Of a stretch of 30,673 nt of DNA, positions 1 to 30,673 are shown one piece after another; position 1 is the stretch's first letter; the number at the start of each line of letters is the position of its first letter. The stretch spans positions 1 to 30,673 of the forward strand of contig CAZPAN010000003.1 in assembly GCA_964584585.1 (NCBI GenBank), in the 5' to 3' direction. The position numbers and the translations under genes were made by a program. Origin of the DNA: an uncultured Coriobacteriaceae bacterium (lineage in GTDB: Bacteria; Actinomycetota; Coriobacteriia; Coriobacteriales; CADBOM01). The notes below the pieces were generated by a model, which searched no databases, was not told the DNA's origin, and saw nothing but the letters and a program-made list of their open reading frames with translations.

Positions 1-49
1 GGGCACTAGCACCTCAAGCTAGCGCGTCTGCCAATTCCGCCACTCCGAC
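1..49 (-). tRNA. tRNA-Leu(GAG), 3' part truncated by window edge
   Basis: Reverse complement GTCGGAG-TG-GCGGAATTGGCAGACGC-G-CTAGC-TT-GAG-GT-GCTAG-TGCCC: acceptor 5' strand, Leu-type D arm, and 5-bp anticodon stem around GAG. Confidence 0.95.
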
Positions 50-68
50 GTGGTTTCAGCAAGAAGAT

Positions 69-96
69 AGTTTATCCGAAAGCCCGTATTGCGCAA
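69..96 (-). promoter_or_regulatory. putative sigma70 promoter for tRNA-Leu
   Basis: Minus strand TTGCGC-N16-TAAACT about 20 nt upstream of the tRNA 5' end. Confidence 0.45.
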
Positions 97-177
97 TAGC
101 GCATTGCGTAATTTCAGCCGAAAGGCCCCTCGCCAGGCCATTTTCAGAACCCCCGGCACAAGCCGCCGACCAGACCG

Positions 178-420
178 TTAGGCGTGCGGGTAAATGATCA
201 TCATCGCGAAGATGGTGATGAAGAAGACCACCGCCAGAATGACCGTGATCCTATCTAAGTTCTTCTCGATTATGGTCGTTCCGCTGAAGGTTCCCGAGAA
301 GCTGCTTGCGAGCATGTCGCTGATCCCGGTGCCCTTCCCAGAGTGGAGCATGACCATGATGACAAGCCCAATGCCGGATATCGCCCAAACGGCCAGCGTG
401 ATTATCAATAGAACACTCAA
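178..420 (-). CDS. secG: preprotein translocase subunit SecG
   Basis: Two hydrophobic helices around HSGKGTGISDM...EKNLDRIT. Start moved to TTG at 420, downstream of an AGGAG RBS (ORF track start 438). Confidence 0.93.
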   Translation of the reverse strand: MSVLLIITLAVWAISGIGLVIMVMLHSGKGTGISDMLASSFSGTFSGTTIIEKNLDRITVILAVVFFITIFAMMIIYPHA

Positions 421-477
421 TTGAATCTCCTGGATCACAGGTCCCTGTTTGCCTAGGACCGCACTTGCAGGTTAAGT

Positions 478-506
478 AGTATAGATCGGCGCTCGTAAAG
501 CCACAA
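478..506 (-). promoter_or_regulatory. putative sigma70 promoter for secG
   Basis: Minus strand TTGTGG-N17-TATACT. Confidence 0.5.
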
Positions 507-540
507 GATAGCAGGTTAGCCGCTGAATGGATGCGACCTT

Positions 541-2109
541 TCAGCGGCAAATGAGACTCCTTCCGGTCCACTCCTCCGGCACGTCCTCGATGCCTGCAAG
601 ATCGAGAAACGTCGGGGCGACGTCCGCCAGGCGCCCGATCCCATCGGCCAGCGCGACCTTCCCGGCACCCTCAGTTGCATCGATGACGGCGAAGGGAACC
701 GGCGCTGTGGTATGCGCGGTGTGGGGGGTGCCGTCCTCGGCGATCATCTTCTCGGCGTTGCCGTGATCGGCCGTGACTATCGCAACCCCGTGCTTTCTCT
801 CGATCGTCTCGATGAGCCTCTCAACGCAACGGTCCACTGTCTCGACCGCCTTGATCGTGGCCTCGATCGAGCCGGTGTGCCCCACCATGTCGCAGTTCGC
901 GTAGTTGACGATATAGAACTCCGCAGCGTCGCCCTCTATGGCCTCAACGAGCGCGTCGGTGACCTCGTAAGCGCTCATCTCAGGCTGCAGATCGTAGGTG
1001 GCCACCTTGGGGCTGGGGATCAGGATCCTCTGCTCCCCCTCCTTGCTTTCCTCCACGCCGCCGTTGAAGAAGAACGTCACATGCGCGTATTTCTCGGTCT
1101 CGGCGATGTGAAGCTGCCGCATCTCCATGCCCGAGATAACGTCGGCAAGCACGTTGGGCGGGATCTCCTTGGGAAACGCCACCGGCAGATCGAAGGTCTC
1201 GTCGTACTCTGTCATGCATGCATAGGCCACCTTAGGCTTGCGCACGCGCTCGAACCGATCGAAGTCCACCTGCGTGAACGCCCTGGTGAGCTCGCGCGCC
1301 CTATCCGGTCTGAAGTTGAAGAACACTACGCCATCGCCATCTCGCACGCCGCGATCGGAGAACGTGACGGGTTTGAGGAACTCATCGGTGACACCAACCT
1401 CATAGGAGCCCTTGACGACGTTCTCCGGAGTCATGTCGACGGTATGGCATCTAGAGGCGTCGGGAACGACGATCGCATCCCAGGCTCGCTTGACGCGGTC
1501 CCATCTGTTGTCGCGATCCATCGCGAAGTAGCGTCCGCTGAGCGAGGCGATCTCGGTGACGGTCCCGTGCTTCTCGGCGGTCCTGGCGAGATACCCCTGG
1601 AGCTTCTTCACGTATCCGGCGCCGCTGGTGGGCGAGACGTCACGACCGTCGAGAAACGGATGCACCATGATGTGGCCGACCCCGGCTTTCGCGGCCATGT
1701 CGATCAGCGCTTCGAGATGGTCGAACTGGCTGTGCACTCCACCGTCGGAGAGAAGGCCCATCAGGTGAACGGCGCCTCCGGTCTTGACTGTAGTCGAGAA
1801 GATCTTCGACAGCACCGGGTTCTCAAAGAACGATCCGTCGGAGATCGCGTTGTTGATGCGGGACAGATCCTGATAGACGATCCTCCCGGATCCGATGTTC
1901 AGGTGACCTACCTCGGAATTGCCCATCTGACCGGCAGGAAGCCCCACGTCCGTCCCCGAAGCCTCAATGATGCAATACGGATACTCCTCCCCTCCCATAA
2001 GGCGATCGAGGAACGGCTTGTCAGCTAGGCTCACGGCGTTGCCTGGACCGGGTCCGGCAAGCCCGAAGCCGTCCATGATCACCAGGAGCGCAGGTGTGTT
2101 CATATTCAT
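541..2109 (-). CDS. gpmI: 2,3-bisphosphoglycerate-independent phosphoglycerate mutase
   Basis: Motifs LVIMDGFG, GQMGNSEVGH, LSDGGVHS, GRYFAMDRD, AETEKYAHVT, NCDMVGHTG, TADHGNAE. Start 2109 or 2103. Confidence 0.97.
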   Translation of the reverse strand: MNMNTPALLVIMDGFGLAGPGPGNAVSLADKPFLDRLMGGEEYPYCIIEASGTDVGLPAGQMGNSEVGHLNIGSGRIVYQDLSRINNAISDGSFFENPVLSKIFSTTVKTGGAVHLMGLLSDGGVHSQFDHLEALIDMAAKAGVGHIMVHPFLDGRDVSPTSGAGYVKKLQGYLARTAEKHGTVTEIASLSGRYFAMDRDNRWDRVKRAWDAIVVPDASRCHTVDMTPENVVKGSYEVGVTDEFLKPVTFSDRGVRDGDGVVFFNFRPDRARELTRAFTQVDFDRFERVRKPKVAYACMTEYDETFDLPVAFPKEIPPNVLADVISGMEMRQLHIAETEKYAHVTFFFNGGVEESKEGEQRILIPSPKVATYDLQPEMSAYEVTDALVEAIEGDAAEFYIVNYANCDMVGHTGSIEATIKAVETVDRCVERLIETIERKHGVAIVTADHGNAEKMIAEDGTPHTAHTTAPVPFAVIDATEGAGKVALADGIGRLADVAPTFLDLAGIEDVPEEWTGRSLICR

Positions 2110-2217
2110 GCCGCCTTTCGGAACATGACTTCGTTTCTGAAACCGTATTTTCGATCTAGAGATGCCCAGGCGTGGCGCAGCGAGGCTTCAGAGCACAAGC
2201 GATGGCCGCAAACGGAG

Positions 2218-3009
2218 TCAGCCCAGCTTGGCCTCCCTGCAAATCCGCACTATTTCCACAAATTTCAACGCATCGAGGGAAGCTCCTCCGACGAGTCCGC
2301 CGTCGATCTCCTCCATCTGGAGGAAGTGGGCGGCGTTCTCGGGCTTCATCGAGCCGCCGTAGAGAACCCTGATGGCCGCAGCTGCATCAGACCCCACCAT
2401 GTCGGCCACCACCGATCTGATCGAGGCTACGATCGAGGCCGCGCTCTCGGGTGTGGGTACCTTGCCGGTCCCGATGGCCCAGATGGGCTCGTAGGCGATC
2501 ACCGACTCAGAGCAGCTAGCAGGGCCGATGCCATCAAGCGCACGGCGGATCTGACCGCTGACGAACTCGACCGATTCGCCCCTGGCGTTGGTCGCCTCGC
2601 TCTCGCCGCAGCAGATGATCGGGACGATCCCATGGTCTATCAGAACCTTGGCCTTGAGATTGACCTTCTCGTCGGTCTCAGCATTGTCGGCCCGTCTCTC
2701 GGAGTGGCCGACGATGCAGTAAGCGCACCCGAGGTCGACCAGCATCGAAGCCGAGATCTCGCCGGTGCAGGCAGCGGAACCCTCGAACGCCTCCCAATGG
2801 ACATCCTGGGCGCCCACCTCGAAATGAGCCCTGTCAAACTCGCGTACGTTCGAGACGCCCTTTATCGATGTGAACGGCGGGCACAGCACGACCTCGACGT
2901 CATCAAGATCCGTCCCCGAGATCTGGTCGCCCACGATCTGGGCTGTCTTGACCGCACTCGCCCAAGTCATGTTCATCTTCCAGTTGCCAGCTATTATCGG
3001 CTTCCGCAA
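2218..3009 (-). CDS. tpiA: triosephosphate isomerase
   Basis: IAGNWKMN, IVGHSERR, AYEPIWAIGTG, LYGGS, LVGGASL. Start placed at TTG 3009 after GGAGGTG. Confidence 0.97.
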   Translation of the reverse strand: MRKPIIAGNWKMNMTWASAVKTAQIVGDQISGTDLDDVEVVLCPPFTSIKGVSNVREFDRAHFEVGAQDVHWEAFEGSAACTGEISASMLVDLGCAYCIVGHSERRADNAETDEKVNLKAKVLIDHGIVPIICCGESEATNARGESVEFVSGQIRRALDGIGPASCSESVIAYEPIWAIGTGKVPTPESAASIVASIRSVVADMVGSDAAAAIRVLYGGSMKPENAAHFLQMEEIDGGLVGGASLDALKFVEIVRICREAKLG

Positions 3010-3159
3010 TTCGGTCACCTCCAGATCCGCCATGCGGGGAGGAAGCACCATCCCCGCCGTTTCCTATCGCCACGCAGGAAAGCAGCCCGCAGAGTCCATC
3101 GCGCGCATCCGAACGCCCCGTTCCTCCAGCCGCCGACGATTGGGCCCCAAGAGGCTCCG

Positions 3160-4350
3160 TCAGCCGTCATCCTGCGCATCGAGGGCGACGATCCCCGGCA
3201 ACGGGGTTCCTTCGAGAAGCTGCATCGAAGCACCTCCTCCGGTGGAGATGAAGGTCATCTTCTCTGCGAAACCGAACTTATCCGCTGCAGCCGCAGAGTC
3301 GCCGCCGCCGATGATCGTGATCGCATCGACGTTGTCGGCCAGCGCCTGCGCCACCATGCGGGTACCGTTCTCGAAAGGCCCCACCTCGAACACGCCCATC
3401 GGGCCGTTCCAGATGATCGTCTTGGAGGACAGCACGCAACGCCTGAAAAGCTCGCAGGTGGCGGGGCCTATGTCGAGTCCCATCTTGTCAGCGGGGATCT
3501 CCGAGACATCGCAGATCGAGGTGACAGCATCGGCCGAGATGCCGTCGGCCACCACGACATCGATCGGCAGGAGCAGACCGACTCCCTTCTCCTTGGCCTT
3601 CGCGATCATCTCTCCGGCTTTCTCAAGCCACTCATCCTGAACGAGCGACTTGCCCACCCCGTAACCCTGAGCGGCGAGGAAGGTGAAGCACATACCTCCG
3701 CCGATGACGAGAGAGTCGACGATGTCGAGCATCCTACTCACAAGGCCGATCTTGTCGGAGACCTTTGCTCCGCCGAGTATCGCGGTGAAGGGGCGCTCCG
3801 GGCGCTCAAGATCGCCGGTGAGGACCTCGATCTCCTTCTCCAGAAGAAAGCCCGCGTAGGAGGGTAGAAACCTCGTGATGCACTCGATCGAGGCATGGCT
3901 TCTGTGCGAGCAGCCGAAGGCATCGTCGACGTAGATGTCGCCGAGTCGGGAGAGCTCGCGGGCGAACTCCTCGTCGTTCTTCTTCTCCCTGGGATCGAAC
4001 CTGAGATTCTCCACCATCAGCACGTCACCATCGGAGAGGGCCATCGTGGCCTCGACGACCTCTTCGCCGGTGACCTCGCGCACGCAGGCGACCTCCTTGC
4101 CAAGCAGCCTCCCGAGTACCCTGGCGGCAGGAGCGAGCGAGTACTTCTCCTCGAAACCAGTGCCGGAGGGCCTGCCAAGATGACTCATGAGGACCAGCCT
4201 GGCCCCGTTGTCTAAAAGATACGTGATGGTGGGGAGAGCGGCGCGGATGCGCTTGTCCTCGGTGACGGTGCCCTCAGACATGGGCACGTTGAAGTCGACG
4301 CGGACCAGCACTCGCTTGCCCTTCACGTCGACGCCACGGATGCTTCTCAT
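3160..4350 (-). CDS. pgk: phosphoglycerate kinase
   Basis: RVDFNVP, SHLGRP, ENLRF, GGAKVSDK, WNGPMG, GGGDS, STGGGAS. Confidence 0.98.
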   Translation of the reverse strand: MRSIRGVDVKGKRVLVRVDFNVPMSEGTVTEDKRIRAALPTITYLLDNGARLVLMSHLGRPSGTGFEEKYSLAPAARVLGRLLGKEVACVREVTGEEVVEATMALSDGDVLMVENLRFDPREKKNDEEFARELSRLGDIYVDDAFGCSHRSHASIECITRFLPSYAGFLLEKEIEVLTGDLERPERPFTAILGGAKVSDKIGLVSRMLDIVDSLVIGGGMCFTFLAAQGYGVGKSLVQDEWLEKAGEMIAKAKEKGVGLLLPIDVVVADGISADAVTSICDVSEIPADKMGLDIGPATCELFRRCVLSSKTIIWNGPMGVFEVGPFENGTRMVAQALADNVDAITIIGGGDSAAAADKFGFAEKMTFISTGGGASMQLLEGTPLPGIVALDAQDDG

Positions 4351-4378
4351 CTATGCCTCGATTCTCGGAAATGACCTG

Positions 4379-5389
4379 CTATCGGGTCATGATGTACCTG
4401 GCGAGATCCTTCACTCTCTCAGAGTATCCGGCCTCGTTGTCGTACCAGGCGATGACCTTCACGAGGTTGCCGGGTTCGTTGGCAACCATCGTGAGCAGGC
4501 TGTCGAATATCGAGGAGGATTTGTTGCCGATGACATCACAGGAAACGATAGGATCGGAGCAGTACTCAAGGTAGCCCTTCATCGAACCCTCGGAGGCCTC
4601 CCTGATCGCGGAGTTGACCTCCTCGCGAGTCACGTCGCGACCGAGCTCGACCACGAGATCGACCATCGAGGCATCGGGGGTGGGAACGCGAGTGGCCATG
4701 CCATCGAGCTTGCCCTTGAGCTGAGGCAGCACCTCACCGACCGCCTTGGCAGCGCCGGTGGTGGTGGGAATCATCGAGACCGCTGCGGCACGCGCGCGAC
4801 GCAGATCCTTGTGCGACTTGTCGAGGATCTGCTGGTCGTTGGTGTAGCTGTGGATGGTGTTCATGAAACCGCGCTCAAGTCCGAAGGCGTCGTCGAGAAC
4901 CTTCGCGACCGGAGCGAGGCAGTTGGTCGTGCAGGACGCGTTGGAGATGACGCTGTGCTTGGCGGGGTCGTACACAGTCTCGTTGACCCCCATGACTATC
5001 GTCGCGTCGACATCCTTGCCCGGAGCGGTGATGATGACCTTCTCGACCGTCCCACCGATGTGGGCACCGGCATCGGAGGTCGACTTGTACCTCCCGGTGG
5101 ACTCGATGACGCACTCGGCGCCATACTCGCTCCACGGGATCTTGGAAAGGTCATCGCGCTCGTTATGCACGGGAACGAAACGGCCGTCGACCACGATCCC
5201 CCCATCGGCCGCTTCGACGGTGTCATAGATGCGACCGTGGACGGAATCGTACTTGAGCAGATGAGAGGCGGTGGTCAGATCGCGGGTCCCGTTGATCGCC
5301 ACGACCTCGAATTCAGGGTCGTTTTCCATAGCACGAAACACTAGCCTGCCTATACGGCCGAAACCGTTGATCCCGATCTTTATAGCCAC
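4379..5389 (-). CDS. gap: type I glyceraldehyde-3-phosphate dehydrogenase
   Basis: GINGFGRIGR, SNASCTTNCLAP, WYDNE. GTG start after GGAAAGGAAGG. Confidence 0.98.
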   Translation of the reverse strand: MAIKIGINGFGRIGRLVFRAMENDPEFEVVAINGTRDLTTASHLLKYDSVHGRIYDTVEAADGGIVVDGRFVPVHNERDDLSKIPWSEYGAECVIESTGRYKSTSDAGAHIGGTVEKVIITAPGKDVDATIVMGVNETVYDPAKHSVISNASCTTNCLAPVAKVLDDAFGLERGFMNTIHSYTNDQQILDKSHKDLRRARAAAVSMIPTTTGAAKAVGEVLPQLKGKLDGMATRVPTPDASMVDLVVELGRDVTREEVNSAIREASEGSMKGYLEYCSDPIVSCDVIGNKSSSIFDSLLTMVANEPGNLVKVIAWYDNEAGYSERVKDLARYIMTR

Positions 5390-5497
5390 GTTAACCTTCC
5401 TTTCCGATCCAGCAAAAAGGGTATGATCTGCAGCCGAGGGCTAGCCCTCGCCCACCAAGAGACTCCTGTCTCCACCCGCATCGAGACCGTGCGGCTC

Positions 5498-6439
5498 TCA
5501 AGGTTCGGAGGAGCCGGCCGTCTTCTGCTCGAGATCCCTCGCGAGGGCTTCTATTCGTCTAATTCTATGATAAACAGCGGACTTGGACAGCGGTGGGTCA
5601 GCCAGCTCGCCAAGCTCCCTCAAAGAAACATCTGGATGCTCCAGTCTGAGAACCGCCAGGTCCTGGAGGGCTGGCGGGAGCGACTCGAGACCGCGCTTGT
5701 CGATCAGCGTCTTTATAGCACGTATCTGGCCCATCGCCGCGTCGATGGACTTGGTCTGATTGGCCATCTCAGCGTTAAGCCTTCGGTTGACGTCGTTTCG
5801 CACCGACTTGGTGACGCGCACGTTCTCCATCGCAAGAACTCCGCGATGCGCGCCGGTAACGGCTAGAACATCCGCGATTTGGTTCGCACCCTTCAGGTAG
5901 ATGATGTACGAACCGCGACGCCTGGTGGCCTTGGCCTGAATGTCGAAGGCGGCCATCAGCTCCACGAGACCGCGAGCCAGCTCCTCGTGATCCGTGGTGA
6001 GTTCGAAATGAAAATCCCCCCTGGGATCGGCGATGAACCCGCCACCGATGAACGCGCCCCGTAAGTAAGCCGCACGACAGCAGAGCTTCGCGAGCAACTC
6101 GTGCGGGATACCAAGCTCTAGTCCCGAGTCGGAGACGATGCCGAGATCGACCAAGGCGTCTCGCAGGCCGATCTGCGCAGGGACCGTGATCAGGTAGTTG
6201 TAAGACTTGTGCAGGGTGCTCCGCCTTGTGGTGATCTCGGTCTTAAGACCCTCCACATCGTGGATGAGAGAGACTATGAGACGGGCGACGGAGGCAGTCT
6301 CGGTAGTGAGCTCAAGCCTATAGTTCGCCGAGAGCCGACCCTCTATGCGCACCAACGCCGAAAGCTCAGCCTTCTTGCAGTCCTCGCATTCGAACTCCAC
6401 GCGGGACAGCTCGTCTCTCACCTCTCCTGCGAACGACAA
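5498..6439 (-). CDS. whiA: DNA-binding protein WhiA
   Basis: SFAGEVRDEL, AYLRGAFIGGG, NRRLNAEMAN, LSKSAVYHRIRR. Position after yvcK. Start placed at TTG 6439, overlapping the yvcK 3' end by 22 nt. Confidence 0.93.
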   Translation of the reverse strand: MSFAGEVRDELSRVEFECEDCKKAELSALVRIEGRLSANYRLELTTETASVARLIVSLIHDVEGLKTEITTRRSTLHKSYNYLITVPAQIGLRDALVDLGIVSDSGLELGIPHELLAKLCCRAAYLRGAFIGGGFIADPRGDFHFELTTDHEELARGLVELMAAFDIQAKATRRRGSYIIYLKGANQIADVLAVTGAHRGVLAMENVRVTKSVRNDVNRRLNAEMANQTKSIDAAMGQIRAIKTLIDKRGLESLPPALQDLAVLRLEHPDVSLRELGELADPPLSKSAVYHRIRRIEALARDLEQKTAGSSEP

Positions 6440-7542
6440 AGCCCCAGCACCCCCTTGAAAACCTCCGCGAGGGCGCGTGGACTGTGCCATGTGGGAAAGA
6501 CCGTGTCGACCATGTCCTGCTCTATGACGACGGGAACCTCTGCGGAGAGCTCGGCGCGTATATCCTCGTCGAGCGGGACGGATCTGATGACCTTACTCTT
6601 GGCGCCGAGCGACGACAGCGATGATTTCTCGCTCACATGGGGCACAGCCTCGTACTCCCCGGAGCCTCCTCGCCCGTCATCGGCTTCTCCTCCCCTAGAA
6701 GGAGAGCTCACGCAGACCGCGTCAAGGATCCCGGACATGCCGTGGTCGAGCAGCGCCTGAAGATGCTCATGGCAGCCGAGGCCCCAAGTCTCGCCCTGCA
6801 TGTCGGCGAGCGAGCACAGAAACACCGTCCTGGCGCCGCTGTCGCGGATGGCGTCGACGATTCCGGGCACCAGCAGGTTCGGGATTATCGAGGTAAAGAG
6901 CGACCCGGGGCCGAGCACGACGAGATCGGCCTCCCTGATCGCGTCCAACGCCGGCTCGTAGGGAGCGGGGTCGGATGGATCGAGCCACACGGACTCGAGC
7001 GCGGTCTCACTGTGGGCTATCGTCGACTGCCCTTGGAGCATACGCCCATCGCGAGTTTGTCCTTCGAGCGTGATCTGATCTATCGTGGAGGGATAGACAT
7101 GCCCTCTGGCCCCGAGCAGCCTCTCGCATATCGAGATCGCCTCCGGGAAGGATGACACGTCGGCGAGAGCGGTGATCATGAGGTTGCCGAGCGTGTGGTT
7201 GTAGGCGTAGTCGAAGCGATACTTGAACGCCTCGACCAGAGGATCGGACGAGTTTGCGGCCATCGCGGTTATGCACTTGCGGATGTCGCCCGGTGGAATC
7301 GAGTCGGTCCTCTCGCGGATGAGGCCCGTGGAACCCCCGTCGTCGGTCATCGCGACGACAGCCGAGGTTCTGACGCCCATCGCCAGCAGGGTCTTTATCG
7401 AGACGGGAGCGCCGGTGCCACCTCCGACGACCACGGCTGCATACCCCGAGAAGGGCGAGTCGGACAGATCCCCTGCGGTGTCGGCGAGGTTCCATCTGGA
7501 GTTGGTGGTGGGTATCCTCGCGATGATATCATCTGGCTGCAT
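6418..7542 (-). CDS. yvcK: gluconeogenesis factor YvcK/CuvA family (CofD-like)
   Basis: VGGGTG, DDGGSTG, PPGDIRKC, HTLGNL, LGPGSLFTSIIPNLLVPG. ATG overlaps the rapZ stop (TGATG). Confidence 0.92.
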   Translation of the reverse strand: MQPDDIIARIPTTNSRWNLADTAGDLSDSPFSGYAAVVVGGGTGAPVSIKTLLAMGVRTSAVVAMTDDGGSTGLIRERTDSIPPGDIRKCITAMAANSSDPLVEAFKYRFDYAYNHTLGNLMITALADVSSFPEAISICERLLGARGHVYPSTIDQITLEGQTRDGRMLQGQSTIAHSETALESVWLDPSDPAPYEPALDAIREADLVVLGPGSLFTSIIPNLLVPGIVDAIRDSGARTVFLCSLADMQGETWGLGCHEHLQALLDHGMSGILDAVCVSSPSRGGEADDGRGGSGEYEAVPHVSEKSSLSSLGAKSKVIRSVPLDEDIRAELSAEVPVVIEQDMVDTVFPTWHSPRALAEVFKGVLGLCRSQER

Positions 7543-8459
7543 CAACCCACCTCGGCAAGCGAGATGTCACGATGCGTGATCGTGACGAAGTAGCCCTCGT
7601 CCTTCAGATGGCGGTAGGTCTCGTGCGCCAGCACGACGCTGCGATGCTGTCCGCCGGTGCAGCCGAGCCCTATCGAGACGTATTTCTTCCCCTCCTCGAC
7701 GTATCCGGGCATGATGACGTCCAAGAGGCCGTACCAACTCTCTAGAAACTGCTGCGTCTGGGGCTTCGCCATTACGAATTCCCGGACTGCGGAATCAGTG
7801 CCGAGAAGGTGCCGGAGGTCCTGCTCGTAGAACGGGTTGGGCAAAAATCTCACGTCTATCAGCAGGTCAGCGTCCATGGGCATGCCGTGCTTAAATCCAA
7901 ACGAGAACACGTTGACCCTCAAAACGTCGTCCTCCTCGTCGGAAGAGAAGAGCGACCTGATCTGCTTGCGAAGCTCTTGCGGCTTCATTCCTCCGGTATC
8001 GATGACGTAATTGGCGATCTCCTTGGCCTCGTCGAGAAGCTTGCGCTCCCTCTCGATGCCAGCGACTATCGTCATGCCGTCCTCGCAGAGAGGATGGCGG
8101 CGTCTGGTGGTCTTGAACCTGGAGAGGAGCGACTTGGTATCGGAATCCAGGAAGAGAATCGCGTAGCTGATCCCTGCAGAGGAGATCTTCTTGAGCTCGT
8201 CGAGGAGCTCTGGGAAGAACTCCCTCGCCCTCAGATCGCACACCACGGCGAGCTTGCGCTGCGCGCCATCGGGCCTTCCCGCAAGGGAGACCAGATTGAT
8301 GAGCAGTGATGGCGGAAGGTTGTCGATGCAGAAGTACCCGAGATCCTCGAAAGTGTGCATGGCCTCCGTCCTACCGGCACCGGACATCCCGGTGATGACC
8401 ACCAGATCCGGGTCGGTGGTGCTCGAGTTGGAAAGCTGGGCCTCGATCTGATTATCCAT
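7542..8459 (-). CDS. rapZ: RNase adapter RapZ/YvcJ family P-loop protein
   Basis: ITGMSGAGRT, GYFCIDNLPP, SFGFKHG, DVRFLPNPFY, GCTGGQHRSV. Start placed at ATG 8459. Confidence 0.95.
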   Translation of the reverse strand: MDNQIEAQLSNSSTTDPDLVVITGMSGAGRTEAMHTFEDLGYFCIDNLPPSLLINLVSLAGRPDGAQRKLAVVCDLRAREFFPELLDELKKISSAGISYAILFLDSDTKSLLSRFKTTRRRHPLCEDGMTIVAGIERERKLLDEAKEIANYVIDTGGMKPQELRKQIRSLFSSDEEDDVLRVNVFSFGFKHGMPMDADLLIDVRFLPNPFYEQDLRHLLGTDSAVREFVMAKPQTQQFLESWYGLLDVIMPGYVEEGKKYVSIGLGCTGGQHRSVVLAHETYRHLKDEGYFVTITHRDISLAEVG

Positions 8460-8666
8460 GTCGACCTGCAAGCATTCTCGTTGGAACGGCGCCGGATCCG
8501 GCTCCGGACCCCCGCCTTTGCCCGTAAATACTAGCACGTATGGGCAAGGACGACAGCGGCCTTCATCCCGATGCGCCCAGGAGATCCGACAGCGAAGACG
8601 ACGCCGGCAGCCCCGGCTCGGATCCCAGCCGGATCCGCAGGTGTCTCGCGGCCGCCTGCGCAGCCC

Positions 8667-9113
8667 TCAGTTCATACTCTTGATGGCCTCGGCGAACTCA
8701 TAGATCGACTTGAAGTCCTTGTACACCGAGGCGAACCTGATGTAGGCCAGATCGTCGACCTCGCGCAGCCGGGCGAGAACCATATCGCCGAGTACGGCAG
8801 AGGAGATCTCGGACTTGTTGGAGCTGCGGAGCTCGTTCTCGATGTCGGAGATGAGATCCTGGAGCACGCCTATCGGAACGTTCCTCTTGGCGGTCGCCGT
8901 CATCAGGCCCCTCAGAAGCTTGCTGCTGTCGAAGGCCTCGGAGCTCCGGTCTTTCTTAATGACAATCAGCGGTTGCTCGTTTAGCCTCTCGTAAGTGGTG
9001 AAGCGATGGCCGCAATCGACGCACTCCCTGCGTCTCCTCACGGCCTTGCCCTCCTCGACGAGCCTGGAGTCGATGACCCTGGTGTTCTTGCAGTTGCAGG
9101 CAGGGCAGTACAT
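8667..9113 (-). CDS. nrdR: transcriptional repressor NrdR
   Basis: MYCPAC...TRVIDSR...RRRRECVDCGHRFTTYE zinc ribbon, ATP cone, AYIRFASVY. Start ATG 9113 after GGAG. Confidence 0.97.
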   Translation of the reverse strand: MYCPACNCKNTRVIDSRLVEEGKAVRRRRECVDCGHRFTTYERLNEQPLIVIKKDRSSEAFDSSKLLRGLMTATAKRNVPIGVLQDLISDIENELRSSNKSEISSAVLGDMVLARLREVDDLAYIRFASVYKDFKSIYEFAEAIKSMN

Positions 9114-9265
9114 GGTGGATCTCCGGAAATCATGGCGGAACACCGGGGCTGCGCTCCACCGGCCTTCTAAGTCGAACCGCGCGACGTCGCATCGCGCGTT
9201 CCAGTGATTATACAGCGAGGGCGCCGGAATGATCCTGCGGTCGCACGCCCGATTGGAATACAACC

Positions 9266-9279
9266 AAAACCAACGTTCG
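9266..9279. promoter_or_regulatory. second, degenerate LexA (SOS) box
   Basis: AAAAC-CAAC-GTTCG versus the Gram-positive consensus CGAAC-N4-GTTCG; one half-site is perfect. Confidence 0.55.
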
Positions 9280-9293
9280 CATCGATGTTAATT

Positions 9294-9307
9294 CGAACAT
9301 ATGTTTG
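9294..9307. promoter_or_regulatory. LexA (SOS) box
   Basis: CGAAC-ATAT-GTTTG, one mismatch from consensus, overlapping the lexA -35. Confidence 0.85.
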
Positions 9308-9333
9308 CCTGCTGCTCTTTGGAGGTGTATACT
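9305..9333 (+). promoter_or_regulatory. sigma70 promoter of lexA
   Basis: TTGCCT-N17-TATACT. Confidence 0.7.
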
Positions 9334-9364
9334 CGTTGCGTCTGAACGAATGGAAGGAACTCCA

Positions 9365-10036
9365 ATGGCACGATCAGATCTGACCGACAGGCAGAAGCAA
9401 GTGCTCGATTTCATCATTTCCCACACACGCGACAAGGGCTTCCCGCCCAGCGTCAGGGAGATCTGCGATGCCCTAGGGTTGAAGTCCCCGTCTTCCGCAC
9501 ACTCGCATCTGATCGCACTGGAGAAGAAAGGGTACGTGCTGAGAAACGCCTCCTCCACGGCCCGGGCGATAACCGTCAACGAGAGCAAGGTCGCCGAGCT
9601 TCCCGACTACGTTGGCGAGGAGCTCCCGGCCGATGATCCGATGGACGAGGTTTATTCGAGCATGGTCGCGCTGCCCCTCGTCGGAAGGGTCGCCGCCGGA
9701 GTGCCCATATTCGCCGAACAGAACGTGGAGGAGATGATCGGCCTACCCACCCAGATCGTCGGGGACTCCAGCTCGTTTTTGCTCAAGGTGAGAGGCGAGT
9801 CGATGATCGATGCCGGGATCCTCGACGGGGATATAGTGGCCGTGCGCGAACAGCCCACCGCAGACAACGGGGACATAGTCGTCGCGCTGATCGACGATGA
9901 GGCGACTGTCAAGACGTTTTTCAAGGAGCCGGACAGGATAAGGCTTCAACCCGAGAACCCCACGATGGAGCCGATATACACGACAGAGGTGATCATCCTC
10001 GGGAAGGTCACCGCGCTGTTCAGAACGATAAGGTAG
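9365..10036 (+). CDS. lexA: SOS repressor LexA
   Basis: LTDRQKQVL, GFPPSVREI, LPLVGRVAAG, LKVRGESMIDAGILDGD, EATVKT (Ala-Gly cleavage site and Ser/Lys dyad). Start ATG 9365 after GAAGGA. Confidence 0.97.
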   Translation: MARSDLTDRQKQVLDFIISHTRDKGFPPSVREICDALGLKSPSSAHSHLIALEKKGYVLRNASSTARAITVNESKVAELPDYVGEELPADDPMDEVYSSMVALPLVGRVAAGVPIFAEQNVEEMIGLPTQIVGDSSSFLLKVRGESMIDAGILDGDIVAVREQPTADNGDIVVALIDDEATVKTFFKEPDRIRLQPENPTMEPIYTTEVIILGKVTALFRTIR

Positions 10037-10091
10037 GAAACTGGCGAGTTCGACGGCGAACCGATGCGAACCTGCGCCGCATGAGAAAAGC

Positions 10092-10153
10092 AGCGGGTCC
10101 CGCCCGACGATGCTCGGACGAAGAGGTCCGATGCACGTCGGATGGGACCCGCT
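10092..10153. terminator. long hairpin between convergent lexA and cysK, probable bidirectional terminator
   Basis: Nested arms AGCGGGTCCC/GGGACCCGCT, CCGACG/CGTCGG and TCGGAC/GTCCGA. Confidence 0.6.
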
Positions 10154-10181
10154 TAACGTTTCTGATTCCGTCTTCGGGCCG

Positions 10182-11114
10182 TCAGGCGAACATCTCCGTG
10201 GAGAGGTATCTGTCGCCTCCATCTGGAAGGATGACAACGATGGTCTTGCCGTCATAGGCCGTATCCCTAGCGACCTTCAAGGCTGCAGCGAGCGCGGCGC
10301 CCGAGGAAATTCCGACGAGGAGACCCTCGACCCTCCCGATCATCGCGCCGGTCGACATCGCCTCGTCGTCGTCAATCGCGATTACCCTGTCGACCACGTC
10401 CATGTCGAGGTTGTCCGGGACGAACCCCGCTCCGATTCCCTCTATGCGGTGCTTGCCCTTGCGCCCCTCGGTGATGATCGGGGATCCCCCAGGTTCGACG
10501 CCGATGACCTCGATGTCGGGCTTCTGCGACTTGAGATACCTTCCGGTGCCTGAGATGGTGCCGCCGGTGCCGATCCCGGCAACGAGCACGTCGATTGATC
10601 CGTCGGTGTCGCTCCAGATCTCCGGCCCGGTGGTCGCCTCATGCACTGCGGGATTGGCGGGGTTCTCGAACTGCCCCATCACGACCCCGCCCTCGATCTC
10701 CCTCTCGAGCTCGAGGGCACGCTCGATGGCACCCGCCATGCCGCCGGCGCCGTCGGTAAGCACCAGCTCGGCGCCATAGGCGCTCATGAGCCTACGACGT
10801 TCGACCGACATCGTCTCAGGCATGGTGATGACCAGCCTGTAGCCCTTGACCGCAGCCGCCATCGCGAGACCGATGCCGGTGTTTCCGCTGGTGGGCTCGA
10901 TGATCACCGCCCCGGATCTCAACTTACCGTCGGCCTCGGCCGCCTCGATCATGGAGAGGGCCACCCTGTCCTTGATGCTGCCAGCTGGATTCAGGCACTC
11001 CAGCTTTCCGATCAACCTGCATCGCAGCGACTCGAACTCCTCTATCCTCGCAAGCTCGAGCATCGGGGTGGACCCTATCAGATCGGTGACCCTCCTCGCT
11101 ATCGACATGCGCAT
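10182..11114 (-). CDS. cysK: cysteine synthase A (O-acetylserine sulfhydrylase)
   Basis: LIGSTPM, KLECLNPAGSIKDR (PLP Lys), EPTSGNTGIG, GIGTGGT, HRIEGIGAGF, GISSGA, LPDGGDRYLST. ATG overlaps the upstream TGA. Confidence 0.95.
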   Translation of the reverse strand: MRMSIARRVTDLIGSTPMLELARIEEFESLRCRLIGKLECLNPAGSIKDRVALSMIEAAEADGKLRSGAVIIEPTSGNTGIGLAMAAAVKGYRLVITMPETMSVERRRLMSAYGAELVLTDGAGGMAGAIERALELEREIEGGVVMGQFENPANPAVHEATTGPEIWSDTDGSIDVLVAGIGTGGTISGTGRYLKSQKPDIEVIGVEPGGSPIITEGRKGKHRIEGIGAGFVPDNLDMDVVDRVIAIDDDEAMSTGAMIGRVEGLLVGISSGAALAAALKVARDTAYDGKTIVVILPDGGDRYLSTEMFA

Positions 11115-11641
11115 CAGACCCTGACCACGTAATCTTCCTTGCGGGGCCTGGCCTCGCCGACGGAGTTCGCATAGCCTAAAGCGCAATGGCCGACCCCGCG
11201 GTACTTCTCGTCGATCCCCCATTTGGCGAGAAGCTCCTTGCCCTCCTCGCTGTCAAACTCCTCGCGAGCCCTGTGTACCCAGATGCTGCCGAGGCCGAGC
11301 GCATGGGCCTCGATCATCATGTTCCCTATTGCAAGAGAACCGTCCTCAACCCAGGTGAACATGGTGGAGTCGGCGAGCACCACGACTATCGTGGGAGCGC
11401 CGTAGAACGGGTCCATGTCGGGCTTCCCGAAGACCGCCGCGTTCATCGCCCTCAGCTTCTCGCGGGTCTCAGGATCCTGAACGACCACAAACTTGGGAGA
11501 TTGCATCCCCCTGCCCGACGCGGCGTACATGCCCGCCTCCAGAATCGCCTCCAGATCGGCCTCGTTTATCTGCTCAGGCTTGAAGTCCCTGCAGCTCCTC
11601 CTGGTCTTCAGAGTCTCCAAGATCATATTCGCGCCGCACAT
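11114..11641 (-). CDS. nitroreductase-family flavoprotein
   Basis: TRRSCRDF, ILEAGMYAASGRGMQ, FYGAPTIVV, GLGSIW. ATG 11641 follows GGAGG. Confidence 0.9.
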   Translation of the reverse strand: MCGANMILETLKTRRSCRDFKPEQINEADLEAILEAGMYAASGRGMQSPKFVVVQDPETREKLRAMNAAVFGKPDMDPFYGAPTIVVVLADSTMFTWVEDGSLAIGNMMIEAHALGLGSIWVHRAREEFDSEEGKELLAKWGIDEKYRGVGHCALGYANSVGEARPRKEDYVVRV

Positions 11642-11907
11642 ATCGACCTCCCGTCTTGTCAGGCTGACATCAATCTTCAACGGGGAACGCCGATAGATTT
11701 GCCCCGTCCTTCTCCGCACCGTGCCGCGTACCCGGGCTTCCATGCTCATCCGCGCAGGCCGTTGCGCCCTTTTCGCCTTCACGTGCATGGGCGCAGAGGG
11801 GGCCGAATCCGGACGAGGGCAACTAATCATCGTTTCCCTCGACAATTGTACCGCTCGCCTCCTCCTTCTCCGCCTCCAGACCCTGCATGATTTCGCAGAA
11901 TCGAGTC

Positions 11908-11936
11908 TTGCGCATCCATACCGAAACTGCAATACT
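11908..11936 (+). promoter_or_regulatory. promoter of the T-box/trpB2 transcript
   Basis: TTGCGC-N17-AATACT with a TGn extension. Confidence 0.55.
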
Positions 11937-11949
11937 GCCTTCTCGAAAC

Positions 11950-12225
11950 CGATGACCGAGAGTAGTAATCGGATTCGGGAGCGTCACAGAGAGCGGCCCG
12001 GAGCTGAGAGGGCGGCACGCGAACGACCGATGAATGGACTCGCGAGGGCAAACCGAGGAGCGCAAGCTCTTAGGGGAGACGGAGGTGGCGCTTCGTTAGA
12101 AAACGCCAGCGCATGATGGTGCGCGTAGAGTGGGCGCAGATGCGTCAAGCCGGGTGGCACCGCAGGAGTTCTCGAAGCTCTTGTCCCAGCGAAAAAGGAA
12201 CGCGGGACGAGGGCTTCTTCTTTTT
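11950..12225 (+). ncRNA. Trp-specific T-box riboswitch with intrinsic terminator
   Basis: Stem I: AGTA/GAA loop-E, AGAGAG bulge, GCTGAGAG loop, specifier TGG at 12035-12037. T-box AAGCCGGGTGGCACCGC at 12147-12163. Terminator AAGCTCTTGTCCC/GGGACGAGGGCTT plus CTTCTTTTT at 12175-12225, mutually exclusive with the antiterminator. Confidence 0.92.
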
Positions 12226-12276
12226 CCCTCACCGCGAAGAAGCAGCCCTTTTGCAGGGCGAGAAGGGAGAATGAAC

Positions 12277-13662
12277 ATGGCAGCCAGTACCGACCCGTAC
12301 AAGATCTACCTGAGCGAGGACGAGCTTCCCACCCATTTCTACAACGTCCGCGCCAACATGAAGACCGACCATAGGCCGATCCTCAACCCGGCGACCCTCG
12401 AACCCGCAACCCTCGAGGACCTCGAACCGGTGTTCTGCACCGAGCTGGCCAAGCAGGAGCTCAACGACGTCGACGAGTACATCGAGATTCCCGAGGAGAT
12501 CCGCAGCTTCTACACGATGTACCGTCCCAGCCCACTGGTCCGAGCGAAGCGCCTAGAGGAGCTGCTCGACACCCCTGCGAAGATCTACTACAAGTTCGAG
12601 GGCAACAACACCTCGGGCAGCCACAAGCTCAACTCCGCGATAGCCCAAGCCTACTACGCTAGGGAGCAGGGGTTGAAAGGGGTCACCACCGAGACCGGCG
12701 CCGGCCAGTGGGGAACCGCTCTCGCGATGGCCTGCGGGTACTTCGACATCGACTGCAAGGTCTACATGGTGCGCTGCTCGTACGAGCAGAAGCCCTTCCG
12801 CAAGTCGGTCATGGGCGTCTACGGAGCTGAGATCATCCCCTCGCCATCGGACACCACCGAGATCGGTCGCAAGATGCTCGCGGAGTTCGAGGATCACTCC
12901 GGCAGCCTCGGCACCGCGATCTCCGAGGCGGTCGAGGTGGCTGTCACGAGCGACGGCTTCCGCTACGTGCTCGGCTCGGTGCTCAATCAGGTGCTGCTGC
13001 ACCAGTCGATCATCGGCCAGGAGGCCAAGCGGGCGATGGAGAAAGTCGGCGTCTACCCGGACGTTGTGATCGGCTGCGCCGGCGGCGGCTCAAATCTCGG
13101 AGGGCTGATGTCGGAGTTCATGCACGACAAGCTCGTCGGCAAGGCCAGCCCACACTTCATCGCGGTCGAGCCGGCCAGCTGCCCGACGATGTCGAGGGGG
13201 CGTTTCGCCTACGACTTCTGCGACGCGGGCCAGATCACTCCGCTCGCCAAGATGTACACGCTCGGCAACGGGTTCATGCCCAGTCCCAACCATGCCGGCG
13301 GCCTGCGCTATCACGGGATGAGTCCTATCCTCTCCCAGCTCTATCATGACGGCTTCCTGGACGAGGCCCGAGCGGTCGAGCAGACCAACGTGTTCGAGGC
13401 GGCCGTTCAGTTCGCGAAGGTGGAGGGGATCCTGCCCGCGCCAGAAAGCGCGCACGCGATCCGCATCGCCATCGACGAGGCGCTCGAATGCAAGGAGCGC
13501 GGGGAGGAGAAGGTCATCCTCTTCGGCCTCACCGGCACCGGATACTTCGACATGTACGCCTACCAGTCCTATCTCGACGGGACGATGACCGACTACATCC
13601 CCACCGACGAGGACCTCGAACGCGGTTTCGAGACCATTCCGAAGCTGGCCGGGATCCAGTAG
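12277..13662 (+). CDS. trpB2: TrpB2-type tryptophan synthase beta chain (stand-alone)
   Basis: YRPSPLVRA, KFEGNNTSGSHKLNSAIAQAYY, TETGAGQWG, GSLGTAISEA, HAGGLRYHG, PAPESAHA. About 460 aa. Start 12277 or 12271. Confidence 0.93.
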   Translation: MAASTDPYKIYLSEDELPTHFYNVRANMKTDHRPILNPATLEPATLEDLEPVFCTELAKQELNDVDEYIEIPEEIRSFYTMYRPSPLVRAKRLEELLDTPAKIYYKFEGNNTSGSHKLNSAIAQAYYAREQGLKGVTTETGAGQWGTALAMACGYFDIDCKVYMVRCSYEQKPFRKSVMGVYGAEIIPSPSDTTEIGRKMLAEFEDHSGSLGTAISEAVEVAVTSDGFRYVLGSVLNQVLLHQSIIGQEAKRAMEKVGVYPDVVIGCAGGGSNLGGLMSEFMHDKLVGKASPHFIAVEPASCPTMSRGRFAYDFCDAGQITPLAKMYTLGNGFMPSPNHAGGLRYHGMSPILSQLYHDGFLDEARAVEQTNVFEAAVQFAKVEGILPAPESAHAIRIAIDEALECKERGEEKVILFGLTGTGYFDMYAYQSYLDGTMTDYIPTDEDLERGFETIPKLAGIQ

Positions 13663-13782
13663 GACCCCTTTCCTGCAAGACTGCCGGCCGCAACCAGGAG
13701 CGCAAGACGCAAAAGTCCGTGTCCCAACGACCCTCGCGGATATGGGAAGAAGGACCTGCGACGTGTTTTGAGCAGATGCGAA

Positions 13783-13818
13783 AAGACCCCGCCCGGGATC
13801 CGTCTCGGGCGGGGTCTT
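13783..13818. terminator. hairpin terminator between trpB2 and flavodoxin
   Basis: AAGACCCCGCCCGGG-ATCCGT-CTCGGGCGGGGTCTT. Confidence 0.75.
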
Positions 13819-13911
13819 GATCGCGAGATGGCCTCTAATCGGCCTAGGCCGGGCTTGAGTCCGAACCCGCAGTGGGTTCGAGGTCAGCCCCGATTCGGCC
13901 GGCGTTCGGGA

Positions 13912-14388
13912 TCAGATGCCCAAGCTGTCGATCCAGTCGGATATCTCGGAAGCGGCGGCACCGTTGAGCGTGCGACCTTCGATCCAGTTGACATCGTCGC
14001 CGGTGAGCGCGGACAGATCGGCGGTAGAGTTGCCGATCGGGCTGCTACCGGAGGTCGCGAAGGTCACAACGTTCTTTCCCGCCAGGTCGACGCCCTCTAC
14101 GAAAGTCCACATGATCTTCGGCGCGGTGTACCACCAGATCGGGAAGCCCAAAAACACCGTGTCGTACCCGGATAGCCTGGGAAGCTCGGCGATCGCGGGC
14201 CTGGAGGCATCGTCGTTTTGCTCGACGGTGCTGCGGCTCTGCTTGTCCTGCCAGTTAAGATCACCGGATGTGTAGGGCACCTCGGGACGAATCTCGAACA
14301 GATCCCCTCCGGTCGATTCGGCGATGATCTTCGCCTGGTTAGCGGTAACCCCGGTCGCTGAGAAGTAGGCGACGAGAACCTTGTCCAT
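13912..14388 (-). CDS. flavodoxin (short-chain)
   Basis: VAYFSATGVT (FMN phosphate loop), FLGFPIWWYTAP, FATSGSS. ATG 14388 after AAGGAG. Confidence 0.9.
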   Translation of the reverse strand: MDKVLVAYFSATGVTANQAKIIAESTGGDLFEIRPEVPYTSGDLNWQDKQSRSTVEQNDDASRPAIAELPRLSGYDTVFLGFPIWWYTAPKIMWTFVEGVDLAGKNVVTFATSGSSPIGNSTADLSALTGDDVNWIEGRTLNGAAASEISDWIDSLGI

Positions 14389-14433
14389 ATGAGAACTCCT
14401 TCCTGTTCGAATTTCCATCTTCTTTTGTATGAA

Positions 14434-16107
14434 TCAGCGCTGCCTGTAGTGTGCGAAGAAGTCGGCGAGCGCGTCCATCGCTTCCTTCAGTACCTCCATC
14501 CTCGGGAGGTAGACGATGCGGAAGTGGTCTGGCTTCTCCCAGTTGAACCCACCGCCGCGCGTGATGAGGATGCGCTTCTCGTGCAGGAGGTCGAGGGCAA
14601 ACTGCTCGTCATCGGTGATGTTAAACCTCTCGACATCCATCTTGGGGAATATATAGAAGGTGGCTTTGGGCTTTACCGCCGAGAGACCGGGGATCGAGTT
14701 GATCGCTTCGTATACGAAATTACGCTGCTCGTAGATCCTCCCGCCCGGCACGACGTAGCCCTTCACGCTCTGATGCCCCCCGAGCGCGGTCTGGACGATG
14801 GATTGACCGGGGACGTTGGAGCAGAGGCGCATATTGGAGAGCATGTTGATGCCGTAGATGAAATCCTTGCCGCAACGCTTGTCGCCCGACAGGATCATCC
14901 AGCCGATGCGGTAGCCCGCCACCATGTGGGACTTCGAGAGACCCGAGAACGTGACGCAGAACAGATCGGGCGCCAACGAGGCTATCGATATGTGCTCGGT
15001 GTCGTCCATGCAGAGGCGGTCGTAGATCTCGTCGGAGAAAATCATCAGCTCGTACTCGCGGGCGATCTCCACAATTTCTTCCAGGATTTCCTTGGGATAG
15101 ACCGCTCCGGTGGGGTTGTTGGGATTGATGATCACGATCGCCTTGGTGCGCGCGGTGATCTTCGACTTGATGTCGGCGATGTCCGGGCACCACTCGGCCT
15201 GCTCGTCGCATACATAATGCACTGGCACACCTCCCGCGAGAGTGGAGCATGCGGTCCACAGCGGATAATCGGGCGCTGGAATCAGGATCTCGTCGCCATC
15301 GTCGAGCAGGGCCTGCATGCAGATGCTGATCAGCTCCGAGACCCCGTTCCCGGTGTAAACGCTGTCCATGTCGACATTGGGGATGTGCTTCAACTGCGCG
15401 TACTGCATGATGGCCTTGCGTGCGGAGAACAGTCCGCGCGCATCGGAATAGCCTTCGCATTCGGGAAGCTGCTGCCTCATGTCGGTGATAACTTCTTCTG
15501 GAGTCCTGAAGCCGAACGGGGCAGGGTTGCCGATGTTAAGCTTGAGGATCTGAAGCCCCTCTGACTCCATTCTCGCAGCCTCATCGGCCACCGGTCCCCT
15601 GACGTCGTAGAGAACGTTGTCGAGCTTCTTGGATTTTCTGAACTCCCTGCGATGCATGATTCTCCTCCTGGGTGCGGACGTGCCTGGATAGGACGTCTTC
15701 GGGCTAGCGATTGTGGATTGGCCGGCAGGCGCTGGCACGGCAGCGGTTGGGGCCGAGCATCCGGGCGGACCCGGGCTGCCGGCCGTGATAGCAGCGGCTA
15801 ACCCCCCATCCGAGGAGGCGTCCGCGTCAGAAGCCACGTGCTTGCCCCCTGCTGCGGCGGACGCATGTCCCAAGCCGGTGGCGAGCCACTCCGAGTCGAC
15901 CTCCAATATCAGCGCGAGGAGCTCTAGCACCTTCCGCCTCGGCATCGTCTTGCCGCTGACGTACTGGCTCACCTGACTCTTTCCCAGATGAGACCCCATC
16001 GCCTCCGCCGCCCTGATCAGGTCCACCTGCTTCAGGTTCGCGGAGCTCATCGCGGCAGAAAGCCTCGTGGCGAATCCGCCTTGATCGCTTCGAAGGCCAC
16101 TCGCCAT
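14434..16107 (-). CDS. XRE-family HTH domain fused to a class I/II PLP aminotransferase (AlaA/AlaT-like)
   Basis: N-terminal LKQVDL...KSQVSQYVSGKTMPR...EWL (HTH), Ala/Pro/Gly/Ser linker, then YDVRGPV, LNIGNPAPFGF, INPNNPTGAVY, SDEIYD, FSGLSKSHMVAGYRIGW. ATG 16107 after GGAGGA. Confidence 0.92.
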   Translation of the reverse strand: MASGLRSDQGGFATRLSAAMSSANLKQVDLIRAAEAMGSHLGKSQVSQYVSGKTMPRRKVLELLALILEVDSEWLATGLGHASAAAGGKHVASDADASSDGGLAAAITAGSPGPPGCSAPTAAVPAPAGQSTIASPKTSYPGTSAPRRRIMHRREFRKSKKLDNVLYDVRGPVADEAARMESEGLQILKLNIGNPAPFGFRTPEEVITDMRQQLPECEGYSDARGLFSARKAIMQYAQLKHIPNVDMDSVYTGNGVSELISICMQALLDDGDEILIPAPDYPLWTACSTLAGGVPVHYVCDEQAEWCPDIADIKSKITARTKAIVIINPNNPTGAVYPKEILEEIVEIAREYELMIFSDEIYDRLCMDDTEHISIASLAPDLFCVTFSGLSKSHMVAGYRIGWMILSGDKRCGKDFIYGINMLSNMRLCSNVPGQSIVQTALGGHQSVKGYVVPGGRIYEQRNFVYEAINSIPGLSAVKPKATFYIFPKMDVERFNITDDEQFALDLLHEKRILITRGGGFNWEKPDHFRIVYLPRMEVLKEAMDALADFFAHYRQR

Positions 16108-16124
16108 ACGGTCCTCCAGTCTTG

Positions 16125-16228
16125 GTTCAATTACGTCCCGACCTTCTGGTCGTTGGAATTGAACTCGGCGTTCTGAGTTCAATTAGCAAGCGAGTATACC
16201 TTCATGGAATTGAACTGTAAAGTTGAAC
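16125..16228. repeat. array of A(A/G)TTGAAC half-sites, candidate operators
   Basis: Copies at 16125, 16157, 16177, 16208 and 16221, including the perfect inverted repeat AATTGAACTC-N8-GAGTTCAATT (16157-16184). A further copy lies at 16355. Confidence 0.8.
16193..16221 (-). promoter_or_regulatory. sigma70 promoter of the HTH-aminotransferase
   Basis: Minus strand TTTACA-N17-TATACT. Confidence 0.75.
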
Positions 16229-16513
16229 CTGTGCGATACCGGTGGCGCTTCTACCAAACGCATCATCGCTTCTCTCACCACTCTGCCCGTTCCCCAGATA
16301 ACAGAGCTTTCTTCAGCAAAACGACTAGACTGTTCTGCACTGGACTTGCATTTGAGTTGAACTTGGCATCTCCGGCTCACCGGGCATGCCTGTCGAATGT
16401 ATGCTTGCCAAAGGGCGAGACCGCCGCGCTCATGCTCACCGGGGGACGTCACCGCAGGTCACGCTCCCCTAAAAGGGCAGGAACGCCGCATTCGTGCCCA
16501 TCAGGGGGTAGAG

Positions 16514-18247
16514 ATGAAAGTTGTCATCATAGGCGGAGCGGCCGGCGGTGCCACCGCAGCCGCCCGTCTTCGCAGGCTCGATGAGAGCGCTGAGATCGTG
16601 ATCATCGAGCGCACAGGCTACGTCTCGTACGCCAACTGCGGGCTTCCCTATTACATAGGCGATGTCATCGCCGACAGATCGCAGCTGACGCTCCAGACTC
16701 CAGAGAGCTTCCGTAGGCACTTCGACATCGACGTGCGCGTGGAGCACGAGGTGCTCTCCATCGACAGAAACTCCAAGACCGTCTCGATCAGGCGGCTCTC
16801 CGACGGGTCAGTCTACGAGGAATCCTACGATAAGCTGATCCTCTCTCCCGGAGCGAAAGCGGTGGTGCCCGACCTCCCGGGTGTCGGCTCCTCCAGGATG
16901 TTCACGCTGCGGACAGTCGAGGACGCGTTCGCCATCCATAGCTTCCTAGAGCGCGAGGACGCCCGCTCCGCATTGATAATGGGCGGCGGGTTCATCGGCC
17001 TGGAGATGGCCGAGAACCTGAGGTCCCGGGGCCTGGAGGTCACCGTCGTCCAGAGAAGCAACCACGTGATGCCTGTGCTCGACGACGATATGGCTGCGAT
17101 CCTCCACAACCATATGAGGGAAGCTGGCATCAAGCTCATGCTTGACACCCACATCAACGGCTTCGAGGAACGCGTCGACGAATCAGGGCGCACGATCATC
17201 GTCGCTACCACCGAGGAGGGGCCGGTCTTCGAGGCCGACATGGCGTTGATCTCGATAGGTGTCTCTCCCGACAGCACGCTTGCCGCCGATGCCGGGCTGG
17301 AGCTTGGAATGCGTGGCTCGATCAAGGTCGACTCGCACATGCGCACCAGCGACCCATGCATATACGCGGTGGGAGACGCAGTCGAGGTCCGTCACTCCGT
17401 CAGCGGCAACCGCGCGCTGATAGCACTGGCCGGCCCTGCCAACAAGCAGGGGCGCATCGCGGCCGAGGAGATCTGCGGGATCGAGTGCGCGTTCAACGGA
17501 TCGCAGGGGTCGTCGGTGATGAAGATGTTCGACCTCACGGCTGCGGCAACGGGTCTGAACTGCAAGACCGCCGATGCGGCTGGTTACGATTTCGATTACG
17601 TGGTGATCAGCTCGCCGTCACGCGCGACTTACTATCCCGGCACCACGAACATGACGATCAAGGTGATCTTCGAAACCCGTTCCGGCCGCTTGCTTGGCGC
17701 GCAGATCGTAGGATTCGAGGGAGTGGACAAGCGCATAGACGTCATCGCCACCGCGATCCACGCAAACATGACCGCTTACGACCTGACCGAGCTCGACCTC
17801 GCCTACGCCCCGCCCTACTCGTCGGCGAAAGATCCCGTCAACATGGCAGGTTTCGCGATATGCGACATTCTCGACGGGCTTGTGGAACAGGTGCACTGGC
17901 GCGATGCAGTCCGCTCGACCGATCCCGAGAGGATCGCGAGAACCGCTGCGACCGGTCACGCGGATCCCGACGGCGATGACGACGAGCCCTCGATGCTGAT
18001 AGACACGAGGACCCCGGACGAGTACGCGCACGACCGCATCGAGTGGGCGCTGAACTTCCCCTTAGACGATCTCCGGGACAGACTGGGTGAGCTGCCCCGA
18101 AACAGGAAGCTGCTAGTCTACTGCCAGAGCGGCCTTCGCAGCTACATCGCCTGCAGGATCCTCACGCAGCATGGCTTCGACTGCGCGAACGTCTCGGGAG
18201 GCTACGGCTTCTTCGCAATGACGCAGGGAGATCTGCAGATGCGCTAG
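16514..18247 (+). CDS. CoA-disulfide reductase-like FAD/NAD(P) oxidoreductase with C-terminal rhodanese domain
   Basis: IIGGAAGG, SYANCGLPY (redox Cys), GGGFIGLEMAE, IYAVGD, YAPPYS, and rhodanese VYCQSGLRS. ATG 16514. Confidence 0.9.
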   Translation: MKVVIIGGAAGGATAAARLRRLDESAEIVIIERTGYVSYANCGLPYYIGDVIADRSQLTLQTPESFRRHFDIDVRVEHEVLSIDRNSKTVSIRRLSDGSVYEESYDKLILSPGAKAVVPDLPGVGSSRMFTLRTVEDAFAIHSFLEREDARSALIMGGGFIGLEMAENLRSRGLEVTVVQRSNHVMPVLDDDMAAILHNHMREAGIKLMLDTHINGFEERVDESGRTIIVATTEEGPVFEADMALISIGVSPDSTLAADAGLELGMRGSIKVDSHMRTSDPCIYAVGDAVEVRHSVSGNRALIALAGPANKQGRIAAEEICGIECAFNGSQGSSVMKMFDLTAAATGLNCKTADAAGYDFDYVVISSPSRATYYPGTTNMTIKVIFETRSGRLLGAQIVGFEGVDKRIDVIATAIHANMTAYDLTELDLAYAPPYSSAKDPVNMAGFAICDILDGLVEQVHWRDAVRSTDPERIARTAATGHADPDGDDDEPSMLIDTRTPDEYAHDRIEWALNFPLDDLRDRLGELPRNRKLLVYCQSGLRSYIACRILTQHGFDCANVSGGYGFFAMTQGDLQMR

Positions 18248-18523
18248 GCCCGCCCCCCACAGGGGAAGTGCGTCGACTTGGAAGAGCACATCGCGGCCGG
18301 CGCGTAGCGCAGCCCATACGCGTAGAGGCATCGCGGAGCGAAACCAGCGAGGGATGCGAAACGGTAGGCCGAGGACATGCGGGTTTGACAGTTGTAACGA
18401 GAAGTGAGACTGTGTGAGATTGTCACTATCGCGCAGCAGCGCGTCCAACCGATTCGCAGAATGGAAGACTGACCAGAAACCGTTCGACCGCGAATCGTCA
18501 AACGAGAAAGGCAGAGTACGTTC

Positions 18524-19447
18524 ATGATCAGGCTTAGCGACCTCATGTTCGAGAGAACGATTATCTCCTTCGAGGTATTCCCACCCAAGACCGACGAGGG
18601 CATGACCCAGCTCGACGACACCCTCGAGCACCTTGATGCGTTCTCGCCCGACTATATCTCCTGCACCTATGGAGCTGGTGGCGGCAACTCCACCAAGAAC
18701 CTCGAGATCGTCAAGAAGATCGCCGCCATGGACAGCAAGCCCATCCCAGTCACGCACTTCACCTGCATCGGACACACCAAGGAAACCGTCATCGAGCAGC
18801 TCCAGGCCTACCTCGACAACGGCATCAACCACATACTCGCTCTTCGCGGTGACCTGCCCTACGGCTGGACCGGCACCAACGGCGACTTCGAGTACGCCAC
18901 CGACCTCGTCGCCTTCATCAGACAGAACTTCGGCGACAAGTTCGAGATCGCGGTCTCCGGCTCCCCCGAGGGCCACATCGCCTGCCGCAGCCTCGAAGCC
19001 GACATCGCCCACCTCAAGCAGAAGCAGGACGAGGGCGCCGACTTCATCATGACCCAGCTCACCTATGACATGGAACAGTTCAGGTACTGGCTCGACGCCA
19101 TCCGCTGCGCAGGCATCACAATGCCTGTCGACGTAGGGATCATGCCGGTGCTCATCAAGGACTCGGTCATAAACATGTGCCTCTCCCGCAACGGCTGTGC
19201 CATCCCACGCAAGCTCGCAGAGGTCTTCTCGCATCACTGGTTCGACGTCGACCCCGACGGCAATGAGCTGCCCGAGGTCAAGAAGGCGTTTCGCGAGGAA
19301 GGGATGGAGTACACGGTCGATCAGATCCTCGAATACATGGCGATCGGGGTCGACGGCCTGCATCTATACTGTCTGAACAAGTGGGAGGATATCTCCGAGA
19401 TCATCGACAGGGCCGGCATCGCCCGCAAGAACTGGAAGCAGGACTAG
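18524..19447 (+). CDS. metF: methylenetetrahydrofolate reductase
   Basis: SFEVFPPK, ISCTYGAGG, HFTC, ILALRGD, PEGH, KQDEGADFIMTQL, GLHLYCLNK. Confidence 0.93.
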   Translation: MIRLSDLMFERTIISFEVFPPKTDEGMTQLDDTLEHLDAFSPDYISCTYGAGGGNSTKNLEIVKKIAAMDSKPIPVTHFTCIGHTKETVIEQLQAYLDNGINHILALRGDLPYGWTGTNGDFEYATDLVAFIRQNFGDKFEIAVSGSPEGHIACRSLEADIAHLKQKQDEGADFIMTQLTYDMEQFRYWLDAIRCAGITMPVDVGIMPVLIKDSVINMCLSRNGCAIPRKLAEVFSHHWFDVDPDGNELPEVKKAFREEGMEYTVDQILEYMAIGVDGLHLYCLNKWEDISEIIDRAGIARKNWKQD

Positions 19448-19464
19448 GAAAATCAGGGTAACGT

Positions 19465-19501
19465 CAAGCGACCGGGCTGCCGTCGGCGGCCCGGTCGCTT
19501 G
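19465..19501. terminator. hairpin terminator between convergent metF and BCCT
   Basis: CAAGCGACCGGGCTGCC-GTC-GGCGGCCCGGTCGCTTG. Confidence 0.8.
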
Positions 19502-19544
19502 CGCTGTTCATGTCTGATCGTCCGTCTGACCGATCGGTCCGCTA

Positions 19545-21158
19545 TCAGGTATCGGGTTGGGAGCTTTGCTCCTCTACCTGGGTCTCTTCTGGCACAGATA
19601 GCTTCCCTTTGGAGTCGGCTATCAGCATCTTCACCAGACTCACGCACATCAGCAGCATGATGAAGATGAACGGGAAAGAGATCACTATCGTCATGGTCTG
19701 GACCATACTCACACCACCGGAGAGTATGAGTGCGAACGCCATCGCGGCAATCGCCACACCCCAGAAGACCTTCTTGCCGTTCGGCGGATCGAGATTGCCC
19801 TCGCTGGTGGTCATCGAGAGCACGTACGTGGCGGAGTCAGCCGACGTGATGAAGAAGAGGAAGAGCAGCACCATAGCAATAGCCGACATCACGACGCCAA
19901 GCGGATAGGACGCGAACACCGAATAGATGGCGGTTTCGGAGACGGCTGCGATGGATGCGGCCGTCTCGAGGTCCAGACCCTGTGCGAAATCGATGGCGAG
20001 GGTGCCGTTTATGGCGAACCACAGGCAGGAGAACAGGGTCGGGGCGATCATCGCGACTGCCACGAACTGCCGGATCGTGCGGCCACGCGAAACCCTCGCA
20101 AGGAAGAGTCCCACGAAGGGCGACCACGAGAGCCACCACGCCCAATAGAAAACCCTCCAGGCCTGAATCCAGCTGGAGTCTCCATCCACGCTTCTCCTGA
20201 CGCTGTCCTGAATGAAATTGGTGAGGTAATCCCCTATGCCCACGAACAGGTTATAAATGATCTCTACCTGCGATCCAACCAGGAACGCCACCACCATCAA
20301 AGCCGAGCATAGTATGACGTTGATGTCAGACAGCTTCTTCATTCCCTTCGCGACTCCGCTTACGGAACTCAGGGTGTAGACCGCACAGACTACGGCCATC
20401 ATCACCAGCCAGACCGGCCAGTTGGACTCTATCCCGAACAGGTATTCCAGACCGCCGCTGAGCTGTAGGCATCCCATACCGAAGGACGCCGTCACTCCGA
20501 CCGCAGTCAGGATCACTACGTAGATATTGATAATCTTGCCTAAGATGCCGGTCGCCACCTTGCCGATAATAGGCTCTAAAGTGTAGTTGAGCAGGGCCGG
20601 CTTCTTCCTGCGGAACTGGAAATATCCGAGTGCGATGGCGACCACCGCGTAACACGCCCATGGATGCAGGCCCCAGTGCATGATGGACGTGCGTATCGAG
20701 AAGCGCTGCGCCTCGTCGCTCATAGCCTCGATGCCACCAATCGGGCTTACGAAATGCGAGAGGGGTTCGGCAACTCCCCAGAAGACGAGACCTACACCCA
20801 TGCCGGAGGCGAAGAGCATCGCGAACCAGCTGACCGTCGAGAATGCAGGTTTATCGTCATCGGCACCGAGCTTGATCCGACCTAATTTCGATATCGCAAG
20901 CACGATGCTGAAGAACACGAAAAAAGTAACTCCGTAGAGGAACAACCAGTCGAAATTGGCACTCATCCAGCTCAGCGCCGAATTGGCCGCGATGGAGAGA
21001 GTGTCTCCAGAGAGAATCCCCCAGGCGGCCATCGCGACCGAGAAGATCGCGGCGACGGTGAACACCGGGTTTGCCAGCGTCTGCCGAATCCTATCGCCTA
21101 GCGATCCGCGTTTGTCCGGATCTCCTTCAGAAGAGCCACCATTACGATTCTGCATCAT
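19545..21158 (-). CDS. BCCT (betaine/carnitine/choline) transporter
   Basis: About 12 hydrophobic segments. SWFAMLFASGMGVGLVFWGVAEP, HWGLHPWACY, WRVFYWAWWLSWSPFVGLFLARVSRGRTIRQF, FFITSADS. Confidence 0.95.
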   Translation of the reverse strand: MMQNRNGGSSEGDPDKRGSLGDRIRQTLANPVFTVAAIFSVAMAAWGILSGDTLSIAANSALSWMSANFDWLFLYGVTFFVFFSIVLAISKLGRIKLGADDDKPAFSTVSWFAMLFASGMGVGLVFWGVAEPLSHFVSPIGGIEAMSDEAQRFSIRTSIMHWGLHPWACYAVVAIALGYFQFRRKKPALLNYTLEPIIGKVATGILGKIINIYVVILTAVGVTASFGMGCLQLSGGLEYLFGIESNWPVWLVMMAVVCAVYTLSSVSGVAKGMKKLSDINVILCSALMVVAFLVGSQVEIIYNLFVGIGDYLTNFIQDSVRRSVDGDSSWIQAWRVFYWAWWLSWSPFVGLFLARVSRGRTIRQFVAVAMIAPTLFSCLWFAINGTLAIDFAQGLDLETAASIAAVSETAIYSVFASYPLGVVMSAIAMVLLFLFFITSADSATYVLSMTTSEGNLDPPNGKKVFWGVAIAAMAFALILSGGVSMVQTMTIVISFPFIFIMLLMCVSLVKMLIADSKGKLSVPEETQVEEQSSQPDT

Positions 21159-21250
21159 AAAGCCTCACCGCACTCCCCTCCGACGCTCATTTGACCGCCG
21201 ATCGTCCTGACATGGCTTGCGGAACATCTCCGCTGAAAAGACATCTTAAA

Positions 21251-21273
21251 CTAAGTTAGCAGTGCTAACTTAG
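21251..21273. promoter_or_regulatory. perfect 23-bp palindrome, candidate TetR operator upstream of BCCT
   Basis: CTAAGTTAGCA-G-TGCTAACTTAG in an AT-rich stretch about 95 bp upstream of the BCCT start; overlaps a TGn-TAACTT extended -10 candidate. Confidence 0.8.
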
Positions 21274-21400
21274 AAAGAATGAAAAATTGGGGATAATCCC
21301 TCTAATCTGAAGCGTTTAAGCTATCGTTGAGCCTCTGTGCAAATGAGCTGTAGGGATTGCGTAGTGCGGTAGACCTCACGAAGATCAGGGTGCGAAGAGA

Positions 21401-23176
21401 TTATCCAATATCCCCCAGAATCGTCCTTGTCGCGGTCTCGAGCGAGTCGATCAGCCCCTGCGCGGCGGCTTCGGTCTCGGCTCTGGCGAACAGGTATCCC
21501 TTGATCTTGGGCTCGGTGCCGCTCGGGCGGATTATGAGCTTTCCGTCGCCCTCCATCGCGAATTCGACGACATCGGCGGCCGGAAGCCTCTGCGCTTCAT
21601 CGCTCCCGTTGACCCTCGGCATGATCACACAATCGGAGTAGTCCACGAATGACACGACGTCCATCCCGGCTATATTCGAAGGCGGGTCGGATCTGAGGCC
21701 ATCCATGATCTGCGACATCCGGGCAACCCCTTCGGCCCCGGGGTAGGACACGTTTATCGTGCGGTTGAGATAGAACCCGTAACGGGCGTGGAGATCGGCA
21801 AGAGCGTCGATCAGATCACGCCCATGCGACTTGTGCCATCTAGCCATCTGGCAGATTATCATGCTCGCGTTGACAGCGTCCTTGTCGCGGACGTGCCCTC
21901 CGCTCATGTATCCGTAGCTCTCCTCGAAACCGAAGATGAACCGGTCGGCCTCGCCGGCGATCTCGAGTCCGAGAATCTGCTCGCCGATGTACTTGAAGCC
22001 GGTGAGCGTGCGCCTCAGCTCGAAGCCGCGCTCCGCAGCCATCGCATCGACCATCGCGGTCGAGACGATAGTCGTCACCGCCACGTCGCGCGACAGATCC
22101 TCCCCGCGCATCGTGCGCATCTCGCATATATAGTCGAGCATCAGCGCACCCATCTCGTTGCCGGAGATCAGGCGATACTCGCCGTCGTGCAGCACCGCCG
22201 CTCCAACACGGTCGGCGTCAGGATCGGTGGCGAGCAGGATGTCAGGACGCTCGGTCTCGCAAAGCGCGAGTCCTCGCTCGAGCGCCTCACGAAACTCCGG
22301 GTTCGGATAGGGGCAAGTGGGGAAGTTTCCATCGGGCTTGGCCTGCTCCGGCACCAAGGCGACATCGGCAATCCCGATGCGGCGCAGGACCTCCACGACG
22401 CATTCGAGACCTACGCCGTTCAGCGGCGTGTAGACGACGGAGAGGTCGGCATCTGCCGGATCGCTCTCCACGGACTGGGCGACCACCGCGTCGATGAAGC
22501 GCTTGAGTGTATCCTCGCCTATCCACTCGATCAGCCCAGAGGCCATCGCCTCGTCGAAATCCATGCAGCGAACTCCGTCGAAGATGTCTACCTTCGAGAT
22601 CGCTCGCGAGATGGCCGTGGCGGCTTCGGACGTGATCTGGCAGCCATCCGGGCCATACGCCTTGTAGCCGTTGTATGCAGCGGGGTTGTGGCTGGCGGTG
22701 ATGTTGATGCCAGCCGAGCAGCGCAGGTCGCGCACCGCGAACGAGAGCGCGGGGGTCGGTTCGACGCGCGGGTAGACGAACGAACGGATCCCGTTGGCTG
22801 CAAGCACGCCGGCGGTGACCCTCACGAATTCCTCGCCCATGTTGCGGCTATCGCGACAGATCGCGACCGTGGGAGCGGGGCGGTCGCCGACCGCCTTGGC
22901 GCACAGCTCGGCATCTGCCGGATCGACCGGACGTTCCGAGTTGAGGTAATCCGCCAGCCCCTGGGTTGCGCGGCCGACCGTATGGATGTTCATCCGATTC
23001 GAACCGGCGCCGATGACGCCCCGAAGCCCGGCGGTGCCGAACTCGAGGTCCTGGAAGAACGCGTCGGCCATCGCCGAATCGTCTCCCTCCATCTCCGAAA
23101 GCTCCTCTTTCAGCGAGTCATCCGCGTTGTCGGCCCAAAGGGCATGCTGGGATTCGATCTCCTCTGCGCTCCTCAT
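21401..23176 (-). CDS. pgm: phosphoglucomutase/phosphomannomutase (alpha-D-phosphohexomutase)
   Basis: LEFGTAGLRG, ITASHNP (phospho-Ser), ATDPDADR, GFEESYG, IRPSGTEPKIK. Start 23176 (GGAG RBS) or 23191. Confidence 0.93.
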   Translation of the reverse strand: MRSAEEIESQHALWADNADDSLKEELSEMEGDDSAMADAFFQDLEFGTAGLRGVIGAGSNRMNIHTVGRATQGLADYLNSERPVDPADAELCAKAVGDRPAPTVAICRDSRNMGEEFVRVTAGVLAANGIRSFVYPRVEPTPALSFAVRDLRCSAGINITASHNPAAYNGYKAYGPDGCQITSEAATAISRAISKVDIFDGVRCMDFDEAMASGLIEWIGEDTLKRFIDAVVAQSVESDPADADLSVVYTPLNGVGLECVVEVLRRIGIADVALVPEQAKPDGNFPTCPYPNPEFREALERGLALCETERPDILLATDPDADRVGAAVLHDGEYRLISGNEMGALMLDYICEMRTMRGEDLSRDVAVTTIVSTAMVDAMAAERGFELRRTLTGFKYIGEQILGLEIAGEADRFIFGFEESYGYMSGGHVRDKDAVNASMIICQMARWHKSHGRDLIDALADLHARYGFYLNRTINVSYPGAEGVARMSQIMDGLRSDPPSNIAGMDVVSFVDYSDCVIMPRVNGSDEAQRLPAADVVEFAMEGDGKLIIRPSGTEPKIKGYLFARAETEAAAQGLIDSLETATRTILGDIG

Positions 23177-23209
23177 TTCAAACCGCTCCATTCGACGACA
23201 GGGAACATG

Positions 23210-24481
23210 CTACGGCTCCACAGGGGAGCAATTGGGATAGATCTCATCGAACTCCGCCTTGTACATGTTCTGCCCGCCGGATCGGGACTCAACCAGAGGC
23301 TCGGTGATGTAATCCTGATGATCTATCGGGTTGGAGTACTCAAGGCTGCGCTCCCACGACTCCTTAATTACCGTGATCCTCATGTAGCAGTCGTAATAGC
23401 AGGTGAGGATATCGTAGAAGGTATCGTTGTTCACGCTGTTGGAATGCGGGGTCAGCCCGTTGAGGTACTCGTAGGCCTCGCTGAGTTCGTCTGCAAGACT
23501 AGAGGCGGTGCTGGCATAGGATTCCCTGGTTGAGAAACTCTCTTTCGTGTAGTTGTTGTTAAAATCGGTCGCCGCTGCCGCTATGCGCGCGTCGTAATTC
23601 TCGAGCTGGCTGTAGTACTCGTCGAGTATCTCGTAGAACTCCTCCTCAGAACCATAGGCCCTCTTGCTGCCGCTGTAATAGGAGTAGCCGTAGCCGTATG
23701 GAACGGAGGAGGTCGATTCGGAATCGGTTCCCGAATCCTGAGATTGGCTGGTTTCGGAAGACTGGCCCAGAATGGAGATGCTATCCGGAAAATAGGTCGG
23801 GATGACCCAGAGCACCGCGATGAGGGCCAGCGCCACGACTACAGCCGCGATCACGCCGATCGTCACGTAGAAGGACGTCTGGCGTTTCTTCTTCTTTTCC
23901 TGAACAACGCTGTACGGCTGGCCGGCTATGGTCTGATTGGCGTCGTAAACCCGCTGCTGGTACTGGTACGCGTTGCCGTACGGAAGCTGGCCCTGAGCAT
24001 AGGGCTGCTGGCCGGCCATGTTCATCTGAACGGTCTGATTGGGAGGATACTGGACAGTGCCGGGCTGGATCGGAGCACTAAATTGCTGGCCAGAACCATG
24101 CAGACTCTGGGTCTCGAACTGCTGCGTAACGCCAGGCTGAGTCGAAAATCCGAACTGCTGCGTGACATCGCCCGAGCCGGGGAAGGATCGGCTGAAGTCG
24201 GCCTGGGTCGGCGCGGCTCCGACGGGTGCAGTCCCGATAGCGTCAAGACCTGACATGTCGGGAGTGTAAGCTCCGCCGGAGCTGCCAGCCGTCGTCGTGG
24301 CATCGGCAGCTGCGGCAGGATAGCTCGCTCCGTCGGATCCGGTCGTCTTGCCGTCGTCCGCCCGTCCGACTCCAGCAGGCCCTTCGGGATGATCGACCTG
24401 GTACCCGCAGTTGGTGCAGAACTGCAAGCTCTGCTTGAGCTCCTGACCGCAATAGACGCAGTAGACCTTCTCGCCGCTCAT
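23210..24481 (-). CDS. zinc-ribbon-domain single-pass membrane protein of unknown function
   Basis: N-terminal CVYC-x10-CTNC, Gln/Gly/Pro-rich linker, KKKKR followed by a TM helix, acidic Tyr-rich C-terminal domain. ATG 24481 after GGAGGGG. Confidence 0.8.
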   Translation of the reverse strand: MSGEKVYCVYCGQELKQSLQFCTNCGYQVDHPEGPAGVGRADDGKTTGSDGASYPAAAADATTTAGSSGGAYTPDMSGLDAIGTAPVGAAPTQADFSRSFPGSGDVTQQFGFSTQPGVTQQFETQSLHGSGQQFSAPIQPGTVQYPPNQTVQMNMAGQQPYAQGQLPYGNAYQYQQRVYDANQTIAGQPYSVVQEKKKKRQTSFYVTIGVIAAVVVALALIAVLWVIPTYFPDSISILGQSSETSQSQDSGTDSESTSSVPYGYGYSYYSGSKRAYGSEEEFYEILDEYYSQLENYDARIAAAATDFNNNYTKESFSTRESYASTASSLADELSEAYEYLNGLTPHSNSVNNDTFYDILTCYYDCYMRITVIKESWERSLEYSNPIDHQDYITEPLVESRSGGQNMYKAEFDEIYPNCSPVEP

Positions 24482-24530
24482 TTCCCCTCCCGTCAAAACG
24501 CATGGACGAAAGCAATCAATCAGCGTTTCC

Positions 24531-26420
24531 CTAGAACTCCTGAGCGGTTGGAGTGGCCCTGACCTCCAGCGGGGCGTCGCCGGCCGCAGACGAGGTGGTC
24601 ACCGTGTAGGTTAACGTGATGGTCTCGCCGGGCTGCAGGTGGGTGTCAGCGAACACCACTTCGATACCGTTGTAGCTGCCCTCCTGCAGCACGATGTCGT
24701 CACGGCCCGTCGCGACGACATCGTCAACAGAGCCACCGGCCGGAGCGTAGAGATGGAACCTCAGAAGCTCGTCCGCCCTGCTGAGAGCCGCCTCGTTCCA
24801 CGCGCGCACGTACTCGGGGATGCTGCTCTCCATGCTCGGGTCGAGGGTGTTGGTCATCTTCACGTTCATCTGATAAGTGGACGTCCCGTCGGAATTCACC
24901 GTCTGCTCGCCCACGGTCACCTCTAGATCGAGGTACCAATCGAGCTTCGACCAGCTGTAGTTGCTAACGTACACGCCGGTCTCGGCGACCGTCGTGTCGG
25001 TGGAGATGGCACCGGAGAAGTCGAGTTCCTCGATCAGGGCTTGCTCCTCCTCGTCAGCCATCCAGACGAAGAAGCGGTAATCGTCGACACCCTCCGCCCA
25101 TGCGGTGAGCATCGGAACCAGAGTGGAGGATCCGATGCCGTTCATGATGACGTCGAATGCCTGGGATGCAACATCCGCGAACACTTCGTCCTGCGTGTCG
25201 CCGTCCGAATAGAGCCAATAGATATCGCTCATCAGGTACTGCGCGGTGTTGGAGCCGTCCAGGTAGGTCCCATCGGAAGCGGTCACGCCGCCCATGATGG
25301 AAAGAAAGCTCTGCAGCAAAACCGGATCTAGGGCGAACACGCCGTCGATCGTGCCGCCGTACAGGGTTGTCCAAAACTGCGAGATCCTGCTCGCGGTACG
25401 TGGGAAATCGGGGTTGTAGAGAGAGTCGCCGGCCGTGACCGTCATCGCCTCGCCGCTAAACTCGCCGCCTTGGAACAGATAGTACTCCTCGTCGGTGATG
25501 GACACCGATTGAGAGCTATCCACCCACATCACCGAGCTGAATTCTCCGAGCGAGATGACGCCGTCGGTTATGGTGACAAGCCCCTGCGCTCCTGCGAATC
25601 CGCCGCCAGCGCGGATCTCCGCGTTGTTCATCGCGACCACAAGATAGTTCCTGGTCTGCCCATCCGCGCCCAGCATCTCGGGGAGCACCGACGCCAGCTC
25701 ACTGGTCGTCTCCGCGAAATCCGCGACCGTCCCCATTCCGCTCTTCGCGATATCTATAACCGAGGCGAGCTGATCGATATGCACCTCTCCGATGCTCTGA
25801 ATCGACTCGTTAGCGGATTCGATGATCGGAGCGGCCTCCACCAGACCGTCCGCGAGAAGGGTCAGGCTATCGACATCTATCCGGCCGTCGGCGTACAGCG
25901 TGTCGAGGGAGATGCTGCCGATTACGTCGGACATCGGGGCCAGGGCCTCCGATGCAAGGTCGTCAATCGCTATGACGAGGGTCCTCGCCGCAGAAATGTC
26001 CTCGCCCAGAACAGGGATGAAACCGCCCAGAATCCAGAGCGGACCGCTGACTTCATTCCGCATCGCCGAAGTCTGCTCCGCAAGCACGTTTATATCCGAC
26101 GCCAGACCCTCGCTGTCGCCGTTCGAGATCTTTTCCTGTATCCCCTGCGCGGTGACCATGGCCGTGCGGGCCTCGTCCATCACGGCCATCGCGGAGCGGT
26201 AGAGCAGAAAGCCGCTTATTCCCAGAATCACCACAAGCGCGACCACGACCGAGACCACAGTGATGATGATCTTCTTGCGCCTGTCGCGTCTTCTGCGCCT
26301 TCTGCGTTTTCTACGCTCGGGCGAATGGCCGGCATGCTTGCCTCGTCTGGAATGCGCACCCACGTTGTCGATGAAAAGATCTGCGGTGATCGACTCGTCC
26401 TGGATGTGTCGTGCTGACAT
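24531..26420 (-). CDS. DUF4012 domain membrane-anchored protein
   Basis: Poly-Arg N-terminus, one TM helix, helical stalk, and YLVVAMNNAEIRAGGGFAG ...PDFP... SKLDWYL typical of DUF4012. ATG 26420 after GGGAG. Confidence 0.8.
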   Translation of the reverse strand: MSARHIQDESITADLFIDNVGAHSRRGKHAGHSPERRKRRRRRRRDRRKKIIITVVSVVVALVVILGISGFLLYRSAMAVMDEARTAMVTAQGIQEKISNGDSEGLASDINVLAEQTSAMRNEVSGPLWILGGFIPVLGEDISAARTLVIAIDDLASEALAPMSDVIGSISLDTLYADGRIDVDSLTLLADGLVEAAPIIESANESIQSIGEVHIDQLASVIDIAKSGMGTVADFAETTSELASVLPEMLGADGQTRNYLVVAMNNAEIRAGGGFAGAQGLVTITDGVISLGEFSSVMWVDSSQSVSITDEEYYLFQGGEFSGEAMTVTAGDSLYNPDFPRTASRISQFWTTLYGGTIDGVFALDPVLLQSFLSIMGGVTASDGTYLDGSNTAQYLMSDIYWLYSDGDTQDEVFADVASQAFDVIMNGIGSSTLVPMLTAWAEGVDDYRFFVWMADEEEQALIEELDFSGAISTDTTVAETGVYVSNYSWSKLDWYLDLEVTVGEQTVNSDGTSTYQMNVKMTNTLDPSMESSIPEYVRAWNEAALSRADELLRFHLYAPAGGSVDDVVATGRDDIVLQEGSYNGIEVVFADTHLQPGETITLTYTVTTSSAAGDAPLEVRATPTAQEF

Positions 26421-26508
26421 ATCGTTAGCTCCCATCGGGAATTGCTAGGGATCAAAATGCCAAAGAACTTTCACAGTTTACAATAAGCGCCAACCCTATC
26501 AAACGAGG

Positions 26509-26574
26509 GTCTAGCGTTTCATGTCGGGGCCCTGGGCGCCCGTCTAGCGTTTCACGTCGGTGTCCTGGGTGTCC
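26509..26574. repeat. 33-bp tandem repeat, 2 copies
   Basis: GTCTAGCGTTTCATGTCGGGGCCCTGGGCGCCC / GTCTAGCGTTTCACGTCGGTGTCCTGGGTGTCC, 28/33 identical, no spacer. Confidence 0.85.
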
Positions 26575-26794
26575 ATCTCCACCTCGTATACGTCGACATC
26601 GATTCCGAGAACCGCGTCCGACGCCTCCAAGCTGTCCATCTGGCCTGGAGCTTCTCGTCGACGACCTCGCGCATCCATCTTAAGGGATATGCCGATCAGT
26701 TCATTCCGCCCGCCTCCGGCGCAGGAGTATCAGGCGACGCGGCAGCGGAATCGCAGGCCTTAGGCGGCGATTCTCCAAACCTTTTCAAATAGTA

Positions 26795-26824
26795 TTGCTT
26801 TTAAAGTTAGCAAAGCTAACATAT
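26795..26824 (+). promoter_or_regulatory. tetR promoter with overlapping operator dyad
   Basis: TTGCTT-N16-TAACAT with AAGTTAGC-AAA-GCTAAC (26804-26820) across the spacer and -10. Confidence 0.72.
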
Positions 26825-26891
26825 GTCTCATCGGATCAGAAGCGCTAACACAACGTCGTGGCGACATCGATTTCATGAGAGGGGGAGTCTC

Positions 26892-27683
26892 ATGGAAAAC
26901 TCGAAACGCAAGTACATCGAGGCCACGTACGAGCTTCTTCGCGACGAGGGCCTCGAGAGCGCGACCATCCGCAACGTCGCCAAACGGGTTGGATGCAGCA
27001 ATCCCGCCATCTACCGGCATTTTCGTGATCTGGACGAATTGATCTCCATCGCATCGCTGCGCTTTTTGCACGACTATTCCGAGGATGCCCGCACATTGTC
27101 CCAGGTCGATCTCAATCCCCTGGAGCTGAACCTCCAGCTGTGGGAGTGCCTTGCCTACTACTCGTTCGAGTACGCACCGATCATGAAGAGGTTCTTCTTC
27201 CCGAAGAACCCCGAGACCTCTTTTCACAAGGCGGACGTCGAGGAGTACTATCGCTGCTTTCCCGAGGACATCGTCGACTTCAAGTCCTTCATGCTCGACA
27301 TGTTCCAGAACTGGGATCTCCGCAAGCGCAACTCGATTCTTCTGCATCGGGCCGTCGAGAACGGGATGCTCGATGCCGACGTCGCGGATCGTCTCATCGA
27401 CATCGATATCCTTCTGTTCAGGGGCATGCTCGCCTCCCTCGAGAACACATACCGAGACAAGAACGCCGCCCGTGCGGCCGCGCGGCGCTTCATGCAGCTC
27501 ATCGTCGAGGACTACCAGCTGCGCCTCAAGCCCGGGTTCTCGATTCTGGTCGTCACCCCCGAAAGCCCTTCTCTGCGCATCGACAAGATCGTCGACGGTG
27601 CCAGCGAATACAGAGTCGTTCCCAATCATCCCGACTCTGCACAAAACGATGACAACGCATCCCAAGAGAAAGGAAGTGTATGA
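26892..27683 (+). CDS. TetR/AcrR-family transcriptional regulator
   Basis: YIEATYELLRDEGLESATIRNVAKRVGCSNPAIYRHFRDLDEL HTH. ATG 26892 after GGGGGAG. Confidence 0.93.
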   Translation: MENSKRKYIEATYELLRDEGLESATIRNVAKRVGCSNPAIYRHFRDLDELISIASLRFLHDYSEDARTLSQVDLNPLELNLQLWECLAYYSFEYAPIMKRFFFPKNPETSFHKADVEEYYRCFPEDIVDFKSFMLDMFQNWDLRKRNSILLHRAVENGMLDADVADRLIDIDILLFRGMLASLENTYRDKNAARAAARRFMQLIVEDYQLRLKPGFSILVVTPESPSLRIDKIVDGASEYRVVPNHPDSAQNDDNASQEKGSV

Positions 27684-27757
27684 CGATCGAGACGGAACAT
27701 CGGCTATGGCGAAAACGGAAGCTGGACGTTTTCGCAGCAACAGCCCAGCCCAGCTGA
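27680..27757 (+). CDS. possible 25-aa small ORF coupled to the tetR stop
   Basis: AAAGGAAG-TGT-ATGA overlap; MTIETEHRLWRKRKLDVFAATAQPS. No homology evidence. Confidence 0.2.
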   Translation: MTIETEHRLWRKRKLDVFAATAQPS

Positions 27758-27897
27758 AGAGAAAGGAGATCCAGCCGCGCTACATCCCATCTCCGAACCT
27801 GAAATCTCTTTCGATCAAAGCACCTACCACCGCACGGCAAAGCGAGTAGGACACCAAAAGATCCAGGGCACGAAGTGCCACGCAGAAGGAGGCTGTA

Positions 27898-29346
27898 ATG
27901 ATTCCTTTGATCAACGTATTGACCGAGACCCAGGAGAAGCGAATCCACGACGAGGTCGTCCGCATACTCTCGGAAGTCGGCGTGAGCTTCGAGTACGAGC
28001 CTGCGATCGAGCTCTTCAAGAATCATGGTTTCGAAGTGGACGGGACCATCGTGAAGTTCACCGAGGACCAGATCCTGAAGGCCCTCGACAGCGCTCCTGC
28101 TAGCTTCCCGATGCAGGCTCGCAACCCGGAGCACACCGTGACCTGCGAGAACGGCAGCTTCATCCTGACCCCCTCCTACGGACCGGCATTCGTCTACGAC
28201 GGCCTGACCGGCACACGCAGGGGAACCACCTATGACGACTACAAGAACGTCATCAAGCTCGTGCATATGAGCGAGAACATCAACTCATCTGGCGGCAACG
28301 TGGTCGAGCCATGCGATGTACCCGACGAGATCCGCCACCTGATCATGACCGACGCCCATATCAAGCTCGCCGACAAGACCTTCATGGGCTCGGCGCGTGG
28401 GTACGATAACGCCAAGGACATCTGCGAGATCGCAGCGATCATGTTCGGCGGGCGCGAGGCCATCGAGAAGACTCCGGTGCTCAACACCCTCATCAACTCG
28501 ATCACCCCGCTCATGTTCGACGAGCGTATGACGGGCGCCCTCATCGCCAACGCCGAGTACGGGCAGTCGTGCATGGTGTCGTCCCTGGTTATGAGCGGGT
28601 CCACAGGCCCGGTGACGATGGTCGAGACGCTGGCGATCCAGATCGCCGAGTGCCTCGCGGGAATCGTCCTCACCCAGCTCGTCAAGCCGGGTGCGCCGGT
28701 GATCATGGGTTCGACGTCCGGCCCGTCGGACATGGTGAGCATGGCTCTGACGATCGGCACCGCCGAGACCGCCCTCTACACCGCCGCGACCGCCCAGATG
28801 GGTCGCTTCTACAACATCCCCACGAGGGGCGGCGGAGGCCTCAACGACGGCATCCTCGCCGATGCTCAGGCCGGCTACGAGTCGATGCTGACGCTGATGG
28901 CCGCCGGCGCCTCCGGGATCTCCTACGTCCTGCATGCCGCTGGAATCATGCACTACTACAACGCCTTCAGCTACGATCAGTTCGTGATCGACGATGAGAT
29001 CGCCGGCCTGGTGAAGAAGTTCGTCGCAGGATACGACTTCACCGAGGACCGCTTCGTCTTCGACGACGTTGCGGAGGTCGGCCATGGCGGACACTTCCTC
29101 TATCAGGACAGCACGCTGGAGTTCATGCACGATCTTCGCCGCCCGTTCATCTCGACCCGCGCAGGTTGGGAGGGTTGGAGCGATGCCGGCGAGATGAGCG
29201 TCGCCCAGGTCGCCCGCAAACGCTGGACCACCCAGCTGGAAGAGTACGAGTGCCCCGAGATCGATCCGGCGATGGCCGAGGAAGTCAACGCCTACATCTC
29301 GAAGCGCTGCAACGAACTGATCGGAGAGGAGCCCGAGCTGCTGTAG
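27898..29346 (+). CDS. trimethylamine methyltransferase (MttB) superfamily protein, non-pyrrolysine, MtgB-like
   Basis: IHDEVVRILSEVGV, APASFPMQARNPE, PSYGPAFV, INSITPLMFD, LTQLVKPGAPVIMG, GTAETAL, IPTRGGGGLND, DAQAGYES, LHAAG. No in-frame TAG. RBS AAGGAGG. Confidence 0.92.
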   Translation: MIPLINVLTETQEKRIHDEVVRILSEVGVSFEYEPAIELFKNHGFEVDGTIVKFTEDQILKALDSAPASFPMQARNPEHTVTCENGSFILTPSYGPAFVYDGLTGTRRGTTYDDYKNVIKLVHMSENINSSGGNVVEPCDVPDEIRHLIMTDAHIKLADKTFMGSARGYDNAKDICEIAAIMFGGREAIEKTPVLNTLINSITPLMFDERMTGALIANAEYGQSCMVSSLVMSGSTGPVTMVETLAIQIAECLAGIVLTQLVKPGAPVIMGSTSGPSDMVSMALTIGTAETALYTAATAQMGRFYNIPTRGGGGLNDGILADAQAGYESMLTLMAAGASGISYVLHAAGIMHYYNAFSYDQFVIDDEIAGLVKKFVAGYDFTEDRFVFDDVAEVGHGGHFLYQDSTLEFMHDLRRPFISTRAGWEGWSDAGEMSVAQVARKRWTTQLEEYECPEIDPAMAEEVNAYISKRCNELIGEEPELL

Positions 29347-29399
29347 GAAGCTTACTATGGGGGTGTGAACGAGGCGTCGGTTTGCAGCGCTTGGCCAGC

Positions 29400-29445
29400 G
29401 CAGAAAGACGGCGCGGATCCAAATCGGGTCCGCGCCGTTTTCTGC
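29400..29445. terminator. hairpin terminator after the MttB gene
   Basis: GCAGAAAGACGGCGCGGATCC-AAATC-GGGTCCGCGCCGTTTTCTGC. Confidence 0.75.
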
Positions 29446-29522
29446 ATGCGGGTTGCATATGGGTGATGAAGCGTCCCATGGGACCCGACCCTCCGAGACG
29501 GCGGGGCCGCATCCGTCGCTGA

Positions 29523-30290
29523 TCAGTCTCCGTCTGAAACCCTGGAGAGAAACGCCCTGGTCTCGGGCTGCTGGGGGTGCTCGATGAGCTGGGTGGCGGT
29601 GCCCTCCTCCACTATCGTGCCATTTGCCATGAAGACGATGCGATCGGCGACATCGCGGGCGAAGGCCATCTCATGGGTGACGATCACCATCGTCATGTGC
29701 TCCTCGGCCAGATCGCGGATGACCTTCAGGACCTCGCGCGTGAGCAGGGGGTCCAAAGCGCTGGTGGGCTCGTCGAAGAACAGGACCTGAGGGTTCATGC
29801 ACAGCGCTCGGGCTATCGCGACGCGTTGCTGCTGGCCGCCGGAGAGCTCGCAGGGGACCATGTCGTCCTTTCCCTCCAGGCCCATCTTCTCGAGGAGCTC
29901 GCGGGCCTGCGCGACGGCATCGTCCTCGGTGCGCCTCTGCACGCGCATCGGAGCGTCGATGATGTTTCTCATGACCGTATAGTGGGGGAAGAGGTTGAAG
30001 TTCTGGAACACCAGCCCGAACCTGGAGCGAGCCTTGGCCCTTATCCGACCATTTCCGTAGACGGCCCTGCCCGATTCGTCGTTCTCGGCGACCACCAGAT
30101 CCTCGTACACGAGCTTTCCACTCTCGAAGGTCTCGAGGAGGGTCGCGCAGCGCAGGAGGGTCGACTTGCCACCTCCAGAGGCACCGATAATGCCCACCAC
30201 CTCGCCCTTGTCAACAGAAAGCGAGATGTCTTTCAGGACCTCGGTATCCCCGAAACTCTTATGCACATGCTCGATGCTCATGACAGGCAT
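29523..30290 (-). CDS. polar amino-acid ABC transporter ATP-binding protein (GlnQ family)
   Basis: GASGGGKST Walker A, VFQNFNLFPH, LSGGQQQRVAIARAL, LFFDEPTSALDP, VTHEM. Confidence 0.95.
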   Translation of the reverse strand: MPVMSIEHVHKSFGDTEVLKDISLSVDKGEVVGIIGASGGGKSTLLRCATLLETFESGKLVYEDLVVAENDESGRAVYGNGRIRAKARSRFGLVFQNFNLFPHYTVMRNIIDAPMRVQRRTEDDAVAQARELLEKMGLEGKDDMVPCELSGGQQQRVAIARALCMNPQVLFFDEPTSALDPLLTREVLKVIRDLAEEHMTMVIVTHEMAFARDVADRIVFMANGTIVEEGTATQLIEHPQQPETRAFLSRVSDGD

Positions 30291-30329
30291 GACGTCTCCT
30301 CCGAATCCGATGTGGGGACTGCCATACGG

Positions 30330-30673
30330 CTAGTCATGGTAGTAGGCCATCTTCTTCTCCACGCGGTTCATCAGGAAGGCGACCACGAGATTGAAGATGT
30401 AGTAGAAAATGCCGGCCGCGAAGAAGGCCCACATCTCCCTGGTGCTCGCCACGATCGCCCTGGCTGCGGTGAACATCTCGGCACAGCCGATCGCAAAGGC
30501 CAGCGACGTGTCCTTCACCAGGGTGACGATCTCGTTTGTCATCGGCGGCAGGATCCGCTTGAACACCTGCGGGAAGATGATCTTCATGAACGCCTGCATG
30601 CGCGTGTAGCCCAGCACCTGCGCGGCCTCGAACTGCCCCCTCGGGACGCTCTCGATACCGCTTCGATAGATCT
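30330..30673 (-). CDS. polar amino-acid ABC transporter permease, 5' part outside the window
   Basis: Open to the window edge: IYRSGIESVPRGQFEAAQVLG (EAA loop), LPPMTNEIVTLVKDTSL. Confidence 0.92.
   Translation of the reverse strand, partial: IYRSGIESVPRGQFEAAQVLGYTRMQAFMKIIFPQVFKRILPPMTNEIVTLVKDTSLAFAIGCAEMFTAARAIVASTREMWAFFAAGIFYYIFNLVVAFLMNRVEKKMAYYHD

Follow-up and report, generated by a model that had tools for sequence, protein, structure and literature searches.

A predicted TetR-controlled, split regulon for betaine uptake and corrinoid-dependent demethylation in a genome of the Coriobacteriia

When quaternary amines are demethylated by corrinoid-dependent enzymes, trimethylamine precursors are removed and no trimethylamine is formed; biochemical evidence for this route comes from Firmicutes, methanogens, and some Proteobacteria. 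In MtgB of Desulfitobacterium hafniense, mutagenesis and a liganded structure identified residues Y97, R312, H348, and F356 as binding glycine betaine, and the F356Y variant is fully active; the Y97/F356 aromatic pair is not conserved in MtcB, MtpB, MthB, and MtyB (PMC13080624). Proline betaine is strongly discriminated against by D. hafniense MtgB. In "Candidatus Formimonas warabiya" DCMF, glycine betaine induces a nine-gene methyltransferase cluster, Ga0180325_114734-114742 (PMC9768040). A coupling of betaine demethylation to methionine synthesis has been shown in aerobic marine bacteria, with MtgBCD of Ruegeria pomeroyi as the example (PMC12478193).

We analyzed a stretch of 30,673 nucleotides (the window), which is contig C3 of a 1.63-Mb assembly that is 80% complete (genome G000). 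The WhiA protein encoded on C3 is 77 to 84% identical to those of genomes in the same GTDB family, including Senegalimassilia sp. This fits the Coriobacteriia origin proposed in an earlier, sequence-only reading; judged from such comparisons, the host is a gut-type actinobacterium of the Coriobacteriia, near Senegalimassilia. Profile searches also recovered the MttB-family, BCCT, metF, and TetR genes exactly where that reading had placed them. We consider it fairly probable that the window carries a split TetR-controlled regulon of two units, the BCCT gene and tetR-mtgB, by which, as predicted, a small carboxylate betaine, most likely glycine betaine, would be taken up and carried through its first demethylation step. 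The features of the window are as follows.

18524-19447, plus strand: metF, encoding a classical methylenetetrahydrofolate reductase of 307 amino acids (PF02219, 230.9 bits); membership in the system doubtful
19545-21158, minus strand: gene for a BCCT-family transporter of 537 amino acids, a predicted betaine importer
21251-21273, no strand: perfect 23-bp palindrome CTAAGTTAGCA-G-TGCTAACTTAG, core dyad at 21255-21269, about 97 bp upstream of the BCCT start
26806-26820, no strand: operator-like dyad (GTTAGC-AAA-GCTAAC) whose end lies 3 bp 5' of the start codon of tetR
26823-27683, plus strand: gene for a TetR-family regulator of 286 amino acids, in the same direction as mtgB, which follows 214 bp downstream
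27898-29346, plus strand: mtgB-like gene encoding P0001 (482 amino acids), a predicted betaine:corrinoid methyltransferase of the non-pyrrolysine MttB superfamily
28840-28842, plus strand: CTC codon for Leu315, at the pyrrolysine position of the trimethylamine methyltransferase MttB
29523-30671, downstream of mtgB: ABC transporter of the polar-amino-acid type (TcyN/GlnQ/EhuA-like, below cut-offs)

P0001 matched PF06253 with 459.9 bits (cut-off, 25) over profile positions 28 to 498 of 500. Its frame is open for 482 codons with neither internal stops nor an in-frame UAG, which confirms the earlier description of an MttB-superfamily gene lacking an in-frame TAG, and a strong ribosome-binding site, GAAGGAGG, lies 6 nt 5' of the ATG. 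P0001 matched D. hafniense MtgB (PDB 9yce/2qne, E value of 5e-147; Q24SP7 by Foldseek, TM score of 0.96 at 48% identity over the full length). Identity to MtpB and MtcB was 27% and 24%, respectively, with Foldseek TM scores of 0.87 to 0.88 to both. The AF2 model (pLDDT, 93.4) has the TIM-barrel fold of solved members. Against the trimethylamine methyltransferase model TIGR02369, P0001 scored 321.2 bits, short of the cut-off of 525 and hence of the equivalog level. We aligned P0001 by HMMER with Methanosarcina barkeri MttB, using 7xcl, in which pyrrolysine is printed as X, and the Lys variant 7xcm. Leu315 (in GGGG-L-ND) aligned with the pyrrolysine of 7xcl (X in AGS-X-SD), so that the leucine codon singled out from the sequence does occupy this position. 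The same position is Leu in 55 of 55 rows of the canonical MtgB clade and in 59 of 62 rows of its sister clade. An in-frame TAG in an MttB gene of the Eggerthellaceae (G004:C24) was considered as a pyrrolysine candidate and rejected, as this gene is the orthologue at locus L024 and the match had overrun the gene start.

The four residues that contact glycine betaine in MtgB are all kept in P0001, where Y94, R310, H346, and Y354 correspond to Y97, R312, H348, and F356; Tyr occupies the F356 site in 29 of the 55 canonical-clade rows. The same signature is found in more distant clades of about 42% identity, whose substrates are uncharacterized, which marks it as necessary rather than sufficient. 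In our tree, P0001 fell in an actinobacterial subclade of the group sister to the canonical MtgB clade (62 rows, SH-aLRT of 100, versus 55 rows, SH-aLRT of 90) and not inside the clade of characterized MtgB. Here, NCBI-named MtgB hits and the 9yce-proximal P0089 stood in for the characterized MtcB, MtpB, MtyB, and MtgB sequences, which the tree does not contain; the canonical clade holds these NCBI-named proteins and P0089 (737 bits to 9yce). The phylogenetic comparison that the sequence-only reading had called for thus places P0001 in the sister group instead of the canonical clade. Placement in the sister clade makes glycine betaine the likely, not the proven, substrate, and the exact betaine is our inference.

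These results bear on whether the same machinery serves another substrate, e.g., proline betaine, beta-alanine betaine, dimethylglycine, or dimethylsulfoniopropionate (DMSP)-like compounds. Consistent with such a role are the position of P0001 outside the characterized MtgB clade, the closest relatives of P0001, to which NCBI does not give the name MtgB, and the use of different betaines by superfamily members at 24 to 27% identity. Moreover, 14 positions distinguish the sister from the canonical clade; several (positions 91, 93, and 96 beside Y94, and 351 and 357 beside Y354) flank binding residues, and specificity could thus have shifted. However, all four glycine betaine contacts, both aromatics included, are retained, the top NCBIfam match of the transporter is a glycine betaine BCCT model, and MtgB itself selects strongly against proline betaine. 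We therefore regard another substrate as rather unlikely, although it carries more weight than the other alternatives discussed below.

The BCCT protein matched PF02028 with 557.5 bits. Its best NCBIfam match was NF047988, "glycine betaine uptake BCCT transporter," at 565 bits, below the cut-off of 650. The regulator matched PF00440 (38.5 bits) through its N-terminal helix-turn-helix (HTH) only, and its ligand domain had no PDB match. A TetR-family HTH and a dyad at the gene's own promoter are thus found together, and an operator role for the dyad is predicted. The dyad GTTAGC-N3-GCTAAC occurs in exactly two exact copies in the 1.63-Mb assembly, one before the BCCT gene and one before tetR-mtgB; the number expected in shuffles of the window was 0. 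Copies with one mismatch, on contigs C10 and C74, were no more frequent than the level of a reversed-pattern control. The dyad common only to these two units links the BCCT gene genetically to mtgB. Genes for PGM, a zinc-ribbon protein, and a DUF4012 protein (21401-26435, minus strand) separate them, and metF, the BCCT gene, and tetR-mtgB do not form one operon. Scans for sigma-70 promoters and terminators gave nothing above shuffles. The downstream ABC transporter, of the polar-amino-acid type, was not counted as a member of the system.

Related genomes show the same association of genes. The order TetR-BCCT-MtgB(-BCCT), adjacent and co-directional, was found in 10 of 13 related loci, with TetR orthologues of 45 to 77% identity preceding BCCT-MtgB in these 10, and a BCCT gene adjoins the mtgB orthologue in 11. 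In a genome of the same genus (G011), a BCCT orthologue (57% identity) lies directly 3' of mtgB. Related dyads, GTTAKCACTGYTAAC, are present just 5' of tetR in six loci (L018, L020, L021, L023, L024, and L038). We also observed that TetR-BCCT-MtgB form one operon with a similar dyad in relatives, whereas here they make up two separated units.

Could the gene be an orphan remnant, displaced from an ancestral TetR-BCCT-MtgB operon and no longer working with its cognate corrinoid protein? The ancestral order is indeed broken, the BCCT gene being 5.6 kb off on the other strand, and neither a corrinoid protein gene nor mtgA is adjacent. Yet the gene has an uninterrupted frame, a strong ribosome-binding site, and the full set of catalytic-site residues. 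Moreover, an exact operator copy persists at each of the two separated units, an argument for continued selection, and we judge decay of this kind to be very improbable.

The evidence did not extend to metF. The sequence-only reading had the C1 unit fed through the neighboring MetF, a claim for which we found no support: metF is convergent with the BCCT gene and carries no dyad copy, is not a neighbor of mtgB in any of 13 related loci, and occurs in four family genomes from which MttB is missing altogether (G006, G009, G010, and G014). A second methylenetetrahydrofolate reductase (MTHFR), of the MetV-F type, is encoded in a tetrahydrofolate (THF) methyl-branch cluster on contig C101. The classical MetF may participate in the system; nothing ties metF to the regulon.

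The partner proteins were sought in whole-genome family searches. No B12-binding, pterin-binding, or RACo domain was found on C3, in agreement with the earlier statement that the corrinoid protein, the THF methyltransferase, and the activase lie outside the window, and C3 also lacks an adjacent mtgC and mtgA as found in D. hafniense and A. woodii. The search of the genome that had been proposed for these partners recovered all of them: four B12-binding corrinoid proteins, all on other contigs; three MeTr-type pterin-binding methyltransferases (C6, C101, and C27), two of them above the NF005719 cut-off; and two RamA/RACo-type activases (C27 and C161). Candidates for MtgC and MtgA are located on C6, C27, C101, and C125. 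The corrinoid proteins are encoded at 7391-8029 on C6, at 5305-6117 and 10294-10932 on C27, and at 3843-4511 on C125. A genome devoid of such partners, which the sequence-only reading had named as grounds for refutation, is therefore not what we observed. Contig C6 carries a further cluster that is collinear with the one induced by betaine in "Ca. Formimonas warabiya"; this C6-type cluster is absent from G011, in which MtgB is present. Complex prediction for MtgB with the C6 corrinoid protein gave a score of 0.15 (mark, 0.34), which counts neither for nor against their pairing. The THF methyl branch on C101 comprises MetVF, MtxA, FolD, FchA, and the C terminus of Fhs, the N terminus of which is on C56. 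AcsB is encoded in 7 of 11 family genomes, including both congeners; G000 had no AcsB match, and the AcsB-syntenic site (C15:1-3000) holds other genes instead. A non-acetogenic, methyl-oxidizing lifestyle, considered on account of the missing AcsB match, was rejected in view of the 7 of 11 family genomes.

Together, the MtgB-like enzyme, the shared dyad, the synteny in 10 loci, and the partners in the genome support the proposal of betaine import and corrinoid-dependent demethylation. According to our model, TetR would repress both promoters until a betaine or a betaine product binds. The BCCT protein would import the betaine, and MtgB would move one N-methyl group to a Co(I) corrinoid protein encoded elsewhere, for which the MtgC-like protein on C6 is the best candidate, yielding dimethylglycine without release of trimethylamine. 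A pterin-binding methyltransferase (C6, C101, or C27) would hand the methyl group to tetrahydrofolate, and a RamA/RACo-type activase (C27 or C161) would re-reduce oxidized corrinoid. Methyl-THF would then enter the methyl branch on C101 and C56 (MetV-F-type MTHFR, FolD, FchA, and Fhs) and also the carbonyl branch, if acetyl-CoA synthase is present as in both congeners.

Alternatively, homocysteine might be the main acceptor of the betaine methyl group, which would reach it via the corrinoid protein and serve methionine synthesis, in the manner of R. pomeroyi MtgBCD, the precedent from aerobic marine bacteria (PMC12478193). MetE and full-length MetH were not found in the 80% complete assembly, and two stand-alone homocysteine S-methyltransferase proteins are present, one beside a Cys/Met PLP enzyme. 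At this completeness, however, MetE or MetH may simply be missing. In addition, the genome holds several complete methyltransferase sets of catabolic type together with the THF methyl-branch cluster, and the two BCCT importers and the dedicated repressor point to a substrate that is used in bulk. A mainly anabolic role thus appears improbable, and a regulon for betaine uptake and demethylation is the reading we favor.

The trait is patchy, being found in 6 of 301 sampled genomes of the order, and the relatives come from the rumen, goat and deer jejunum, and bird gut. A search of sequencing runs returned a single DNA run, from a bird gut, that contained 13% of the words; no RNA run was returned. 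In the gene tree, the actinobacterial copies are nested within those of Firmicutes, a pattern suggesting that they were acquired by transfer. The literature that we searched held nothing relevant on MtgB or MttB with Eggerthellaceae or Coriobacteriia; in the portion of the MAGICdb tables available to us, the Coriobacteriia entries among the matches listed were CutC and GrdI only. A known route of trimethylamine precursor removal is thus predicted in a class for which the searched literature does not describe it. Finding the full parts list in this gut-associated genome of the Coriobacteriia brings no new chemistry to light, but it makes the repressor-operator pair a testable candidate for betaine sensing, and Senegalimassilia and its kin candidate organisms for betaine-to-dimethylglycine conversion. 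An orthologue of 60% identity is carried by Senegalimassilia or related isolates. It is possible, and we propose it tentatively, that this lineage, with a genome of about 2 Mb, is specialized in anaerobic methylotrophy and lives by methyl-group dismutation in animal guts with genes transferred from Firmicutes. Such a lineage would stack at least four corrinoid systems (MtgB-type betaine, a second MttB pair of betaine or dimethylglycine type, MtaB methanol, and URO-D type), all on the THF methyl branch and, in congeners, also on acetyl-CoA synthase. If this is true, betaine, a trimethylamine precursor, would have in the Coriobacteriia a sink that has been overlooked.

Compared with MtgB of D. 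hafniense Y51 (Q24SP7; PDB 2QNE and 9YCE), the window protein shares the fold (TM score of 0.96, 48% identity), Leu at the pyrrolysine position, the four glycine betaine-binding residues (Y, R, H, and an aromatic), and the link to a BCCT gene. It differs in belonging to the sister clade, in having mtgC and mtgA on other contigs, in its predicted control by a TetR with a palindromic operator, and in its host, a Coriobacteriia actinobacterium and not a Firmicute. The Formimonas cluster (MtgC-MttB-(MtgC)-MttB-hydantoinase-like-MtgA) corresponds piece for piece to contig C6, with identities of 64 to 66% for the corrinoid proteins, 51% for MttB2, 80% for MttB3, 51% for the hydantoinase-like protein, and 40% for MtgA. 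Its third MtgB and the two BCCT genes that follow correspond to the window genes at 43% and about 38% identity. P0118 was rejected as this third MtgB, since its locus, L042, is another site; the cluster was located via the hydantoinase-like protein. What is one cluster in Formimonas is divided here between two contigs, and the part in the window is itself split into two transcription units. The Formimonas pathway continues to sarcosine reductase; a search with PF07355 (GRDB, sarcosine reductase) gave no match here, nor in the controls. With MtcB, MtpB, MtyB, and MthB of Eubacterium limosum (carnitine, proline betaine, gamma-butyrobetaine, and phosphocholine), the system shares the superfamily, the three-component corrinoid logic, a chemistry that does not release trimethylamine, and a gut organism, although MtcB and MtpB are only 24 to 27% identical to P0001 and the E. 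limosum enzymes lack the aromatic pair kept in the window protein. Finally, M. barkeri MttB (7XCL) has the Pfam family and TIM-barrel fold in common with P0001, but it carries a UAG-encoded pyrrolysine where P0001 has Leu315, and Tyr at the carboxylate-binding position where P0001 has Arg.

The genes of the window were annotated by Pfam and NCBIfam scans, in which the MttB-family gene, the BCCT transporter, metF and TetR were all present, as the sequence-only reading had listed them. The features of interest were the following.

18524-19447, + strand: metF
19545-21158, - strand: BCCT transporter
21401-23191, - strand: phosphoglucomutase-type enzyme
23210-24496, - strand: zinc-ribbon protein
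24531-26435, - strand: DUF4012 protein
26823-27683, + strand: tetR
27898-29346, + strand: MttB-family gene (here mtgB)
29523-30671, - strand: polar-amino-acid-type ABC transporter, continuing past the contig end

The remaining genes in these scans were housekeeping genes (iPGM, WhiA, RapZ, NrdR, LexA, cysteine synthase and others). The metF, BCCT, tetR and MttB-family genes do not form a single operon. A roughly 33-bp unit (TCTAGCGTTTCAYGTCGG...CCTGGG...) occurs twice in tandem at 26510-26574, within the 387 bp that separate the DUF4012 gene from tetR.

The MttB-family gene is a 482-codon frame without an internal stop and, as had been noted from the sequence, has no in-frame TAG. In a search of PDB sequences, its product matched MtgB of D. 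hafniense (9yce, 2qne) at E about 1e-147 and the pyrrolysine enzyme MttB (7xcl) at only 3e-48. The pyrrolysine of 7xcl (X) aligns with Leu315 (28840-28842), so the placement given in the sequence-only reading was correct. We superposed an AlphaFold2 model of the protein (pLDDT 93.4) on Swiss-Prot entries: MtgB (Q24SP7) gave a TM score of 0.96 at 48% identity, MtcB 0.88 at 24% and MtpB 0.87 at 27%. Mutagenesis and a liganded structure in a 2026 study (PMC13080624) revealed that Y97 and F356 of MtgB hold the quaternary nitrogen, while R312 and H348 hold the carboxylate. According to the same study, MtcB, MtpB, MthB and MtyB do not share the aromatic pair, and the F356Y variant matches the wild type in activity. 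Mapped by pairwise alignment with the MtgB PDB sequence, Y97, R312, H348 and F356 correspond to Y94, R310, H346 and Y354 in the window protein.

To place the enzyme, we built a maximum-likelihood tree of 136 sequences, comprising the best database hits, orthologues from 16 genome loci and, as outgroup, two paralogues from the window's own genome (G000). The 118-row group containing the window protein (SH-aLRT 100) divides into two clades. One (55 rows, support 90) holds all proteins named glycine betaine-corrinoid methyltransferase by NCBI, together with one that scores 737 bits against 9yce. Its sister (62 rows, support 100) contains Dehalobacterium and Bacillota MAG proteins, with an actinobacterial subclade (35 rows, support 100) nested among them, to which the window protein belongs. 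This nesting inside Firmicute sequences suggests that mtgB reached the Coriobacteriia by gene transfer. Both clades retain the four-residue binding signature, as do deeper ones at about 42% identity, and glycine betaine is the most likely substrate. Fourteen positions distinguish the two clades, some of them adjoining binding residues, and a shift of the window enzyme to a similar small betaine is conceivable.

The closest orthologues come from rumen and from goat and deer jejunum, in records titled Eggerthellaceae, Coriobacteriaceae, Senegalimassilia or uncultured actinobacterium; the only sequencing run with part of the window sequence was a bird-gut metagenome. The GTDB family of G000 has 12 species, a Senegalimassilia record among them. 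Since WhiA of the window contig is 77-84% identical across this family, a binning error can be discounted. Of 301 genomes sampled from the order, only 6 yielded a close mtgB orthologue; three of these, besides G000, belong to this small family, and none to the order's five large families. One related record (L025, CAVFRF010000010.1) is titled 'Bacteroidaceae bacterium'; its genome has 13 MttB-family genes and belongs to the GTDB family of G000, and the NCBI label looks wrong.

An operator-like dyad, GTTAGC-N3-GCTAAC, lies at 21255-21269 as the core of a perfect 23-bp palindrome (21251-21273), which precedes the BCCT start by about 97 bp. The dyad recurs at 26806-26820, where 3 bp separate it from the tetR ATG. 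These are the only exact copies in the 1.63-Mb assembly, and the motif was absent from shuffled versions of the window. In the congener G011 the genes run TetR-BCCT-MtgB-BCCT, with an exact copy of the dyad and a near one upstream, and GTTAKCACTGYTAAC directly precedes tetR in five more distant Eggerthellaceae loci. Ten of 13 related loci have TetR, BCCT and MtgB side by side on one strand. The window thus carries a rearranged form of a conserved TetR-BCCT-MtgB operon, both pieces of which retain the putative operator. TetR (286 aa) is some 80 residues above the typical family length; its HTH alone matches any solved structure, and the ligand domain is without a match. In four of the more distant Eggerthellaceae loci (L021, 7072-8646, - strand; also L018, L020 and L023), the neighbor of mtgB is a 520-590 aa LysR-type regulator fused to a complete corrinoid-binding module (HTH_1, LysR_substrate, B12-binding_2 and B12-binding). 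This fusion, for which no counterpart turned up in G000, may be a regulator that senses the cobalamin state.

We sought corrinoid partners by family searches of the whole G000 genome and annotated the matches.

C6, 5576-15870 (L008): BCCT, corrinoid protein, two MttB paralogues, hydantoinase-A-like protein, pterin-binding methyltransferase, PocR/AraC regulator
C27, 5305-13563 (L009): MtaB, corrinoid protein, pterin-binding methyltransferase, RACo/RamA activase, PocR/AraC regulator, further B12-binding protein, DUF1638
C101, 1602-6026 (L039): MetV-F-type MTHFR (506 aa) facing pterin-binding methyltransferase, FolD, FchA, Fhs C-terminus
C56, 2-424: Fhs N-terminus
C125, 3843-4938 (L010): corrinoid protein (first gene) and part of a second gene
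C161: second RACo-type activase, with a 2Fe-2S domain

Corrinoid proteins, pterin-binding methyltransferases and RACo/RamA-type activases thus lie on other contigs, and candidates for the partners whose absence would have refuted the sequence-only reading exist in the genome. The best NCBIfam match of the C6 corrinoid protein was MtgC, below cut-off. C27 is a methanol-type system (MtaB, PF12176, 534 bits); among the other 11 family genomes, MtaB appeared as one fragment in one genome. The C101 genes are a THF methyl-branch cluster, with Fhs divided between the ends of C101 and C56. The C125 corrinoid protein was assigned to a URO-D-type methyltransferase system by synteny with G011, where contig C44 (L053:1522-6865) encodes a corrinoid protein, URO-D-type and pterin-binding methyltransferases, a second corrinoid protein, a GntR regulator and DUF1638; of this system, the G000 assembly covers only the first gene and a portion of the next.

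The proposal that the C1 unit is fed through the window MetF found no support in gene context. The gene for this classical enzyme is convergent with BCCT, has no dyad and is missing from all 13 related mtgB loci, and classical MetF is present in four family genomes without any MttB gene. Relatives instead have the MetV-F-type MTHFR and Fhs near the mtgB locus (L021), and that of G000 sits in the C101 methyl-branch cluster. MetF may still contribute to the system: the Senegalimassilia-like genus has no MetV-F type, and its MetF is encoded 2 kb away from an MttB paralogue. Proximity in the window is by itself no proof of a link.

Of 11 family genomes, 7 (G006-G011 and G013, both congeners among them) encode acetyl-CoA synthase AcsB (PF03598, frames of about 730 aa). 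AcsB was not found in the 80% complete G000 assembly; the site syntenic to the AcsB locus of G011 (C50:213-8627, L056), C15:1-3000, holds two unrelated ORFs. In G000, methyl-THF may be oxidized to formate only, or part of it may be condensed to acetyl-CoA. In Eggerthella, Wood-Ljungdahl genes were predicted earlier, without biochemical proof (PMC10234575). Neither MetE nor full-length MetH was found in G000, yet it encodes two stand-alone homocysteine S-methyltransferase-domain proteins (C18:2165-2989, C62:2223-3029; L054, L055), which hints at a split, corrinoid-linked methionine synthase and leaves room for an anabolic role of the betaine methyl group, as in Ruegeria MtgBCD (PMC12478193). 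One of the two adjoins a Cys/Met PLP enzyme.

Full-text literature searches found nothing relevant that connects Eggerthellaceae or Coriobacteriia with MtgB, MttB, a corrinoid protein or MtaB, and among the matches listed the MAGICdb gene table gave only CutC and GrdI for Coriobacteriia. The chemistry, enzyme family and gene set are already known; new are the host lineage, the sister-clade position and the putative TetR operator tying the displaced transporter to the enzyme.

Both C6 MttB paralogues have Phe at the position of the carboxylate-binding Arg312 of MtgB and, because of this replacement, probably differ from it in their substrate or in how they bind it. Glycine betaine strongly induces a methyltransferase cluster in 'Ca. 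Formimonas warabiya' (PMC9768040), and the C6 cluster is collinear with that cluster. In direct comparison, the corrinoid proteins are 64-66% identical, the hydantoinase-like proteins 51%, and the two MttB paralogues 51% and 80%, the latter value spanning phyla. The third MtgB of the Formimonas cluster is 43% identical to the window protein and is followed by two BCCT genes.

Follow-up and report, generated by a model that had tools for sequence, protein, structure and literature searches.

Matching palindromes predicted to place a BCCT transporter gene and a distant tetR-mttB unit under shared control in an uncultured Coriobacteriaceae bacterium

In E. coli, the TetR-family repressor BetI responds to choline and acts in the divergent promoter region between betT, which encodes a BCCT transporter, and betIBA, the operon for betaine synthesis. 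Operators of the TetR and QacR families are typically 15-bp palindromes with 6-bp half-sites. How MttB-family methyltransferase genes are switched on is, to our knowledge, barely known; a literature search returned no article pairing the glycine betaine methyltransferase MtgB with a TetR-family regulator, and nothing on the TetR subfamily described here. MttB-family quaternary-amine methyltransferases clear betaine-type compounds in the gut with no release of trimethylamine (PMC8604678, PMC13080624). In Desulfitobacterium hafniense, the gene for MtgB, which binds glycine betaine through Y97, R312, H348 and F356, has genes for a corrinoid protein, MtgA and a RamA homologue nearby (PMC13080624). 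The MtyB, MtcB and MtpB enzymes of Eubacterium limosum work with shared MtqC and MtqA, and the neighbours of their genes encode a RocR/FIS-type regulator homologue and an MFS transporter (PMC8604678).

Here we describe a locus that combines a TetR-family regulator, an MttB-superfamily methyltransferase and a BCCT transporter on a 30,673-nucleotide stretch of DNA from an uncultured Coriobacteriaceae bacterium (hereafter the window). Among public sequencing runs, the locus was present in DNA runs of a bird metagenome only, and in none of the RNA runs.

Two palindromes and the genes beside them

Two predicted operators lie in intergenic DNA of the window. Site 1 (21251..21273) is a perfect 23-bp palindrome, CTAAGTTAGCAGTGCTAACTTAG, with 10-bp arms around a 3-nt centre and the core GTTAGCAGTGCTAAC at 21255-21269, 5' of the BCCT gene. 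Site 2 (26802..26824), TAAAGTTAGCAAAGCTAACATAT, has its core GTTAGCAAAGCTAAC at 26806-26820, 5' of tetR-mttB. Both cores match GTTAGC-N3-GCTAAC exactly, and the sites are identical at 15 of 17 positions over the 17-nt core AAGTTAGCA-NN-GCTAAC and at 17 of 23 over the whole 23-mers. The initial annotation had reported these sequences, their coordinates, the perfect symmetry of site 1 and the core identity, all of which we could verify. Site 1 ends 93 bp from the BCCT start codon (ATG at 21158, minus strand; 104 bp from the site centre), and site 2 ends 68 bp from the tetR ATG at 26892 (79 bp from its centre). In the window, the BCCT gene and tetR-mttB are separated by 5.5 kb and three unrelated genes.

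The exact dyad, with its 12 fixed positions, is rare. The annotation had found it by eye nowhere else in the window, and an exact search indeed gave these two matches only; when up to two mismatches were allowed, one extra, unrelated match appeared (0.30 expected; three matches in 0 of 100 shuffles). A scan of the whole assembly (1.63 Mb, 213 contigs), which the annotation had suggested, found no third exact copy, for a Markov-1 expectation of 0.012 copies and a P(>=2) of ~7e-5; because the assembly is only 80% complete, further copies could exist. Three relaxed matches were considered as regulon members and set aside as background: C74:2008 lies 5' of two genes (pilin-like and GntR), C211:97 is flanked by GC-rich sequence, and the match at G001:C5, in a sister species, falls inside a 1515-aa ORF.

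The transporter gene (19545..21158, minus strand) encodes a presumed quaternary amine importer of BCCT clade B. PF02028 extends across the protein (557.5 bits) and TIGR00842 scores 468.9 bits (cut-off 407.55), while the betaine-specific equivalog NF047988 (betaine_BCCT), at 565 bits, stays under its cut-off of 650.

The TetR-family regulator (26892..27683, plus strand; 263 aa) is the presumed repressor for both dyads. It has an N-terminal HTH at residues 9-51 (PF00440, 38.6 bits against a cut-off of 24), and its AF2 model (pLDDT 90.1, pTM 0.85) shows the all-helical two-domain TetR fold. A Foldseek search with this model gave 63 PDB matches at E <= 0.001, the best 50 of which are all TetR-family proteins, with FadR, TtgR, AmtR and EilR among the matches and target-normalised TM-scores of up to ~0.70. 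No solved structure is close to the ligand domain: PDB sequence matches cover the HTH only, and the best query-normalised TM-score is ~0.5. We rejected the possibility of a BetI orthologue, since the scores are far below the equivalog cut-offs (TIGR03384, 30.7 bits against 201.3; NF001978, 29.5 against 118) and the match is limited to the HTH (residues 5-70). The subfamily, with more than 110 sequence clusters, is marked by the signature DLNPLELNLQLWEC and by a beta-hairpin extension conserved at the C-terminus. A putative palindromic operator of about 15 bp at the regulator's own promoter is conserved in orthologues, and in the window it is represented by one intact and one decayed dyad.

Downstream of tetR lies the gene for an MtgB-like (glycine betaine:corrinoid type), non-pyrrolysine methyltransferase with the TIM barrel of the MttB superfamily (27898..29346, plus strand; PF06253, 459.9 bits). 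Its ORF of 482 aa is uninterrupted, with no in-frame amber (pyrrolysine) codon, and the protein scores 321 bits against TIGR02369, the pyrrolysine-type trimethylamine enzyme, under the cut-off of 525. Its best PDB matches are the glycine betaine methyltransferase structures 9yce and 2qne (E 1e-147, end to end). In the alignment to 9yce, Y97, R312 and H348 are conserved, and position 356 has Y in place of F. Because the enzyme is MtgB-like and keeps three of the four binding residues, glycine betaine or a near analogue is the likely substrate and also the likely inducer of the TetR regulator. With the F356Y replacement the position stays aromatic; the set of residues would be compatible with glycine betaine and also leaves room for proline betaine or another small betaine. 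The unit is likely closed by a strong hairpin followed by a T-run at 29400..29445 on the plus strand (MFE -37.9 kcal/mol, z-score -8.2). No significant RNA structure was detected in the tetR-mttB spacer, and an Rfam scan of the whole window found neither a riboswitch nor any other RNA family.

Neither a corrinoid protein nor a methyl-corrinoid:THF methyltransferase is encoded in the window. B12-binding proteins are found on contigs C6, C27 and C125, with a pterin-binding MT2 on C6. The corrinoid-protein contigs, like those of a second MttB cluster, have no dyad at up to two mismatches.

The annotation had also placed -10-like hexamers over both sites. The sequences themselves fit, as TAACAT and TAACTT both conform to TANNNT, but a sigma-70 consensus scan found no promoter at site 1 or site 2, so that the support for this overlap is weak. 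At site 2, we propose TTGCTT-N16-TAACAT (26795..26822, plus strand) as a candidate tetR promoter; site 2 occupies its spacer and also provides the -10, and the same hexamers and spacing are found in G001.

The same genes in related Coriobacteriia

The 13 related Coriobacteriia loci all have their genes in the order tetR-BCCT-mttB, and the TetR orthologues in the loci examined always adjoin BCCT-mttB. These clusters, too, are without a corrinoid protein and a methyl-corrinoid:THF methyltransferase. The motif conservation check proposed by the annotation was equally consistent: dyads of the same family lie 5' of tetR, on both sides of its putative promoter, in 13/13 loci, which span several families, and 11 of them are within one mismatch of GTTAnC-N3-GnTAAC. 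The annotation had held that gene order alone would not connect the BCCT gene and mttB. This is true in the window's genome; in the relatives, the order does connect them (13/13).

The closest of these loci belongs to the sister species G001 (TetR 77% identical, MttB 85%), which has two tandem dyads, operators A and B, 5' of tetR. Operator A has a context, TATTGCTTTTAAAGTTAGC, identical to that of site 2, and the 15-nt core of operator B is identical to the site 1 core. The other 12 loci encode TetR proteins of ~50-55% identity and contain GTTAnC-N3-GnTAAC or close variants. Most of them share the order O1, T-run, -35 TTGC, N17, and a -10 that O2 follows or overlaps; in Eggerthellaceae-type loci, O2 and O1 lie 55-59 bp and 113-116 bp upstream of the tetR ATG, respectively.

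Operator B also bears on the extra GCTAACA half-site that had been noted at 26844. It is present at 26844-26850; as the window has 11 copies of GCTAAC where 5.5 would be expected, the half-site by itself carries no significance. The surrounding sequence ATCAGAAGCGCTAAC (26835..26849), with an intact right half (GCTAAC at 26844-26849) and 3/6 positions of the left half, aligns with operator B of G001 with a 5-nt insertion. Judged by this alignment, the half-site is a decayed second operator.

The transporter tree points to the same cluster. The window BCCT is sister (95/93) to the clade B transporter of G001, which is encoded inside the operon after mttB (tetR-BCCT-mttB-BCCT), and it is the second, clade B transporter of the tetR-mttB system. 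The proposed link between transporter and methyltransferase is borne out independently by the gene order of the 13 relatives, and all computational checks that the annotation had suggested favoured its interpretation. The clade A gene, normally between tetR and mttB, is missing in the window's genome. Clade B genes are placed differently among the relatives: after mttB in L056, and divergent from tetR in L055 and L059, where the 375-bp region between the two genes contains dyads.

Given the gene order and dyads of the relatives, the sister BCCT in the G001 operon and the tetR-mttB insertion between the DUF4012 and ABC genes of the core synteny, the window is best described as containing the parts of a split operon, each with the operator retained. 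A simple inversion as the cause of the split was rejected because the orientation of PGM-Znr-DUF4012-ABC is the same as in G001 and G002. The ancestral unit would have been a single operon, tetR-BCCT(A)-mttB(-BCCT(B)), from which the window's genome would have lost BCCT-A; BCCT-B would have been separated from the rest, with one copy of the promoter-operator module either retained or acquired anew.

Shared control and its alternatives

Probably (about 75%), the TetR-family protein encoded at 26892-27683 binds both dyads as a dimer, with the dyads as its operators, and would co-control tetR-mttB and the BCCT gene. Comparison with the relatives strongly supports shared control as the interpretation of these sequences. 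The sequences themselves, the uniqueness and conservation of the dyad, the gene orders and the BCCT phylogeny are observed; that TetR binds, in which direction it regulates, what its effector is and where the promoters lie are inferred. Without inducer, the repressor would sit on site 2, in or beside the tetR promoter, keeping tetR-mttB off, and also on site 1, keeping off the BCCT gene 5.5 kb away. A quaternary amine entering the cell would bind the C-terminal domain of the repressor and release it from both sites; the inducer would most likely be glycine betaine, a close analogue, or its product. After release, the transporter and the substrate-specific methyltransferase would rise together, while the corrinoid protein, the methyl-corrinoid:THF methyltransferase and an activase would be supplied from elsewhere (C6, C27, C125), from genes without the dyad.

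It is unlikely, though the best placed of the alternatives, that TetR works through site 2 alone and that site 1 is either a relic copy of the module that travelled with BCCT-B or acts mainly, downstream of PGM, as a weak RNA hairpin or terminator, with no co-regulation of the BCCT gene. Read along the PGM strand, site 1 comes 128 nt after the stop codon, and as RNA it folds into a hairpin (-13.6 kcal/mol, z-score -4.0) followed by a U-rich stretch; the sigma-70 scan found no promoter beside it. No relative has a BCCT-B split from tetR as in the window, and site 1 therefore has no orthologous counterpart. Nor did the metagenome BCCT loci yield a stand-alone orthologous BCCT-B with its own dyad; relatives of the window BCCT in this set, none above 55% identity and none with the dyad, served only as a negative control. 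Support for site 1 comes from its identity with operator B of G001 and its uniqueness in the 80% complete assembly. A relic, however, should decay, as the second tetR operator at 26835-26849 did, whereas site 1 is still a perfect 23-bp palindrome and the genome's best motif match. As a terminator it is weak: the terminator scan makes no call there, and the T-run after the hairpin is poor.

Much less probable is that both dyads are real binding sites of a regulator other than the adjacent TetR. The pairing of protein and DNA is indirect, and the genome encodes other HTH regulators; against this, the dyad family lies 5' of every orthologous tetR in the 13 related loci, and it is absent in G002, a genome of the same genus without tetR, BCCT and mttB. 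Half-site and TetR recognition helix also vary together (SNPAIY with GTTAGC, SSAALY with GTTATC, SNSVIY with GTGAAC, TSGAIY with GTAATC), and a 15-bp palindrome with 6-bp half-sites is of typical TetR operator size. That the dyads are a functionless coincidence is hardly credible: genomes of relatives do have 0-6 copies each of the relaxed 10-position pattern, a frequency close to that of a reversed control, and its matches named above look like background, but the exact 12-position dyad, expected 0.012 times per genome, is seen twice, each time in the promoter region of a gene that belongs to a single shared operon in relatives and with a base-for-base match to the G001 operators. Shared control is also favoured by a negative control, in which 80 unrelated BCCT loci (764 kb) contained no relaxed dyad.

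Shared control by the adjacent TetR offers a concrete candidate for a repressor and its operator, together with a motif common to the family (GTTAnC-N3-GnTAAC) and a promoter layout that is conserved. The dyad may help to predict transporter-methyltransferase pairing in Coriobacteriia and could serve as the ligand-responsive element of a betaine biosensor, and the locus would be a clean example of regulon membership outlasting operon break-up. There is an even chance, in our view, that the regulator represents an uncharacterised subfamily of dedicated sensors for corrinoid-dependent betaine demethylation in gut Coriobacteriia, with a promoter of fixed O1/O2 design through which they would respond to glycine betaine or a near analogue. 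If so, non-pyrrolysine MttB systems would have their first defined transcriptional switch, and the window would supply a natural instance of a broken operon kept in one regulon by its operator.

Comparison with described systems

Since the relatives have these genes in one operon that is preceded by a palindrome of the same type, we regard this as a solid but fairly ordinary repressor-operator system and not as a new mechanism. As in BetI-betT/betIBA, a TetR-family regulator would couple a BCCT gene to quaternary-amine metabolism via palindromic operators, and L055 and L059, with their divergent clade B BCCT and tetR genes, resemble the bet layout. Unlike in the BetI system, the pathway in the window is anaerobic, corrinoid-dependent demethylation by an MttB-family enzyme and not choline oxidation, and the targets are far apart, with unrelated genes between them. 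The regulator resembles the TetR/tetO and QacR pairs in its N-terminal HTH (PF00440), its all-helical ligand domain and the 15-bp palindromes at its own promoter, usually two per promoter, and differs from them in its length of 263 aa, its C-terminal beta-hairpin extension and its signature.

The window MttB aligns end to end with D. hafniense MtgB (DSY3156; 2qne, 9yce), likewise without a pyrrolysine codon; unlike in D. hafniense, no corrinoid protein, MtgA or RamA homologue adjoins mttB, and candidates are on other contigs. The locus follows the logic of MtyB, MtcB and MtpB of E. limosum, where the gene of a substrate-specific MttB-family enzyme stands beside a transporter and a regulator gene and the corrinoid protein and THF methyltransferase are encoded elsewhere, with a TetR regulator and a BCCT transporter in the place of the RocR/FIS-type regulator and the MFS transporter.

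A dyad pair shared by the BCCT gene and the tetR-mttB unit

We give a probability of about three in four to the reading that one TetR and two predicted operators form a transporter-methyltransferase regulon; this proposal of the initial annotation has good support from independent comparisons. Both sequences quoted there were found in place, at 21251-21273 upstream of the BCCT gene (site 1) and at 26802-26824 upstream of tetR (site 2). Site 1 is perfectly palindromic, its 10-bp arms enclosing a 3-nt centre, and both sites share a 15-bp core of the form GTTAGC-N3-GCTAAC. The distance to the ATG is 93 bp from the end of site 1 to the BCCT gene (19545-21158, - strand) and 68 bp from the end of site 2 to tetR (26892-27683, +), which is followed by mttB (27898-29346, +) and, at the end of the unit, by a strong hairpin with a T-run (29400-29445, -37.9 kcal/mol).

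The dyad had been said to occur nowhere else in the window, and the exact core indeed gave only these two matches. Allowing up to two mismatches added one unrelated match (0.30 expected; three matches in 0 of 100 shuffles). The assembly (1.63 Mb, 213 contigs, 61% GC) is 80% complete, with one fifth of the genome missing; within it, sites 1 and 2 are again the only exact copies, with 0.012 expected under a first-order Markov model (probability of two or more approximately 7e-5). The pair is real and far beyond chance. Copies with one mismatch lie at C74:2008 and C10:407. The additional half-site GCTAACA at 26844 is present, but as a lone hexamer it is unremarkable (11 copies in the window vs 5.5 expected).

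A sigma-70 scan found no promoter at either site; from conservation in the sister species G001 we infer the tetR promoter TTGCTT-N16-TAACAT. As RNA, site 1 could form a modest hairpin after the phosphoglucomutase-type gene (PGM). The public runs containing the locus are only DNA runs, from a bird metagenome. Two tandem 33-bp units, 85% identical, lie at 26509-26574 between the DUF4012 gene and tetR. An Rfam scan at the gathering threshold found no family in the window (1-30673), including no T-box before trpB2 (approximately 11908-12130).

Predicted operators upstream of tetR in relatives

Among 60 relatives searched, TetR orthologues turned up in G001, a congener (77% identical), and, at about 50% identity, in G031, G030, G011 and G006. 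Six further loci came from scanning a single genome per species and two from a protein collection, giving 13 related loci. All 13 have tetR, BCCT and mttB in that order and on the same strand, and one dyad family precedes the tetR located before BCCT, so the motif is conserved upstream of orthologues. The dyads are GTTAGCGCTGTTAAC and GTTAGCAGTGCTAAC, 24 bp apart, in G001; GTAATCAnTGATTAC, in two copies, in G031; GTTATCACTGATTAC in G030; and GTTAACAGTGATAAC and GTTATCGGTGTTAAC in locus L150. G011 and G006 have half-sites GTGAAC, GTTAAC and GTGAGC, and Eggerthellaceae-type loci carry ATTATCAsTGATAAC (O1) and GTTATCACTGyTAAC (O2), centred 113-116 bp and 55-59 bp before the tetR ATG, respectively. 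Most loci share one layout: O1, a T-run, a -35-like TTGC(A/G), 17 nt, a -10-like element (TATGTT, TATATT or TACAGT) and O2, which overlaps this element or comes after it. Half-site positions G1, T2, A4 and C6 are nearly constant, with A at position 1 in most O1 left half-sites, and positions 3 and 5 covary with the recognition helix (GCSNPAIY, GCSSAALY, GCSNSVIY, GCTSGAIY).

In a control set of 80 loci, 764 kb of metagenomic sequence around unrelated BCCT genes, the pattern GTTANC-N3-GNTAAC was absent, as it was in G002, a congener that lacks tetR, BCCT and mttB. Elsewhere in the relatives the relaxed pattern occurs at background frequency (0-6 per genome), comparable to a reversed control; we therefore regard its extra matches on C74 and C211 of the window's assembly and on C5 of G001, the latter within a 1515-aa ORF, as noise. 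The C74 match (C74:2008-2022, GTTAGCGATGGTAAC), which fits the relaxed motif at its background frequency, is intergenic with AT-rich flanks; a gene for a Spy0128/pilin-like surface protein lies 171 bp downstream of it and a GntR-DUF1648 pair approximately 360 bp downstream.

Several other features were observed at the related loci. Operator B of G001 (L048, contig C73, 6148-6176) is a 29-bp perfect palindrome, AAGCATTGTTAGCAGTGCTAACAATGCTT, and the spacer between BCCT-A and mttB at this locus (2890-3020) holds octamers resembling AAGCAACT in a short tandem array. Several relatives (L059, L061, L062) encode two tandem tetR paralogues of the subfamily, with O1/O2 dyads only at the tetR directly before BCCT-A; the upstream paralogue in L062 has a different palindrome, AATTATCATGATAATA.

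A split layout with a predicted operator on each piece

The BCCT genes adjoining these tetR genes form two well-supported clades. The window has no clade A copy, which elsewhere lies between tetR and mttB, and its tetR-mttB gap is only 214 bp. Clade B copies follow mttB in G001 and L056 and are divergent from tetR in L055 and L059, where the 375-bp region between them holds O1 and O2. The window BCCT belongs to clade B, as sister (95/93) of the G001 copy within the operon tetR-BCCT(A)-mttB-BCCT(B), and is only 35% identical to the other BCCT of its own genome, on contig C6. Site 1 and operator B of G001 have the same 15-nt core, and site 2 lies in the same context, TATTGCTTTTAAAGTTAGC, as operator A of that genome. 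At tetR itself, the window counterpart of operator B has decayed to ATCAGAAGCGCTAAC (26835-26849), which accounts for the extra half-site. Because the 30 nt around site 1 align to the tetR promoter module (ATTCTT-N16-TAACTT vs TTGCTT-N16-TAACAT), sequence comparison suggests that this region is a diverged copy of the tetR promoter-operator unit; we found no orthologous stand-alone counterpart of site 1 among the relatives.

Both congeners have the core order PGM, zinc-ribbon protein gene, DUF4012, ABC ATPase and next gene on one strand. In the window, tetR-mttB sits between DUF4012 (24531-26435, -) and the ABC ATPase gene (29523-30290, -), and BCCT-B lies beyond PGM (21401-23191, -), itself next to the zinc-ribbon gene (23210-24496, -), at the end of the synteny. 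It follows that accessory betaine genes lie on both sides of a 5.2-kb core-gene block. A single inversion is rejected by the core gene order and strand shared with both congeners, and mere interruption of an old cluster by the betaine genes flanking a block in congener order. Whatever steps led there, both separated pieces carry a predicted operator.

A methylenetetrahydrofolate reductase gene (18524-19447, +; PF02219, 231 bits) is convergent with the BCCT gene and has no dyad upstream; its product fits a step after betaine demethylation, the oxidation of methyl-THF.

The regulator, the methyltransferase and known systems

The regulator has a TetR HTH, and its confident AF2 model (pLDDT 90, pTM 0.85) shows TetR helices and a C-terminal beta-hairpin. 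This hairpin models a conserved extension (residues 212-244, L-x-PG[YF]SILVV ... Y) that is unusual among TetR-family proteins. The 50 best of 63 Foldseek matches of the model are all generic TetR-family structures, sequence matches to solved structures end after the HTH, and an identity as BetI was rejected. The subfamily numbers more than 110 sequence clusters, almost all of them metagenome proteins without a name, which have in common an invariant core, PLELNLQLWE, and many aromatic residues that are also conserved; our literature search found no paper on this subfamily.

MttB matches the D. hafniense glycine betaine methyltransferase MtgB over its full length (9yce, 2qne; E 1e-147). The four MtgB residues known to hold glycine betaine are Y97, R312, H348 and F356 (PMC13080624); three are kept in the window protein, and F356 is replaced by Y. 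Glycine betaine or a close analogue is the probable substrate. The window protein shares only about 25% identity with two MttB paralogues encoded on C6. These belong to a second, complete quaternary-amine methyl-transfer system (L010:5576-13999), with a BCCT, a B12-binding corrinoid protein, a pterin-binding methyltransferase and a hydantoinase/oxoprolinase-type protein, possibly the activase; this system has neither a dyad nor an adjacent TetR. Since no dyad (up to two mismatches) lies near the corrinoid protein genes of C6, C27 and C125, the predicted regulon seems limited to substrate-specific parts. This division between substrate-specific and shared parts resembles that of E. limosum, where MtqC and MtqA serve several MttB enzymes (PMC8604678). 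In kind, the predicted regulon is a classical TetR-operator system; new are the uncharacterised TetR subfamily, the motif and promoter design found across that family, and the layout of a broken operon.
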